Shown: positions 1-64,000, counted from the stretch's first letter. The stretch is DNA of 64,000 nt from Alphaproteobacteria bacterium (GCA_964291415.2 OZ219920.1:608001-672000); one strand, 5' to 3'. The notes: generated by a model from the letters alone, not told the origin. Made by a program: numbers and translations.

Positions 1-500
1 ATTCCAGGAAATGCGCGACACACTTCAGGAATGGTTCCCCGCTTCCCATGTTCGTGGCGCGTTGTAGTTCGCGGCCCGAAATCGAGCGACGCCCATTTGA
101 CGATCACATCCTCGGTCACTCCTTCACTCGAACCGGGCGACCGGCGAGCCGTCCCGTAAGGCTTTACCGTCACGGAGAAAGCGACGTCGGTGGCAGACTC
201 CAGAGCCTCTCAAGGCGGGACGTTGCACACGAAGCACATTGCGCTGCACGAACTGCTCGAACGCACAGAGGATTGGGTACTCCCTGCCTTCTCCGTCGAA
301 TTGCAATCCATGAACATGCGAATTGGCTGTTCCGACGGATGCGCGTAGTTGAATGGTCCATCAAGACAGATTCGACACGCAAGAAGGAAGAGATCGCACA
401 GTCTCTCCGCAAAAGCGAGAAAAAGTGACTCAAGACACTCACTCACGGTGCCGTCCCTCCATCACAAAGCGGAACCGCCTGCTTTAGTGGCACAGCACTC

Positions 501-728
501 TCATGAAGCCGCGAGGTCTTTCAGGCGCCGCGTCTCATGATCCAGCACGCTCTCGACTTGCCAGCGCTCAACTCCGGGAAACCAGTCGCGGAACTGCTCG
601 ATTGTTGCGCCATCCCTGAGGTTTTCGATCAGCGAGGAAACCGGCACGCGGGATCCTCGAAACAGCCACGCTCCGCTGACCTTCTCGGGATCTCGTTCGA
701 CAGCTGGACAGTGATCCCACGACATCAT
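501..728 (-). CDS. DUF433 family protein (putative antitoxin)
   Basis: 75 aa with the DUF433-type pattern VERDPEKVSGAWLFRGSRVPV...IENLRDGATIEQFRDWFPGV. Its stop overlaps an ATG (ATGA) that opens MRVL before breaking off. Confidence 0.85.
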   Translation of the reverse strand: MMSWDHCPAVERDPEKVSGAWLFRGSRVPVSSLIENLRDGATIEQFRDWFPGVERWQVESVLDHETRRLKDLAAS

Positions 729-1512
729 CGTTCTTCCTTACCTTGCTCTTTCGCGCACTTTCGCGCGATGGGACCGCGTCAGGGTGCTACAGCCCTGGAC
801 AAGTTGAGAACCGGGAGTACGTCTGCAGAGCCAATCGCACCAGAGCGCATGGTTCTCCGGTGATGCACCCGGAGGATCAAACTTGGCAAATCGACCTGAG
901 CCCTTTTTGCTGGCAACTACAGTTGGAATTAAGAGGCCATATCACTCTGTCGGAAGAAGTTGTGGAATCCCCTGGGACAGATTGGACACCTCCTCCATCG
1001 GACGCGACCTCCTTAACGGCGATTGCGTTCCTCGACGCCCGCTCATCATTCACATGTGTGATGAGACCATCAGCAGTCACATGTTCTGCTCGTATCAGGC
1101 TCTTCTGATGCAGAAGGAGCCGTTCCTGCGTGACTTGAGAGCAGGGATCGAGATGGAGCGAGCCGGCGTTCTGCGCGAGTTCGACGCGCTCGCCGAGATC
1201 GAGAAAAGCGGCAAGCGTTGCCTTGTGTACTTCTCGGTCAGGGGCATCACGATTGCCGGAAACATCGGTCTGGAGTTGCTGCCGAACGAGACGCTTCGCA
1301 TCACAAGTGCGGTCAGATCATGTCCGTCGAGCTATTAGGGGCAGGAATCGGCAGCGCCGATGACCTGGATCGGGCGTGATGACATCGAATGAGGTTTCCG
1401 CTGACAGTGGTGGGAGGTGTGCCTGAAGTCTCGACCTGATGGTGCGCCGTGTGGCGACGCTACGTCGAGGTGCCACCGTCAACGAAACCAAGGAAGGACG
1501 GAAGCGACCGGA

Positions 1513-2447
1513 TCAGGGAGCGAAGCGGTTTGCTGAGCTTTCTCTTGGCACGATGCGACTGAAGAGCGGACCGCGGAAACGGTCCAGGACGAAGGGTTGA
1601 AGAGCGATCGCCGGAGTTCTCTCCGCCACCAGTTCGGCGATGATGGCCCCGGTTCCGGCTGCGCCGATCATGCCCTGATGGCCATGTCCGAAGGCAAACA
1701 GGATCTGCGGGTGCCATGGCGCACGGCCCAGAACGGGAAGACGGTCAGGGGTGCAAGGCCTTTCTCCCGTCCAGACGGTTCGCCGAGCGAAGGCAAGGCG
1801 TTCAGAGCATCGTTGCGACGACGGTTCGCCGGTTGACCTGGGCGGGCGAATTCGACGGTGTGGCCTGTGCGGATCCCCATCGCCATGGGCGCGATGCTTG
1901 CCGCTGGATCGACCGGCATGACGACGGTGTTGCGTGCGATTTCGGGTTCCTCGAATGTCACATGGCAGCTTCGCTGCGACACCAGGGGTGCCCTGTAGTC
2001 CGGGTCCGCGAGAAGACGGCCCGACCACACGCTCGCGGCGACAACGGCCATGTCATGGCAGCGGATTGTTCCACCGGCTTCGATCAATGCCTGACCGTCG
2101 ACCGCCAGCTGGCTTACGTCCCTGATCACCAGTTTTCCACCGTTGCCGGAGAAGTGATCGGCAAGGCTGGAGACCAGGCGATAGGGGTCTGTCGCGCGGG
2201 CTGTTTCGGGAAGAAACACGCCATGCGCGATCTCTCGCGACAGGGCCGGCTCAAGGCCCCGCAGGTCCTGGGCCCCGAGGCATTCGACAGTGTGGCCCGA
2301 GAGCCTGCACATTTCCGTGGCGAGGCCGTTGTGAAGCCTTTCCGCATGCCCTTGTTCACCACCAGGGCCTCCAGGCCCGCTTCCCCCAAGAGCGGCCTCG
2401 GCAGTGTGAGTGTCGGACCTCGCCTCTTGGCCCCACGCTGAGCGCAA
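1513..2447 (-). pseudogene. DadA-like FAD-dependent (D-amino acid) oxidoreductase, fragmented
   Basis: Central part (LRGLEPALS...GVFLPETARATDPYRLV) is in 1668..2447. The C-terminal motif WTGERPCTPDRLPVLG...FAFGHGHQG is in another frame (1513..~1775). No N-terminal GxGxxG region is visible. Confidence 0.75.
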
Positions 2448-2545
2448 GGCCCCGGCCCGCCACGGTCACACCCGTGTGATTTCGTTGACTCGCGGACGGG
2501 AGTCTGCCACCTTGTCGTCATTATTCATGGAAAAATGACGACAAG

Positions 2546-3707
2546 GTGGCACGAAACTCATACCCCCGACTGATTTCTGCGCCCGGACAGAGCTTCTTCC
2601 TGCTCGGTCTGCGCGGGGTCGGCAAGAGCACCTGGGCGCGAAGGCAGTTCCCCGATGCCCTTCACATCGATCTCCTCGACGAGGCCCGCTATCAGGATTA
2701 TCTCGCCGATCCATCCATCTTCGCCCTCGATCTGCAGGATGCGGAACCCGGCAGCTGGGTGGTGGTCGACGAAATCCAGCGCCTCCCCAATCTCCTCAAC
2801 GAGGTGCATCGTCATATCGAAGCGCGTCACAGTCAACTTCGCTCTCCTTGGGTCGAGTGCACGCAAGCTCAAGGCGGCCGGTGTCAACCTGCTTGCTGGC
2901 CGGGCATTGCACCTGACCATGCATCCCCTGGCTCCTGGTGAACTCGGCGATGACTTCGATCTCGATGCCGCGCTCGATACGGGGACCATCCCTCTGGTGT
3001 GGGTTGCGGACGACAGGCGTGCGGTGCTCGAGAGCTACGCCCGATTCTACCTCCGCGAAGAGATTCGTGCCGAGGGACTCGTCAGGAACCTGCCGGGATT
3101 TGCACGATTCCTGCCCGTCGCCGCCCTCTGTCACGGCGAGGTCGTCAATGTCTCGAGCCTTGCGCGTGACTGTGGCGTCGCTCGGACCACCGTCGAGGGC
3201 TATCTGGACATCCTGGAAGACACACTGGTTGTCTTTCGACTACCCGCCTTCCAGCCGCGCTTGCGGGCTCGGGAACGTCGCCATCCGAAGCTCTTCTGGG
3301 CCGATCCGGGCTTGGTGCGGGCGGTCAAGAAACTCCATGGACCGATTGCGCCCGAAGAGCGCGGCACACTCCTTGACGGCTGGATCCTGCATCTGCTGCG
3401 GGCCCACGGGGAGGAGGGGGGACTGTTCGAGGACTTGCACTACTGGGCGCCGCATTCCGGAGGACGGACAGAAGTGGATTTCCTGCTTCGGCGGGGCAAC
3501 GAGTTCGTGGCGATCGAGGTCAAATCCCGGCCTCGCTATCACACCGGCATGCTGCCAGGGTTGCGAGCGGTTGATGCACTTGCGGGCGTGGTGCGGCGTG
3601 TCCTCGTCTACGGTGGCAAGAGGTCCTTCCGGACGGCAGACGGAATCGACGTGTGGACCCTTGACCGGCTGCACCACGCGCTCGCCGGGAACACCATATG
3701 GCCATGA
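2546..3707 (+). pseudogene. AAA_14 ATPase with DUF4143 C-terminal domain, single +1 frameshift near 2831
   Basis: Walker A GLRGVGKST and Walker B VVVDEIQ in ORF 2546..2941. It continues as FALLGSSA...HPKLFWADPG...EVDFLL...AIEVKS in ORF 2655..3707. Confidence 0.85.
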
Positions 3708-3874
3708 GTACACAACCATCGCGGTTGAACGTGAAGCGGGTCGGGCGCCACGACAGCCACATTTTCGGTGTGGGCAGGCGCCATCCCTGAGCGCGCCGCG
3801 CCCGACGCCATCCGTTCCTGCGCGGCGGCGGGTGCCCGGCCCGGGGGCCGCAGTGTTCAGCCGTGCCGGGCTTT

Positions 3875-5280
3875 CCGGATCACCCCTACCAGCGCATGGA
3901 AGCGGTGATCCCGACCCGGTGCTCCGCCGACCTGTCGTCGTCCGCAGGCTCCCAGCGCGTCGCCTCGAAGCCGACGTGGAACGACACACGCTCCGTCTCC
4001 GCGAGACCCAGCGTCCACCCAAGGCGCCAGTCGTGGCCGGCATCGGAGAGACCCAGACCCAGTTCCGGCGTCCCCGTGACGTGACCGCCCAGGAGCGCCA
4101 TGCCGTAGCCCACGCGCGCCTCCAGACGACCGCTCTCCTGCCCGGAGGACGCCCCCGGGCCGATGCCGGTCTGCCACAGCCGGTCGACGGCGCTCGCCGC
4201 CTGGCCCCACGCCGGACGCACGCTGAGCGCAAGGCCCCGGCCCGCGGCGCCCGGATCAAGACGCACCAGGCCGCTCACGCCCCATTCCTCGTAGTCGCCG
4301 CCTTGGCCGACCAGCGTCCGCGCCCGGCCCTCCACGGTCAGACCCGTCGCCTCGTCCGCATAGCCGATGCCGCCCCCGGCCTCGATGCCGCTGCCGGTCT
4401 CGCCGTCGCCCACGTCGTTCCTCATGCCGACCTCGAGGGAAGGCGTGACGAGCGCTCCCGACGCCAGGCGCCGGGTGTGGCTCCCCTCGACCATCAATCG
4501 ATGACGGCCGGCCTCCAGCTCCAGCGCCGCGATGCCGCCCGAGCCGTCCACCTCGGTCTCCGTGAAGGCCGCATCACCCCTGACCCGAAGGCGCGTCGTG
4601 CCGCCCGCGATCAGCTCGTCGCTGGTCATCAGCGTCCCGCTCAGGCCCGCCGCCGCCATCCGCTGCGTCAGGTCGCTCGACTGCGTGCCCGCCGCCTCCT
4701 CGATCTCGACCTCGCCCCAGCCCTGGCCCGCCATCGCCCACAGGCTCATGCCGCCGGGAGCCTGCCAGCCCACGTAGGGGGCAACGCTCGTCACCGTCGC
4801 CGTGAACTCGCCCGCCGAGGCGCCGGTGTAGTCCACCGCGCCCCGCGAGCGGCCCAGCGACACGCCCGCCAGCAGCTCCGCGCTCAGCCGGGTGTCGACC
4901 CCCAGGTTCGCGCTCAGGACGCTGCCGTCGTAGTCGACGCTTTGCGGGTTGCCGCCGGAGATCTTGCGCCAGTCCCCGCTTCCCCACAGCGTCAGGTTGC
5001 CGAGCGGACCCGTGTCCGCGGATCCGGCCGCACCGAGCGGCAACACGAAGGACGAGCCTGCGAGCAGCCGGCCGGGATCGAAGGTGCCGTTGGCCAGCGC
5101 CTGTCCGTTGGCCATCAGCACATCCTCGAGCGTCGAGGCGCCGCCCAGGCTCATCTCCTGCGACGCCGCCTCTCCGGAACCCGCCTGATCGATGCGGCGC
5201 GAGACCGCATCCACCGTGCTCGCCGTCATCGCACGCATCACCTGGGGAAGAATGGTCTCGATCACCGCGTTGGGATCGCC
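3875..5280. repeat. ~1.4 kb direct repeat, copy 1 (autotransporter linker plus barrel)
   Basis: Matches 6824..8229 at offset 2949. I spotted only one difference, synonymous (GGATCC near 5023 vs GGACCC near 7972). Confidence 0.95.
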
Positions 5281-6501
5281 TGCGACCGGAGCCTGAGCCG
5301 CGGTTCCGTAGAAACCCGATCCGACGATGATGTTGACCGGGATGACGCTTCCGTCCGTTCTCTGGATCTGGCTGCTGAACTGTCTCGCATATCCCACCTT
5401 GGGGATGTCGGCGCTGTCGGTGTCGTCGGTGGGATCGTCGAAGTAGTACTCCACGAAGCCGCCGTCCGGACTGCTCTTCGCCGCCTCGATGACCTGCGGC
5501 AGAATCAACTCTCCGGTCACGACGTCACGAACGGTCGGCACCAGGGGCCGACTCTCGTACCTGTCCGGGAACGCTGCGTGAAACGTGATGATGTTGGTGA
5601 CAGTGTCCAGGACGTAGAGATACACGGAGCCGTGCCTCCAGGGCCCGTTGGGATCCCGCAAGGCGATCCTGGCCTGAGAGGCCGCGGCCGTATCCCCGGA
5701 CTTCTGGATTTCAATCATGTAGTGTCCTGCCTGCGTGACGAACTCTTTCAGGGTCTCTCGGTCCATCACCTCACGGGCCGTGATGGTCGGGTCGCCGTAG
5801 TTGATGGTCTCGGCGCTGATGGGAACCAGGTGAGACTCGCCGAGGTCGAACCCGGTGAGCAGCACGATCGGAGCCCGGAAATTGGGCGAGACATAGACGC
5901 TGGCGTAGCCGGAAGCACCGGGTATGCCTGGCCGCAGACCCGGTACGGGAGTGGTGGCATCGAAATCCCCGTCCGGTTCCTGCGACAATGTGGCGAAGAC
6001 CGCGGCGAAAGCGCTGTCGCGCGTGTCAGGATCGGGAGAGGCCAGGTTGGCCAGAGCTGCCGGGTCGACGCCCAGCGCCACAAGGATCTCCGCGTAAATC
6101 GCGGGGTTGAGGAGTCTGCCCGCGAGGGACATGTCCTTGGCGTGAATGAGAACCCGGCCGTCCGGCGTCAGGCTCACGATGTAGGTGGAACCCGAACGCC
6201 AGACACTTTCCTCCTGCCTTATGAGACATCCGATATGCAGCCCCTGCTCCACGGTCGTGGCCGCTCTGGCATATTCCCTGGACCGATCCCTCACGGAGAG
6301 AGCGAACTCCCTCAGGGAACCGGTGCCGTTTTCAACCTCTTGCGCCGTCACGGTCGGGTCCGCGGGCGGCGTCACGCCGGGAGGAAGCGGACAGGCCTCC
6401 TGGGCCAGCGCCGGCCGCGTCCCGGCAAGGAGGCAGACCAGCATGAGGACGCACAGGACGACGGATGCCGGTCCCCAGGTTTTCCACGCGGCGGTATTCA
6501 T
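3886..6501 (-). CDS. Autotransporter (type Va) with Cache-like passenger domains, copy 1
   Basis: Signal peptide ending PALA|QE. Passenger has sCache_2-like motifs (YLYVLD...FH...GGFVEYYF...PKVGYA). The C-terminal amphipathic beta-barrel ends in W. Start at ATG 6501 chosen from the AAGGAG RBS and the paralog alignment. Confidence 0.8.
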   Translation of the reverse strand: MNTAAWKTWGPASVVLCVLMLVCLLAGTRPALAQEACPLPPGVTPPADPTVTAQEVENGTGSLREFALSVRDRSREYARAATTVEQGLHIGCLIRQEESVWRSGSTYIVSLTPDGRVLIHAKDMSLAGRLLNPAIYAEILVALGVDPAALANLASPDPDTRDSAFAAVFATLSQEPDGDFDATTPVPGLRPGIPGASGYASVYVSPNFRAPIVLLTGFDLGESHLVPISAETINYGDPTITAREVMDRETLKEFVTQAGHYMIEIQKSGDTAAASQARIALRDPNGPWRHGSVYLYVLDTVTNIITFHAAFPDRYESRPLVPTVRDVVTGELILPQVIEAAKSSPDGGFVEYYFDDPTDDTDSADIPKVGYARQFSSQIQRTDGSVIPVNIIVGSGFYGTAAQAPVAGDPNAVIETILPQVMRAMTASTVDAVSRRIDQAGSGEAASQEMSLGGASTLEDVLMANGQALANGTFDPGRLLAGSSFVLPLGAAGSADTGPLGNLTLWGSGDWRKISGGNPQSVDYDGSVLSANLGVDTRLSAELLAGVSLGRSRGAVDYTGASAGEFTATVTSVAPYVGWQAPGGMSLWAMAGQGWGEVEIEEAAGTQSSDLTQRMAAAGLSGTLMTSDELIAGGTTRLRVRGDAAFTETEVDGSGGIAALELEAGRHRLMVEGSHTRRLASGALVTPSLEVGMRNDVGDGETGSGIEAGGGIGYADEATGLTVEGRARTLVGQGGDYEEWGVSGLVRLDPGAAGRGLALSVRPAWGQAASAVDRLWQTGIGPGASSGQESGRLEARVGYGMALLGGHVTGTPELGLGLSDAGHDWRLGWTLGLAETERVSFHVGFEATRWEPADDDRSAEHRVGITASMRW

Positions 6502-6528
6502 CTGGCGCACTCCTTGCCTGGCAAGAGG

Positions 6529-6558
6529 AGCATACTGATCCAAGCACCGGATTGTGAA
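6529..6558 (-). promoter_or_regulatory. Putative sigma70 promoter TTCACA-N18-TATGCT
   Basis: Both hexamers and their spacing are conserved upstream of both autotransporters, while part of the spacer differs. Confidence 0.55.
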
Positions 6559-6823
6559 GCGTCAAACTGAACGGCCGGGCCGTGTCCTGTGCCGAATGAC
6601 GTGTTGTCCGTGTGCGAGGGTCACGAGCCCGGCGCCGGAGGTCGGCGCTGTCGGGTTCGAAAGGCGGAGAGCCGGAAATGCGGTCATGGAGGCCGGACTG
6701 AAGCCCGGAAGGAACGCGACAGACCGGCCACCGGATTCTGACGTTGGCGCGCTCGTCGACCGCCGGTTCCGCGGCGGCGGGGACCCGGCCCAGGGGCCGC
6801 AGTGTTCAGCCGCGCCGGGTTCC

Positions 6824-8229
6824 CCGGATCACCCCTACCAGCGCATGGAAGCGGTGATCCCGACCCGGTGCTCCGCCGACCTGTCGTCGTCCGCAGGCTC
6901 CCAGCGCGTCGCCTCGAAGCCGACGTGGAACGACACACGCTCCGTCTCCGCGAGACCCAGCGTCCACCCAAGGCGCCAGTCGTGGCCGGCATCGGAGAGA
7001 CCCAGACCCAGTTCCGGCGTCCCCGTGACGTGACCGCCCAGGAGCGCCATGCCGTAGCCCACGCGCGCCTCCAGACGACCGCTCTCCTGCCCGGAGGACG
7101 CCCCCGGGCCGATGCCGGTCTGCCACAGCCGGTCGACGGCGCTCGCCGCCTGGCCCCACGCCGGACGCACGCTGAGCGCAAGGCCCCGGCCCGCGGCGCC
7201 CGGATCAAGACGCACCAGGCCGCTCACGCCCCATTCCTCGTAGTCGCCGCCTTGGCCGACCAGCGTCCGCGCCCGGCCCTCCACGGTCAGACCCGTCGCC
7301 TCGTCCGCATAGCCGATGCCGCCCCCGGCCTCGATGCCGCTGCCGGTCTCGCCGTCGCCCACGTCGTTCCTCATGCCGACCTCGAGGGAAGGCGTGACGA
7401 GCGCTCCCGACGCCAGGCGCCGGGTGTGGCTCCCCTCGACCATCAATCGATGACGGCCGGCCTCCAGCTCCAGCGCCGCGATGCCGCCCGAGCCGTCCAC
7501 CTCGGTCTCCGTGAAGGCCGCATCACCCCTGACCCGAAGGCGCGTCGTGCCGCCCGCGATCAGCTCGTCGCTGGTCATCAGCGTCCCGCTCAGGCCCGCC
7601 GCCGCCATCCGCTGCGTCAGGTCGCTCGACTGCGTGCCCGCCGCCTCCTCGATCTCGACCTCGCCCCAGCCCTGGCCCGCCATCGCCCACAGGCTCATGC
7701 CGCCGGGAGCCTGCCAGCCCACGTAGGGGGCAACGCTCGTCACCGTCGCCGTGAACTCGCCCGCCGAGGCGCCGGTGTAGTCCACCGCGCCCCGCGAGCG
7801 GCCCAGCGACACGCCCGCCAGCAGCTCCGCGCTCAGCCGGGTGTCGACCCCCAGGTTCGCGCTCAGGACGCTGCCGTCGTAGTCGACGCTTTGCGGGTTG
7901 CCGCCGGAGATCTTGCGCCAGTCCCCGCTTCCCCACAGCGTCAGGTTGCCGAGCGGACCCGTGTCCGCGGACCCGGCCGCACCGAGCGGCAACACGAAGG
8001 ACGAGCCTGCGAGCAGCCGGCCGGGATCGAAGGTGCCGTTGGCCAGCGCCTGTCCGTTGGCCATCAGCACATCCTCGAGCGTCGAGGCGCCGCCCAGGCT
8101 CATCTCCTGCGACGCCGCCTCTCCGGAACCCGCCTGATCGATGCGGCGCGAGACCGCATCCACCGTGCTCGCCGTCATCGCACGCATCACCTGGGGAAGA
8201 ATGGTCTCGATCACCGCGTTGGGATCGCC
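6824..8229. repeat. ~1.4 kb direct repeat, copy 2
   Basis: Near-identical to 3875..5280. Confidence 0.95.
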
Positions 8230-9381
8230 CGCCACGGCCTCAGGCGCCCTCAGGTAAACGCCCGAACCAATGATGAGGTTGGTGGTGATCTCGGCCCCGG
8301 TACTCGTGGTGATCGTTCTGGCGAACTGCCTCGCATAGCCCAGTTTGGGGATGTCGGCGCTGTCGGTGTCGTCGGTGGGATCGTCGAAGTAGTACTCCAC
8401 GAAACCGCCGTCCGGGTTGCTGGTTGCCGCCTGGATGACCTGCGGCAGGACGAACTCTCCCGTCACGATGTCCTTCACGGTTGGCACCAGGGGCTTGAGC
8501 TCGAACCTGTCGGGAAATGCTCCGTGAAACAGGATGACGTTGGAGGTCCGATCCAGAATGTAGAGATACACGGAGCCGTGCCTCCAGGGCCCGTTCGGAT
8601 CTCTGAGCGCAAGCCTGGCCCTGGCGAAGGCAGCCCTGGATTCCGCGGTCGATGTCACGCCTCTCTGAGTGCCGATGAGGAACTTCAACGCTTCCGTGAC
8701 GAAGGCCTTCAGACTCTCCCGGTCCACCACCTCACTGGCCGTGATGGCCGGATTGCCATAATCGATGGTCTCTTCGGTCAGATGAGAGGCGGTGAGGTCG
8801 AATCCGGCGAGCAGCACAATCGGGCGCCCCGAGTTGACCGAGACATAGACAGCCGCATAGCCAGAGGCGCCCGGAACGTTGGGCACGCTGAACGAGGCGC
8901 CGGTCCTGGCTCCGGGGGACGTGGCCGTCGCAGGGTTGGTCGGGTCGATTCCCAATGCTCGAAGGATCACTCCGTAGATTCGGGGGTCGAGCTTTCCGGC
9001 TGAAAGGGACATGTCCTTGGCATGGAGAAACACCCGTCCATCGAGCGTCAGCGTCACGATGTACGTGGAGCCGGAACGCCACGGACCGTCTTCCAGTCGA
9101 AGCCGGCATCCCGAGTATGCAAGCTGTTGCGCGGTCAGCGTTTCGGAGCCTCTGCGCTCGAACTGCGCTGTCGCGGCCTGCGCGAACTGCGCCAGTGTGG
9201 CGGTGCCGTCTTCCACATCCTGCGCCGTCACGGGCGGGTCCGCGGGCGGCGTCTCGCCAGCGGGAAGCGGACACGCCTCCTGCGCCCGGGCCGAACGCGC
9301 GTCGGTCACGATGCCGGCCAGCATCACAAGGCAAAATGCAACAGCAACCGATGCCCTGATCTTCCACGCTCCGGTATTCAT
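6835..9381 (-). CDS. Autotransporter (type Va) with Cache-like passenger domains, copy 2
   Basis: Signal peptide ending SARA|QE. Same architecture as copy 1, with identical C-terminal ~465 aa and a divergent passenger. Confidence 0.8.
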   Translation of the reverse strand: MNTGAWKIRASVAVAFCLVMLAGIVTDARSARAQEACPLPAGETPPADPPVTAQDVEDGTATLAQFAQAATAQFERRGSETLTAQQLAYSGCRLRLEDGPWRSGSTYIVTLTLDGRVFLHAKDMSLSAGKLDPRIYGVILRALGIDPTNPATATSPGARTGASFSVPNVPGASGYAAVYVSVNSGRPIVLLAGFDLTASHLTEETIDYGNPAITASEVVDRESLKAFVTEALKFLIGTQRGVTSTAESRAAFARARLALRDPNGPWRHGSVYLYILDRTSNVILFHGAFPDRFELKPLVPTVKDIVTGEFVLPQVIQAATSNPDGGFVEYYFDDPTDDTDSADIPKLGYARQFARTITTSTGAEITTNLIIGSGVYLRAPEAVAGDPNAVIETILPQVMRAMTASTVDAVSRRIDQAGSGEAASQEMSLGGASTLEDVLMANGQALANGTFDPGRLLAGSSFVLPLGAAGSADTGPLGNLTLWGSGDWRKISGGNPQSVDYDGSVLSANLGVDTRLSAELLAGVSLGRSRGAVDYTGASAGEFTATVTSVAPYVGWQAPGGMSLWAMAGQGWGEVEIEEAAGTQSSDLTQRMAAAGLSGTLMTSDELIAGGTTRLRVRGDAAFTETEVDGSGGIAALELEAGRHRLMVEGSHTRRLASGALVTPSLEVGMRNDVGDGETGSGIEAGGGIGYADEATGLTVEGRARTLVGQGGDYEEWGVSGLVRLDPGAAGRGLALSVRPAWGQAASAVDRLWQTGIGPGASSGQESGRLEARVGYGMALLGGHVTGTPELGLGLSDAGHDWRLGWTLGLAETERVSFHVGFEATRWEPADDDRSAEHRVGITASMRW

Positions 9382-9408
9382 TCGGCACCCTCCCTGCCTG
9401 GCGAGACA

Positions 9409-9438
9409 AGCATACTAATTCGTGCGCCGGATTGTGAA
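9409..9438 (-). promoter_or_regulatory. Putative sigma70 promoter TTCACA-N18-TATGCT
   Basis: Same motif as 6529..6558, followed by a GGGAGG RBS. Confidence 0.55.
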
Positions 9439-9729
9439 GTGTCAAGCTGGGGACAGTCGGGCCGCGCCTGCGGGGTTCCGAGGGAGCACTGTTCGACCTG
9501 ATTCCGTGTCTCTCGTGGTCACAACGACGAGGACCGCCCGGTCGCGAATGCCAGCAAGCTCGCCCGCCGCCAGAATCCTCACGCTCCGCCGTTGTCCGGG
9601 ATCATGGATTGGACCATGATTGCGCGCCTGCTCCGGTGTTCGGAACGAAAGGGTGGTGTGGCGATGCATGCTCGACTTCTGGCCATGGTTGGTGCCGTTC
9701 TCCCGGGTGACGGGTGAGCCACCGGTGTC

Positions 9730-10782
9730 GTGATGCACCAGCCTCACTTCGGCAGCGACAACGCTTCCGGCATCGCGCCGGAGGTCTTCGAGGCCCTGGC
9801 GCGATCAAGCGCCGGTGGAGTCGATTCCTATGGTGGCGACGGACTGACCCTTGCCCTCGAGGAGAGGTTTGGCGAGATCTTCGAAACCGACGTTTCCGTC
9901 TTGCCGGTGGGGACGGGGACCATCGCCAATGCGCTGTCTCTGGCGTTTCTCACACCGCCCTGGGGCAGCGTCTTCTGCTACGAGGAGGCCCACATCGTCG
10001 TTGACGAGGCCAATGCACCGGAGTTCTTCACCAGCGGCGCCAAGCTGATCGGTCTCGAGGGTGACCACGGGCGTCTTCACCCGCGTGACTTGCGGCGCGC
10101 GGCTGCATCCTTCGATGCCGATGATGTCCACCATCCGCGTCCCTCGGTGTTGTCCATCACCCAGGCAAGCGAGTGCGGCACACTCTATTCCCCTGACGAT
10201 GTCCGCGCCCTGGGCGACACGGCGCGCGATCTCGGTCTCGCCGTCCACATGGATGGAGCCCGCTTCGCCAACGCGGTTGCCGCCCTCGAATGCCGGCCCG
10301 CCGACATGACCTGGCGGGCCGGTGTCGACGTGCTCTCGTTCGGCGCCACCAAGAATGGCTGTCTGGCGGCCGAGGCCATCATCGTCTTCGGCGACAGGAG
10401 AAAGGACGTTCCCGTCCTGCGCCGTCACCACAAGAGGGCAGGCCAGCTCTTCTCCAAGATGCGCTTCCTTTCGGCCCAGCTTGATGCCTATCTCGACTCC
10501 GGAAACTGGCTGGCATGGGCGGGCAACGCCAATACCCAGGCACGCAGGCTGGCTGACGGTCTCCAGGAGATCGAGGGTGTCCGTCTCCTCCACCCTGTCG
10601 ACGTCAACGAGATCTTCCTCGAGATGCCGCTCGTCATTTTCGAGCGGCTCAGGAGGACTGGATTCGGATTCTATCCCATTCAGCCCACCGACAAGGACAC
10701 CGGTACCGTGCGTCTCGTCACGTCCTTCAACACGTCTCAGGGCGACATCGACCGACTCCTGACCGCCGCCACGACCGCCTGA
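9730..10782 (+). CDS. ltaE: Low-specificity L-threonine aldolase
   Basis: FGSDN start, SITQASECGTLY, HMDGARFANA, and the PLP-lysine motif SFGATKNG. Confidence 0.9.
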   Translation: MMHQPHFGSDNASGIAPEVFEALARSSAGGVDSYGGDGLTLALEERFGEIFETDVSVLPVGTGTIANALSLAFLTPPWGSVFCYEEAHIVVDEANAPEFFTSGAKLIGLEGDHGRLHPRDLRRAAASFDADDVHHPRPSVLSITQASECGTLYSPDDVRALGDTARDLGLAVHMDGARFANAVAALECRPADMTWRAGVDVLSFGATKNGCLAAEAIIVFGDRRKDVPVLRRHHKRAGQLFSKMRFLSAQLDAYLDSGNWLAWAGNANTQARRLADGLQEIEGVRLLHPVDVNEIFLEMPLVIFERLRRTGFGFYPIQPTDKDTGTVRLVTSFNTSQGDIDRLLTAATTA

Positions 10783-10943
10783 TCACGCCTGGCGGTACCG
10801 GCCATATCCGATGGCAACAAGCTCCGCGGTGAACTGACGCGAGTGCTCCTGGTGGAGCAGGCCGCACCGTTTCCATCCATTCGGGGCACCGTGAGATGTC
10901 GCACGATAAGTCCACGGGGCCGGGGCCCAGGCAGAGTTGACTG

Positions 10944-11606
10944 TCACAGCCTGGCTGACAGGAACTCCATCGTGCGGTCCCACGAGGTGCGGGCGCTGGC
11001 GACATCGTAGGCATCGCTCACTTCGTTGAAGAAGGCGTGCTCGGCGTCGTACCGGTGGAGTTCGTGATCGACGCCGCCGGCGTTGAGGTCGGACACCAGA
11101 GCGTCCACGGCTTCGGGCGTGCACCAGTCGTCGATGTTGGCGAAATGGCCCTGGAACGGGATGCGGATGGCCGATGCATCGGCGAATTCCTTTGGCGGAA
11201 TGCCGTAGAATGCGACAGCCACATCGCATTCGGCGACATGAACGGCCGCCGCGATGGTGAGCGCCCCGCCCATGCAGAATCCGGTGACGGCGACGCGGCC
11301 GTTCGACAGGGACTTCAGATGGCCTGCTGCGCCGGCGATGTCCTGGTGGGTAGCTCCCGGGAAGTCGAGCCCCTCCATCATGTGCCCGGCCTCGTCCGCA
11401 TCGCCGGTCACCCTGCCCCGGTAGAGGTCGGGGGCAAGGGCATTGTATCCATGGCGCGCGAAGCGGTCGGCGACACCACAGATCTGATCGTTGAGGCCCC
11501 ACCATTCCTGGAGGACTATGACACCCGGGCGGTCTGCACCTGCTTCGGCCAGCCAGCCCTCGGTGGAACCGCCATCCGGGCGGGAAAAACTGATCATTCG
11601 GCCCAT
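10944..11606 (-). CDS. Dienelactone hydrolase family protein
   Basis: LQEWWGLN, nucleophile GFCMGG, and HAFFN. The GGAGGT RBS precedes ATG 11606. Confidence 0.92.
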   Translation of the reverse strand: MGRMISFSRPDGGSTEGWLAEAGADRPGVIVLQEWWGLNDQICGVADRFARHGYNALAPDLYRGRVTGDADEAGHMMEGLDFPGATHQDIAGAAGHLKSLSNGRVAVTGFCMGGALTIAAAVHVAECDVAVAFYGIPPKEFADASAIRIPFQGHFANIDDWCTPEAVDALVSDLNAGGVDHELHRYDAEHAFFNEVSDAYDVASARTSWDRTMEFLSARL

Positions 11607-11671
11607 CTGGGGACCTCCCTTGTTGTTGTTGTGTTCAATTCTCTCATGTCGGCCGGGATGCGGACAGGGTT

Positions 11672-12809
11672 CTACAGGCCAGGAGGTTCGCGGTAACGGC
11701 CGAACCGCTTCAACACGGCCGTCACCTTGTCCCGGTCGAGTGCCGTTGCCGTGTGCCCGTCCACACCCACCATCTCCTCGCTGACCGCCAGGACATTCAT
11801 GATGGCCTCGTCGACCGCCTGGATGACGGCTTCGAAGAAGGGATCGAGCCATTGGTCGGGAATGATGGCGAGTTCGAGGTAAGGGGCGTCCTTCCCGAGG
11901 GCATCGGATCCTGCCGTCGTGAAGGCAAGGAAGATGTCCCCTGATCCATGGCCGGAAGTCGAACCGCCGCGGCCCACGCCCAGCGACACGCGCCGGGCGA
12001 GACGTTTCAGCTGGTGGGAGACCAACGGCGCATCGGTCGCCACCACGGCAATGATCGATCCTCTTTCCATTGCGTAGGGGTCAGGGCCCGGGAGGTGTTC
12101 GGCCATCGGGATGCCGGCGATCACGAGTTGTGACCTGAGGCCGAAGTTCGCCTGAACGAATGCTCCGACGGTGTAGGGCGTTCCTTCGTGGGTCACCCGG
12201 CGCGAGGCCGTTCCCGATCCGCCCTTCATCCCGTAGAGCATCATGCCGGTGCCGCCTCCGACACTGCCCTCCTCGAGGGGCCCCCCCTGCCGCGGAGTCG
12301 ATCGCCTCGAAGACGTGCTCCCGCTTGACGTGAAAGCCGTTGATGTCGTTCAGCCAGCCATCATAGGTCTCACCGGCGACAGGCAATCCCCAGTCGGCGC
12401 CTTCTCCGTAGGCATCGAAGCGGCGGTTCAGCCACTCGATTGTGGCATCGCGGGCGACACCACAGGAGTGAGTGTTGGTGATGGTGATCGGACCGTCGCT
12501 GTGCCCGACTTCGTCAATCCACCAGCTTCCCGTGAGCTCGCCATTGCCGTTGAGGCTGAACTGGCCGGTCCAGACCGGGAGACTGGCCCTGGCCTTGCCT
12601 CGCGGGATGATGGCCGTGACTCCCGTGCGCACAGGCCCGGAGCCGACGACAAGAGGGCCGCCTTCGCCGCGAATGAGTGTCGCGTACCCGACCTCGACGC
12701 CGCCGACGTCGGTGATGGCGTTGAACGGCCCCGGACAGCCTTCGAAGGGAATCCCCAGCGCCCGGGCTCGTGGCTTTCCGGAAGGCGTGGCGAGAAGGGG
12801 AGAGGTCAT
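11672..12809 (-). pseudogene. dmpA: DmpA/P1 (S58) family aminopeptidase, +1 frameshift in a G7 run at 12281..12287
   Basis: NAITDVGGVEVG, SLNGNGELTG and ETYDGWLNDI in 12081..12809. KGGSGTASR, GSIIAVVATDAP and SGDIFLAF in 11672..12244. Removing one G joins the two frames. A sequencing error is possible. Confidence 0.85.
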
Positions 12810-12856
12810 GGACCCGATCCATTCATCGGTGCTGGCTCCTGCGGTGCGTTACCAGT

Positions 12857-14908
12857 TCAGGACCCATCGCGTATGGGTCGCGTGACATCGTCCAGCCAGG
12901 CGGCTGTCCCGGGATCGACCAGGGGCTTCAGGGTTTCGCGAACGTCCGCGTGATAGGCATCAAGCCAGTCGGCTTCCTCATCACTCAGGTCGTCGGCATT
13001 CACCAGGCGCCGGTCGATCGGCGCCCTGGTGAGTGTCGAGAAACGGAGCATGGGCCGCTCCCCCGGCTCATTGTCCTCTTCCACCACAACGAGGTTCTCG
13101 ATCCTGATACCCCAGGCGCCGGCACGGTAGTAGCCGGGTTCGTTGGAGAGGACCATGCCCGGTTCAAGAGCAGTGTGACCGCGCTTGGAAATGTTCTGCG
13201 GACCTTCGTGGACTCCAAGGTGGCTGCCGACACCATGACCCGTGCCGTGATCATAGTCGGCGCCGAGTTTCCAAAGCGGCGTGCGCGCCAGGGTGTCGAT
13301 GGCCGCTCCGGTCGTGCCTTTGGGAAAGCGCGCCGTGGCGATTGCGATGTGACCCTTGAGCACGGCCGTGAAGTGGCTCTGGTGTTCCTCGCGCGGTTCG
13401 CCGATTGCGATGGTGCGCGTGACATCGGTTGTGCCATCCGGATACTGGCCGCCTGAATCGACCAGGTAGAGAGAACCGGCCTCGAAGGTGCGGTTCGTGG
13501 CATCGCTGGACCGGTAGTGCACCACTGCGCCGTTGGGCCCAAATCCCGATATCGTGTCAAAGCTGTTTCCCCGATAGCCGTCCACGCGCCGCCGACACGT
13601 CTCCAACACCCTCTCGGCCGTCATCTCGTCAACCGTCTCGTTGCTTCCCGGACGGGTTGAGCGATCGAGCCAGCAAAGAAAGGTTGCGAGGGCCGCGCCG
13701 TCGCGAACATGGCAGTTGGCCATGCCGGAGACTTCGGTAGCGTTCTTGATGGCTCGGGGAAGGGCGCACGGATCCTGTTCGACCACGGCCGTGCCCCCGG
13801 CCGCCTCGATGCATTCGTGCAACCACGCGGCACCGGACTGGCGGTCGACAACGATGTTTGCACCGTTTGCAGCGAGTTGGGCCAGTCCATCTGCAAGCTC
13901 GTCTGGAGACTGCACGGCGACATTGTCCGGGAGCCAGGCGACGGCCTCCCGTGTGAACTTCCTGCGGTCGGCGAAGAGACTGACCGAACCATCCTTGCGG
14001 ATGATGGCGAAGCCGAGACATACCGGTGTTCCCGGGAGGTCGCCGCCACGGATGTTGAGCAGCCAGGCAATCGATGTCGGATCGGAGATCACCGCACCGT
14101 CACGGCCCTTCGCCGTGAGTGTTTCAGCGATCCTGTCGATCTTCGACGCGGCGGTTTCACCGGCGAATTCGAGAGGGTGGACCCGGACCGGAGACAGGGG
14201 GGGAGGGGGCTGATTGGTCCAGATCTGGTCCACCGGGTTGCTGGCGCAGGGCACCAGTACGCCGCCTGCCTTGTTCGCCGCATCCCGGAACATGTCGACT
14301 TCGACGCGGCCGTGCAACCACGGATCATAGCCAAGCCTGCCGCCTGCCAGATGAGCGGCAATCCAGTCCGACGGTGGTTCGTTCATCACATGCCGGAATT
14401 CGTAGTCGGCGCCGTTCACCTGAGTCCTGACCTGGAGCGTGTAGCGCCCGTCGACGAAGATGGCGGCCTTGTCGCTCAGCACTACGGCGATACCGGCCGA
14501 ACCGCTGAATCCCGTCAGCCATGCCAGCCGCTCGCTCCGCAGGGGAAGCATCTCGTCCTGATGTTCATCGGCATGCGGTACGACGACACCGTCCAACCCG
14601 GTCCGCCGCAGCTCGTCGCGCAGGGCCTTCAGGCGCCAGGCCGGCGCCGGAACCTCGAGGCCGCTGGAGGTTCTCTTCGCGAGATCCTGCTTCAGTGCCC
14701 GGAGTTGCTGTGCCAGATCATCGTCCGGTGATTCAGCCACCAGGCCCAGCCACAGGTCCGGGTCGACGTCCTCCGGAGCCGCGAGAACGCCGGCGATCAG
14801 GCTGCGGACCTCGGTGACGGTCTTGCCGGTGCGCTCACGCGCCAACATCCGGGCAAGGTAGCTGTCGCCCAGGTAGCGGGCTGGATCAACGGCATCGGAA
14901 CGGGTCAT
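12857..14908 (-). CDS. pepP: Xaa-Pro aminopeptidase (aminopeptidase P, M24B) with N-terminal extension
   Basis: WLTGFSGSAG, DSGGQYPDGTTDVTRT, HGTGHGVG...VHEGP, and SNEPGYY...GIRIEN. Confidence 0.93.
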   Translation of the reverse strand: MTRSDAVDPARYLGDSYLARMLARERTGKTVTEVRSLIAGVLAAPEDVDPDLWLGLVAESPDDDLAQQLRALKQDLAKRTSSGLEVPAPAWRLKALRDELRRTGLDGVVVPHADEHQDEMLPLRSERLAWLTGFSGSAGIAVVLSDKAAIFVDGRYTLQVRTQVNGADYEFRHVMNEPPSDWIAAHLAGGRLGYDPWLHGRVEVDMFRDAANKAGGVLVPCASNPVDQIWTNQPPPPLSPVRVHPLEFAGETAASKIDRIAETLTAKGRDGAVISDPTSIAWLLNIRGGDLPGTPVCLGFAIIRKDGSVSLFADRRKFTREAVAWLPDNVAVQSPDELADGLAQLAANGANIVVDRQSGAAWLHECIEAAGGTAVVEQDPCALPRAIKNATEVSGMANCHVRDGAALATFLCWLDRSTRPGSNETVDEMTAERVLETCRRRVDGYRGNSFDTISGFGPNGAVVHYRSSDATNRTFEAGSLYLVDSGGQYPDGTTDVTRTIAIGEPREEHQSHFTAVLKGHIAIATARFPKGTTGAAIDTLARTPLWKLGADYDHGTGHGVGSHLGVHEGPQNISKRGHTALEPGMVLSNEPGYYRAGAWGIRIENLVVVEEDNEPGERPMLRFSTLTRAPIDRRLVNADDLSDEEADWLDAYHADVRETLKPLVDPGTAAWLDDVTRPIRDGS

Positions 14909-14980
14909 GATGGTGCGGCTTCCAGTCTCCTGGTTGAGGATAGTGGGGACGCGGATGGACTGGCAACAGGGCCACGATGA

Positions 14981-15688
14981 ATGATGGACATGCTCCGGCT
15001 CACCTTGCGGCAAAGACTGACCTGGTCTGCGCACCTCTGGAAGGCTCTCGTGCGCCGGCATCACCTCGAGATGCTCCCCCAATTCCGGCCCTTCATTCCG
15101 ACGGACGGTGTCGTGCTCGATGTGGGAGCCCATGCCGGACAGTTCACGAAGCTCTTCGCCGCGATGGTTCCAGGGGGCCATGTGCATGCCTTCGAGCCCG
15201 GCTCCTACGCCCTCTCGATCCTGCGGACCGTGGTGTCGTTCAGGAGGTTGTCGAATGTCACCGTTCATGCCTGTGGTCTCGGCGACACGTCGCAGGCTGG
15301 TGTCCTCAACGTGCCCATCAAGGAATCCGGCAGCGTCGGTTTCGGGCTGAGCTTCGTCGGCGACTCTCAGGCGCGGGAGCGGCGGGCATTGACCGAACAC
15401 ATCGCCATCAAACGGCTCGATGAGGTCGTGATGGAGTGCGGCATGACACGTGTCGACTTCATCAAGGTGGATATCGAGGGCTCCGAAATGCGCATGCTGG
15501 CAGGCGCCAGGGAGACGCTTTCAAGATTCTCCCCGGCACTCTACATCGAGCTGGTGAACGGGCACCTTGCCCGGCGTGGCGACAGCATAGAGAAGCTGAC
15601 GGGCTACCTTGGTGGTCTGGGCTACAGACCGGTCGGAGGGCCCTGCACCCAGGAAGGCAATCAGCTGTTCACAAGGTCCAGTTCGTGA
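14981..15688 (+). CDS. FkbM family methyltransferase
   Basis: LDVGAHAG, HAFEP, and DFIKVDIEGSE. Confidence 0.9.
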   Translation: MMDMLRLTLRQRLTWSAHLWKALVRRHHLEMLPQFRPFIPTDGVVLDVGAHAGQFTKLFAAMVPGGHVHAFEPGSYALSILRTVVSFRRLSNVTVHACGLGDTSQAGVLNVPIKESGSVGFGLSFVGDSQARERRALTEHIAIKRLDEVVMECGMTRVDFIKVDIEGSEMRMLAGARETLSRFSPALYIELVNGHLARRGDSIEKLTGYLGGLGYRPVGGPCTQEGNQLFTRSSS

Positions 15689-15722
15689 GCCGTTCCATGA
15701 CAAGAGATCCGAAGGCCAGTTG

Positions 15723-17906
15723 ATGAACGAACGGGGTCAGGACAGGCAAGAAGAAGTGATTGCCGGCGTTGTCGAGCACATCTTCTTTCACAGCGAGGAC
15801 AGCGGCTTTTGCGTGATCCGGTCCAAGATCAGGGGCCTGCGTCATCCTGTCACCGTCGTTGGTCGTGCCGCCTCTGTGGCGCCCGGTGAATGGCTGACCG
15901 CAAGCGGTTCCTGGGAGAACGACCGCAATTATGGTCGGCAGTTCCGTGCCCGCTTCATGAGACTGTCCGCCCCGACCACGGCTGATGGCATCGAGAAGTA
16001 CTTTGCATCCGGGACGGTGAGGGGGATTGGCCAGGTCTATGCCCGAAAGCTGGTTCGCGCCTTTGGCGATCGATTGTTCGACATCATCGAGACAGAACCG
16101 GAGCGGCTTGAGGACATCCCGGGCATTGGACCAAAGCGTGTCGAGCGGATCGTCGAGGCGTGGGCAGAACAAAAGGCGGTTCGCGAAATCATGGTTTTCC
16201 TTCACAGCCATGGCGTCGGCGCCACGAGGGCGTTCCGCATCTACAAGACCTACGGGAACGATGCCCTGCAGATCATGTCGGAAAACCCCTACCGGCTAGC
16301 CCGCGACATCCGAGGCATCGGTTTCACGACGGCCGATGCGATTGCCATGAAACTCGGCATCCCTCCGGACGCCATGGTGCGCCTTCGCGCCGGCGTGAAC
16401 CACGCGCTTTCCGAGGCCGCGAGCGAAGGGCACTGCGGTCTTCCTGTCGAGGAACTCGTGTCGGTCACGGTGGAACTCCTCGCGTGTCCTGAACCGCTGG
16501 TGCGCGAGGCACTCGACCTTGAGATCACTGAAGGCAGGGTTGTTCCGGATCGGATCGGCGAAAACGACTGTGTTTTCCCGGCCGGTCTCCACTACGCCGA
16601 GACAGGAATTGCTCGGATGCTGGTCGACCTCCTTGAGCGCCCGTCGCCCTGGCCGGCAATCGATGCCGGCAAGGCGATTCCCTGGGTCGAGGGGCGTACC
16701 GGCATTGAACTGGCGGCAAGCCAGAAGGAGGCAGTGAGAGACGCCCTGGCGGCCAAGGTCATGGTCATCACCGGAGGTCCGGGTGTCGGCAAGACGACCA
16801 TAGTCAACGCCATCCTCGCCATTCTTGCCGTCAGAAAGGTGAAGGTTCTGCTTGCCGCTCCGACCGGGCGGGCGGCGAAACGGATGAGCGAGACAACGGG
16901 CATGGAGGCGAAGACCATTCATCGCCTTCTCGAGATCGACCCCCGCAACGGCCGATTCCGGCGCAATGCGGATGACCCCCTGGAGTGCACCCTTCTCGTC
17001 GTGGACGAGATGTCCATGGTCGATGTGCCCTTGATGCATGCCCTCCTTGCAGCCTTGCCGAAGGAGGCTGCGTTTCTGGCCGTCGGGGACGTCGACCAGC
17101 TGCCGTCCGTGGGTCCCGGCAAGGTCCTTGGTGACATGATCGACAGCGGACGTATCCCGGTGACCCGCCTCCACGAAGTGTTTCGCCAGGCAGGGCAGAG
17201 CCGCATCGTCATGAATGCCCACAGGGTCAACGACGGGATCATGCCCGATCTTGACGCCCCGGACAGCGCCAGCGACTTCTACTTCGTGCCCGCCGAGAAC
17301 CCTGCCATCGCGGTCGATCGCCTCGTGAAGGTTGTCTGCAACCGCGTACCCAAACGGTTCGGTGCGGATCCGGTACGAGACGTCCAGGTCCTGTGTCCCA
17401 TGAACCGCGGAGCCGTTGGCGCCGTTTCGCTCAACACCGAACTGCAGCGCGCCCTCAATCCGGCAAGAACTGACGTCATCGAGAAGTTCGACCGATCCTT
17501 TGCGCCCGGCGACAAGGTGATGCAAGTCGAGAACGACTATGACAGGGAGGTCTACAACGGCGACATCGGCCATGTCGATCAGGTGTCCCAGGAAGAGGGA
17601 ACAGTCACCGTGGCCTTCGATGGCCGCCTGGTGACCTACCATTCCGCCGATCTCGACTCCCTGGTTCCAGCCTACGCCGTCACCATTCACAAAAGTCAGG
17701 GATCCGAATACCCCGTCGTCGTCATCCCCATCCTCACCCAGCACTACGCCATGTTGCGCCGCAATCTCCTCTACACCGGCATCACCCGCGGCCGCCAGTT
17801 GGTCGTCCTCGTCGGCCAGCACAAGGCCATCGCCATCGCCGTCCGTGATTCCGCGGGCAGCCATCGCTGGACACGCCTTGCTGGCATCATGATCAACAGC
17901 GTATAG
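15723..17906 (+). CDS. recD2: RecD2-like ATP-dependent SF1B helicase
   Basis: N-terminal OB/HhH region, ENPYRLARDIRGIGF, GGPGVGKTT, VDEMSM, GDVDQLPSVG, and TIHKSQGSEY. Confidence 0.95.
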   Translation: MNERGQDRQEEVIAGVVEHIFFHSEDSGFCVIRSKIRGLRHPVTVVGRAASVAPGEWLTASGSWENDRNYGRQFRARFMRLSAPTTADGIEKYFASGTVRGIGQVYARKLVRAFGDRLFDIIETEPERLEDIPGIGPKRVERIVEAWAEQKAVREIMVFLHSHGVGATRAFRIYKTYGNDALQIMSENPYRLARDIRGIGFTTADAIAMKLGIPPDAMVRLRAGVNHALSEAASEGHCGLPVEELVSVTVELLACPEPLVREALDLEITEGRVVPDRIGENDCVFPAGLHYAETGIARMLVDLLERPSPWPAIDAGKAIPWVEGRTGIELAASQKEAVRDALAAKVMVITGGPGVGKTTIVNAILAILAVRKVKVLLAAPTGRAAKRMSETTGMEAKTIHRLLEIDPRNGRFRRNADDPLECTLLVVDEMSMVDVPLMHALLAALPKEAAFLAVGDVDQLPSVGPGKVLGDMIDSGRIPVTRLHEVFRQAGQSRIVMNAHRVNDGIMPDLDAPDSASDFYFVPAENPAIAVDRLVKVVCNRVPKRFGADPVRDVQVLCPMNRGAVGAVSLNTELQRALNPARTDVIEKFDRSFAPGDKVMQVENDYDREVYNGDIGHVDQVSQEEGTVTVAFDGRLVTYHSADLDSLVPAYAVTIHKSQGSEYPVVVIPILTQHYAMLRRNLLYTGITRGRQLVVLVGQHKAIAIAVRDSAGSHRWTRLAGIMINSV

Positions 17907-17953
17907 TCCCTTCCACATGAAAGTAAGCGTGTCTGAGTTAGAACCGCCTATAG

Positions 17954-18760
17954 ATGAAGCCCTCAAGTCATGGCTGCTCAAGAGACTCATCCGATCATGA
18001 CTCATGGGGTGAGTCACATTCAGGATTGTTCATTGCAAGCGTCGTTCATCCAGCAGAGGACTATGCAACATTGAAGCGCTTGCTTAGCAGGCTGATACGT
18101 CCCTTCGGTCTACGCGTCGTAGAAGCTTACCATACACAACCGGTGTACTTTCACGACTATCCCGGAGGCTACAAGCAGTATCGAGAAGTGCAAATCCGGC
18201 ACAACAGGCGTAAACTCGACCACGTATGGGCCGATGAATACACGCTGAAGGCGATCGAGAACAATCTCCGCACTCATGGCCTCGGACGCACCGGCATCTG
18301 TCACGGCGCACGCAATGGCTTCGAAGTCATGTGGTTCCGGGAACATCTGTCGGGAGACATAGTCGGCACTGATATGGCCGAGACTGCGTCCCAATTTCCT
18401 CACATGCATGTTTGGGATTTTCATGACGACAATCCCGAATGGATGAGAAAGTTTGACTTTGTTTACAGCAACTCACTCGATCAGGCCTTGAACCCGGCTC
18501 GCGCCCTGGATGCATGGGCCAGACAACTCACTCCGAGGGGACGCATGTACATTGAGCACACGATGGCTCATTCGGTGGAAGGTGCCGGCGAAATGGACCC
18601 TTTTGGAGCTCACCCGATGGTGATGCCCTATTTGTTTTTTGTCTGGGCCCGCGAGGGAGAACGATATCATCTGGATGCGATCTTGGAGATAGATGCCAAG
18701 CAGAACAACGGCATGCAGGTGTGGGTCTTCGTACTGGTTCTGGACTCGCAACCGGTGTAG
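17954..18760 (+). CDS. Putative class I SAM-dependent methyltransferase-like protein (true start probably near 18071)
   Basis: GICHGARNGFE and FDFVYSNSLDQ resemble SAM-binding motifs. Located in a glycan-modification cluster. Confidence 0.6.
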   Translation: MKPSSHGCSRDSSDHDSWGESHSGLFIASVVHPAEDYATLKRLLSRLIRPFGLRVVEAYHTQPVYFHDYPGGYKQYREVQIRHNRRKLDHVWADEYTLKAIENNLRTHGLGRTGICHGARNGFEVMWFREHLSGDIVGTDMAETASQFPHMHVWDFHDDNPEWMRKFDFVYSNSLDQALNPARALDAWARQLTPRGRMYIEHTMAHSVEGAGEMDPFGAHPMVMPYLFFVWAREGERYHLDAILEIDAKQNNGMQVWVFVLVLDSQPV

Positions 18761-18781
18761 AGAGCGATCTGGATCGGCGAA

Positions 18782-19510
18782 TTGCATGTTGCATATGTAA
18801 CTGATTCAGCCACAAGCAAGAGTTGTCATGTGATGCAGCGACTCAAGTATCGCCTCCTGCAGCACCTTCCCGGACGACATGGGTGCCGCTACTCCCGCAA
18901 GTACAAGTCCGTTCTGGCACTTGACGAGTTTGAAGCTGCCGTTGCCCGGTCTGCTGGGAAAACATGCATTGATCTTGGCGCCAATGTCGGTCACTACACG
19001 CGGAAGATGGCGATGGTGGCAAGGGAGGTAATCGCTTTCGAGCCTGATCCGTGGGCAGTTGAGCAACTTCGATACAATCTCGGTGCGTTTCCCAACGTTC
19101 GAGTCGAGGAAGCAGCGGTAAGCACTCGAAGTGGGGTAGGCGTACTTTGGCGCCGCGCCCAGTTTTCTGATGATCCGCGTGGACATTCAGCTTCTAGTTC
19201 GCTAGTGAAGAGAAAAATCCAACCGATCAGCCCCAATCAATCAGTGGTGGTTACTTTGGTAAATTTCGTCGAGTATCTCGATGGCCTGAATCCGAATTCG
19301 GATATCGGTGTGGTGAAGATGGACATTGAAGGAGAGGAGCTTGATATCCTGGATGCGTTGCTGTGCAGGCATGACCTTCTCACTCGAATGGACTCCATCT
19401 TTGTCGAGACACACGAACGACAAATCCCGGACCAGAAAGATCGTGTGTTGGAGTTGAAGACAAGAGTTACGAATGTATCTCGCCCACGGATTAATCTTGA
19501 TTGGCATTGA
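18782..19510 (+). CDS. FkbM family methyltransferase (start may be ~18833)
   Basis: IDLGANVG, IAFEPDP, KMDIEGEE, and FVETHE. Confidence 0.88.
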   Translation: MHVAYVTDSATSKSCHVMQRLKYRLLQHLPGRHGCRYSRKYKSVLALDEFEAAVARSAGKTCIDLGANVGHYTRKMAMVAREVIAFEPDPWAVEQLRYNLGAFPNVRVEEAAVSTRSGVGVLWRRAQFSDDPRGHSASSSLVKRKIQPISPNQSVVVTLVNFVEYLDGLNPNSDIGVVKMDIEGEELDILDALLCRHDLLTRMDSIFVETHERQIPDQKDRVLELKTRVTNVSRPRINLDWH

Positions 19511-19892
19511 TGAGTTATGACTGCTACGAAGCAACTGTGTACACAGGGGATTGCTATCTCGCAGCTGCGCAGTATCGAGCGTGGGACGTTGTCCCAGACC
19601 GGCTTGACGGTGGAACGCTGGCGGGCAGGTCGTGCATGGGACGCTTGTGATTTAGCTTCACTTCAGAGTTGCGGACGGAATGTGGTCCGGCACAAGAGTG
19701 GGGATGGCATGTCCATGACTGGGAGGAGGAAACCCTTGCTGTCTGGAAGCTTCCTGATCTTGGACTGTTCAAGGGATTTCTTTTGATCTTAAAACATGGA
19801 ACATCGAGAAGGCGAAGTTCCACAAATCTTGCGAGTGGGTTCTTGTCTTGGATACTTTGGTGCCGCCACAGCCGCAGTAGCTGGAACTAGCA

Positions 19893-21167
19893 ATGTCAGT
19901 TAAGTCGAGTCGACGCACCTTTGTTCCGACAGGCAGACAGTTTCGTTTCGAGTTGATGCGGCGACTCGAACCGGTGATGCCGAGTTTGTGCTTGTCAATT
20001 GGCTCTGTTACGCGGGAGGCGGACTTCAGTGCACTGGCCAAGTGGGGTCCTCTGACTGTTGTGGAAACACCGGAGGCGCCCCTGCCGGCCGAATGGATGC
20101 GGAAGTTCAGCGCCGAGTTTGAATTGGAACATCGGCGCGAGGGACACGTGTCGGCAACTTCTGAGCTCGAGTTGCAATTGGCAATGTTCGGGGACGTGTG
20201 GGTCTTCGGGCACACCGGGCAGATTGTGGATGCAGGAATGGGGCGGTCGATTACACCGGTTCACCGTGGTTCCACAATGCCGGGACTGTTGCGTGCTCGG
20301 CGGCTCGATGGAGTGGCGTTCAGTCTGTTTACCGGAGTGCCGGGAAAGAGGAGGAACTACTATCATTTCCTGATGGAGAGTATCCCCGAGAAGTTGGAGG
20401 CGCTTCGCTTGGCTGTAGAGGCTTTCGGTCACCTCACTCTGCTTCTGCCCACGTCCGACCATCCGCTCGATGTGGCACTGGTTTCAGAGGCACGGAGACT
20501 GTTCCCCGGGCTCCCAGTTCAACAGCTTCGAAAGTCCGAGAGACTTCGGTGCGAGTCCGTTGTGTTCCATCGCGTGCGACGATCGAGCATATTCCGGTCG
20601 CCGGCAAGCGGACGATTGCTTTCCCTTGCGGTGGAGGCGATGCGACATTCGTTCCAAACTCGGCCGAGAACAAAGGGGTCGATGGGCAATCTTGCGAGAC
20701 GACGGCTCTTCGTTTCTCGCGCCGATGCCAACAAGAGACGTTTGTTGAACGAAGACGATGCGCTTAGGCGCATTGAGCATCTCGGGTTCCAGCACGTGAT
20801 GCCGGGACGCCTTCCGGTTGAGGACCAGATTGCACTGTTCTCCGAAGCGCAGATTATCGCCGGACCGCATGGGGCGGGTCTGACCAATCTGATCTTCATG
20901 CCGAAGGGTGGAGCAGTGGTTGAGAACTTTCATCCAGGCTGGGTACAAGGCGCCTTTGCGTGGCTCTCGCACCTCACTGGACAGACTTACGGTCATGTTG
21001 TGGCGGACAAACTTGCGACAGATCTGGACTACCAGCTGTCGGGTGTGGGGCTCGATGCCTTTGAGCGAGAGGTCGAAGCGGCGCTTGAGAGAGTCACTGC
21101 GACCAAGGAATGGGCTTCTGTGCCTGACGGGGAACGCAGCTCCCTGCGGGCGAAAGAATCTCCATGA
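19893..21167 (+). CDS. Glycosyltransferase family 61 (DUF563) protein
   Basis: NYYHFLME, LFVSRADA..RRLLNE, and QIALFSEAQIIAGPHGAGLTNLIF. Confidence 0.88.
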   Translation: MSVKSSRRTFVPTGRQFRFELMRRLEPVMPSLCLSIGSVTREADFSALAKWGPLTVVETPEAPLPAEWMRKFSAEFELEHRREGHVSATSELELQLAMFGDVWVFGHTGQIVDAGMGRSITPVHRGSTMPGLLRARRLDGVAFSLFTGVPGKRRNYYHFLMESIPEKLEALRLAVEAFGHLTLLLPTSDHPLDVALVSEARRLFPGLPVQQLRKSERLRCESVVFHRVRRSSIFRSPASGRLLSLAVEAMRHSFQTRPRTKGSMGNLARRRLFVSRADANKRRLLNEDDALRRIEHLGFQHVMPGRLPVEDQIALFSEAQIIAGPHGAGLTNLIFMPKGGAVVENFHPGWVQGAFAWLSHLTGQTYGHVVADKLATDLDYQLSGVGLDAFEREVEAALERVTATKEWASVPDGERSSLRAKESP

Positions 21168-21979
21168 CCCGGCAATTCAAGGAACCGCCACTCCTCATTG
21201 AGTGGATCTATGCCGTCATGAACCAGACATACAGATGCGGTTATGTCGGTCGCAGGGTGTTCGGTCGCTTGCGTTGGATTGAACAGAAACTCCTGTTTGG
21301 CGAGCGCCGTTTCCTTGATGTGAGGAGGTACGGCATGCGATGGAGGGTTAGCCGATTCGGCAATGTCTCTGAATCGCGCATACTGCGCAGGCCAAGTTCT
21401 TTCGAAAAGGAGGAGGTTGACTTCGTTCTGGCGTTGGCGGTCGACAATTTTGTATTTGTTGATGTCGGTGCGAACTGCGGTTTCTGGTGCTTGAGGGTTG
21501 CGGAGAAGCTCGCCGGTGGCGGCACGGTCATCGCCATTGAACCACAGCCAGTCCTGTTGGAGCGGCTTTGTTACAATGCGATGATCAATGACGTTGAACT
21601 GGATGGCGTTCATGGATGTGTGATCGGAGATCGAGCCGGCCGCGCATTGTTGGAGGTGGACGATCACAACCTGGGAAGGAGTCGCGTCTCGGAGTCCGGC
21701 ACAAAGGACGTGGAAATGAGGACCTTGTTGGAGATCATTCAGGGACATGGACTGAGATGCATCGATGCTATCAAGGTGGATGTGGAGGGCTACGAGGATC
21801 GTGTCCTGAAGCCATTTCTTGACAGTGCTCCTGTGCACTTGTTGCCAAGAGTGATCGTGGCAGAGTGCTCATGGTCGGAAAACTGGAACTGCGATTGGAT
21901 GGCGATAGCCCGCCGAATGGGGTACAGGGAACTGAAGCGGACACGGAATCACAATGTCATATTGATGCGAGAGATGTGA
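21164..21979 (+). CDS. FkbM family methyltransferase
   Basis: VDVGANCG, IAIEPQP, and IKVDVEGYE. ATGA overlap with the GT61 gene. Confidence 0.9.
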   Translation: MTRQFKEPPLLIEWIYAVMNQTYRCGYVGRRVFGRLRWIEQKLLFGERRFLDVRRYGMRWRVSRFGNVSESRILRRPSSFEKEEVDFVLALAVDNFVFVDVGANCGFWCLRVAEKLAGGGTVIAIEPQPVLLERLCYNAMINDVELDGVHGCVIGDRAGRALLEVDDHNLGRSRVSESGTKDVEMRTLLEIIQGHGLRCIDAIKVDVEGYEDRVLKPFLDSAPVHLLPRVIVAECSWSENWNCDWMAIARRMGYRELKRTRNHNVILMREM

Positions 21980-22089
21980 CAGCGGTGGTGCCAGTAAACT
22001 TGAATATCACGATTGCGTAGACACAGTGGTGAGTGGATCAGTCAAGTGTCGAAGCCTCTCCTTAGCCTTCTCGAAGTGTAACCGGTCTT

Positions 22090-22866
22090 GTGAAGATCAC
22101 GGTTATCAGTCTGGATCGATCGAAGGATCGACAACGTGAAATCTCAGCGCATCTGGGAGCGTTGGGATTGGACTTTGACTTCCACCGCGCGGTTGATGGC
22201 GTGAAATTCCCGGATGAGTGTCGAGCATTGGTGGACTGGAATGGATCCCGTCGCAATGGCATCTATGTCCAGATGGGTTCCGTGGCCAACTGGATCAGCC
22301 AGTGCCAGGTGTTCCAAGACATGGTGGAGAATGGCCCTGAAGTCATGACTGTGCTGGAGGATGACGCCGTACCAACCGGGGAATTGGCGTCGGTTCTGGG
22401 ATTGCTTGAGACCATGACCGACCAGTTTGACATCGTCTTTCTTCACTCCGGTCCGGACCGGCCATTCATACCGGCACTTGATCTTCCAACTGGTCACCGG
22501 TTGGGGAGACTGCGGTGGTCGCACTTTGGAACGCAGGGTTACGTGATTACCAGGCGGGCAGCGGCGACTTTTCTGCAACACTATCCCCTGGCAAGGACCG
22601 GAATTGATCGTGCTCTCGCAAGCTATTGGAGACATGGTTTGAGGACGTTCTGCCTGCGTCCCGCGGTTGTTCACCATGCGGAGCACTTCCAGCATGAGAA
22701 TTCGCTGAAGTGGCAAGCGGCTGTCATCAGGTGGGAGGATCCCCTGTGGCGTCTGCGTCGTGGATGGTTCAGGACGAAAGAGGGTGTAGCCAAGAGGATC
22801 GCGTTTTCGCGGCTCATGATGGAGGCGCATGGCCCATTGGACGGTCTTCGCAAAGTGCTTTGGTGA
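22090..22866 (+). CDS. Glycosyltransferase family 25 protein
   Basis: VISLDRSKDR, FHRAVDG, VLEDDA, and GTQGYVIT. Confidence 0.87.
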   Translation: MKITVISLDRSKDRQREISAHLGALGLDFDFHRAVDGVKFPDECRALVDWNGSRRNGIYVQMGSVANWISQCQVFQDMVENGPEVMTVLEDDAVPTGELASVLGLLETMTDQFDIVFLHSGPDRPFIPALDLPTGHRLGRLRWSHFGTQGYVITRRAAATFLQHYPLARTGIDRALASYWRHGLRTFCLRPAVVHHAEHFQHENSLKWQAAVIRWEDPLWRLRRGWFRTKEGVAKRIAFSRLMMEAHGPLDGLRKVLW

Positions 22867-23067
22867 ATTGTCTTGTTGCTTGGCGTTCCTTGTTGCTTGG
22901 CGTTCTTGGCACCTATCAGTTCTTTCTGCGGTGCTACCGGGACTTGTGCGCGCATCCGTGGAGAGCTGAATACAGGAAGTGGCGCGCTCGCTGCTTCTTG
23001 GGCTGCCCCAGCTGGCGCGCCGGTGCAGGACCGCCACGTTGTCGGTCGCATTGTGGAATTCTCGGGC

Positions 23068-23908
23068 ATGACGCAGCCGATAAGCCTCGACGTCAACGGC
23101 AAGACGTACAGCCTCGAGGCGGGTCCGGACGAGCCCCTGGCGCTCGTCCTGCGCAACCGTCTCGGGTTGACGGGCGTCTAGGTGGGCTGCGGAGTTGAGC
23201 AGTGCGGCGCCTGCGCCGTGCTCGTCGATGGGGAGTCCACGCTGAGCTGTTTCCGGCCGGCGGCCGAATTCGCCGGACAGGAGATCGAGACGGTGGAGGG
23301 GCCGGGAGGCCCCGAGCGCCCCGGTCCGGTGCGCTAGGCGCTCATCGATGCCGGCGCGGTGCAGTGCGGATACTGCACGGTCGGACCGGTGGTCGCGATC
23401 ACGGGCCTGCTGCGCAGTCGGCCGTGGCCGGACCAAAAACGCGATCCGTGCCGCGCTGGTGCCGCATCTCTGCCGCTGCAGCGCCCAATCCAGGGTGCTG
23501 CGCGATGCGGGCACTGGCGGCTGAGAGGGACCGGTGACGGGCAACCCAAGTCTGGCGGCCTATTCGAATGTCGAGGACTGGATTGCCGTGCGCGCGGATG
23601 GCGGCGTGGAGGTCCGTTCGGGAAAGGTGGAGATCGGGCAGGGGATCGACACCGCGGTGGCGCTCATCGTGGCGGACGAACTGGGGGCGCCCGTCGATCG
23701 GGTTCTCATGACACCGGTCAGCATCGGTCTCGTGCCGGACGAGGGTTACACGGCAGGCAGCAGCTCGCTGGAACACTCGGGTCAGGCGCTGCGCCTTGAC
23801 GCCGTCACAGCACGGCGTGAGCTTCTCCGTCCGGCCTCGCGGCACCTGAGCGTCGATGCCGCGGATCCGAAGACCGGGACACGATGGTCCGTTTGCGCGG
23901 GCCCTTGA
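23068..23908 (+). pseudogene. Degraded partial duplicate of the nicAB-like operon (2Fe-2S subunit plus 5' end of the molybdopterin subunit)
   Basis: Colinear with 32032..~32870. In-frame TAG stops at 23179 and 23335, a later indel, and truncation near 23900. Confidence 0.9.
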
Positions 23909-24153
23909 TCTCACGGAGAGCGGCGACAATGGAACATTGCGGAGGAATGTCCTTCGGGCCTTCAGCCGGTTCTGCAAGTGCAACGTGCACCGCTGTGGCT
24001 GGAAGGGAGGACACAGGAACTTGCTCATGGGCCTGATTGCAAGCCTCCACTACCTGCTTTCCCAACTCGGGGCATGTCTTGAATTGCGGGGTTGTCGAGG
24101 GCCGATCCGCCTCTGAAGTTTCCCGGGAGCATGAGACGGGTGACGTGAACAGT

Positions 24154-24567
24154 ATGGAAGAGGCCTTCGGGGAAACGGAAACGGCGGCCGGGGTGACAGT
24201 GAAGGCAGCATCGCGTGTGCTGTCGCAGGCCCGCGCCATGGTCAAGGCGGCGCAGTCCGGCAACGTCGCGGCCATCAGGCGTGCAGGACAGCATCTTGAT
24301 GTCGCGTTCTCGGGCCTGGTTGAGTGCGCGGAGGATGCCTGCGAGAGCTGGACGTTCGACGAGGAACAGGAACGGCAGTTCTTCGAGACCCGGTTCGTGG
24401 CGGAACTGAAGGCGGCCACTGCGGAAAGAGGGCTGACGCTCCACGAACGCGAAGGGCTCCTGATGCGCTACCCGTCGATCGTTCGTGCGCTGGCGGGCGA
24501 GTGCGCCGTCAGGATGGACAGAAAGAAGGTGTCGACGGTGCGGCCGTCGTTTCTGGACTCGATGTGA
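24154..24567 (+). CDS. Hypothetical helical protein, probably 3'-truncated
   Basis: Protein-like composition and codon use (MEEAFGETE...KKVSTVRPSFL). I do not recognise a family. Confidence 0.45.
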   Translation: MEEAFGETETAAGVTVKAASRVLSQARAMVKAAQSGNVAAIRRAGQHLDVAFSGLVECAEDACESWTFDEEQERQFFETRFVAELKAATAERGLTLHEREGLLMRYPSIVRALAGECAVRMDRKKVSTVRPSFLDSM

Positions 24568-24594
24568 ACGGGCGATGGCCGGTCACAGCAGACC

Positions 24595-24870
24595 CTTTTT
24601 GCGGGTGTCGGAAATCATCCGCTTCTTCGGCATGGTGCGCTGCATCACGGCGAGGCCCACCCTCCACCCGCCAGGTTGCGATGATGACGTTCTTGGCCCG
24701 GAACGTGCGTGCCGCGAAGGGTGCTCACCGTGACGCGATCGTCTTCGGCTGCGATGTCGTCGACCTCCGCAATCGTTCGGTGGCGCGGCAGGACGGCGCC
24801 TCCATGAAGAGTTCCGGATGCCGGAACCATGTGCCATTCGAAGGGGACGCCGTCGGGCGATTCCCTGAAA
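24595..24870 (-). pseudogene. Remnant of an FAD-dependent oxidoreductase (PuuB/DAO-like)
   Basis: Pieces in different frames: HGGAVLPRH, VTVSTLRG/TFRAKNVIIAT, and MPKKRMISDTR. Confidence 0.4.
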
Positions 24871-25011
24871 TGCCCCGCCATCGCCAACCGTATCCCTCAG
24901 GCCCGGGCCTTAAGGCAGGAAGCGGAACCTGGCCTCCCGTACACGTCCCATCGGCCAGGCGGGCGGCTTGATCAGCCATGTCGGATCGCTTCTCGGCCTT
25001 GTCCACGTTTC

Positions 25012-25123
25012 TTTCCCGCTCGGGGAATTTCATTCCATGAGGGTCGTTTGCCTCTTGTGTGATCCTTATCGGGACATTTTAGTTGACAGAACCCAGGAAC
25101 CAAGGCATGTTCCCGTTCGGTAA
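25012..25123 (+). promoter_or_regulatory. hipBA promoter with putative HipB operator palindromes
   Basis: TTGACA at 25083 with CATGTT 17 nt downstream. Imperfect palindromes TTCCCGCTCGGGGAA (~25013) and TTCCCGTTCGGTAA (25110..25123). Confidence 0.6.
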
Positions 25124-25128
25124 ACTCC

Positions 25129-25371
25129 ATGCTCCACCGAACCCTCACACCCGCAGACATTGGCCGCGTCGTCAGAGCCACCCGCAAGTCCGCCGGGCTG
25201 CGCCAGGACGAACTAGCCGGGGCGGCCGGTGTTGGCCTGCGCTTCCTCGTTGAGCTCGAACGCGGAAAGCCGACCGCACAAATCGGCAAGGCGCTTCAGG
25301 TCCTGCAGGCCCTCGGTTGCTCACTGGACATCGCGACACCGCCGGAGCCCGAGGACACGGAGAAGGGATGA
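25129..25371 (+). CDS. hipB: HipB-like XRE/y4mF HTH antitoxin
   Basis: LRQDELAGAAGVGLRFLVELERGKPTAQIGK. ATGA overlap with hipA. Confidence 0.9.
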   Translation: MLHRTLTPADIGRVVRATRKSAGLRQDELAGAAGVGLRFLVELERGKPTAQIGKALQVLQALGCSLDIATPPEPEDTEKG

Positions 25372-26628
25372 GGCGTGTTCTCCACGTCTGGTGGGACGGG
25401 AAACCTGTCGGCCAGCTGACTCAGGATCGCTACGGCGACCTCGGGTTCGCCTATTCCGAGAGTTGGCTTCGCGATGAGAGTGCCCAGCCTCTCTCCGCTT
25501 CCCTGCCCAAGCGCGAGGAGCCGTTTTCCCCGCCGCGAGTGCCGCCCCTTCTTTGCCGGCCTGCTGCCCGAGGACAGTCAGCGCAACGCCGCCGCCCAGG
25601 CGTTGGGCGTATCCAGCGGCAACGACTTTGCGCTTCTCGAAGGCCTTGGCGGCGACGTGGCAGGCGCACTTCAGCTCCTGCCGCCTGGAGAGCCTCCAGG
25701 AGACTCCGACTTCGACAGCCAGCCGTCTCCACTCGATGAGGCGGAGCTGATCGGCGTGCTTGACGCATTGCCGACACGCCCATTGCTTGCGGGCACAGAG
25801 GGGCTCAGGCTCTCACTCGCCGGCGCCCAGTCCAAGTTGCCGGTTGTTCTCGTGGATGGCGATATCGCTTTGCCCCTGTCCGGGCAACCGACCACTCACA
25901 TTCTGAAGCCGCCGGTCGCAAGGTTTCCCGGTACCACAGAGAATGAAGCCTTCGTGATGCGGCTCGCCGCAGACATCGGTCTTGATGTCGCACGGGTGGA
26001 ACCGCGCCTGATCGGCAACCGGCCGTTCCTCCTGGTTGAGAGGTATGACCGTTTCGTGGGTGCCGATCGCAGAACCCGGCGCATCCACCAGGAAGACTTC
26101 TGTCAAGCGCTCTCGGTGCCGCCGGAACTGAAGTATGCCGAAGAGGGAGGTCCGACGCTTGAAGACTGCTTTCGCCTTCTCCGCTCTCTCTCCATTCACC
26201 CGGCACTCGACATCCTGAAGCTGCTCGATGCGGTCATTTTCAATCTGATCGTCGGCAATGCCGACGCGCACGGAAAGAACTTCTCCATCCTGTACCGCAG
26301 GAGCGGGCCCCGTCTCGCGCCCCTCTACGATCTGCTGTCGACCGTGGCCTGGCCCGAGCTGTCGCCCAGGTTCGCCATGACGATCGGCAAGCGCGCGACG
26401 CTCGCGGAACTGGACGCCGAGGGCTGGGCGGCATTCGCTTCTGGCGCCGTCCTGGGGTTGCCTTTCGTGCGCCGTCGCGTTGCCGACATCAGCCAGACCA
26501 TCAAGACACGGGCGGAAAGGGTGGCATGCACACTGAAGTATCCGGGTCTGGATGCGGGGATTCTCTCGCGTATGGCCAAACGCATCGCAGACCGGGCGGA
26601 GCGGTGCGTCCATACGATCCGGGAGTGA
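25368..26628 (+). pseudogene. hipA: HipA Ser/Thr kinase toxin, +1 frameshift in a C4 run at 25528..25531
   Basis: N-terminal MRRVLHVWWDG...PLSASLP, then FFAGLLPE, LSLAGAQSK, HQEDFCQAL, GNADAHGKNFS and LAPLYD in the next frame. Confidence 0.88.
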
Positions 26629-27141
26629 CGTCGACTCCGATATGATGTTCTTGCGGCACCCTGACGGTATCAGAGTGCCGTGGCGTCCGGTCGAAAATCA
26701 CCCGACACACTGCCGAAGTGCGTGGTTCCGGGCCTGAGTGGAGTGCTTTGTCAGATGCTCATCCGCCGAGACTGAAAGAGCTTTCAAGCGGCGCGGGCGT
26801 GGTGCCCGAGCGTTCGAAAAGATGGAGTGGCGGAACAGCTTGTGCGACATTGGCGGCGTCTCTCGTCGATATCATCGTCACCGAGGCAAGCTCCTCGGCG
26901 GTCTTCTTGCAAGATCGCCAGGTGCGCTCTCCCCAAGATCTCGATCAATCTGAGCGAATCAACCCCGAATCGCCGCTGAAAGCCTACGCCCGCTCCGTCG
27001 TGAGCTTGGGCGGGTGAGAGTGTCGGTGAAGGAAGATTGTTCGGCTTGAAATGATGTTGACGGCACGGCCCCTGCCACTTGCGGTCGAACACTTGGGGCT
27101 CTATATGTTCTGTTATTGTTCCATCGTGCAAAGCCCGTCCA

Positions 27142-28089
27142 ATGTCGTTGCCGTCGCAGCCTCATGATACGCTCTTCCGGGCGATCGTCTCCGCACCGCC
27201 GCTTGCCGCAGCGCTGCTGGCAGACTATCTCCCGGGCGAACTCGGCGCCCTCCTTGACCCCGCCAAGCCGCCGGAGCACGTCGAGGGCACGTTCATCGAT
27301 GACGAGGGGGGCAGATGCCAGTGCGACGCGCTCTTCCGTGCGCGCCTTGCCACGGGCGAGCCTCTTCACATTTACGTGCTCGTCGAGCACAAGAGCCAGG
27401 TTGACGGGACGACGCCTCTGCAGTTGCTGGGCTACATGGTGAACATCTGGCGCCGGGATCTTGCGGACGGGACGGGAAACGTGAAGCCGATCGTTCCCCT
27501 GGTCTTCTACCACGGTCGGCAGGAATGGCGGGTGCCACTGTCGGTGGCGGCGATGATCGACGCGCCGGAGGTTCTGGCGCCGTATGTGCGGGACTTTGCC
27601 TACACGGTGCACGATCTGGGCCGGATTGCGCCGGAGCGGCTCAGCCGCGATCCGGAAGTGCGCTCGGCGCTGGTGGCGACGGCGACGGACATGGGCCCGG
27701 AGGATCTGGACCGGATCGGCGCCGCTCTGGTTGCCGACGGCGTCATGGAACGTGATATTCTGCACTACCTTGCCGAGGTGGCGAATCTGATGCCGGCGGC
27801 GATGAAGGCTTCGTTGAGGCGCACACAGCCGGAACGATGGGAGATGCTGATGGGCACGATGGCAGAAACGTGGCTTGAAGAGGGACGGACAGAGGGACGG
27901 ACCGAGGGTCGGACCGAGGGAAAGGCCGAGCTGCTCCTGCAATTGATGGAACGGCGTTTCGGGGAGGTGTCAGAGACGGTGCGATCGCGCGTCTCCGGAG
28001 CCTCGACGGACGAGCTCGAGGCCTGGGGTGACGCGTTGCTTGAGGCGGCGAGCCTCGACGAGGTCATTGCTCGCGCATCCCGGCACTGA
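27142..28089 (+). CDS. Rpn family recombination-promoting nuclease (Transposase_31, PD-(D/E)XK) with DUF4351-like C-terminus
   Basis: HDTLF, CDALF...YVLVEHKS, PLVFYHG, EGRTEG repeats, and LLLQLMERRFG...ELEAWGDALLEAASLDEV. Confidence 0.92.
   Translation: MSLPSQPHDTLFRAIVSAPPLAAALLADYLPGELGALLDPAKPPEHVEGTFIDDEGGRCQCDALFRARLATGEPLHIYVLVEHKSQVDGTTPLQLLGYMVNIWRRDLADGTGNVKPIVPLVFYHGRQEWRVPLSVAAMIDAPEVLAPYVRDFAYTVHDLGRIAPERLSRDPEVRSALVATATDMGPEDLDRIGAALVADGVMERDILHYLAEVANLMPAAMKASLRRTQPERWEMLMGTMAETWLEEGRTEGRTEGRTEGKAELLLQLMERRFGEVSETVRSRVSGASTDELEAWGDALLEAASLDEVIARASRH
27850..28089 (+). CDS. Putative internally initiated RpnS-like small protein (79 aa, in frame with rpn)
   Basis: GGGAG at 27839..27843 lies 6 nt before in-frame ATG 27850. 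The same RBS-ATG block is kept exactly in the next two cassettes. Confidence 0.6.
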   Translation: MGTMAETWLEEGRTEGRTEGRTEGKAELLLQLMERRFGEVSETVRSRVSGASTDELEAWGDALLEAASLDEVIARASRH

Positions 28090-28196
28090 CGACTCCCCGC
28101 TGTGTTCGTCCGACCTTGGCCGCGTCGCAGGATCTGATGCCGACGGCGATGGAGAGTTCGCTGAGGCGCACGCAGCCGGAACGATGGGAGATGCTG

Positions 28197-28412
28197 ATGG
28201 GCACGATGGCGGAAACATGGATTGAAGTGGGCCGAACCGAGGGAAAGGCAGATCTGCTCCTGCGGCAGATGAAGCTGCGCTTTGGGGAACTGCCGGGGGC
28301 GGTGCGCACACGCATTGCCGGCGCCTCGACGGAGGAGCTTGACGCCTGGGGAGCGGCATTGCTGGACGCGCCAACCATCGAAGACGTCATGACCTCCTGT
28401 TCCCGGCACTGA
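28197..28412 (+). CDS. Orphan Rpn C-terminal cassette 1 (DUF4351-like, 71 aa)
   Basis: MGTMAETWIEVGRTEGKADLLLRQMKLRFGELP...SRH. Has its own RBS. Upstream ~85 nt is homologous to rpn. Confidence 0.75.
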   Translation: MGTMAETWIEVGRTEGKADLLLRQMKLRFGELPGAVRTRIAGASTEELDAWGAALLDAPTIEDVMTSCSRH

Positions 28413-28519
28413 CGACTCCCTGCTGCGTTCGTCCGACCTTGGCCGCGTTGCAGGACCTGACGCCGACGGCGATGCAGAGTTCGCTGGGGCGCACGCAGCC
28501 GGAACGATGGGAGATGCTG

Positions 28520-28735
28520 ATGGGCACGATGGCGGAAACATGGATTGAAGAGGGTCTGACTCAGGGTCAGGTAAGGGTGCTGCTGCGACTGATGGAGCGG
28601 CGGTTCGAGGAGGTGCCGGAGGCGGTGCGTGCACGCGTCGTCAGGGCCTCGATGGACGAGCTCGATGCCTGGGGCGATGCGCTGGTGGACGCGGCGACCC
28701 TCGACGAGGTCATCGCTCGTGCATCGCGGCACTGA
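28520..28735 (+). CDS. Orphan Rpn C-terminal cassette 2 (DUF4351-like, 71 aa)
   Basis: MGTMAETWIEEGLTQGQVRVLLRLMERRFEEVP...ASRH. Starts 323 nt after cassette 1. Confidence 0.75.
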   Translation: MGTMAETWIEEGLTQGQVRVLLRLMERRFEEVPEAVRARVVRASMDELDAWGDALVDAATLDEVIARASRH

Positions 28736-29088
28736 CGGTACCGAACTGCGTTCGCCTGGCCATGGACAATGACCCGGACAAGCGGTGGCGGAGGGGTGGC
28801 GTCGTGCCGCCGGAAGGCACGATGGCACGGACGTGGTTTGAACAGGGTTTTGCCGAGGGTTTGGGCGAAGTGCGTGCCGAATGGGACAGGGAGCGTGCCT
28901 TCGGAATGGCGGAACTGCTGTCAATCCCAACCGAAAATTGCTCACTTTTCGGAATCGAAAATCTCTCACTGTGGCTGGGTGCAGCTGTGGGTAACTGGCC
29001 CGCCGCAGCGACCGCCACGAGTCTGGCGGCGGGGGGCCAGTTATCCACAGCGGGCGTCTCGCGCTGAAGTTGTTGTTGTTGGCGGCGA

Positions 29089-29880
29089 TCATGATCCGTC
29101 CTTCTTCCGGCGCCGCTCGGCGCCGGCCTGCAGCAGGTTCTGGTGATCGCGCATGCGATAGCTGTTCCCGCGGATGTTGACGATGTGGCAGTGATGGAGC
29201 AGGCGGTCGATCAGAGCTGCCGCCATGACCTCGTCGCCGAGCACGGCGCCCCACTCCTCGAAGCCCTTGTTGGAGGTGAGCACGGTCGAGGTCCTCTCGT
29301 GTCTGGCGTTGATGAGCTGGAAGAAGAGCACGGCGCCGTCCTGGCTGACGGGCAGGTAGCCGATCTCGTCGACGACGAGGAGAGGTGGATGGGTGAGCAC
29401 GCGCAGTCGGCGCGCCAGGTTGCCGGCGGCCCTGGCCTCGGTGAGGGAGTCGATGAGCCCTGTGAGCGTGCCGTAGTAGACGCGCCGTCCGGCCTCGGCC
29501 GCGGCAATCGCCAGGCTGATGGCCAAGTGAGTCTTCCCGACCCCTGGCGGGCCGAGCAGGATCACGTTCTCGCGGCGCTCGACGAAGCCGAGTTCGTGCA
29601 GGCTCTCGATCTGCTCGCGCTTGATGGAGGGCTGGAAGGCGAAGTCGAACTCCTCGAGGGTCTTGACCGCGGGCAGCCTGGAGGAGCGCATGGCGGTCTG
29701 CAGCCTGCGGTTGTTGCGCAGCACGATGTGGGCGTTCAGCAGCTGCTCGATGGCCTCGGCGGCTGAGATGGCGCCGCTGTCGGCCTGCGCCAGGATGCCG
29801 TCGACGGCCTCGAGGGCGCCGGGCATCTTGAGGTCGGCGAGCATGGCCCGCAGCCGGTCGCGGCGTGTCGGGGCCTTCAT
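29089..29880 (-). CDS. istB: IS21 helper ATPase IstB
   Basis: KTLEEFDFAFQP, GPPGVGKTHLA, VVDEIGY, LTSN, and IDRLLHH...GNSYR. Confidence 0.95.
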   Translation of the reverse strand: MKAPTRRDRLRAMLADLKMPGALEAVDGILAQADSGAISAAEAIEQLLNAHIVLRNNRRLQTAMRSSRLPAVKTLEEFDFAFQPSIKREQIESLHELGFVERRENVILLGPPGVGKTHLAISLAIAAAEAGRRVYYGTLTGLIDSLTEARAAGNLARRLRVLTHPPLLVVDEIGYLPVSQDGAVLFFQLINARHERTSTVLTSNKGFEEWGAVLGDEVMAAALIDRLLHHCHIVNIRGNSYRMRDHQNLLQAGAERRRKKDGS

Positions 29881-30895
29881 TGCAGTGCCTCGGCGTAGAC
29901 GCTGAGCGGCCGCCGCTCGACGTCCACGGCGGCCGGCAGGCGCCGCGGCGCCGGATCCGGGGTCTGGCGCAGACCGAGCCGTCGGTAGGGGCTGTTGGCC
30001 AGGGGCCGCAGCACCGCGCTTTCGTCGCGTTCGAAGCGGTCGACGGGGCGCTCCCCGGTCGTGCCGTGCCGACGCACGTTGGCCACCGCGTCGAGCCAGC
30101 CTGCGGCCTGCAGGTTGAGATCGTCGTCGTTGGCGAACTCCCGACCATAGAAGAAACTCTCCCGGATGTAGCGGATCGGGCGCTCGACCTTGCCCTTGGT
30201 CCGCGCCCTGTAGGGCCTGCACGAGCGGGGCAGGAAGCCCCAGTGCCTGGCGAAGCGCAGGAACTCCTCGTTGAGCACCAGGCCGCCGCCGGCGGCGCGG
30301 TCGTCGGACAGCACGACAGCGCGCATCTGGTCGAACAGCATCTCGTCGGGAACCCCGCCGAATGCCTCGAAGGCGCTCTCCAGACCCTCCATCAGGACCG
30401 GCATCGTCTGGCGGTGGTAGAAGCGCAACCACAAGAGCCGGGAGTAGCCGAGGACGACCACCAGCGCGTGACGCCGGCCCCAGGGAAGCCGGAAGGTGCC
30501 GAAGTCCACCTGGCCTTGGCGCCCTGCCGGCGTCTCGAACCGCACCGCCGGCTCGACCGGCTCACGCGGCCGAACCGTGCGCACGTACTGCCGCACGCGA
30601 TCATAGCCGCCCGGATAGCCGGCCGCGCGGACCTCGTCGAACAGACGCTTCGCCGACAGCTTCGGAAACTCCTCGAGACGTGTATCGATGATCGCCTTGT
30701 GTCCAGCTTGTGAGCCATCGGCGGGCGTGGCGAATATCCCTTCGGACCGGCCTCGAGGTCCCGGTCCAACTGACCCGTCTCGATCCAGTGGTGGATCGTG
30801 CGACGGTTCACCCCAAAACGCCGTGACAACTCCGCCTTCGAGACGCCCCGGTCCAGATAGTGCTTGAGCAACATCCTGGTCTCCCATCTGTACAT
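29877..30895 (-). pseudogene. istA: IS21 transposase IstA, frameshifted near 30701
   Basis: HTH N-terminus (MYRWETRMLLKHYL...KLD) in one frame. RFETPAGRQGQVDFG, LGYSR, FDQM and TKGKVER in another. Looks like a small deletion in the usual KLDPYK motif. Confidence 0.88.
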
Positions 30896-31253
30896 CCGCG
30901 CACCGCTTCCCGCTGCTGTTGGCTTCGCCAACAGCAGCGGTCCGGTGCACCTCAGTGACAACCCCAAAGTGAGAAACTTTGAGTGCGCATATGTGGGAGA
31001 TTTACGATCAGCACTAACAACTGCTCCTGCAATTGATGAAACGGCGCTTCGGGGAGGTGTCAGATACGGTGCGATCACGCGTCTCCGGGGCCTCGACGGA
31101 CGAGCTCGAAGCCTGGGGCGACGCGTTGCTTGAGGCGGCGACCCTCGACGAGGTCATGACTCGCGCATCCCGGCACTGACGACACCGAGCTGCGTTCGCC
31201 TGGCCACCGACAAGCGGTGGCGGAGGGGTGGCATCGCGCCGCCGGCAGGCACG

Positions 31254-31289
31254 ATGGCACGGACATGGTTTGAACAGGGGTTTGGTTGA
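31254..31289 (+). pseudogene. Truncated Rpn C-terminal cassette 4 (MARTWFEQGFG*)
   Basis: 31180..31286 repeats the leader and start of cassette 3 (28736..28851), then homology ends. Confidence 0.7.
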
Positions 31290-32031
31290 AGCGCCTGCCC
31301 GTCGCTTGACATAGGGCCCTTCACAACGTGGATGCAATCATGGCAACGACGGCCCCGGCCACGATGATCGTCCCGCTGCCGTCAGGAAGTGGGTGCAAAG
31401 GGACCTGGCGGCCTACGAGCCCTGTCGCAGTGACCCCCGAGAGGAATCCTCGATGAGCCGCCCGGTGGATTGCGACGTCCCGGGCTTCGATGCCGGAGCC
31501 CCGCGTGCACCTGTGTTGCTCACTTTGACCTGGCGGCCGTGTTCCGCTCGCCGAAGTCCGGGCCCTATGGCCCGGCATCCTCCTTGAGCATCCATGTTTC
31601 GGTGCAAGGTTTTGTGAGCGTGCGTGAAGATGTTTCCCTGGTCTGTCCCCATGCGGTGTGACGTTCCGACATCGCGGTGTCTACGCCCCGTGGCCAGGGA
31701 GACGTTGAGTTCGTGATCCCGGCAGCATGAGGGGGTGTTCGGAATATGAAGTCAGGATCATGTCCGCGCTCCGTGGTCAGTGTGCACAGGAAGCCGGTTC
31801 GGCATGGAGATCAGTCGACATCACGGTTTCCAAGACGTTCTTCATGCATGCCGATTCTCGTTCAGGTGCCACCGGGAACTCGTGCGTTGGTCAGCGGCGA
31901 GAGGAATTCGGACACCCCGGTCTCAGGCTGGATACGGGGAGTTCGGCGGGCTCGCATGGTCCAGGACTGCTTCGGTTGGCGCGCCGGTGGAGGGCCGCTA
32001 CGTTGTCGGCCGCATCGTGGAATTCTAAAGC

Positions 32032-32502
32032 ATGACGCAGCCGATCAGCCTCGACGTCAACGGCACGACCTGCAGCCTCGAGGTGGGTGCGGACGAACCC
32101 CTGGCGCTCGTCCTTCGCAACCGGCTCGGGCTCACGGGCGTCAAGGTTGGCTGCGGTCTCGAGCAGTGCGGCGCCTGCGCCGTGCTCGTCGACGGGGAGT
32201 CCGTGCTGAGCTGTGTCGCGCCCGCGGCCGGGTTCGCCGGAAGAAAGATCGAGACGGTGGAGGGGCTGGGGAGCCCCGAGCGTCCCGGTCCGGTGCAGCA
32301 GGCGCTCATCGACGCCGGGGCGGCGCAGTGCGGCTACTGCACGCCGGGACTGGTGGTCGCGATCACGGGCCTGCTGCGAAGGGAGCCCCGGCCGGACGAG
32401 AACGCGATCCGTGTCGCGCTCGTGCCGCATCTCTGCCGTTGCGGTGCCCATCCCAGGGTCCTGCGCGCGGTGCGGGCGCTGGCGGCGGAGACGGCACGGT
32501 GA
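32032..32502 (+). CDS. [2Fe-2S] small subunit of a molybdenum hydroxylase (nicotinate dehydrogenase NicA-like)
   Basis: GCGLEQCGACAVL, QCGYCTPG, and LCRCGAH. Confidence 0.88.
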   Translation: MTQPISLDVNGTTCSLEVGADEPLALVLRNRLGLTGVKVGCGLEQCGACAVLVDGESVLSCVAPAAGFAGRKIETVEGLGSPERPGPVQQALIDAGAAQCGYCTPGLVVAITGLLRREPRPDENAIRVALVPHLCRCGAHPRVLRAVRALAAETAR

Positions 32503-34653
32503 CGGTCAACCCGAGTCTCGCGGCCCATCCGAATGTCGAGGACTGGATTGCCGTGCGTGCGGATGGCGGTGTGGAGGTGCGCACGGGAAAGGTGGAGATC
32601 GGGCAGGGAATCGACACTGCGGTGGCGCTCATCGTGGCGGACGAACTGGGGGTGCCCTTCGGCCGGGTTCTCATGACACCGGTCACCACCGGCCTCGCGC
32701 CGGACGAAGGCTACACGGCGGGCAGCAGTTCGCTGGAGCATTCGGGCGAGGCACTGCGACACGCCGCCGCCACCCTTCGCAGCGAACTTCTCGGGAGGGC
32801 CTCGCGGCGCCTGGACATAGAGGCCGCGGATCTCGAGACGGGGGACGGAATGGTGCGTTCGCGCGCGACCAACCGGACGATCGCCTTCGCGGAACTCGTT
32901 CACGACGCGCCCGTCACGGGCCCCGTCGATCTCCGGGCGCCGACCCGTCGAGATGCCCGGCTGAGGCCGGGAGATTCAGAAGAGTTCGAGCCACTCCACA
33001 TGCGCAGGCGCGTGACCGGCACTCTCAGGTTTGTCCATGATCTTTGCCCGGAGGGTACGCTGCATGCCCGCATCGTTCGCCCGCCCCACTACCACGCCGT
33101 GCTTGCAGAACTGCCAGATGACATCCAGACGGTGCTCGGCGATGCGCGCCTCGTCCGCGACGGAAGCTTCCTTGCGGTAGCCCACGACGACGAGCACCTG
33201 GCCATCCAGGGCGCGGAACGGCTGTCGGCGGTTGCCCGGTGGTGCGCGGTGCGCGACCTCGACGAAGGGCCGATCGGGCAGCGGCTCCTTGAGAACCGCT
33301 GCGAGAGCTTTGCCGTGCAGGACGGCGTGGCGCGCAACGAACCGGTCGACACGCCGCCCTTGAGCGGACCGGGAACGATTCGGGCGACTTATGAGCGGCC
33401 GTACCAGATGCATGGGTCCCTGGCTCCGTCGGCGGCACTCGCCGTTTTCGCCGACGACCGCTTCACCGTGTGGACGCATTCCCAGGGTCCCTATCCGCTG
33501 CGCAGCGCCCTGGCCGAGGCGCTGGACTGCGATCCCGCCTCGATCACGGTGACGCACGCACCCGGGTCCGGATGCTACGGACACAACGGCGCAGACGACG
33601 CCGCGCTCGAGGCGGCGTTCATCGCCCGCGCGATTCCCGGCCGTCCCGTGCTCCTGAAGTGGTCGCGCGACGATGAACACGCATGGGAGCCCTACGGGTC
33701 CGCGATGCGGATCGAACTTTGCTGCCCGCCTTGGCCACGACGGAGCGGTGGAGGCCTGGTCGCACGAGACCTACAGCGATACCCACCTGATGCGCGCCTG
33801 GCCGGACCCTGCCCGGCCGCAGGCCGGCAAGTTCCTGGCCCCGCGCTATCGCGCAAACCCTCTGCCGGCGCCCGCGCCGACCGCGAGTCTCGGTGCCGGC
33901 GGCGGAATCCACCGCAATGCCACGCCGGCTTATGCCTTTCCGCACATGCGAATCGTCAAGCACCTCGTCCACGGACTGCCGCTCAGGGTCTCCGCTCTTC
34001 GCACCCTGGGAGCTTTTGCCAATGTCTTTGCCGCTGAATCGTTCATGGACGAGCTCGCGCACGAAACGGCCTCCGATCCGGTCTCCTACCGGCGCCGCCA
34101 CCTCGAGGACAGACGCTCCATCGACGTGCTTGACGCCGCTGCGCGGCGCTTCGGCTGGTCCGCTGGTCCGCCGGCGGAGAAGCCTGACGGCATCGGACGC
34201 GGCATGGCGCTGGCGCGTTACAGGAACACCAAGAGCTACTGTGCGGTCGCGGTCGAGGTGCGGGTGAACGACGACGCGTCGGTGGAGCTTCAACGCGCGG
34301 TCATCGCCGCGGATTCCGGCGAGATCGTCCATGCGGACGGACTTGCCGCGCAACTCGAAGGGGGATTCGTGCAGGCTGCCAGCTGGACCCTTCTCGAAGC
34401 GGTGACCTGGGACCGCGACGGCATCACCAGCCGGGACTGGCAGAGCTACCCGATCCTGCGCTTCGACAACATCCCCGAGATCGACACCGTGCTGCTGGAC
34501 CGGCCGGGCGAACCGTATCTGGGCGCCGGCGAAGCCGCCTGCGGTCCGACGGGAGCGGCGATCGCGAACGCGGTCTTCGACGCCACCGGCATCCGGGCGC
34601 GGCGCCTGCCGCTGACGCCGCAGTCGCTCCGCCAGGCCGCCTCGACAGGTTGA
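32499..34653 (+). pseudogene. Molybdopterin-binding large subunit (NicB-like), +1 frameshift near 33720
   Basis: GKVEIGQG, PDEGYTAGS, YQMHGS and GSGCYGHNGADDAA, then LRTLGAFANVFAAESFMDELA, QLEGG and GAGE in the next frame. Confidence 0.85.
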
Positions 34654-34781
34654 TCCGGCAGGACGCACCGCGTGAGTCCACCCGACTGGCGCCACGAGGA
34701 GCATTTGGACTGCATGACCGCATCGCGTCGACGGTGTGAGGAAGTTTCCTTACGATCGTGCGGCACGAAGAAGCGCCGATC

Positions 34782-35102
34782 ATGTCGATCATCCAGGAAG
34801 TCGCAACCATGACGACGAAGGGTCAGATCACTCTGCCCAAGGCGATCCGTCAGGCGCTGGGGGTCGATGCGGGCGCCAAGGTGACGTTCAAACTCCACGA
34901 AGACGGTCGGATCATCGTCAGTCGTGCCGACGCGGAGCATGAAGATCCGGCGATCGGTGCGTTTCTCGACCCGCTCGCCGGCGATGTCCGGGCCGGCCGG
35001 CATGTTCGGGCGATTCCGGACGATTTGGCACGGGACATGCTCGAATTTGCCGGACGTCAAACGGAACCGGACGAGGAGATCGACGACGACGTCGATCTTT
35101 GA
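34782..35102 (+). CDS. prlF: PrlF (SohA) AbrB-fold antitoxin
   Basis: TTKGQITLPKAIRQALGV and HEDPAIGAFL. Overlaps the yhaV start. Confidence 0.9.
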   Translation: MSIIQEVATMTTKGQITLPKAIRQALGVDAGAKVTFKLHEDGRIIVSRADAEHEDPAIGAFLDPLAGDVRAGRHVRAIPDDLARDMLEFAGRQTEPDEEIDDDVDL

Positions 35103-35529
35103 TGCAGCGGCACGGATGGACGCTGCTGTTCCACGATTGCCTCATCGACCAGCTGCGTGAGCTCCATCACGCGGTTCAACGCGCACAACGGAGTGATCCG
35201 ACGGGGTTCGCATCCAATGCGAACGTCAAGCTGTTCCACGCGTTGAGCCGACTGATGCTGGACGTCGTCCCGCAGGATCCGTCCCGGGACGAGTACCTCC
35301 AGGGCAACACGCCAGGATCGGCCGACGGTTCCGATTGTTCTTCCGCTACGATTCCAGGGCGAAGGGGATCGTCTACGCGTGGGTCAATGATCAATCCACG
35401 ATACGCGTGTCGGGAAGCAGAACCGACCCGCATACGGTCTTCGCCAGGATGCTCGCGCGCGGAACTCCGCCTGACGACCGGGCCTCATTGACGTCCGCTT
35501 CGAGGCGGAACTGGCAGTCCGAGAGATAA
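35102..35529 (+). pseudogene. yhaV: YhaV toxin with internal deletion and frameshift near 35311
   Basis: HGWTLLFH...VPQDP...YLQGNT, then IGRRFRLFFRYDS...YAWVND in another frame. The usual LG...HW.RA segment is missing. Confidence 0.85.
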
Positions 35530-35631
35530 CCGTCTTCAGATGGCGCCGGTATCGGCAGGTTCGAACCCTGCAACGACGTTGCCTCCGCCGCAGCCTCAAG
35601 GGAATCGCCCCGACGGACCGGAGGCTTGTGG

Positions 35632-36825
35632 TCAACCGGTCCTGGAATTCCCCGCTGTCTTGACCAGCAAGTCCGTGTCCGGTGAGAACCTTCCGATGAG
35701 CGGCAGCAAGGCGGCGCCGAGGACGCGCGCCTGTGGTCCGATGGAACCCATGCCGATCTCAATTGGTGAAAGACCCGTGCAGTTCATCCGGTAGAACGCA
35801 TCCTCCAGACTGTCCACGACGCGGCCGCGCCAAGCAGGATGCAGCAGTCCGTCGATGACCACTTCCTCGAAATCCACCACGCTCATCGCCGACACCACCG
35901 CGCGCGCGAGCGCGTCCACCGCGCGCTGCAGCCAGGCATCGAAGATGGCGTCGGCTCCGGGTGTGACGTGCTGATCGAACACGCTTGTCACGTCGATCCC
36001 GGCTGCGGAAAGTGCCCGTTCAAGACTGATGACCGACGCCTGATGGATGAGCTGAAGCGGGCGTCCGTCATCTCCGACTTCGTCCATCGGCATTGATCCC
36101 AGGGCGCCGGCATTGAGCTGCTCTCCGCGATGGAGACGGCCGTCGATGACCACCCCGCCTCCGACGAACGTGCCAAGGAAGATGTAGAGCGCACTGCTCC
36201 GGACAATCCGGTCCCCGGCTATCATCTCCGCGGCACAGGCTGCGGTGGCATCGTTGTACACCGACACCGACAGCCCGGTCGCGGCTTCAATCTCCGCGGC
36301 GACATCGATCTCGCGCCATGCCGCAATGACGTCGCGTTCCAGACCGAGCACGTCCGACCACTCATGCAAGACCCAGGGCATGGCAACGCCAATTCCTACG
36401 ATTCGGTCGCGCAATCCCTGGTTCAGCGAATTGATGAGTTCCATGGACGTATCCGTCGCCAGAGTCATCGTCTGATCGGGAAGAGGGGCGGGATAGGGCG
36501 TCGACCGGGAAACGACGACGTTGCCGTCGAAGTCGACCAGGAGAGCCTCGAGACTGCGGCGCCCGATCTTGACACCGATCGAATAGGCACCCTCGGGGTT
36601 CAGCGCGATGGGGGTGAAGGGTTTCCCGACCTGGCCGCGCACCTTCTCGCACTTGATCAGAAGCCCTTCGTCGAGAAGTGAGTTGACGATCACCGTCGCA
36701 GCCTGGCCGCTGAGTCCGGTGGTGCGGGCCATCTCCGCCTTCGACAGCGCACCGGACTGCCGGATCGTCGTGATCACAAGCCGCTCGTTGTAGGCCCTGA
36801 GCCCGGTCGAGTCTCCGCCTCGCAT
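35632..36825 (-). CDS. ROK family transcriptional regulator (FrcR-like)
   Basis: N-terminal HTH (LSKAEMARTTGLSGQ), GIGVAMP, NDATAAC, and GTFVGGG...NAGALG. Confidence 0.9.
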   Translation of the reverse strand: MRGGDSTGLRAYNERLVITTIRQSGALSKAEMARTTGLSGQAATVIVNSLLDEGLLIKCEKVRGQVGKPFTPIALNPEGAYSIGVKIGRRSLEALLVDFDGNVVVSRSTPYPAPLPDQTMTLATDTSMELINSLNQGLRDRIVGIGVAMPWVLHEWSDVLGLERDVIAAWREIDVAAEIEAATGLSVSVYNDATAACAAEMIAGDRIVRSSALYIFLGTFVGGGVVIDGRLHRGEQLNAGALGSMPMDEVGDDGRPLQLIHQASVISLERALSAAGIDVTSVFDQHVTPGADAIFDAWLQRAVDALARAVVSAMSVVDFEEVVIDGLLHPAWRGRVVDSLEDAFYRMNCTGLSPIEIGMGSIGPQARVLGAALLPLIGRFSPDTDLLVKTAGNSRTG

Positions 36826-37097
36826 CTCTCGTTCGTTCCCTCGAAGGCACACGGACGTACCGTTGCGCCCGCGAACTCAATCATATCCCCATATCCCGTG
36901 GCGCGACACGGCACGCCCGGTTCGACTTCATTGTGCGTCGGACGCCCTGGCATCGAGCGGACGTCGATCATGTCTCGAGCCGTGGTGCGAAAGCCGGCCG
37001 GGGGCAGGGGACGGACGTACCCCGCTCGTGCAAAAGACGAAACGTGCCGCCTTTCGCACAGAAACCGGGAGTGGGCCGATGTCGCGTGCCGCCAGAA

Positions 37098-38030
37098 TTA
37101 CAGACCGGGCAGGTCGAGACGACGGGGCAGATCCGCGCCGCGCCGCGTGCAGGTCATCGCCGCCGCCGCCGCTGCGAAGTCGACAATCCTGCGACATTCG
37201 TCCAGCGAAACATCGGCGATTCCTGGCTTCGTTGCCTTTCCCAGTTCGTCGAGACCACAAAGCAGCGCGGCCTGGAAGCTGTCGCCGGCGCCTACGGTAT
37301 CGACCACCTCGACCGTGCTGCCGGACGCTTCAAAGACCTCGCCGCGAAGCGAGACCACAGCCCCGTTGTCGCCTCGGGTGACGACAACGAGCTGCACGCC
37401 TCTGGAGCCCCAGCGGCTCATCGCGCTTTCGATGTCGTCGCCGGGAAACAGCATCTCAAGGTCCTCGTCGCTCACCTTGATCAGGTCGGCCATCTTCGAG
37501 AACTCCTCGACCCGTCGGCGCCACCGGCCCACGTTCGGTTCGATGTTCAGTCGAGGATTCGGATCGAAAGAGATCAGCCTCACCTTGTGATTCCGCAGGG
37601 CGAACTGGAGCAGCGACGAGCCCGTCGGCTCGACAACCAGGGAGTAGGATCCGAAGTGGATTGCCGCCACGGACCGTGGCAACTCGGGCAGTTCTGTTTC
37701 TCCGAGCGAACTGTCGGCCGCATCGTGGCCATAGAAGGTGTACTGAGGTACGCCGTTCAGGTCCAATCCGACAAGCGCCAGCGTCGTCTGATTCTGCTTT
37801 CTGACGAGCCAGGTGGTGTCCACTCCCTCGTCCACCAGCGTGCGCTCGAGCCGGCGACCCAGCGAGTCGCTGGACAGACCGGTGAAAAGCGCGGCGCCAC
37901 GTCCGAGGCGCGAGAGACCGACGGCAACATTGAAGGGAGATCCACCGATGCGGGCATCGAACATGAAGCCGGTGTCGGTTTCGGCCGAAGGGAAGAAGTC
38001 GAAGAGCGCTTCGCCGCAGCTCAGAAACAT
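37098..38030 (-). CDS. PfkB family carbohydrate kinase (fructokinase)
   Basis: CGEALFD, GGSPFNVA, SFDPNPR, and VDTVGAGDSF. Confidence 0.92.
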   Translation of the reverse strand: MFLSCGEALFDFFPSAETDTGFMFDARIGGSPFNVAVGLSRLGRGAALFTGLSSDSLGRRLERTLVDEGVDTTWLVRKQNQTTLALVGLDLNGVPQYTFYGHDAADSSLGETELPELPRSVAAIHFGSYSLVVEPTGSSLLQFALRNHKVRLISFDPNPRLNIEPNVGRWRRRVEEFSKMADLIKVSDEDLEMLFPGDDIESAMSRWGSRGVQLVVVTRGDNGAVVSLRGEVFEASGSTVEVVDTVGAGDSFQAALLCGLDELGKATKPGIADVSLDECRRIVDFAAAAAAMTCTRRGADLPRRLDLPGL

Positions 38031-38327
38031 GTCACTCCTCCTCACTCACGGGCGGGTGTTCGGCCCACAAGAGGATGCGCGGGGACCAGCGATTGCCAGG
38101 TCCTCGTTCGATCCCGGCCGGTGATCGGCACAACGCTGTCGGAGTGTTCGCCTGCGAAGCTGCAGGGAACGTGGTCGTTGTATCCGTCACTCCACCCGGT
38201 TCCGTGCCTTGGCCACGCCTCGCCGTTGCAGCACTCCTGCAACAGCGCCGTGCCATCTGCGGCTGTTCCGCAGCTTCGAATCCCCAGGGGGCAGACCTGT
38301 TCGGCGTTGGCGACCGCATTGCCCTGG

Positions 38328-39797
38328 CTAGCTGGCCGTATAGTCGTGCAAGGATGCCCTGCAGCCGTCCGACCAGATCCTCGTGAGCCAGCGCTCGAAC
38401 GCGCTGGCAAACTGCGGGGCCTCGACCAGTTCGCCGTAGAATTGGCGCTGTTCCAGCCAGGCGCGCGGACGATGCCGCGCCGCTTTCGCGGCGGCCACGA
38501 GCGTGTCCCAGAACGGATCATTGGGCTCGATCACGGTGCCGTCCTCGCGCGTGCCCTCGCACATGCGTGCCCACAGCGCCTCGACCAGGGCCAGCCCTTC
38601 GACCGGCGTGCCCGCTCTGAGGCCGTCGCGGACGGTCGGCAGGACAAAGCCCGCGTGGCGCGCTGAGCCGTCGAAGGCGACGCGCCGCGTCGTATCGACG
38701 ACGGCGGGGTTCGAGAATCGTCGGGTGACCAGCTCGAGGTAATCCTCCGGCGCAAAGTCCGGAACCGGCGTGACGTGAGGCAGAATCTCCTCACGCTGCA
38801 CCTGTCTGAACATGGCGTGGATCAACGGCTCCGCCATGCAGTCCGAAACAGTCTCGACGGACAGGATTTCGCCGGGACTCGCAATGATCTGGTGACCCGC
38901 GTTGAGGATGCGGATCTTAATCGTCTCGTAGTCGTGAACCCGGTCCGAGAACGTGGCGCCGACGCGGCCCCAGTCCGGGCGCCCGGCGCAGAAGTCATCC
39001 TCGATGACCCACTGCCGGAAGCGCTCGTGTGTGACGGGAACCCTGTCGTCGATGCCGAATGTGCGAACCAGCGCAAGCTCGTTAGGGCCGGTCGCCGGGG
39101 TGATGCAGTCCACCATGGAGTTCGGAAACGTGCAGTTCGCGTCAATCCACTCGGCAAGGGCCGGATCCGAGGCCCGCGCGAGGGAGACGACGGTCCGGCG
39201 CAGCACCTCGCCGTTGCCCTGAACGTTGTCGCAACTCATTCCGGTGAAGGGGCCGATGCCCTGATCGCGTCTGGACCTGAGCGCCGCCACAATGGCTCCA
39301 AATGCCGTACGGGGGCTCTCGGGATTGGCGGCGTCGTGTTCAATGTCGGGATGCGATTCGTGAAATTCCATCGTCGCGGGATCGATGTAGTACCCGCTCT
39401 CGGTCACCGTCAGAGCGACAATTCTGATCGCGGGATCCGCCATTTGGCGGATCAGGGCGGTGTTCCCGTCCTCGACCGGCACGTAGTCGATCATCGCGCC
39501 CGGCACCTCGGCCGACGAGCCCGACGGGTCGAGCTCGATCAGCGTCGACAGGCAATTCTGCTTCAGCAGTTTCTCGCGCTGCACCGCATCGCCTGAACGG
39601 ACACCTGCGCCGATGATGGCCCAGTCGTGGTCGATGCCGAGCTCGAACAGCCGATGCAGGTACCACGCCTGGTGGGCCCGGTGGAAGTTGCCAAGCCCGA
39701 TATGGACGATGCCCGGGGTGAGCGACGCGCGATCGTAGGATGGTCGCGCAATCGACTTCGGCAGGTCGTTCAGCGTTGCGTCCGAAAGGCGAATCAC
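38328..39797 (-). CDS. mtlK: Mannitol 2-dehydrogenase
   Basis: IVHIGLGNFHRAHQA, LTVTESGY, SCDN, FPNSMVDCITP, QWVIED, and KIRILNAGH. Confidence 0.92.
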   Translation of the reverse strand: MIRLSDATLNDLPKSIARPSYDRASLTPGIVHIGLGNFHRAHQAWYLHRLFELGIDHDWAIIGAGVRSGDAVQREKLLKQNCLSTLIELDPSGSSAEVPGAMIDYVPVEDGNTALIRQMADPAIRIVALTVTESGYYIDPATMEFHESHPDIEHDAANPESPRTAFGAIVAALRSRRDQGIGPFTGMSCDNVQGNGEVLRRTVVSLARASDPALAEWIDANCTFPNSMVDCITPATGPNELALVRTFGIDDRVPVTHERFRQWVIEDDFCAGRPDWGRVGATFSDRVHDYETIKIRILNAGHQIIASPGEILSVETVSDCMAEPLIHAMFRQVQREEILPHVTPVPDFAPEDYLELVTRRFSNPAVVDTTRRVAFDGSARHAGFVLPTVRDGLRAGTPVEGLALVEALWARMCEGTREDGTVIEPNDPFWDTLVAAAKAARHRPRAWLEQRQFYGELVEAPQFASAFERWLTRIWSDGCRASLHDYTAS

Positions 39798-39896
39798 GGA
39801 TGCGGCCCTCGGCAGGGCTTCCGCACACGCAATGAAGCGTCGAGATGCCCGTGGTACAGCCCGGGCCCACCGGTCATTCGACGAATCCCCCGCGCT

Positions 39897-40901
39897 TCAC
39901 GCGATACGCAGGCCCCGTTCGTCAAACCGGTGGATGTGGCCGGGATCGGGAGTCATGTAGATGGCGTCGCCGTGGTGCATGTCCACCTCGCCGCCCGAGC
40001 GCACGGTGATCGGCTCGTCGCTGCCATCCATGTGGACATGGAAGAACGTGTCCGAACCCAGATGCTCCGAGACTCCTACGCGGCCCTTCCACGTGCCCTC
40101 GCTCGGCGATGGCGTGATATGCTCCGGCCTGACGCCGATCGTCTGCGCATCGTGTTTGGCGGCCTCGGGTCCTTCCAGGAAGTTCATCCTGGGCGAACCG
40201 ATGAAGCCGGCCACGAATCTGTTCCGTGGCGCACGATAGAGTTCCAGGGGTGAGCCGACCTGTTCGATCCTTCCGGCCTGCAGGACGACGATCTTGTCGG
40301 CCATGGTCATCGCTTCCACCTGATCGTGGGTGACATAGATCATGGTCGTCTTGAGGCGCTCGTGCAGTTCGCTGATCTCGAGGCGCATGCCGACACGCAG
40401 CGCCGCATCGAGGTTTGACAGGGGCTCATCGAAGAGGAAGGCCGCGGGTTCGCGCACGATGGCGCGGCCGATGGCCACCCGCTGGCGCTGGCCGCCGGAG
40501 AGCTGGCCCGGCCGTCGATCCAGATACTCGGTGAGGTTGAGGACGGCGGCTGCCTGCTCGACGCGCCGGTCCTGCTCGGCCTTTTCGAGCTTCGCCATCC
40601 GCAACGGAAAGCTGATGTTCTTTCGGACCGTCATATGGGGATAGAGCGCATAGGACTGGAACACCATGGCGAGACCGCGCTTGGCCGGCGGCACGGCCGT
40701 CGACTCCTGGCCATCAATCCGGATCGTTCCGGAGGAAACGTCCTCAAGTCCCGCGATCAACCTCAGAAGGGTTGACTTGCCGCAACCGGATGGACCGACG
40801 AAAACGACGAACTCGCCATCCTCGATCTGAAGGTCCAGGGGCGGAATGACGGTGACATCGCCGAAACTCTTCTCCACGTTGTCGAGAACGATGTGTCCCA
40901 T
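39897..40901 (-). CDS. smoK: Polyol ABC transporter ATP-binding protein
   Basis: [26 protein letters not shown], and operon context. Confidence 0.92.
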
Positions 40902-40911
40902 TTCCTTGTCC

Positions 40912-41742
40912 TCACTTCACCGCGCCGAAGGTCAGGCCGCGGACGAGTTGCTTTTGACTGAACCACCCGAGTATCAGGATCGGTGCAATGGCCATGGTCG
41001 AAGCCGCGCTCAGCTTGGCATAGAACAGGCCCTCGGGACTCGAATAGCTGGCAATGAAGGCCGTCAGCGGACCGGCCTGCGCCGCGGTGAGGTTCAGAGT
41101 CCAGAATGCCTCGTTCCAGGCCAGAATGAAGTTCAGCAGAATGGTCGATGCAATCCCCGGGATGGCCATGGGCGTCAGGACGTGAATGATCTCGCTTCGC
41201 AGCGATGCGCCGTCCATCCGCGCGGCCTCGAGAATCTCGCCTGGGATCTCCCTGAAATAGGTATAGAGCATCCAGACGATGATCGGCAGGTTGATGAGCA
41301 TCATCACGAGAACGAGCCCGGTGCGGGTGTCGAGGAGCCCCAACTCGATGAAGATCAGGTAGATCGGGTAGAGGGCTCCCACCGCCGGCAGCATCTTGGT
41401 TGACAGCATCCAGAGCAGGACGTCCTTCGTTCTCCTGGACGGCACGAAAGCCATGGACCAGGCGGCAGGGACAGCGACGACGATTCCGACAAGGGTCGAT
41501 ACCCCGGCGATGATCACCGAGTTCCAGAGAAAGCGCATGTAGTCCGAACGCTCCTGCACAACCGCGTAGTTCTCGAGCGTCCAGTCGAAGAAGAAAAAGA
41601 CCGGCGGATCGGCAATCGCCTCCGCCTCGGTCTTGAAGCTCGTCAGGATCGTCCACAGGACCGGAAAGAAGATCAGCAGGCCGATACCCCAGGCGACGGC
41701 CGTGTTGGCGATCTTGCGTTGGTTCGTGACGGTGCGGGCCAT
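40912..41742 (-). CDS. smoG: Polyol ABC transporter permease
   Basis: EAA loop ([10 protein letters not shown]), [15 protein letters not shown], and [12 protein letters not shown]. Confidence 0.92.
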
Positions 41743-41754
41743 GGGCTTGTCTCC

Positions 41755-42621
41755 TCACGCGTCCAGATTCTTGCCGACAATGCGCATCAGGAAGAGCGCC
41801 ACGATGTTGGCGAGGATGATCGCATAGACGCCACCGGCCGATCCGAGACCGACATTCTGGCTCTCCAGGACACGCTGGAAGATCAGGTACGCCAGTGTTC
41901 GCGTTCCGAAGGAGCCCTGCGTCGTCACGAAGATCTCGGCAAAGATGGACAGCAGGAAGATCGTCTGGATCAACACGACAATCGTGATGGCCTGACTGAG
42001 GTGCGGCAGAATGATGTGGCCGAACCGCGCCAGCGGGGAGGCTCCGTCCATCTCCGCCGCTTCGAGCTGCTCGCTGTCGAGCGACTGTATCGCCGTCAGC
42101 AGGATCAACGTTGCGAAGGGCAGCCATTGCCACGAAACGATCATGACAATGGAGAGCATCGAGGCCTGGCTCAGCCATTCAACGGGTGCCAGACCGAAGA
42201 ACTTCCACAGGTGGGCGAACAGCCCGTTCACGGGGTCCATGAACATGTTCTTCCAGACCAGTGCCGAGACCGTCGGCATGACGAAGAACGGTGCGATCAC
42301 CAGGATCCGGACAATACCCTGTCCCCACATGGGCTGATCGAGCAGGAGCGCCAGAAGCACACCCAGGATCACCGTGATCAGGAGCACGCCGCCCACGATG
42401 AGGAGCGTTGTCTGCACGCTCGGCCAGAACGAGCTTGAGGTCACAAAACGTACGTAGTTGTCGAAACCGACCCACCCCTGATCGCCGCCGCGAAGTGGCA
42501 GATAGCGCTTGAACGAGAAGTAGAGCGTCATGGACAGGGGCACGAGCATCCAGACGAGGAGCAGGAAAACCGCAGGCGCCAACATCGCGCGGGCAGCGGA
42601 TCTGGAATGCTGGGTAGCCAC
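41755..42621 (-). CDS. smoF: Polyol ABC transporter permease
   Basis: WQWLPFATLILLT, EAAEMDGA, and multiple TM segments. Confidence 0.92.
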   Translation of the reverse strand: MATQHSRSAARAMLAPAVFLLLVWMLVPLSMTLYFSFKRYLPLRGGDQGWVGFDNYVRFVTSSSFWPSVQTTLLIVGGVLLITVILGVLLALLLDQPMWGQGIVRILVIAPFFVMPTVSALVWKNMFMDPVNGLFAHLWKFFGLAPVEWLSQASMLSIVMIVSWQWLPFATLILLTAIQSLDSEQLEAAEMDGASPLARFGHIILPHLSQAITIVVLIQTIFLLSIFAEIFVTTQGSFGTRTLAYLIFQRVLESQNVGLGSAGGVYAIILANIVALFLMRIVGKNLDA

Positions 42622-42662
42622 GACGCGTCTCCTTCCTGGGCTAGATCAAGGAGAGTCTGCGG

Positions 42663-42690
42663 CCGGAGGACAGCCGACGCTGCCCTCCGG
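42663..42690 (-). terminator. GC-rich stem-loop between smoE and smoF (mRNA stabiliser or attenuator)
   Basis: CCGGAGGGCAGC-GTCG-GCTGTCCTCCGG on the minus strand, with no U-tract. Confidence 0.45.
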
Positions 42691-42804
42691 CGCCTGAGGA
42701 TGTCTCACACCGATTCGGACCATGAGTTTCGCCTGTCGAGATCATCGATCCTCCGGGTTGCCGAACGTGAGTAATCCTCCCGGGACGTCACCCGGTGTCG
42801 CTTC

Positions 42805-44124
42805 CTAGTAGCCGGCCGCCTCCATTTCATCGACCGTCAGGGCCTGTGCCTTCTCGAGCGCTTCGGCGACGGTCTGCTGGCCTGCCAGCGCGGCCGAGAA
42901 CTCCTGCCCCACCTGCGTGGCGATGCCTGCAAACTCCGGAATCGCGACGAACTGCACGCCGGTGTAGGGAACCGGATCGACGGTCGGCTGAGTCGGGTCG
43001 GCGGCGTTGATCGAGTTCAGCGTCATCTCGGCGAATGGCGCCGCCTCGAGATAGGCCGCGTTCTCGTACAGCGAGGTCCGTGTGCCTGGCGGGACATTGG
43101 CCCAGCCTTCCTTCGACGCCACCAACTCCGTGTATTCCTTGCTGGTCGCCCAGGCGACGAACTTCTTGGCCGCGTCCGTGGCGTCCGATCCCGCCGGAAT
43201 GGCCAGCGACCAGGCCCAGAGCCAGTTTCCGCGCTTGCCGAGGCCGTTGTCCGGCGCCAGAGCGAATCCGACACGGTCGGCCACGGTCGAGTCGTTGGGG
43301 TTGGTCACGAACGAGGCGGCGACCGTCGCATCAATCCACATGCCGCACTTGCCTTGCTGGAAGAGCGAGAGGTTTTCGTTGAACCCGTTGGTCGAGGATC
43401 CCGGAGGTCCGTAGCTCTTCATGAGGTCCATGTAGAAGTTGAGCGTGTTGGCCCACGCCTCGCTGTCGAACTGCGGTCGCCAGTCCTCGTCGAACCAGCG
43501 TGCGCCGAAGGAGTTCGACGTGGCGGTAATGAACGCCATGTTCTCGCCCCAGCCGGCCTTGCCGCGCAGGCAGACCCCGTAAATCTCGCCGTCCTTGTCA
43601 GTCATCGCGGCCGCCGCTTCCCTGATGAACTCCCAGGTCGGGGCGTCCGGCATCTCCAGACCGGCCTTCTCCATCAGGTCGGTCCGATACATCACCATGG
43701 AACTTTCACCGTAGAACGGCGCAGCGTAGAGCTCTCCGTCCACGGTCAGGCCGGCGCGGATCGCGGGCAGAAGATCGTCGGCATCCCACTCGGGCGGGAG
43801 ATCGTTGAGCGATACGAGCCAGCCATTCCGACTCCAGATCGGAACCTCGTAGGTGCCGATGGTCAGGACGTCGAACTGGCCGCCCTTCGCGGCGATGTCC
43901 TGGGTCACGCGCTGGCGCAGCACGTTTTCTTCGAGCGTCACCCATTCGAGGGCGACGTCGGGATTCCGGGACGTGAAATCCTCCGTCAGCCCCTGCATCC
44001 GGATCATGTCGCCATTGTTGACGGTGGCAATGGTGACAGTGACGGTGTGCGAGTCGGCATGGGCGCCGGTGGTTCCGATGAGCGCAACCGCACAGGCTGC
44101 GCGGAGCACGGTCTTCAGGTTCAT
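42805..44124 (-). CDS. smoE: Sorbitol/mannitol ABC transporter substrate-binding protein
   Basis: Signal peptide, TIATVNNGDMIRMQ, LEENVLRQRVT, and PYTGVQFVAIPEF. Confidence 0.93.
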   Translation of the reverse strand: MNLKTVLRAACAVALIGTTGAHADSHTVTVTIATVNNGDMIRMQGLTEDFTSRNPDVALEWVTLEENVLRQRVTQDIAAKGGQFDVLTIGTYEVPIWSRNGWLVSLNDLPPEWDADDLLPAIRAGLTVDGELYAAPFYGESSMVMYRTDLMEKAGLEMPDAPTWEFIREAAAAMTDKDGEIYGVCLRGKAGWGENMAFITATSNSFGARWFDEDWRPQFDSEAWANTLNFYMDLMKSYGPPGSSTNGFNENLSLFQQGKCGMWIDATVAASFVTNPNDSTVADRVGFALAPDNGLGKRGNWLWAWSLAIPAGSDATDAAKKFVAWATSKEYTELVASKEGWANVPPGTRTSLYENAAYLEAAPFAEMTLNSINAADPTQPTVDPVPYTGVQFVAIPEFAGIATQVGQEFSAALAGQQTVAEALEKAQALTVDEMEAAGY

Positions 44125-44331
44125 GTGTTTCTCCTCAGATGTTTCGATGGCCTATTCAGATGGACTTGGTTGCACATTCCCTTGTCGAGTTCGAACCGCC
44201 TGGGTGGCAATGCCGGCGACTTCCTGAACCCGGTTCAGCACGCCGCCGGAAATCCTGACTTGCCAGGAGCCTGAGTATCCGCAACCCGCAGGCCAGGCCA
44301 CCCTTCGTGCTTCGGCACCCGACTGCCCGGT

Positions 44332-44385
44332 ATCATCTTCAATGAACACCTGCTGTCAATAAATAAATGCGGTTGATTTTGTATT
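44332..44385 (-). promoter_or_regulatory. Putative smo promoter and AT-rich operator
   Basis: TTGACA (44359..44354) with GATGAT 16 nt downstream. Adjacent imperfect palindrome AATAAATAAATGCGGTTGATTTTGTATT. Confidence 0.45.
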
Positions 44386-44565
44386 GGCGTGCAAGGCGAG
44401 ATCGGCGATGATGCCTTGAGTGAATGACACCATGACTGGCATTCACGTCCTGCCGGCGAGGCGGACTGTTCGCGACCTCTCGAACGAAGGTTCGGAGGCG
44501 TTGCGGCGCTCAACGGCCGATGTCGCGTTGCGTGCCGCCGGGTTCTGCATTCTAAGGAGGAAGGA

Positions 44566-45834
44566 ATGAGCGCTGTCTCCGTGGGTACGGGCGTGCTGAC
44601 CCGACAGTCGATGGCATTCGTCCTTGCCGGAGGGCGTGGCAGTCGTCTTGAAGAACTGACGCAGAAGCGAGCGAAACCGGCGGTGTTCTTCGGCGGCAAG
44701 AGCCGCATCATCGACTTCGCGCTGTCCAACGCCGTCAACTCCGGCATTCGGCGCATCGGCGTGGCCACCCAATACAAGGCCCACAGCCTGATCCGACACC
44801 TGCAACGCGGCTGGAGCTTCTTCCAGGCCGAGCGCAACGAGATGCTCGACGTGCTGCCCGCCTCCCAGCGGGTCGACGAAGGGCAGTGGTATCTCGGCAC
44901 CGCGGATGCCGTCACCCAGAACATCGACATCATCGAGAGCTACGGGGTGCGGTTCATCGTCGTCCTGGCCGGCGACCACGTCTACAAGATGGACTACGGC
45001 GTCATGCTGGCGCAGCACGTCGACTCTGGCGCCGACGTGACGGTCGGCTGCGTCCAGGTGCCCCGGATGGAAGCCACCGGCTTCGGCGTGATGCACGTGG
45101 ACGAAGCGAGCCGCATCATCCGGTTCGTCGAGAAGCCGGCCGACCCGCCCGGCATCCCGGATGACCCGGATCACGCCCTGGCCTCGATGGGCATCTACGT
45201 CTTCGAGACCGGCTTCCTGATCGACCAGCTCCGCCGGGATGCGGCGGATCCGGACTCCGGTCACGACTTCGGCAGGAACCTCATCCCCCACGTGGTCGAG
45301 CACGGCAAGGCGGTGGCGCACCGCTTCTCCGACTCCTGCGTCATGACCGGTTCCGAGCCACGCCCCTACTGGCGCGACGTCGGCACCGTGGACTCCTACT
45401 GGCGCGCCAACATCGACCTCATCGACGTTGAGCCGGAGCTCGACATCTACTCCCGCGACTGGCCCATCTGGACCTACGGCGAAGTGACGCCGCCCGCCAA
45501 GTTCATCCACGACGACGAGGATCGGCGCGGTTCCGCGGTGTCCTCCATGGTCTCGGGCGGCTGCGTCATATCGGGCTCCAGCGTTCACCGGAGCCTGCTT
45601 TTCACCGGAGTCCACTGCCACTCCTACAGTCAGCTTGAGGGAGTGGTCGCGTTGCCGTACAGCGTCATCAGCCGAAACGCGCGTCTGACCCGAGTCGTGC
45701 TGGACAGGGGTGTGAGCTTGCCGGAGGGCCTGGTGGCGGGCGAAGACCCCGCGGAGGACGCCAGGCGGTTTCGGGTTACCAGTGGAGGGGTCACACTGAT
45801 AACCCAGACGATGATCGACGCCCTGGACCGCTGA
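44566..45834 (+). CDS. glgC: Glucose-1-phosphate adenylyltransferase
   Basis: [33 protein letters not shown], and YWRDVGT. Confidence 0.97.
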
Positions 45835-45961
45835 CGTCCCGGCAACCGAGGATCACAGACAACCGTGACCAGGTGGCTCAGACGTGCGCGTGGCTGGCAG
45901 GGATGGATGCATCCAGGGGTCTGAATCGGGGCCGTTGAAACGAGTGGGAATCCGAGAACAC

Positions 45962-47407
45962 ATGAAGGTGTTGTCCGTTGCCTCCGAGTGCGTGCCCTTC
46001 GCCAAGACGGGTGGTCTCGCCGATGTGGTCGGCGCCCTTCCGGGTGCGCTGGCTCAACTCGGCGTCGAGGTGCGTGTGCTGATGCCGGGCTATCCGACCG
46101 TGAAGACGATGCTTCCCGAGGACGCCGAGGCCTGCGAGTTCGAGCGGCTGCCCGGCGGGCGGGCGCGCGTCCTCACGGCACGGGCCGGCGGACTGGATGC
46201 CATCGTTCTGGATGCGCCTCGACTGTTCGACCGGCCCGGCAATCCCTACCTCGGACCGGACGGCCGGGACTGGCCCGACAATCATCTTCGGTATGGCGCC
46301 CTCTGCCGCGCTGCGGCGAGAATTGCCGTCTCCGGGATCGACGGCTGGCGGCCGGACGTCGTGCACCTGCACGACTGGCAGGCGGGCCTGGCTGCGGCCT
46401 ACCTCAAGCTCGGCCGCCATCCCGCGCCCCCCAGTGTGCTGACCCTCCACAACATCGCCTTTCAGGGCCTCTTTCCATCGGACGTGACGACACCGCTGCA
46501 ATTGCCCAGGAGCGGGTTTCACGCCAGCGGTTTCGAGTTCTTCGGCCAGGTCGGCTTCCTCAAGGCCGGCCTGGTCTACGCGGACCGGATTACGACAGTC
46601 AGCCCGGCCTATGCCCGCGAGCTGACGCGTCCGGAGTTCGGAATGGGCCTGGAGGGAGTGATCGCGTCGCGTCGCGCCGACGTGCTCGGCATCCTGAACG
46701 GCATCGACCTCGAGGTCTGGAATCCGCAGAGCGATTCCGACATTGCCGCGCAATACTCCGCTGAAGCGCCAGCCGGCAAGGTCGTCAACCGCGTTGCTCT
46801 GGCCCAGGCGTTCAACCTCGATGCCAACGCCGCAAGCCCCCTGTTCTGCGTGGTCAGCCGACTCACCCGGCAAAAGGGTCTGGATCTGCTGCTGGAGATT
46901 CTGCCCCGTCTGCTGGCGCGCGGCGCCAGCCTCGCTGTGCTCGGATCCGGCGATGCGGATCTGGAGAGCGCATTGCAAACGGCAGCCGCGGACCACCCCG
47001 GACGAGTCGGTGTGGCCATCGGCTGGGACGAGCCGCTCTCGCACCTGATGCAGGCCGGCGCCGACGCCATCGTGGTCCCGTCGCGCTTCGAGCCCTGCGG
47101 CCTCACCCAGCTCTACGGCCTGCGCTACGGCACCCTGCCGGTGGTGTCCCGCACTGGCGGCCTGGAGGATACCGTGATTGACGCCAACGAAGCGGCGCGT
47201 CGAGCCGGGACAGCGACGGGATTCCAGTTCTCGCCGGTATCGGCATTGCCCCTGGCCGATGCCATCGACCGGGCGTGCGACGCATTCGCCGACCAGGAGC
47301 TGTGGTCGACCATGGTACGACGCGCCATGCGCCATCCGGTCGGCTGGACTGCTTCGGCCGAAGCCTACGCCGGGATCTATTCCGAACTCGCCGGGATCGC
47401 GCCGTGA
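45962..47407 (+). CDS. glgA: Glycogen synthase
   Basis: KTGGLADV, HDWQ, and PSRFEPCGLTQL. Confidence 0.97.
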   Translation: MKVLSVASECVPFAKTGGLADVVGALPGALAQLGVEVRVLMPGYPTVKTMLPEDAEACEFERLPGGRARVLTARAGGLDAIVLDAPRLFDRPGNPYLGPDGRDWPDNHLRYGALCRAAARIAVSGIDGWRPDVVHLHDWQAGLAAAYLKLGRHPAPPSVLTLHNIAFQGLFPSDVTTPLQLPRSGFHASGFEFFGQVGFLKAGLVYADRITTVSPAYARELTRPEFGMGLEGVIASRRADVLGILNGIDLEVWNPQSDSDIAAQYSAEAPAGKVVNRVALAQAFNLDANAASPLFCVVSRLTRQKGLDLLLEILPRLLARGASLAVLGSGDADLESALQTAAADHPGRVGVAIGWDEPLSHLMQAGADAIVVPSRFEPCGLTQLYGLRYGTLPVVSRTGGLEDTVIDANEAARRAGTATGFQFSPVSALPLADAIDRACDAFADQELWSTMVRRAMRHPVGWTASAEAYAGIYSELAGIAP

Positions 47408-49505
47408 AGGCCAGGGCCGCGCGGGAGGTCATGTCCGGCAGGCCGGATCCCCTCGGCGTCCATTGGGACGGCGAGGGTGTGAACGTCGCGGTGTTCTCGG
47501 AAAACGCGACCGGAATCGAGATCTGCCTGTTCTGCGAGGACGGGCAGCGGGAGACGGAGCGCCTGGCGTTGCCGGAAAGAAGCGGGTCCGTGTGGCACGG
47601 CTATCTGCCCGGTCTCGCGCCCGGAGCACTGTACGGTCTGCGTGCCCACGGCCCCTACGCGCCGGAGCGTGGTCACCGTTTCAATCCCAACAAGCTGCTG
47701 CTCGATCCCTATGCCCGCAGATTGCACGGACGATTCTTCGTCGGCGATGCGTGTCTCGGCTACGATCCCGCGTCTTCCGAGGGAGACCTCTCGTTCTCCT
47801 GCGTGGACAGCGCCCCAGAGATGCCGAAGTGCGTGGTGACGGCACCCGCCCCGCCGGTGCCTGAGGGCGAGCGGCCCAACACGGCCTGGTCCGAGACCGT
47901 GATCTACGAAGCCCATCCCAAGGGGCTCACGCGTCTGTGGCCGAAGCTGCCGGAAGAGCTGCGCGGCACCTACGAAGCCCTCGGCGCGGAGCCGGTGCTG
48001 GAACATCTCACCTCGCTCGGCATCACCGCGCTGGAACTCCTGCCGGTCCATTCGTTTGCTGACGAACGCCGGCTTCTCCGGTCGGGTCTCGTCAACTACT
48101 GGGGGTACAACAGCATCGGTTTCTTCGCACTCGAACCACGGTACGTCGGTCGAGCAGGTCCCGGCGGCTTTCGCGACACAGTGCGAAGGCTCCATGCCGC
48201 GGGAATCGAGGTCATCCTGGACGTCGTCTACAACCACACCGCCGAGGGGGACGAGAACGGGCCGACCCTCTCGCTGCGCGGGCTGGACAACGCCGCCTAC
48301 TATCGCCTTTGCTGCGGGGAGGAGCGCTACTACTGCAACGAATCCGGTTGCGGCAACGCCCTCGATGTCTCCCACCCCTTTGTTCTCCGACTGCTCCTGG
48401 ACAGCCTGCGCTGGTGGGTCGAGGCCATGGGTGTCGACGGCTTCCGCTTCGATCTGGCGACCACTCTTGGACGGGATGCCCATGGTTTCGACGCCCGCGG
48501 CGGTTTCTTCGATGCCCTGCGACAGGATCCGGTGCTGGGGCAGGCGAAGCTGATCGTCGAGCCATGGGATCTGGGTTCCGGAGGATATCGCCTGGGCGAG
48601 TTTCCGCCCGGATGTGCGGAGTGGAACGACAGGTTCCGCGACGGAGTGCGCCGCTTTTGGCGCGGCGATGCGCACGCTGCACAGGAATTCGCGGAGCGGC
48701 TTCTCGGATCGGCCGGCACCTTCGACCGCGACGGACGCCAGAGCTGGTCCTCGGTGAACTACGCGGCCTCTCACGACGGCTTCACCCTCGCCGACGTCAC
48801 CGCCTACAACGAAAGGCGCAACGAGGCCAACGGCGAGGAAAACCGGGATGGTCACAAGGAGAACTGGAGTGACAACTGTGGCGAGGAAGGCGAGAGCGAG
48901 GATGCGGCGATCCGTCTTCGCCGGGCCCGGCGGCGTCGCAACATGCTTGCCAGCGTCTTCCTGGCGCAGGGAACACCGATGCTGCGCGCCGGAGACGAGA
49001 TAGCCGACAGCCAGCGGGGCAACAACAACGCCTATTGCCAGGACAACGAAACAGGCTGGATCGACTGGGAGCATTCCGACACGTTTCTGCTGGCCTTCAC
49101 CCGGCGGCTCATTGCGTTGCGCCGAGCCCATCCGTGTCTCAGGCAGCGCCGGTTTCTGCACGGCCGCGAACACGCCTGCGACGGCGCGCCCGACGTCGCG
49201 TGGCAGGGACTTGAGGGAGGCCCCGTTGACTGGGATGATCCGCATCTCGCGGGCTTCTGCCTGCTGCTCGCAGGGTGTGTCTGCGCCGCCAACGCCGAAC
49301 GTCGCGATCTCGCGGACCGCATGGCTCTCGTCTTCAATCGGTCGCCCAGGATGGTCTCCGTCCACCTGCCCCCGCCTGGCGATGACCGTGTCTGGCTGCG
49401 TACCCTGGAGACCGACTGGTTCGAAGCGCCCCCTTCGGCCTGTATCGACCTTCGACAGGACATACCGCCTGAGTCGGTTGTTGCCTTTGAAGCCGGAGTT
49501 GCTCC

Positions 49506-49509
<4 letters not shown>
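47404..49509 (+). CDS. glgX: Glycogen debranching enzyme
   Basis: NPNKLLLDPYA, NYWGYN, DVVYNHTAEG, DGFRFDLA, and EPWD. Confidence 0.96.
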
Positions 49510-53368
<3,859 letters not shown>

Positions 53369-53370
53369 AC

Positions 53371-55767
53371 ATGAAGACGCCTTCGCCGCCGCCCGACGCA
53401 GCGGGCCTTCGCAGCTCCATCGAGTACCACCTGCGCTACACGACCGGAAAGGCGCCGGCGGCCGCGACCCTGACGGATTGGCGGCTGGCGGTTTCGCGGG
53501 CGGTCCGTGACCTCGTGATCGCACCGTGGTTCGAGACGACGCGGCGGATCTATGCCGAAGACCCGAAGCGGGTCTACTACCTGTCGATGGAATTCCTCAT
53601 TGGTCGCCTGCTCGAGGATGCCGTCGCCAATCTGGGGCTCGACGAAGAGCTCCGGGCGATCGTCGAGGATTTTGGCGTCGATTACCGGGCACTGCTTGCC
53701 GACGAGCCGGACGCTGCGCTCGGCAACGGCGGGCTCGGCCGTCTTGCCGCGTGTTTCCTGGATTCCATGTCCACAGTTGGCCTGGCGGCCTACGGCTACG
53801 GCATTCGCTACGCGCATGGCCTGTTTCAGCAATCCTTCAAGGACGGCTGGCAGGTCGAGGAGGCGGAGGACTGGCTGCGCCAGGTTCATCCCTGGGAATT
53901 TGAACGGCCTGAGGCCAGCCACGCGGTCCACTTCGGCGGTTCCGTGCGCACCGACGGCACCCGCACCACCTGGACGCCCGACGAGACCGTGCTGGCCGTC
54001 GCCTACGATACGCCGATTCCGGGCTGGCGAGGGCGCTGGTCCAATACGCTGCGGTTGTGGTCCGCCAAGCCGGTGCTGGAGTTCGACCTCGAGCCATTCA
54101 ACCGGGGCGATTACGTGGCCGCGGCCGTTCCCTCGGTTCTGGCAGAAACCATTAGCCGCGTGCTCTACCCCGACGATACGACCGAACAGGGCCGGGAACT
54201 GAGGCTGAAGCAGGAATACTTCTTCTCCGCCGCCTCCATTTCCGACATCGTGCGGCGGTTCCTCGCGCATCATGACGACGTGTCCGGGCTGCCCGGCGCC
54301 ATCGCAATCCAGCTCAACGACACCCACCCGGCCATCGCCATTCCGGAGCTGGTCCGCCTGCTGGTTGATGACCACCGGCAATCCTTCGCCGACGCCTTCG
54401 AGATCGCCCGCGCCTGTTTCCACTACACCAACCACACCCTGCTTCCGGAGGCGCTGGAACGCTGGCCGGTGGATCTGATCGGCCGGATCCTGCCTCGGCA
54501 CCTGGAACTCATCGAGCTCATCGACGCGTATCACGCCCGTGTGGTGCCGCGGTCCGACAGTGTCAGGGTGATCGACGGCGGCGAGGTGCGCATGGGAGAT
54601 CTGGCCTTCATTGGCTCCCGCCGTGTCAACGGTGTGTCGGCCCTTCACACCGAACTGATGAAACAGACCGTGTTCAGGGACCTAAACGCACTGCATCCCG
54701 AGCGTATCGTGAACCAGACCAACGGAGTGACTCCCCGACGCTGGCTCCACAACAGCAATCCGGCGCTTCGCAACCTTTTGAAGGAGGTCGATGGCGAGGC
54801 CTGGGTGACCGATCTGGAGCGCCTGGAGTGTCTCGTGCCATTGGCCGACGACCCGGCCTTTCGCGCGCGTTTCGCCGACGCCAAGTTCGCCAACAAGCGC
54901 CGCCTCGCCGAGTGGCTGGACCGCAGTCTCGGGATCAAGGTGGACCCGGAAGCCATGTTCGACGTCCAGATCAAGCGGATCCACGAATACAAGCGCCAGC
55001 TCATGAACATCCTTCATGCGGCCGCGATATGGAACCGGATCCGCCGCAACCCCGATGTGGACTGGGTGCCGCGAGTCAAGATTATCGCCGGCAAGGCGGC
55101 TCCCGGGTACGCCATGGCCAAACTGGTGATCAAGCTGATCAACGACATTGCCGCCGCCGTCAACTCGGACCCGCGCATGTCCGGACGCCTGCAAGTCGTC
55201 TATCCACCCGACTACAATGTGTCCATGGCGGAGATCCTTGTCCCTGCCTCCGACCTCTCGGAGCAGATTTCGACCGCCGGCATGGAAGCCTCGGGCACCG
55301 GCAACATGAAACTCGCCATGAACGGCTCCCTCACTGTCGGCACCCTGGATGGAGCCAACGTCGAAATCGGCGAGGCCGTGGGCTGGGACAACATCTTCAT
55401 CTTCGGACAGACAGCCGAGGAGGTGGCCGCGAGCCGCGTGGCGGGCCACCGGCCCGAGCACCACATTGCTGCTGATCCGCTGCTGGCCGAAGTGCTCGAC
55501 CAAGTCGAGTCCGGTCTCTTTTCTCCGGACGATCCGCACCGCTACGCAGCGTTGATCGACAACCTGCGCCATCACGACTGGTTCATGGTCACCGCCGACT
55601 TCTCTGCCTACCGGAAGATCCAGGACCGGATCGACGCGGCCTGGCGGGACCGGGACGACTGGAATCGGCGCTCGGTGCTCAACACCGCCCGCATGGGCCG
55701 GTTCTCCTCTGATCGCACCATCCGCGGCTATGCCCGAGACATCTGGGACGCCACCGCGGCGTTTTGA
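53371..55767 (+). CDS. glgP: Glycogen phosphorylase
   Basis: LGNGGLGRLAACF, QLNDTHP, KRIHEYKRQ, and EASGTGNMK. Confidence 0.97.
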   Translation: MKTPSPPPDAAGLRSSIEYHLRYTTGKAPAAATLTDWRLAVSRAVRDLVIAPWFETTRRIYAEDPKRVYYLSMEFLIGRLLEDAVANLGLDEELRAIVEDFGVDYRALLADEPDAALGNGGLGRLAACFLDSMSTVGLAAYGYGIRYAHGLFQQSFKDGWQVEEAEDWLRQVHPWEFERPEASHAVHFGGSVRTDGTRTTWTPDETVLAVAYDTPIPGWRGRWSNTLRLWSAKPVLEFDLEPFNRGDYVAAAVPSVLAETISRVLYPDDTTEQGRELRLKQEYFFSAASISDIVRRFLAHHDDVSGLPGAIAIQLNDTHPAIAIPELVRLLVDDHRQSFADAFEIARACFHYTNHTLLPEALERWPVDLIGRILPRHLELIELIDAYHARVVPRSDSVRVIDGGEVRMGDLAFIGSRRVNGVSALHTELMKQTVFRDLNALHPERIVNQTNGVTPRRWLHNSNPALRNLLKEVDGEAWVTDLERLECLVPLADDPAFRARFADAKFANKRRLAEWLDRSLGIKVDPEAMFDVQIKRIHEYKRQLMNILHAAAIWNRIRRNPDVDWVPRVKIIAGKAAPGYAMAKLVIKLINDIAAAVNSDPRMSGRLQVVYPPDYNVSMAEILVPASDLSEQISTAGMEASGTGNMKLAMNGSLTVGTLDGANVEIGEAVGWDNIFIFGQTAEEVAASRVAGHRPEHHIAADPLLAEVLDQVESGLFSPDDPHRYAALIDNLRHHDWFMVTADFSAYRKIQDRIDAAWRDRDDWNRRSVLNTARMGRFSSDRTIRGYARDIWDATAAF

Positions 55768-55774
55768 CGATCAG

Positions 55775-57967
55775 ATGGCAACGCCGCTCACCGATCCTCG
55801 CCAGAACGCCGCTCTTGCGCGCGGCGAACATGACAACCCCTTCGCTTACCTTGGACCGCACCGCCTGGGGAAGAGGACCTGGGTGCTGCGCGTCTTCCGG
55901 CCCGGTGTGAATGCGGTGACCATGCTGCCCGCGCACAAACGCCGCAAGCCGGTATCGCTGCAAGCCGACACGGACGGGCTCTTCGCCGCCAGGTTGAGGG
56001 CTGAGCCGGGCGCCTATCGGCTGAGCGTATCGAATGCGGCTGACACCTGGGAGGAGGAAGACCCCTTTCGTTTCGGGCCGGTTCTGGGCGAGATGGACAG
56101 GTACTTCCTGAGCGAGGGCACGCACCTCGATCTCTGGCGGGTGCTGGGCGCCCATCCTCTGGTCAGGGAGGGGATCGCCGGTACGCATTTCGCGGTGTGG
56201 GCGCCCAACGCACGGCGGGTGTCGGTCGTCGGCGATTTCAACCACTGGGACGGGCGGCGGCACCCCATGGGACGGTGTGGATCGACCGGCGTGTGGGAGG
56301 TCTTTCTGCCTGGAGTTCCGGCAGGCGCCCGCTACAAGTACGAAATCAGGGCTTCCGACGGTGCCGTGCTGCCTCTCAAGGCCGATCCGGTCGGCTTCGG
56401 AGCCGAGCACCCGCCCGCCACGGCATCCGTCGTGCGCGGTCTCGGCGCCAGGCAGTGGAAGGACGGTGAATGGCTCGACAGGCGCGGCACGATGAGCCGG
56501 CCCGATCGGCCCATTGCGATCTATGAAGCCCACCTCGGCTCCTGGAAACGCGCCGATAACGGCGCCCGCCCGCTCAGCTACCACGAGCTTGCAGAGGACC
56601 TGGTGCCCTACGTGCGCAACATGGGATTCACGCACATCGAGATCACGCCCGTGTCCGAGCATCCCTTTGACGGCTCATGGGGCTATCAGCCCGTCGGTCT
56701 CTTCGCACCGACCAGCCGCCACGGCACCCTTGACGAGTTCCGTGACTTCGTCGAAGCCTGCCACACGGCGGGTCTCGGCCTCATCCTGGACTGGGTGCCC
56801 GGCCATTTTCCTTCCGACGAGCACGGACTTGGACGCTTCGACGGTACGGCGCTCTACGAATACGCCGACCCGCGAGAGGGGACCCATCGGGACTGGGGTA
56901 CGTTGATCTACAACTACGCCAGGCACGAGGTCCGGAACTACCTGATCGCCAATGCCCTCTATTGGTTGAAGGAGCACCACGTTGACGGCCTGAGAGTGGA
57001 TGCCGTCTCGTCCATGCTCTATCGCGACTACTCGCGTCCCGAAGGCGAGTGGGTGCCGAACGTTGAAGGCGGACGCGAGAACCTGGAAGCGATTGCCTTC
57101 CTGAAGCGCATGAACGAGGTGGTGTACGGCCATTGCGGGGGCGTCGCCACCTTTGCTGAGGAGTCGACTTCCTATCCGGGAATCTCCCGGCCCACCGGCG
57201 TCGGAGGGCTGGGCTTCGGCTTCAAGTGGAACATGGGCTGGATGAACGACACCCTGGACTACATGCGGCGCGACCCGATTCACCGAAAGCACCATCATCA
57301 CCAGATGACATTCGGGATCAGTTACGCCTTCTCGGAGAACTTCGTACTGCCCCTGAGTCACGACGAAGTGGTGCACGGCAAGGGCTCGATCCTTGCCAGG
57401 ATGCCGGGTGATGAGGCCCAGCGCTTCGCCAATCTGCGGGCGTACTTCGCCTTCATGTGGTGTCATCCCGGCAAGAAGCTCCTCTTCATGGGTCAGGACT
57501 TCGCCCAGCCCGGTGAGTGGAACCATGCCACCAGCCTCGACTGGCACCTGCTCGAGGAGCCGCTCCACGGTGGCGTACAAAAGCTCGTCTCGGACCTGAA
57601 CCACCTGTACCGGACGACGCCGGCGCTCCATGAGCTCGACTGCGACGAGCGCGGATTCGAATGGATCGAAGCCGACGCGGCCGAGGAATCCCTCTTCGCC
57701 TGGATACGTCGCGGTCGTGGCGAGACCGCACCGGTCGTGGTGGTCTGCAACTTCACGCCGATGGAGCGCGCACCTTATCGCCTCGGCGTGCCGATTGCGG
57801 GGATCTGGACCGAGCGCCTCAACTCCGATGCGGCGGAGTACGGTGGCAGCGGACGCGGCAACCTCGGATGGGTTCGCAGCGAACCCGTCAAATGCCACCA
57901 CCGTCCTCACTCGATCGAGATTGTCGTGCCGCCGCTTTCGACGCTGATCTTCGAGCTGAAGCGCTGA
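55775..57967 (+). CDS. glgB: 1,4-alpha-glucan branching enzyme
   Basis: WAPNA, SWGYQP, GLRVDAV, AEES, and LSHDEVVHGK. Confidence 0.97.
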   Translation: MATPLTDPRQNAALARGEHDNPFAYLGPHRLGKRTWVLRVFRPGVNAVTMLPAHKRRKPVSLQADTDGLFAARLRAEPGAYRLSVSNAADTWEEEDPFRFGPVLGEMDRYFLSEGTHLDLWRVLGAHPLVREGIAGTHFAVWAPNARRVSVVGDFNHWDGRRHPMGRCGSTGVWEVFLPGVPAGARYKYEIRASDGAVLPLKADPVGFGAEHPPATASVVRGLGARQWKDGEWLDRRGTMSRPDRPIAIYEAHLGSWKRADNGARPLSYHELAEDLVPYVRNMGFTHIEITPVSEHPFDGSWGYQPVGLFAPTSRHGTLDEFRDFVEACHTAGLGLILDWVPGHFPSDEHGLGRFDGTALYEYADPREGTHRDWGTLIYNYARHEVRNYLIANALYWLKEHHVDGLRVDAVSSMLYRDYSRPEGEWVPNVEGGRENLEAIAFLKRMNEVVYGHCGGVATFAEESTSYPGISRPTGVGGLGFGFKWNMGWMNDTLDYMRRDPIHRKHHHHQMTFGISYAFSENFVLPLSHDEVVHGKGSILARMPGDEAQRFANLRAYFAFMWCHPGKKLLFMGQDFAQPGEWNHATSLDWHLLEEPLHGGVQKLVSDLNHLYRTTPALHELDCDERGFEWIEADAAEESLFAWIRRGRGETAPVVVVCNFTPMERAPYRLGVPIAGIWTERLNSDAAEYGGSGRGNLGWVRSEPVKCHHRPHSIEIVVPPLSTLIFELKR

Positions 57968-58331
57968 ACGAGACTCTCTTTCTCGCCCACCTTGTCATGC
58001 AATTCGGGTCTGGGATTCGCGGGCACGACGTGCGCGTCCGCCCTTGTCGATGAGCCCCGTCTCGGCATATCGCGACGGCCTCGATCCAGGCTTTCCGGCC
58101 GCAGCCTGCCCCGGACCCCATCCGAAAAACTCCACGACGGGGTTGTCGTTGGTGGCAGGTGCGCCGTCACCGTTGTCGATCCCCATGCCTGCCGCTCGTT
58201 GTGCCCCCGGGAGCAGGTTTTCCCTCCGAATTGGCACTGTGAAACCGCCGGACATGGGTATTCCTGTATGGAATCGAGCTCTTGTACGTCACAAACACCT
58301 CCAGGAGCCGCCTGCGTCGACTGGGGGGCGA

Positions 58332-58613
58332 TCACGAGTGCCGATCATGCCGGTTGATACCGCCGCACGTCGAACACGCCTGCATCCGTAACAGCAGGTC
58401 CATGCTGAGGCCGAACGCCTTCTCGACCCTGAGCGCCATCTCGGGCGACAACGAGGCGTTGCCGTTCACCAGGTCGGAGAGCGTCGCGCGGCGCACGCCG
58501 AGAATCCGCGCCGCCGCCGCAACGCTCAGCCCCAATTCCTCAAGGGCTTCGATCCGGATGAAGGTTCCGGGATGTGGGGGAGTCATCCCCATCTTGATGC
58601 CGCCCTCGCTCAT
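58332..58613 (-). CDS. higA: HigA family antitoxin (C-terminus possibly aberrant)
   Basis: PPHPGTFI...LSVAAAARILGVRRATLSDLVNGNASLSPEMALRVEKAFG. Confidence 0.82.
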   Translation of the reverse strand: MSEGGIKMGMTPPHPGTFIRIEALEELGLSVAAAARILGVRRATLSDLVNGNASLSPEMALRVEKAFGLSMDLLLRMQACSTCGGINRHDRHS

Positions 58614-58685
58614 CAGTGGTGGTCCTCCAGGTTTACGCGCTCGGTCCCGCCGTCCCGCTCCTTGAAGGTGATCCGCCAGTTGTCT
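58613..58685 (-). pseudogene. higB: C-terminal remnant of HigB toxin
   Basis: NWRITFKE...VNLEDHH* matches the HigB C-terminal pattern and abuts the higA start. The rest of the gene is gone. Confidence 0.75.
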
Positions 58686-58689
58686 GCCA

Positions 58690-58812
58690 AGGCGGTTTGG
58701 CAGCGGGTATTCGAGCCACTTGTCCGGTTCGACGAGGCACGAAGCCCCAACCAGGGTGGCACAGGACTGGGCCTCGCTGTAGCGCGGACTATCGTCTGCG
58801 GTCACGGCGGAA
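58690..58812 (+). pseudogene. Histidine kinase HATPase C-terminal remnant
   Basis: RVFEPLVRFDEARS...GGTGLGLAVARTIVCGHGG (F and G2 boxes only). Confidence 0.7.
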
Positions 58813-58932
58813 CGCATCGGGCGGTCATCGATCGAGTGCTGGTGCCGGATTGCTGTGAAGCCGACTCAACCGACTGTCTCTCGCCCCCTTGACGCGCTCT
58901 CACCAGGATCATCAACCCGCTGCAGAGCGCGA

Positions 58933-59676
58933 TCAAACCGACTGGAACTCCTTGCGGGCGAGGACCTGGATGCCCGGCTTGAGCACCAGGCGGCGGCGGA
59001 CGACGCAGAGCCGGTGGTTGGCCAGCAGCAGAGTGAGATTCGACGGATTGAAGTAGAGGCAATGATTGGGCGGCGTGAAGGCGTCCCACGCCGTGATATC
59101 CCGCGGGCGGCGCCAGTGGCTTATGTCCGGCGTCGTCAGGAAAAGCACGCCACCGGGAGCCATCAGTGCCACGATTGAAGAGAGAAACTGGTTGGCATCG
59201 GGGGCATGCTCGATAACCTCGGAGCAATAAACCACGTCGAAGAGACCGGCGTCAGGAGAGTACGTCTCCGCAGTTGCCTTCACGAAGCAGACGTCTGGAT
59301 AGTGCTCCCGTGCCCAGATGATGGAAATGGGATCCGGGTCAATGCCGCAACTCATGAAACCCCGTTCATGCATCGCCTGAGCCATGAAGCCGCCGTTGCA
59401 GCCCACGTCGAGAAAGCGCCGTCCTGTAGCCCACCGCGAAAGCCAGCGAGCTCTGCGACGACAACGGCGCAGCTTGGACGCGGCCTTCGGAAAGTACACC
59501 TTGGTCGTACCCCCGTAGCCTTCGGCATAGAGGGCTTGCAAGGTAGCGTCGTCGGGCATTGGATTCATGAAGACCAGACCGCAGTCGGGGCAACGGAAGA
59601 GCGTCAGGCCATCGTGGTTCAAATGCGGCTGGCCCGTGCTGCCGCACACCTGACAGGTCGCTCCCTTCTCGCTCAT
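58933..59676 (-). CDS. Class I SAM-dependent methyltransferase with N-terminal Zn ribbon
   Basis: CQVC...CPDCGLVF, FLDVGCNGG, SEVIEH, and PPNH. Confidence 0.87.
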   Translation of the reverse strand: MSEKGATCQVCGSTGQPHLNHDGLTLFRCPDCGLVFMNPMPDDATLQALYAEGYGGTTKVYFPKAASKLRRCRRRARWLSRWATGRRFLDVGCNGGFMAQAMHERGFMSCGIDPDPISIIWAREHYPDVCFVKATAETYSPDAGLFDVVYCSEVIEHAPDANQFLSSIVALMAPGGVLFLTTPDISHWRRPRDITAWDAFTPPNHCLYFNPSNLTLLLANHRLCVVRRRLVLKPGIQVLARKEFQSV

Positions 59677-60104
59677 CTCACGTCGCATCCGTCTTTTCCC
59701 AGGCAAGCTTGGCGGCCTCGACGTACGGATTGAGGCGGTGCGTTTCACAAGATCTCGGTGCTTCAATCGACACGCCGCCGATCTCTTGGCTACGAAGAAT
59801 GCCCATGTCCGTCACTGCAACGCTCCTCCCAGGCCCCTTACCATGGTCCAGAGGCAGTCGCGAAGTCAGTTTCGATTGAATTGGAGGGGACTCCAGCCTG
59901 GGCCGCACCAGCATCTCGCGGTGTTGCGCGGCGCGGAACGTCCGCAGGAATGGAGACCCGGTCGAGCGCGCGATCCGTCACGAAGCGCGACAGGTCCGTA
60001 CTTGCCGCCTCAGCTACCCGGCCGATCCGTTCTCACTCCGCCGACAGCGGCTGACCGATCACCTGATCGATGATTCGCAAGATCTTCTCGCAGTCGGTGT
60101 ACAC

Positions 60105-60268
60105 CTCCTCTTGCCGCCCCCTGCGGCCCGCGTTCAATTCCATCGAACTCACGCTCGAGGCATGGTTGCAAGAAGCCGCTCAGAGAACGGTCGTCGGCCT
60201 CGTGCGAGCGATCTGCAGGGGCCTCTCGCCGGAGAATTGCGGCAGATTGCTTCAGCTCTGCGGGAATG
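60105..60268 (+). mobile_element. IS630-family transposase C-terminal remnant
   Basis: PLRPAFNSIE...LQEAAQRTVVGLVRAI...SPENC resembles the IS630 PYSPDFNPIE...RKAAART..GL..AI motif. Degenerate. Confidence 0.55.
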
Positions 60269-60908
60269 AACGCAACATGATCGGATTGCGCTCCAATGCC
60301 GCCGCCGCCCGCGCGAGCTCCTCGATCCTGGTCCAGTCACCAGCCGCGACGGCGTCCCTTGGTGCGACCCAGCTTCCGCCAACGCAGATGACGTTCGGGA
60401 TTGCCAGATAGCTGGCAGCGTTTTCCGCGGTGACGCCGCCGGTCGGGCAGAAGCGGATCTGCGGCAAAGGGGCGGCCCAGGCAGCCAGCACCGACGGCCC
60501 GCCGCTTGGGCCGGCGGGATAGAACTTCAGCACGTCAAGGCCGCGCTCCAGCGCTCGCATCGCCTCGCCCGGGGTCGCGACGCCGGGCAGCATCGGAAGA
60601 CCCGCATCCCCGGCGGCGTCGAGCAGGCTGTCGGTGAAGCCGGGGGAGACGCCGAACCGGGCGCCGGCGGCGGTCGCAGCGTGCACGTCCTCAGGCGTCA
60701 GCAGCGTTCCGGCACCCACCATGATGTCGGGTGTCGTCTCGGCGATGGCCCTCACGGAGTCGAGGGCAGCCGGCGTGCGCAATGTCACTTCAAGCACCCT
60801 CAGTCCGCCTCGGGACAGCGCCTGCGCCAGCGGCGCGGCCCGGGCGCTGTCCTCGATGGTCAGCACCGGAATGACCGGGACGGTCGCGCAGATGTCCTCG
60901 ACGTTCAT
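60252..60908 (-). CDS. eda: KDPG/KHG aldolase
   Basis: PVIPV, LEVTLRT, VGAGT, VSPG, KFYPA, and FCPTGG. Confidence 0.95.
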   Translation of the reverse strand: MNVEDICATVPVIPVLTIEDSARAAPLAQALSRGGLRVLEVTLRTPAALDSVRAIAETTPDIMVGAGTLLTPEDVHAATAAGARFGVSPGFTDSLLDAAGDAGLPMLPGVATPGEAMRALERGLDVLKFYPAGPSGGPSVLAAWAAPLPQIRFCPTGGVTAENAASYLAIPNVICVGGSWVAPRDAVAAGDWTRIEELARAAAALERNPIMLRSFPQS

Positions 60909-62467
60909 CGGCGGAGCTCCCTGATGCGGGTCACGAGTCCTGCGGTCGACGGGTCGAGCCTGGTATCGGGATCGCTCTCGCCGCGCATGACGGGAGCCAG
61001 GCGTTGCGCAAGCGCCTTGCCGAGTTCGACACCGAACTGGTCGAAGGAATTGATGCCCCAGATGACTCCCATCGTGACCGCCTTGTGTTCGTAGAGCGCG
61101 ATCAGGCGGCCGAGCGCAAACGCGTCGAGGCGGCGGTGCACTATGGTTGTCGAGGGTCGGTCTCCCGGGAAGGTCCGGTGCGGCGCCAGGCGTTCGGTCT
61201 CGGTTGGCGTCAGCCCGGCGCGGGCCTCGTCTTCGGTGCGGCCGAAGGCCAGTGCCGCGCTCTGCGCCAGGCAATTCGCGAGCAGCAGCGCGTGGTGATC
61301 CGCATCGGCACTGCGCGGGCAGGCGGCGGCAATGAAATCGACCGGGATGACGTCGCTACCCTGGTGCAGGAGCTGGAAGAACGAGTGCTGTGCGTTGGTG
61401 CCCGGCTCACCCCAGACGACGGGGCCGGTTGCGCTGCGGGTGGGATCACCTCCACGGGTGACGCGCTTGCCGTTCGACTCCATTTCAAGCTGCTGAACAT
61501 AGGCCGGAAACCGTTCGAGTCTCTGGTCGTAGGGAACGAGCGCCACGGTCGGCCAGCCCATCGCGTTGCGCCGCCAGATGCCGGCAAGGGCAAGAAGTAC
61601 CGGCAGATTCTCGTCCAACGCCGCCTCGCGGAAGTGCCGGTCCATGGCAGCGGCCCCCGCAAGAAAGGCCTGGAACCGCCCGGCGCCGACAGCGATCGCC
61701 AGGGGGAGCCCGATCGCACTCCAGAGCGAGTAGCGCCCGCCGACCCAGTCCCAGAAACCGAAGACTCGTTTCGGGGGTATGCCAAAGGCGGCGCATGCCG
61801 CGAGATTGGTCGACACCGCCGCCATGTTCTCCGCTGCGTGATCGCCGAGCCAGGCCCGGGCGGAGCGGGCATTGGTCATGGATTCGAGCGTCGTGAAGGT
61901 CTTTGAGGCGACGATGACCATCGTCGTGGCCGGATCGAGCCCTCCGAGCGTATCGGCGAGATGGGCGCCGTCGACATTCGACACGAAGTGCACTCGGGGC
62001 CCGTCGGCATCGGGCGACAGCGCCCGCACAGCCATGGCCGGGCCAAGGTCGGAACCGCCGATTCCAATGTTGATGACGTCGGTGAAGCGGCCGTCGCGAA
62101 CGCTCTCTGCAAAGGCGAGGAAATCAGCGCGTACACGATCGACGTCATCGCCAGGAGGAGGCATCGCACCGCCGCGCAGCGCCATGTGGAGCGCCGCCCG
62201 GTTCTCGGTCTCGTTGACCGGTGCGCCCGCGAACATCGCCTCGCGCCAACTCTCGACGTCAGCCGTTCGGGCGAGCGCGAGGAGCGCATCGAGTGCCGCC
62301 GTGTCGAGCTTTTCCTTCGAGAAGTCGAGAGTGAGATCGTCGAAGGTGAAGGAGAATCGCTTGAACCGTGACGGATCGCCGGCGAAGAGCGTGCGCAGAT
62401 GAATCGGGCGCAGGCGAGCGGCCTCGCGGCGAACCCGTTCCCAGGCTGCTTCGAGCGGCGTCATCAT
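60905..62467 (-). CDS. pgi: Glucose-6-phosphate isomerase
   Basis: GIGGSDLGP, SKTFTT, DWVGGRYS, MESNGK, and DQFGVELGK. Confidence 0.97.
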   Translation of the reverse strand: MMTPLEAAWERVRREAARLRPIHLRTLFAGDPSRFKRFSFTFDDLTLDFSKEKLDTAALDALLALARTADVESWREAMFAGAPVNETENRAALHMALRGGAMPPPGDDVDRVRADFLAFAESVRDGRFTDVINIGIGGSDLGPAMAVRALSPDADGPRVHFVSNVDGAHLADTLGGLDPATTMVIVASKTFTTLESMTNARSARAWLGDHAAENMAAVSTNLAACAAFGIPPKRVFGFWDWVGGRYSLWSAIGLPLAIAVGAGRFQAFLAGAAAMDRHFREAALDENLPVLLALAGIWRRNAMGWPTVALVPYDQRLERFPAYVQQLEMESNGKRVTRGGDPTRSATGPVVWGEPGTNAQHSFFQLLHQGSDVIPVDFIAAACPRSADADHHALLLANCLAQSAALAFGRTEDEARAGLTPTETERLAPHRTFPGDRPSTTIVHRRLDAFALGRLIALYEHKAVTMGVIWGINSFDQFGVELGKALAQRLAPVMRGESDPDTRLDPSTAGLVTRIRELRR

Positions 62468-62470
62468 CCT

Positions 62471-64000
<1,530 letters not shown>

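Follow-up and report, generated by a model that had tools for sequence, protein, structure and literature searches.

What does a bacterium do with spare copies of one half of a defence gene? Rpn proteins have recently been recognised as a toxin-antitoxin system of phage defence. The toxin belongs to a family with demonstrated anti-phage activity in E. coli, and the antidote is encoded as a gene inside the toxin gene, so that the two must co-evolve. In the 64,000-nucleotide stretch of alphaproteobacterial DNA analysed here (the window) an rpn gene is followed by several copies of its C-terminal part, and an earlier note on this DNA proposed that these were either an expressed library of antitoxins or a set of swappable C-termini for rpn. 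The biology on which that proposal drew, namely internal translation of RpnS and its neutralisation of the nuclease, is given correctly: the main text of Zhong et al. (2023, PNAS, PMC10400941) describes RpnS as made from an internal start and as neutralising RpnL.

The upstream gene (positions 27142-28086 without the stop) matches both domains expected of an Rpn protein in Pfam searches, Transposase_31 (PF04754; E = 8.1e-38, residues 6-177, profile positions 1-170 of 203) and DUF4351 (E = 2.2e-11, residues 255-307), and the NCBIfam RpnA and Rpn family models match it with scores below their cut-offs. It accounts for the single Transposase_31 match in a search of the whole genome and is the sole rpn there, which disposes of the proposal that the cassettes cover other resident rpn alleles. 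Read by eye rather than by residue-by-residue alignment to RpnA, its translation contains CDALF ... VLVEHKS, a candidate for what we take to be the Rpn catalytic residues, D...E-x-K/Q. The C-domain holds the tetrapeptide GRTE three times, and the number of such 4-aa repeats varies among 15 Rpn homologues. RpnS has a three-helix fold, known from the RpnAS crystal structure; a profile search of PDB sequences returned nothing below E 0.6. By analogy with the internal start of E. coli (PMC10400941), an RpnS is presumed to be made from the 3' part of the resident gene (Table 1).

Directly 3' of rpn and on the same strand lie two complete 323-nt C-terminal units (u1, u2), a third (u3) split by an IS21-family element, and a head-only stub (u4), with 26-nt spacers; the spacer of u4 (sp3) matches spacer sp2 at 23 of 26 positions. 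DUF4351 was recovered above its Pfam cut-off in the ORFs at 28116-28409 in u1 (E = 8e-12) and 28439-28732 in u2 (E = 3.3e-9) and in the u3 tail at 31033-31176 (E = 2.2e-7); the 32-aa head of u3 (28822-28918) by itself gave no Pfam match. A repeat search found a 300-nt unit four times, at spacings of 323, 323 and 2444 nt and with 81, 64 and 67% identity to the first copy, and TRF reported a 323-nt period in 2.6 copies at 27904-28737 (78% matches, 0 indels). Contigs of sequencing run X1 span 27945-28168, 28198-28491 and 28525-28844 with 0, 2 and 1 differences respectively, and thereby bridge the junctions between the unit of rpn itself (u0) and u1, between u1 and u2 and between u2 and u3 independently of the assembly. 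Thus domains, repeats and reads agree on an intact rpn followed by C-terminal-only copies. The repeated part begins about 80 nt 5' of the internal start and extends 26 nt beyond the stop codon, and all four complete units (rpn's own, u1, u2 and u3) finish in CGGCACTGACG, the common ending reported earlier. As had also been described, the bodies of u1 and u2 diverge yet stay open and equal in length, with zero indels between u1 and u2 across 323 nt; the rpn unit measures 347 nt, the gap of 24 nt being two extra GRTE repeats. No terminator-like site was found inside the array. Parts of it occur at about 97-99% identity in runs X1, X2 and X3, which come from three studies; the array persists across strains.

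Table 1. Features of the rpn locus and its C-terminal cassettes (window coordinates)
Feature	Position	Strand	Description
rpn (RpnL)	27142..28089	+	PD-(D/E)XK Transposase_31 N-domain and DUF4351 C-domain (Pfam)
38-nt identical block	27826..27863	+	Same in u1 (28173-28210) and u2 (28496-28533); contains GGGAG and candidate ATGs
Presumed intragenic rpnS	27850..28089	+	Candidate starts ATG 27850 (MGTMAETW) or 27859 (MAETW), to rpn stop
Dodecamer (GRTE) repeats	27879..27921	+	12-nt period, 3.6 copies; helix 1 of C-domain (TRF, protein alignment)
Cassette u1	28090..28412	+	26-nt spacer, head, DUF4351 body; frame open for 98 codons if read from TTG 28116 (68 aa if from ATG 28206)
Cassette u2	28413..28735	+	Layout and length as u1
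Cassette u3, 5' part	28736..28918	+	Spacer, divergent 'type B' head with own GGAAGG-N4-ATG (28822), degenerate 4-aa repeats
IS21-family element	28919..31019 (2101 bp)	-	istA 29877-30950, istB 29089-29883
Cassette u3, 3' part	31020..31179	+	Last 155 nt 93.5% identical to rpn tail
Stub u4	31180..31289	+	Spacer and type B head (ATG 31254), stop after 11 codons; array end

The splitting of the third copy by IS21, as originally proposed, is supported by IstA (NF033546 of NCBIfam; E = 7.8e-73, 245.6 bits against a cut-off of 160), IstB (PF01695, IstB_IS21; E = 4.2e-82), element ends of the form TGTCAAT...CTAACA and a 5-bp target duplication, ACTGC, at 28914-28918 and 31020-31024. This insertion is the one full copy of the element in the genome. 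Removal of the element with one copy of ACTGC leaves an open 83-codon frame from ATG 28822, and the corresponding empty-site joint (28912 to 31019) is present in two contigs of X1 at a depth of 17.1, comparable to the flanks (17.7 and 13.7), and is bridged in X2. The insertion is polymorphic, and an intact third cassette exists in independent reads.

The near-invariant block noticed earlier holds as 38 identical nucleotides in rpn, u1 and u2 despite 18-29% divergence of the bodies; in its 39-nt form, as first quoted, it occurs three times in the window (exactly at 28172 and 28495, with one mismatch at 27825), against an expectation of 0 in 100 shuffles. The start context cgatgggagatgctgatgggcacgATG is the same in u0, u1 and u2, and u3 and u4 keep GGAAGG/GGCAGG-N4-ATG within upstream sequence that is otherwise unrelated. 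Other species of the genus likewise carry the block almost unchanged in their rpn genes, even at third codon positions. In helix 1 of the C-domain u1 has 19 residues, u2 19 and u3 34, against 27 in the resident Rpn, so the cassettes are unlikely to be an extra cognate antitoxin. In E. coli the 4-aa repeats set RpnL/RpnS specificity and a single added repeat abolished neutralisation (PMC10400941); given this mismatch the sole resident RpnL may be unaffected by the cassettes, a difficulty for the antitoxin-library reading.

The locus is not alone. From other genomes of the phylum 18 regions with two hits were fetched, and in seven of them one solo unit lies next to a long frame ending in a DUF4351 domain; that same frame contains a Transposase_31-like N-domain in five of the seven (L029-L032, L041), L040 has it in a separate 300-aa frame and L045 gave no such match. 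Three regions (G435:C93, G469:C114 and G469:C285), from another class of the phylum, contain two or more consecutive solos. The profile search and array survey suggested in the earlier note thus confirm the domains, and arrays of at least two solo cassettes are recurrent. Like the window, these three loci repeat a DUF4351 unit two or three times in succession, at a period of some 310-350 nt and with a variable number of 4-aa repeats, and the array of G435:C93 is also closed by a head-only stub; unlike those of the window, their units hardly differ outside the repeats, and are hence young. Two of the three lie at contig ends with the upstream gene out of sight, and in G469:C114 the upstream 314-aa frame has DUF4351 and no Transposase_31 match at E <= 0.01. 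In five of the 18 regions the sequence stops no more than about 115 nt from a cassette; as short-read assemblies tend to break at arrays, the frequency of arrays is probably underestimated. The duplicated unit starts 5' of the internal start, RBS included, in 6/6 aligned pairs, and in 5/7 comparisons of a solo with its own rpn the gap in the repeat region is a multiple of 12 nt.

Could the array be a by-product without function, left by frequent tandem duplication at rpn loci (possibly via the nuclease or dodecamer slippage), whose copies persist for a time and then decay? We consider this rather doubtful, and yet several observations fit it. Duplication at rpn loci is common, with full-length and N-truncated rpn arrays in G010, G005 and G297; at many loci with one solo the copy is 93-100% identical to its rpn, and hence young; and in a related locus (G013; L013/L027) the rpn is frameshifted and the array that follows it has decayed. 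The array of the window itself closes in a stub, and one assembly tolerates IS21 in u3. RpnL has moreover been suggested as a possible initiator of the recombination that creates downstream copies (main text of PMC10400941). Open frames carry little weight here, because simulated neutral copies remain open in 28-52% of trials in DNA so rich in GC. Against a by-product, however, stand the age of the cassettes, which have a body dS of 0.49-0.64 and neither frameshift nor stop, their intact start block, the presence of the array in runs of three studies and the depth of the IS-free u3, which is like that of its flanks. Further, the dN/dS comparison advocated in the earlier note gave values for the bodies (with bootstrap intervals) of 0.45 (0.23-0.91) for u0-u1, 0.30 (0.13-0.60) for u0-u2 and 0.49 (0.23-0.96) for u1-u2, the last pair being independent of rpn, and of about 1.0-1.3 for the 27 codons 5' of the start. 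The bodies are under purifying selection, although ratios below 1 could be a legacy of a time when they belonged to full-length rpn alleles. With 11 homologues from outside the window as reference (8 invariant positions and 23 conserved at >=80%; 7 and 15 for the u3 tail), u1 keeps 8/8 and 21/23, u2 6/8 and 20/23 and the u3 tail 7/7 and 12/15, compared with 8/8 and 20/23 in rpn; the cassettes equal rpn in their retention of family-conserved residues.

The cassettes are also mosaics. Between u1 and u2 the heads are 95% and the bodies 72% identical, and of the differences 7 lie in the spacer and head (the first 138 nt) and 56 in the other 185 nt, with a maximum chi-square of 32 that 0 of 2000 permutations equalled. 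Synonymous divergence rises from 0.05 in the head to 0.64 in the body. Over its tail u3 shares 93.5% identity with rpn though its head is of another type, and the tails of u1 and u2 reach 71-82%. In comparisons of short segments, the u1 tail is 78% identical to the rpn of G002, another species, against 72% to the resident one, the u2 tail is 82% identical to the resident gene and tied with rpnA of G010 at 82%, and the u1 and u2 heads are 90-91% identical to the rpn of G019, another species, against 83-85% to the resident.

Such a structure, with its clear head-body break, heads nearer to another species' rpn and helix-1 lengths absent from the resident gene, fits cassettes that matter mainly as DNA: exchange at the head block or the repeats would replace the rpn C-terminus, the oligomerisation domain and the intragenic antitoxin together, giving a new specificity, for instance in escape from a phage factor directed at RpnS or resembling it. 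We regard this as unlikely. Any tandem repeat is expected to become mosaic, whether or not selection favours this, the block is family-wide and the internal start alone explains it, exchange by deletion would use up the array, and start signals and selection on the bodies would be needless if DNA alone mattered, unless the bodies must work later. No rpn-cassette chimera and no deletion of 323, 347, 646 or 670 nt was seen among the 15 joints listed of 19, a search without power, since the Logan contigs break at the repeated block.

The account that we tentatively favour is that the array extends the single downstream rpnS known from E. coli to several, unusually diverged copies: an Rpn toxin/intragenic-antitoxin gene followed by expressed units of the rpnSs type. 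The units would have arisen by unequal recombination in or just behind the start-codon block and the dodecamer repeat region, and later gene conversion may have reshuffled them. Each is probably carried on the rpn transcript or transcribed from a duplicate of the internal promoter, and translation from the retained start would yield a DUF4351 protein of 68-83 aa, a paralogue of RpnS. These proteins would pair with RpnL forms of matching helix-1 length, which could come from repeat slippage, recombination or arrival on mobile DNA, and the units may in addition be available as donors that replace the rpn C-terminus. Both readings first put forward thus find indirect support at the level of sequence: the kept start context, the dN/dS below 1 and the kept family residues fit an expressed antitoxin library, and the mosaic structure fits swappable C-termini, although no rpn-cassette chimera was seen. 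A working cassette system that unites them seems improbable to us; in it, recombination at the start block would swap the rpn C-terminus and change oligomerisation domain and antitoxin together, so that specificity would shift faster than by slippage (for example in escape from phage RpnS mimics or triggers), while expressed spares would check intermediate or incoming RpnL.

Three old, diverged and constrained copies at one locus, each with a non-resident helix-1 length, amount to a natural experiment. If the copies are expressed, specificity would be wider than one toxin and one antitoxin; if they recombine into rpn, a cassette mechanism would alter the self-recognition module of a defence protein.

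The nearest known systems are the single downstream copies of E. coli, termed rpnSs (rpnESs, which is ypaA, and rpnCSs). There too, in the rpnE-ypaA and rpnC-rpnCSs pairs, a same-strand stand-alone C-terminal unit lies directly downstream (PMC10400941), and in K-12 ypaA begins 13 nt past the end of rpnE. Local duplication, 4-aa repeat variation and the capacity to fuse back to rpn, by which rpnSs loss is described, are shared features; the RpnESs protein has been detected, and the main text of that paper holds no functional test of a single RpnSs (PMC10400941). The window differs in having three full copies and a stub, not one, and in that the copies are mosaic and strongly diverged from the resident C-terminus (71-82% in the u1 and u2 tails); further, in E. 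coli the downstream copy groups with the RpnS of the gene before it (PMC10400941), whereas the short u1 tail is more similar to the rpn of another species. E. coli genomes contain 1-4 ypaA-like units each (median 2), counted irrespective of tandem placement, and PF14261 does not match E. coli RpnS, which served as a control. The claim that no such array had been described has therefore to be narrowed: our literature search, which covered the main text of PMC10400941, found no printed array of at least two solo cassettes, but single downstream rpnSs, stand-alone DUF4351/rpnS genes and arrays of rpn genes formed by tandem duplication are all on record there. The full-length arrays (PMC10400941; also G005, G010, G297 and G488) resemble the window in direct tandem duplication at rpn loci. 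In them the repeat comprises entire genes (about 1-1.6 kb); in the window it comprises only the C-terminal part.

A broader likeness is to the orphan C-terminal cassettes of CDI and Rhs systems and the silent pilS cassettes, which lie in tandem downstream of the main gene and have a conserved 5' homology block and a divergent body. The orphan cassette of a polymorphic toxin typically lacks a start of its own and consists of a toxin tip and then the cognate immunity gene. No switching event like that of CDI, Rhs or pilS was observed at the window's locus. The cassettes of the window share with those of polymorphic toxins the 5' block common to the main gene followed by a divergent body; unlike them, they keep their own RBS and ATG and carry the antitoxin/oligomerisation module DUF4351 in place of a toxin tip and immunity gene.

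The window holds a gene, rpn, that pairs the nuclease N-domain of Rpn (Transposase_31) with a C-terminal DUF4351 unit (u0), and this gene is followed by three cassettes corresponding to its C-terminal unit (u1, u2 and u3) and by a head-only stub (u4). This organization, with two complete copies, a third split by an IS21 element and a stub, had been described in the earlier note, and it is recovered by the Pfam searches proposed there (rpn matches both families, and u1, u2 and the u3 tail match DUF4351), by two repeat finders and by contigs of the DNA sequencing run X1. A repeat search of the window returned a 300-nt family with 4 copies, in agreement with a second finder, which gave a 323-nt period present 2.6 times with 0 indels and a 12-nt period present 3.6 times at 27879-27921, the latter corresponding to the GRTE repeats of rpn; as rpn has two more of these repeats, its unit is 24 nt longer than the 323-nt units. 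Both u1 and u2 begin with a 26-nt spacer, which is followed by a head matching the final 27 rpn codons ahead of the presumed internal start by homology and then by a DUF4351 body. The common ending claimed for the complete copies is CGGCACTGACG in all four, and the block said to be shared by rpn and the first two cassettes is exact in u1 and u2 with one mismatch in rpn, with 0 occurrences expected by chance. Around the MAxTW start, rpn, u1 and u2 have one and the same context, cgatgggagatgctgatgggcacgATG; those of u3 and u4 are ggaaggcacgATG and ggcaggcacgATG, and the sequence farther upstream is unrelated. From these starts the predicted products are 76 aa (the intragenic RpnS), 68 (u1), 68 (u2) and 83 aa (u3), and helix 1 with its repeats, counted from the conserved W to the invariant RF, spans 27 residues in rpn, 19 in u1 and u2, and 34 in u3. 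Across the genome (4.44 Mb, 5 contigs), the single Transposase_31 match and the four DUF4351 matches all lie at this locus. No promoter-like or terminator-like site was found inside the array and no sigma-70-like promoter in 26600-31700, Rfam and tRNA scans gave no match in the region, PADLOC offered no model matching this Rpn or the cassettes, and a profile search of PDB sequences gave chance-level matches only.

Features of the rpn array in the window and, in the last three rows, loci with consecutive solo units in other genomes
Feature	Position	Strand	Description
rpn gene	27142-28089	+	Transposase_31 E 8.1e-38; DUF4351 E 2.2e-11 (Pfam)
cassette u1	28090-28412	+	323 nt, complete; open DUF4351 body, E 8e-12
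cassette u2	28413-28735	+	323 nt, complete; open DUF4351 body, E 3.3e-9
cassette u3, 5' part	from 28736		different head type; ATG 28822; broken off at 28918/28919 by IS21
IS21 element	28918/28919 (in u3)		2101 bp; IstA and IstB; 5-bp duplication ACTGC
cassette u3, 3' part	31020-31179		DUF4351 E 2.2e-7
stub u4	31180-31289		spacer and head only; stop after 11 codons
G435:C93	2771-bp contig		three units with 4, 3 and 2 repeats, and a head-only stub
G469:C114			314-aa DUF4351 frame and two solos
G469:C285	contig end		two solos

Logan contigs of X1 span 27945-28168, 28198-28491 and 28525-28844 with 0, 2 and 1 differences, and as each of them bridges a junction of neighbouring units the array is no assembly artefact. 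X2 and X3, runs of two other studies, also contain portions of u2, of u3, of the stub and of the flank, with 1-11 differences per contig; wherever a label exists, the runs are labelled as sponge metagenomes. The IS21 insertion is polymorphic: two X1 contigs carry an empty-site joint from 28912 to 31019 that skips 2106 nt, with 7 letters fitting both sides, at a depth of 17.1, where the contigs on either side have 17.7 and 13.7, and an X2 contig likewise bridges the site while lacking 12 nt at 28854, that is, one 4-aa repeat of cassette 3. With IS21 removed, this cassette reads as a single 83-codon open frame. Among 15 of the 19 joints none measures 323, 347, 646 or 670 nt, a count that is uninformative as contigs break at the repeated block, and an X2 joint from 27398 to 28194 was dismissed for having just 21 letters on one side. 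In the RNA run X5 one contig from a relative covers the rpn C-terminus (27836-28037), indicating presence in an RNA library rather than transcription, and 28139-28822 is without cover. X1, X2 and X3 also carry an in-frame 12-nt insertion (4 aa) at 27671, between the nuclease domain and the C-domain (depth 21 of 21 in X1, 4.58 of 43.9 in X2, 3.74 of 3.74 in X3); hence 12-nt indel polymorphism exists beyond the known repeat region too. At the left end of IS21 (~28983-29053), a 70-nt stretch with a 26-nt inverted repeat (28984-29009/29026-29051, 88% complementary) recurs at four more genomic places on four contigs with 92-94% identity, outside any full IS copy, along with one 80% copy and some shorter pieces, and looks like a small palindromic repeat element.

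Several features of the surroundings deserve mention. A HipA-type kinase gene at 25317-26628 is split over two frames, with Couple_hipA positions 1-57 in frame 25317-25739 and the rest of Couple_hipA with HipA_C in frame 25474-26628; it represents a frameshifted pseudogene or else an error in the long-read assembly. The hipA-rpn segment is flanked by fragments of molybdopterin-oxidoreductase genes, upstream at 23534-23905 (MoCoBD_2 positions 50-148) and downstream at 31746-34653 (a 2Fe-2S subunit and MoCoBD_1/MoCoBD_2 pieces in overlapping frames); an insertion into such a cluster, or a rearrangement inside one, may account for its position. Genes for FkbM-type methyltransferases and for family 61 and family 25 glycosyltransferases lie in a stretch of lower G+C at 18000-23000 (0.52-0.59 against ~0.64), which resembles a variable island for surface polysaccharides and adjoins a RecD2-type helicase gene.

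The cassette bodies are old, with dS of 0.49-0.64 and identities over the last 155 nt of 71% (u0-u1), 82% (u0-u2) and 72% (u1-u2). Neutral evolution had been named in the earlier note as grounds for rejecting a role; the body dN/dS values (bootstrap range) are 0.45 (0.23-0.91) for u0-u1, 0.30 (0.13-0.60) for u0-u2 and 0.49 (0.23-0.96) for u1-u2, the last being independent of rpn, and for the 27 codons ahead of the internal start the ratio, based on few changes, is ~1.0-1.3. When alignment columns conserved in 11 non-window rows were compared, u1 retained 8/8 invariant columns and 21/23 at >=80%, u2 6/8 and 20/23, the u3 tail 7/7 and 12/15, and rpn itself 8/8 and 20/23. By this measure the cassettes retain the family-conserved columns about as well as rpn. 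The constraint on the bodies may, however, stem from a former life within full-length genes, and the open frames are weak evidence, since 28-52% of simulated neutral copies also stay open. That the array consists of functionless duplication products heading for decay is a less likely reading than the one favoured below.

The units are also mosaics. Comparison of u1 with u2 shows 7 differences in the first 138 positions (spacer and head) and 56 in the other 185, a breakpoint with a maximum chi-square of 32 that was matched by 0/2000 permutations. The u3 tail is 93.5% identical to the rpn tail, while its head is of another type, ~90% identical to the stub head, and the spacers sp2 and sp3 agree at 23/26 positions. 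At 90-91% identity, the u1 and u2 heads resemble rpn of another species (G019) more closely than the resident rpn (83-85%), and the u1 tail is closest to the rpn of G002 (78% versus 72% to the resident rpn). The 38-nt block hardly varies, even at third codon positions, among the rpn genes of four species in the genus, which fits a nucleotide-level role, such as an internal start; it is not peculiar to the array and also offers a ready site for homologous exchange. That the array is mainly a DNA-level reservoir for exchanging the rpn C-terminus is improbable, and this reading is compatible with expression of the cassettes.

Among 41 relatives, DUF4351 was detected in 9/23 species genomes of the genus and 0/18 genomes of other genera; in the class it occurs in 1/400 other genomes, as a full-length rpn array, and in the phylum in 60/400, several with dozens of copies, the phylum details resting on 150 of 624 matches. 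Two genomes of the genus, G010 and G013, carry an rpn with a single solo (a DUF4351 unit without the nuclease N-domain) downstream of it. Tandem rpn copies, both full-length and N-truncated, are present in G010 as well, and a second G013 locus is a decayed array, in which a frameshifted rpn precedes its own C-unit, an incomplete head and a distal unit. A 7-row alignment recovered 12 loci from MAGs that all carry the label Alphaproteobacteria or 'bacterium', and those that could be matched by coordinates to genome matches are all in the window's genus; JGI metagenomes yielded no match to this alignment. With u1, tblastn gave no match in 50,697 phage records and matched 19 of 72,556 plasmid records, with no tandem places. 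Comparison with other species revealed no synteny around rpn, the gene itself being the shared part; the sole non-rpn similarity among related loci is between 35177-35514, ~4 kb past the array, and DNA just downstream of rpn in G016 and G012 (L010 2783-3135; L011 2831-3153; 76-77% identity, opposite strand).

Outside the genus, 18 regions were fetched for having two matches within ~1.3 kb, and being so picked they are not a random sample. One solo adjoins a long frame ending in DUF4351 in 7/18 (L029-L032, L040, L041, L045); a Transposase_31-like N-domain lies in that same frame in five (L029-L032, L041), L040 has it in a separate 300-aa frame with its own C-unit reduced to an 89-aa frame, and in L045 no N-domain was matched. 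The survey suggested in the earlier note, for rpn followed by stand-alone C-termini, yielded at least two consecutive solos in 3/18 regions (G435:C93, G469:C114 and G469:C285), and in 8/18 the units are ~1 kb apart. In 5/18 the region ends within ~115 nt of a cassette, which is what breaks of short-read assemblies inside such arrays would produce. In six aligned pairs of rpn C-unit and solo, the solo begins upstream of the internal start, RBS included, with body identity of 93-100%, and in 5/7 pairs (G429 included) solo and own rpn differ in their repeats by a multiple of 12 nt. Some genomes of another class of the same phylum (G459, G469, G481, G488 and G533) have 33-81 DUF4351 matches each, so that Rpn-type genes and solo cassettes have expanded greatly there. 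For the DUF4351-rich genomes full match lists cover five (83 matches) and 150 of 292 matches five more, so arrays may have been missed.

In E. coli, according to the main text of Zhong et al. 2023 (PMC10400941), the antitoxin RpnS is translated from an internal start and neutralises the full-length toxin RpnL, as the earlier note had stated; every rpn gene contains a transcription start, RpnL is neutralised solely by its own RpnS, and adding one 4-aa repeat to one partner abolishes neutralisation. The helix-1 lengths of the cassettes mismatch the resident toxin, so they would pair with RpnL variants of other lengths instead of adding to the cognate antitoxin. We tentatively favour, short of even confidence, a reading in which the cassettes would be expressed as RpnS paralogues, their proteins would partner RpnL forms of other helix-1 lengths, and their DNA would double as a recombination donor. 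The earlier note's observation is confirmed, and its interpretation, an antitoxin library or a set of swappable C-termini, is supported in part.

Its statement that it knew of no description of such an array is too strong, since a single downstream copy has been described. No paper on solo-cassette arrays was found in the literature, although the supplements of PMC10400941 may bear on the point, and the available text of the commentary PMC10400984 adds nothing on arrays. Stand-alone DUF4351/rpnS genes are known from the main text of PMC10400941, which describes one such copy (RpnSs; rpnESs = ypaA, and rpnCSs) with its protein detected, its loss through deletion or fusion with the rpn N-terminal region, and tandem duplication giving rpn arrays, and which contains no test of the RpnSs role. 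In E. coli K-12, 13 nt separate the end of rpnE from the start of ypaA, and ypaA-like units occur in 5421/5426 complete E. coli genomes at 1-4 per genome (median 2); those with 3-4 copies might carry an E. coli counterpart of a multi-cassette array. In the window, the rpn-rpnSs arrangement known from E. coli takes a multi-copy form that is old and diverged.
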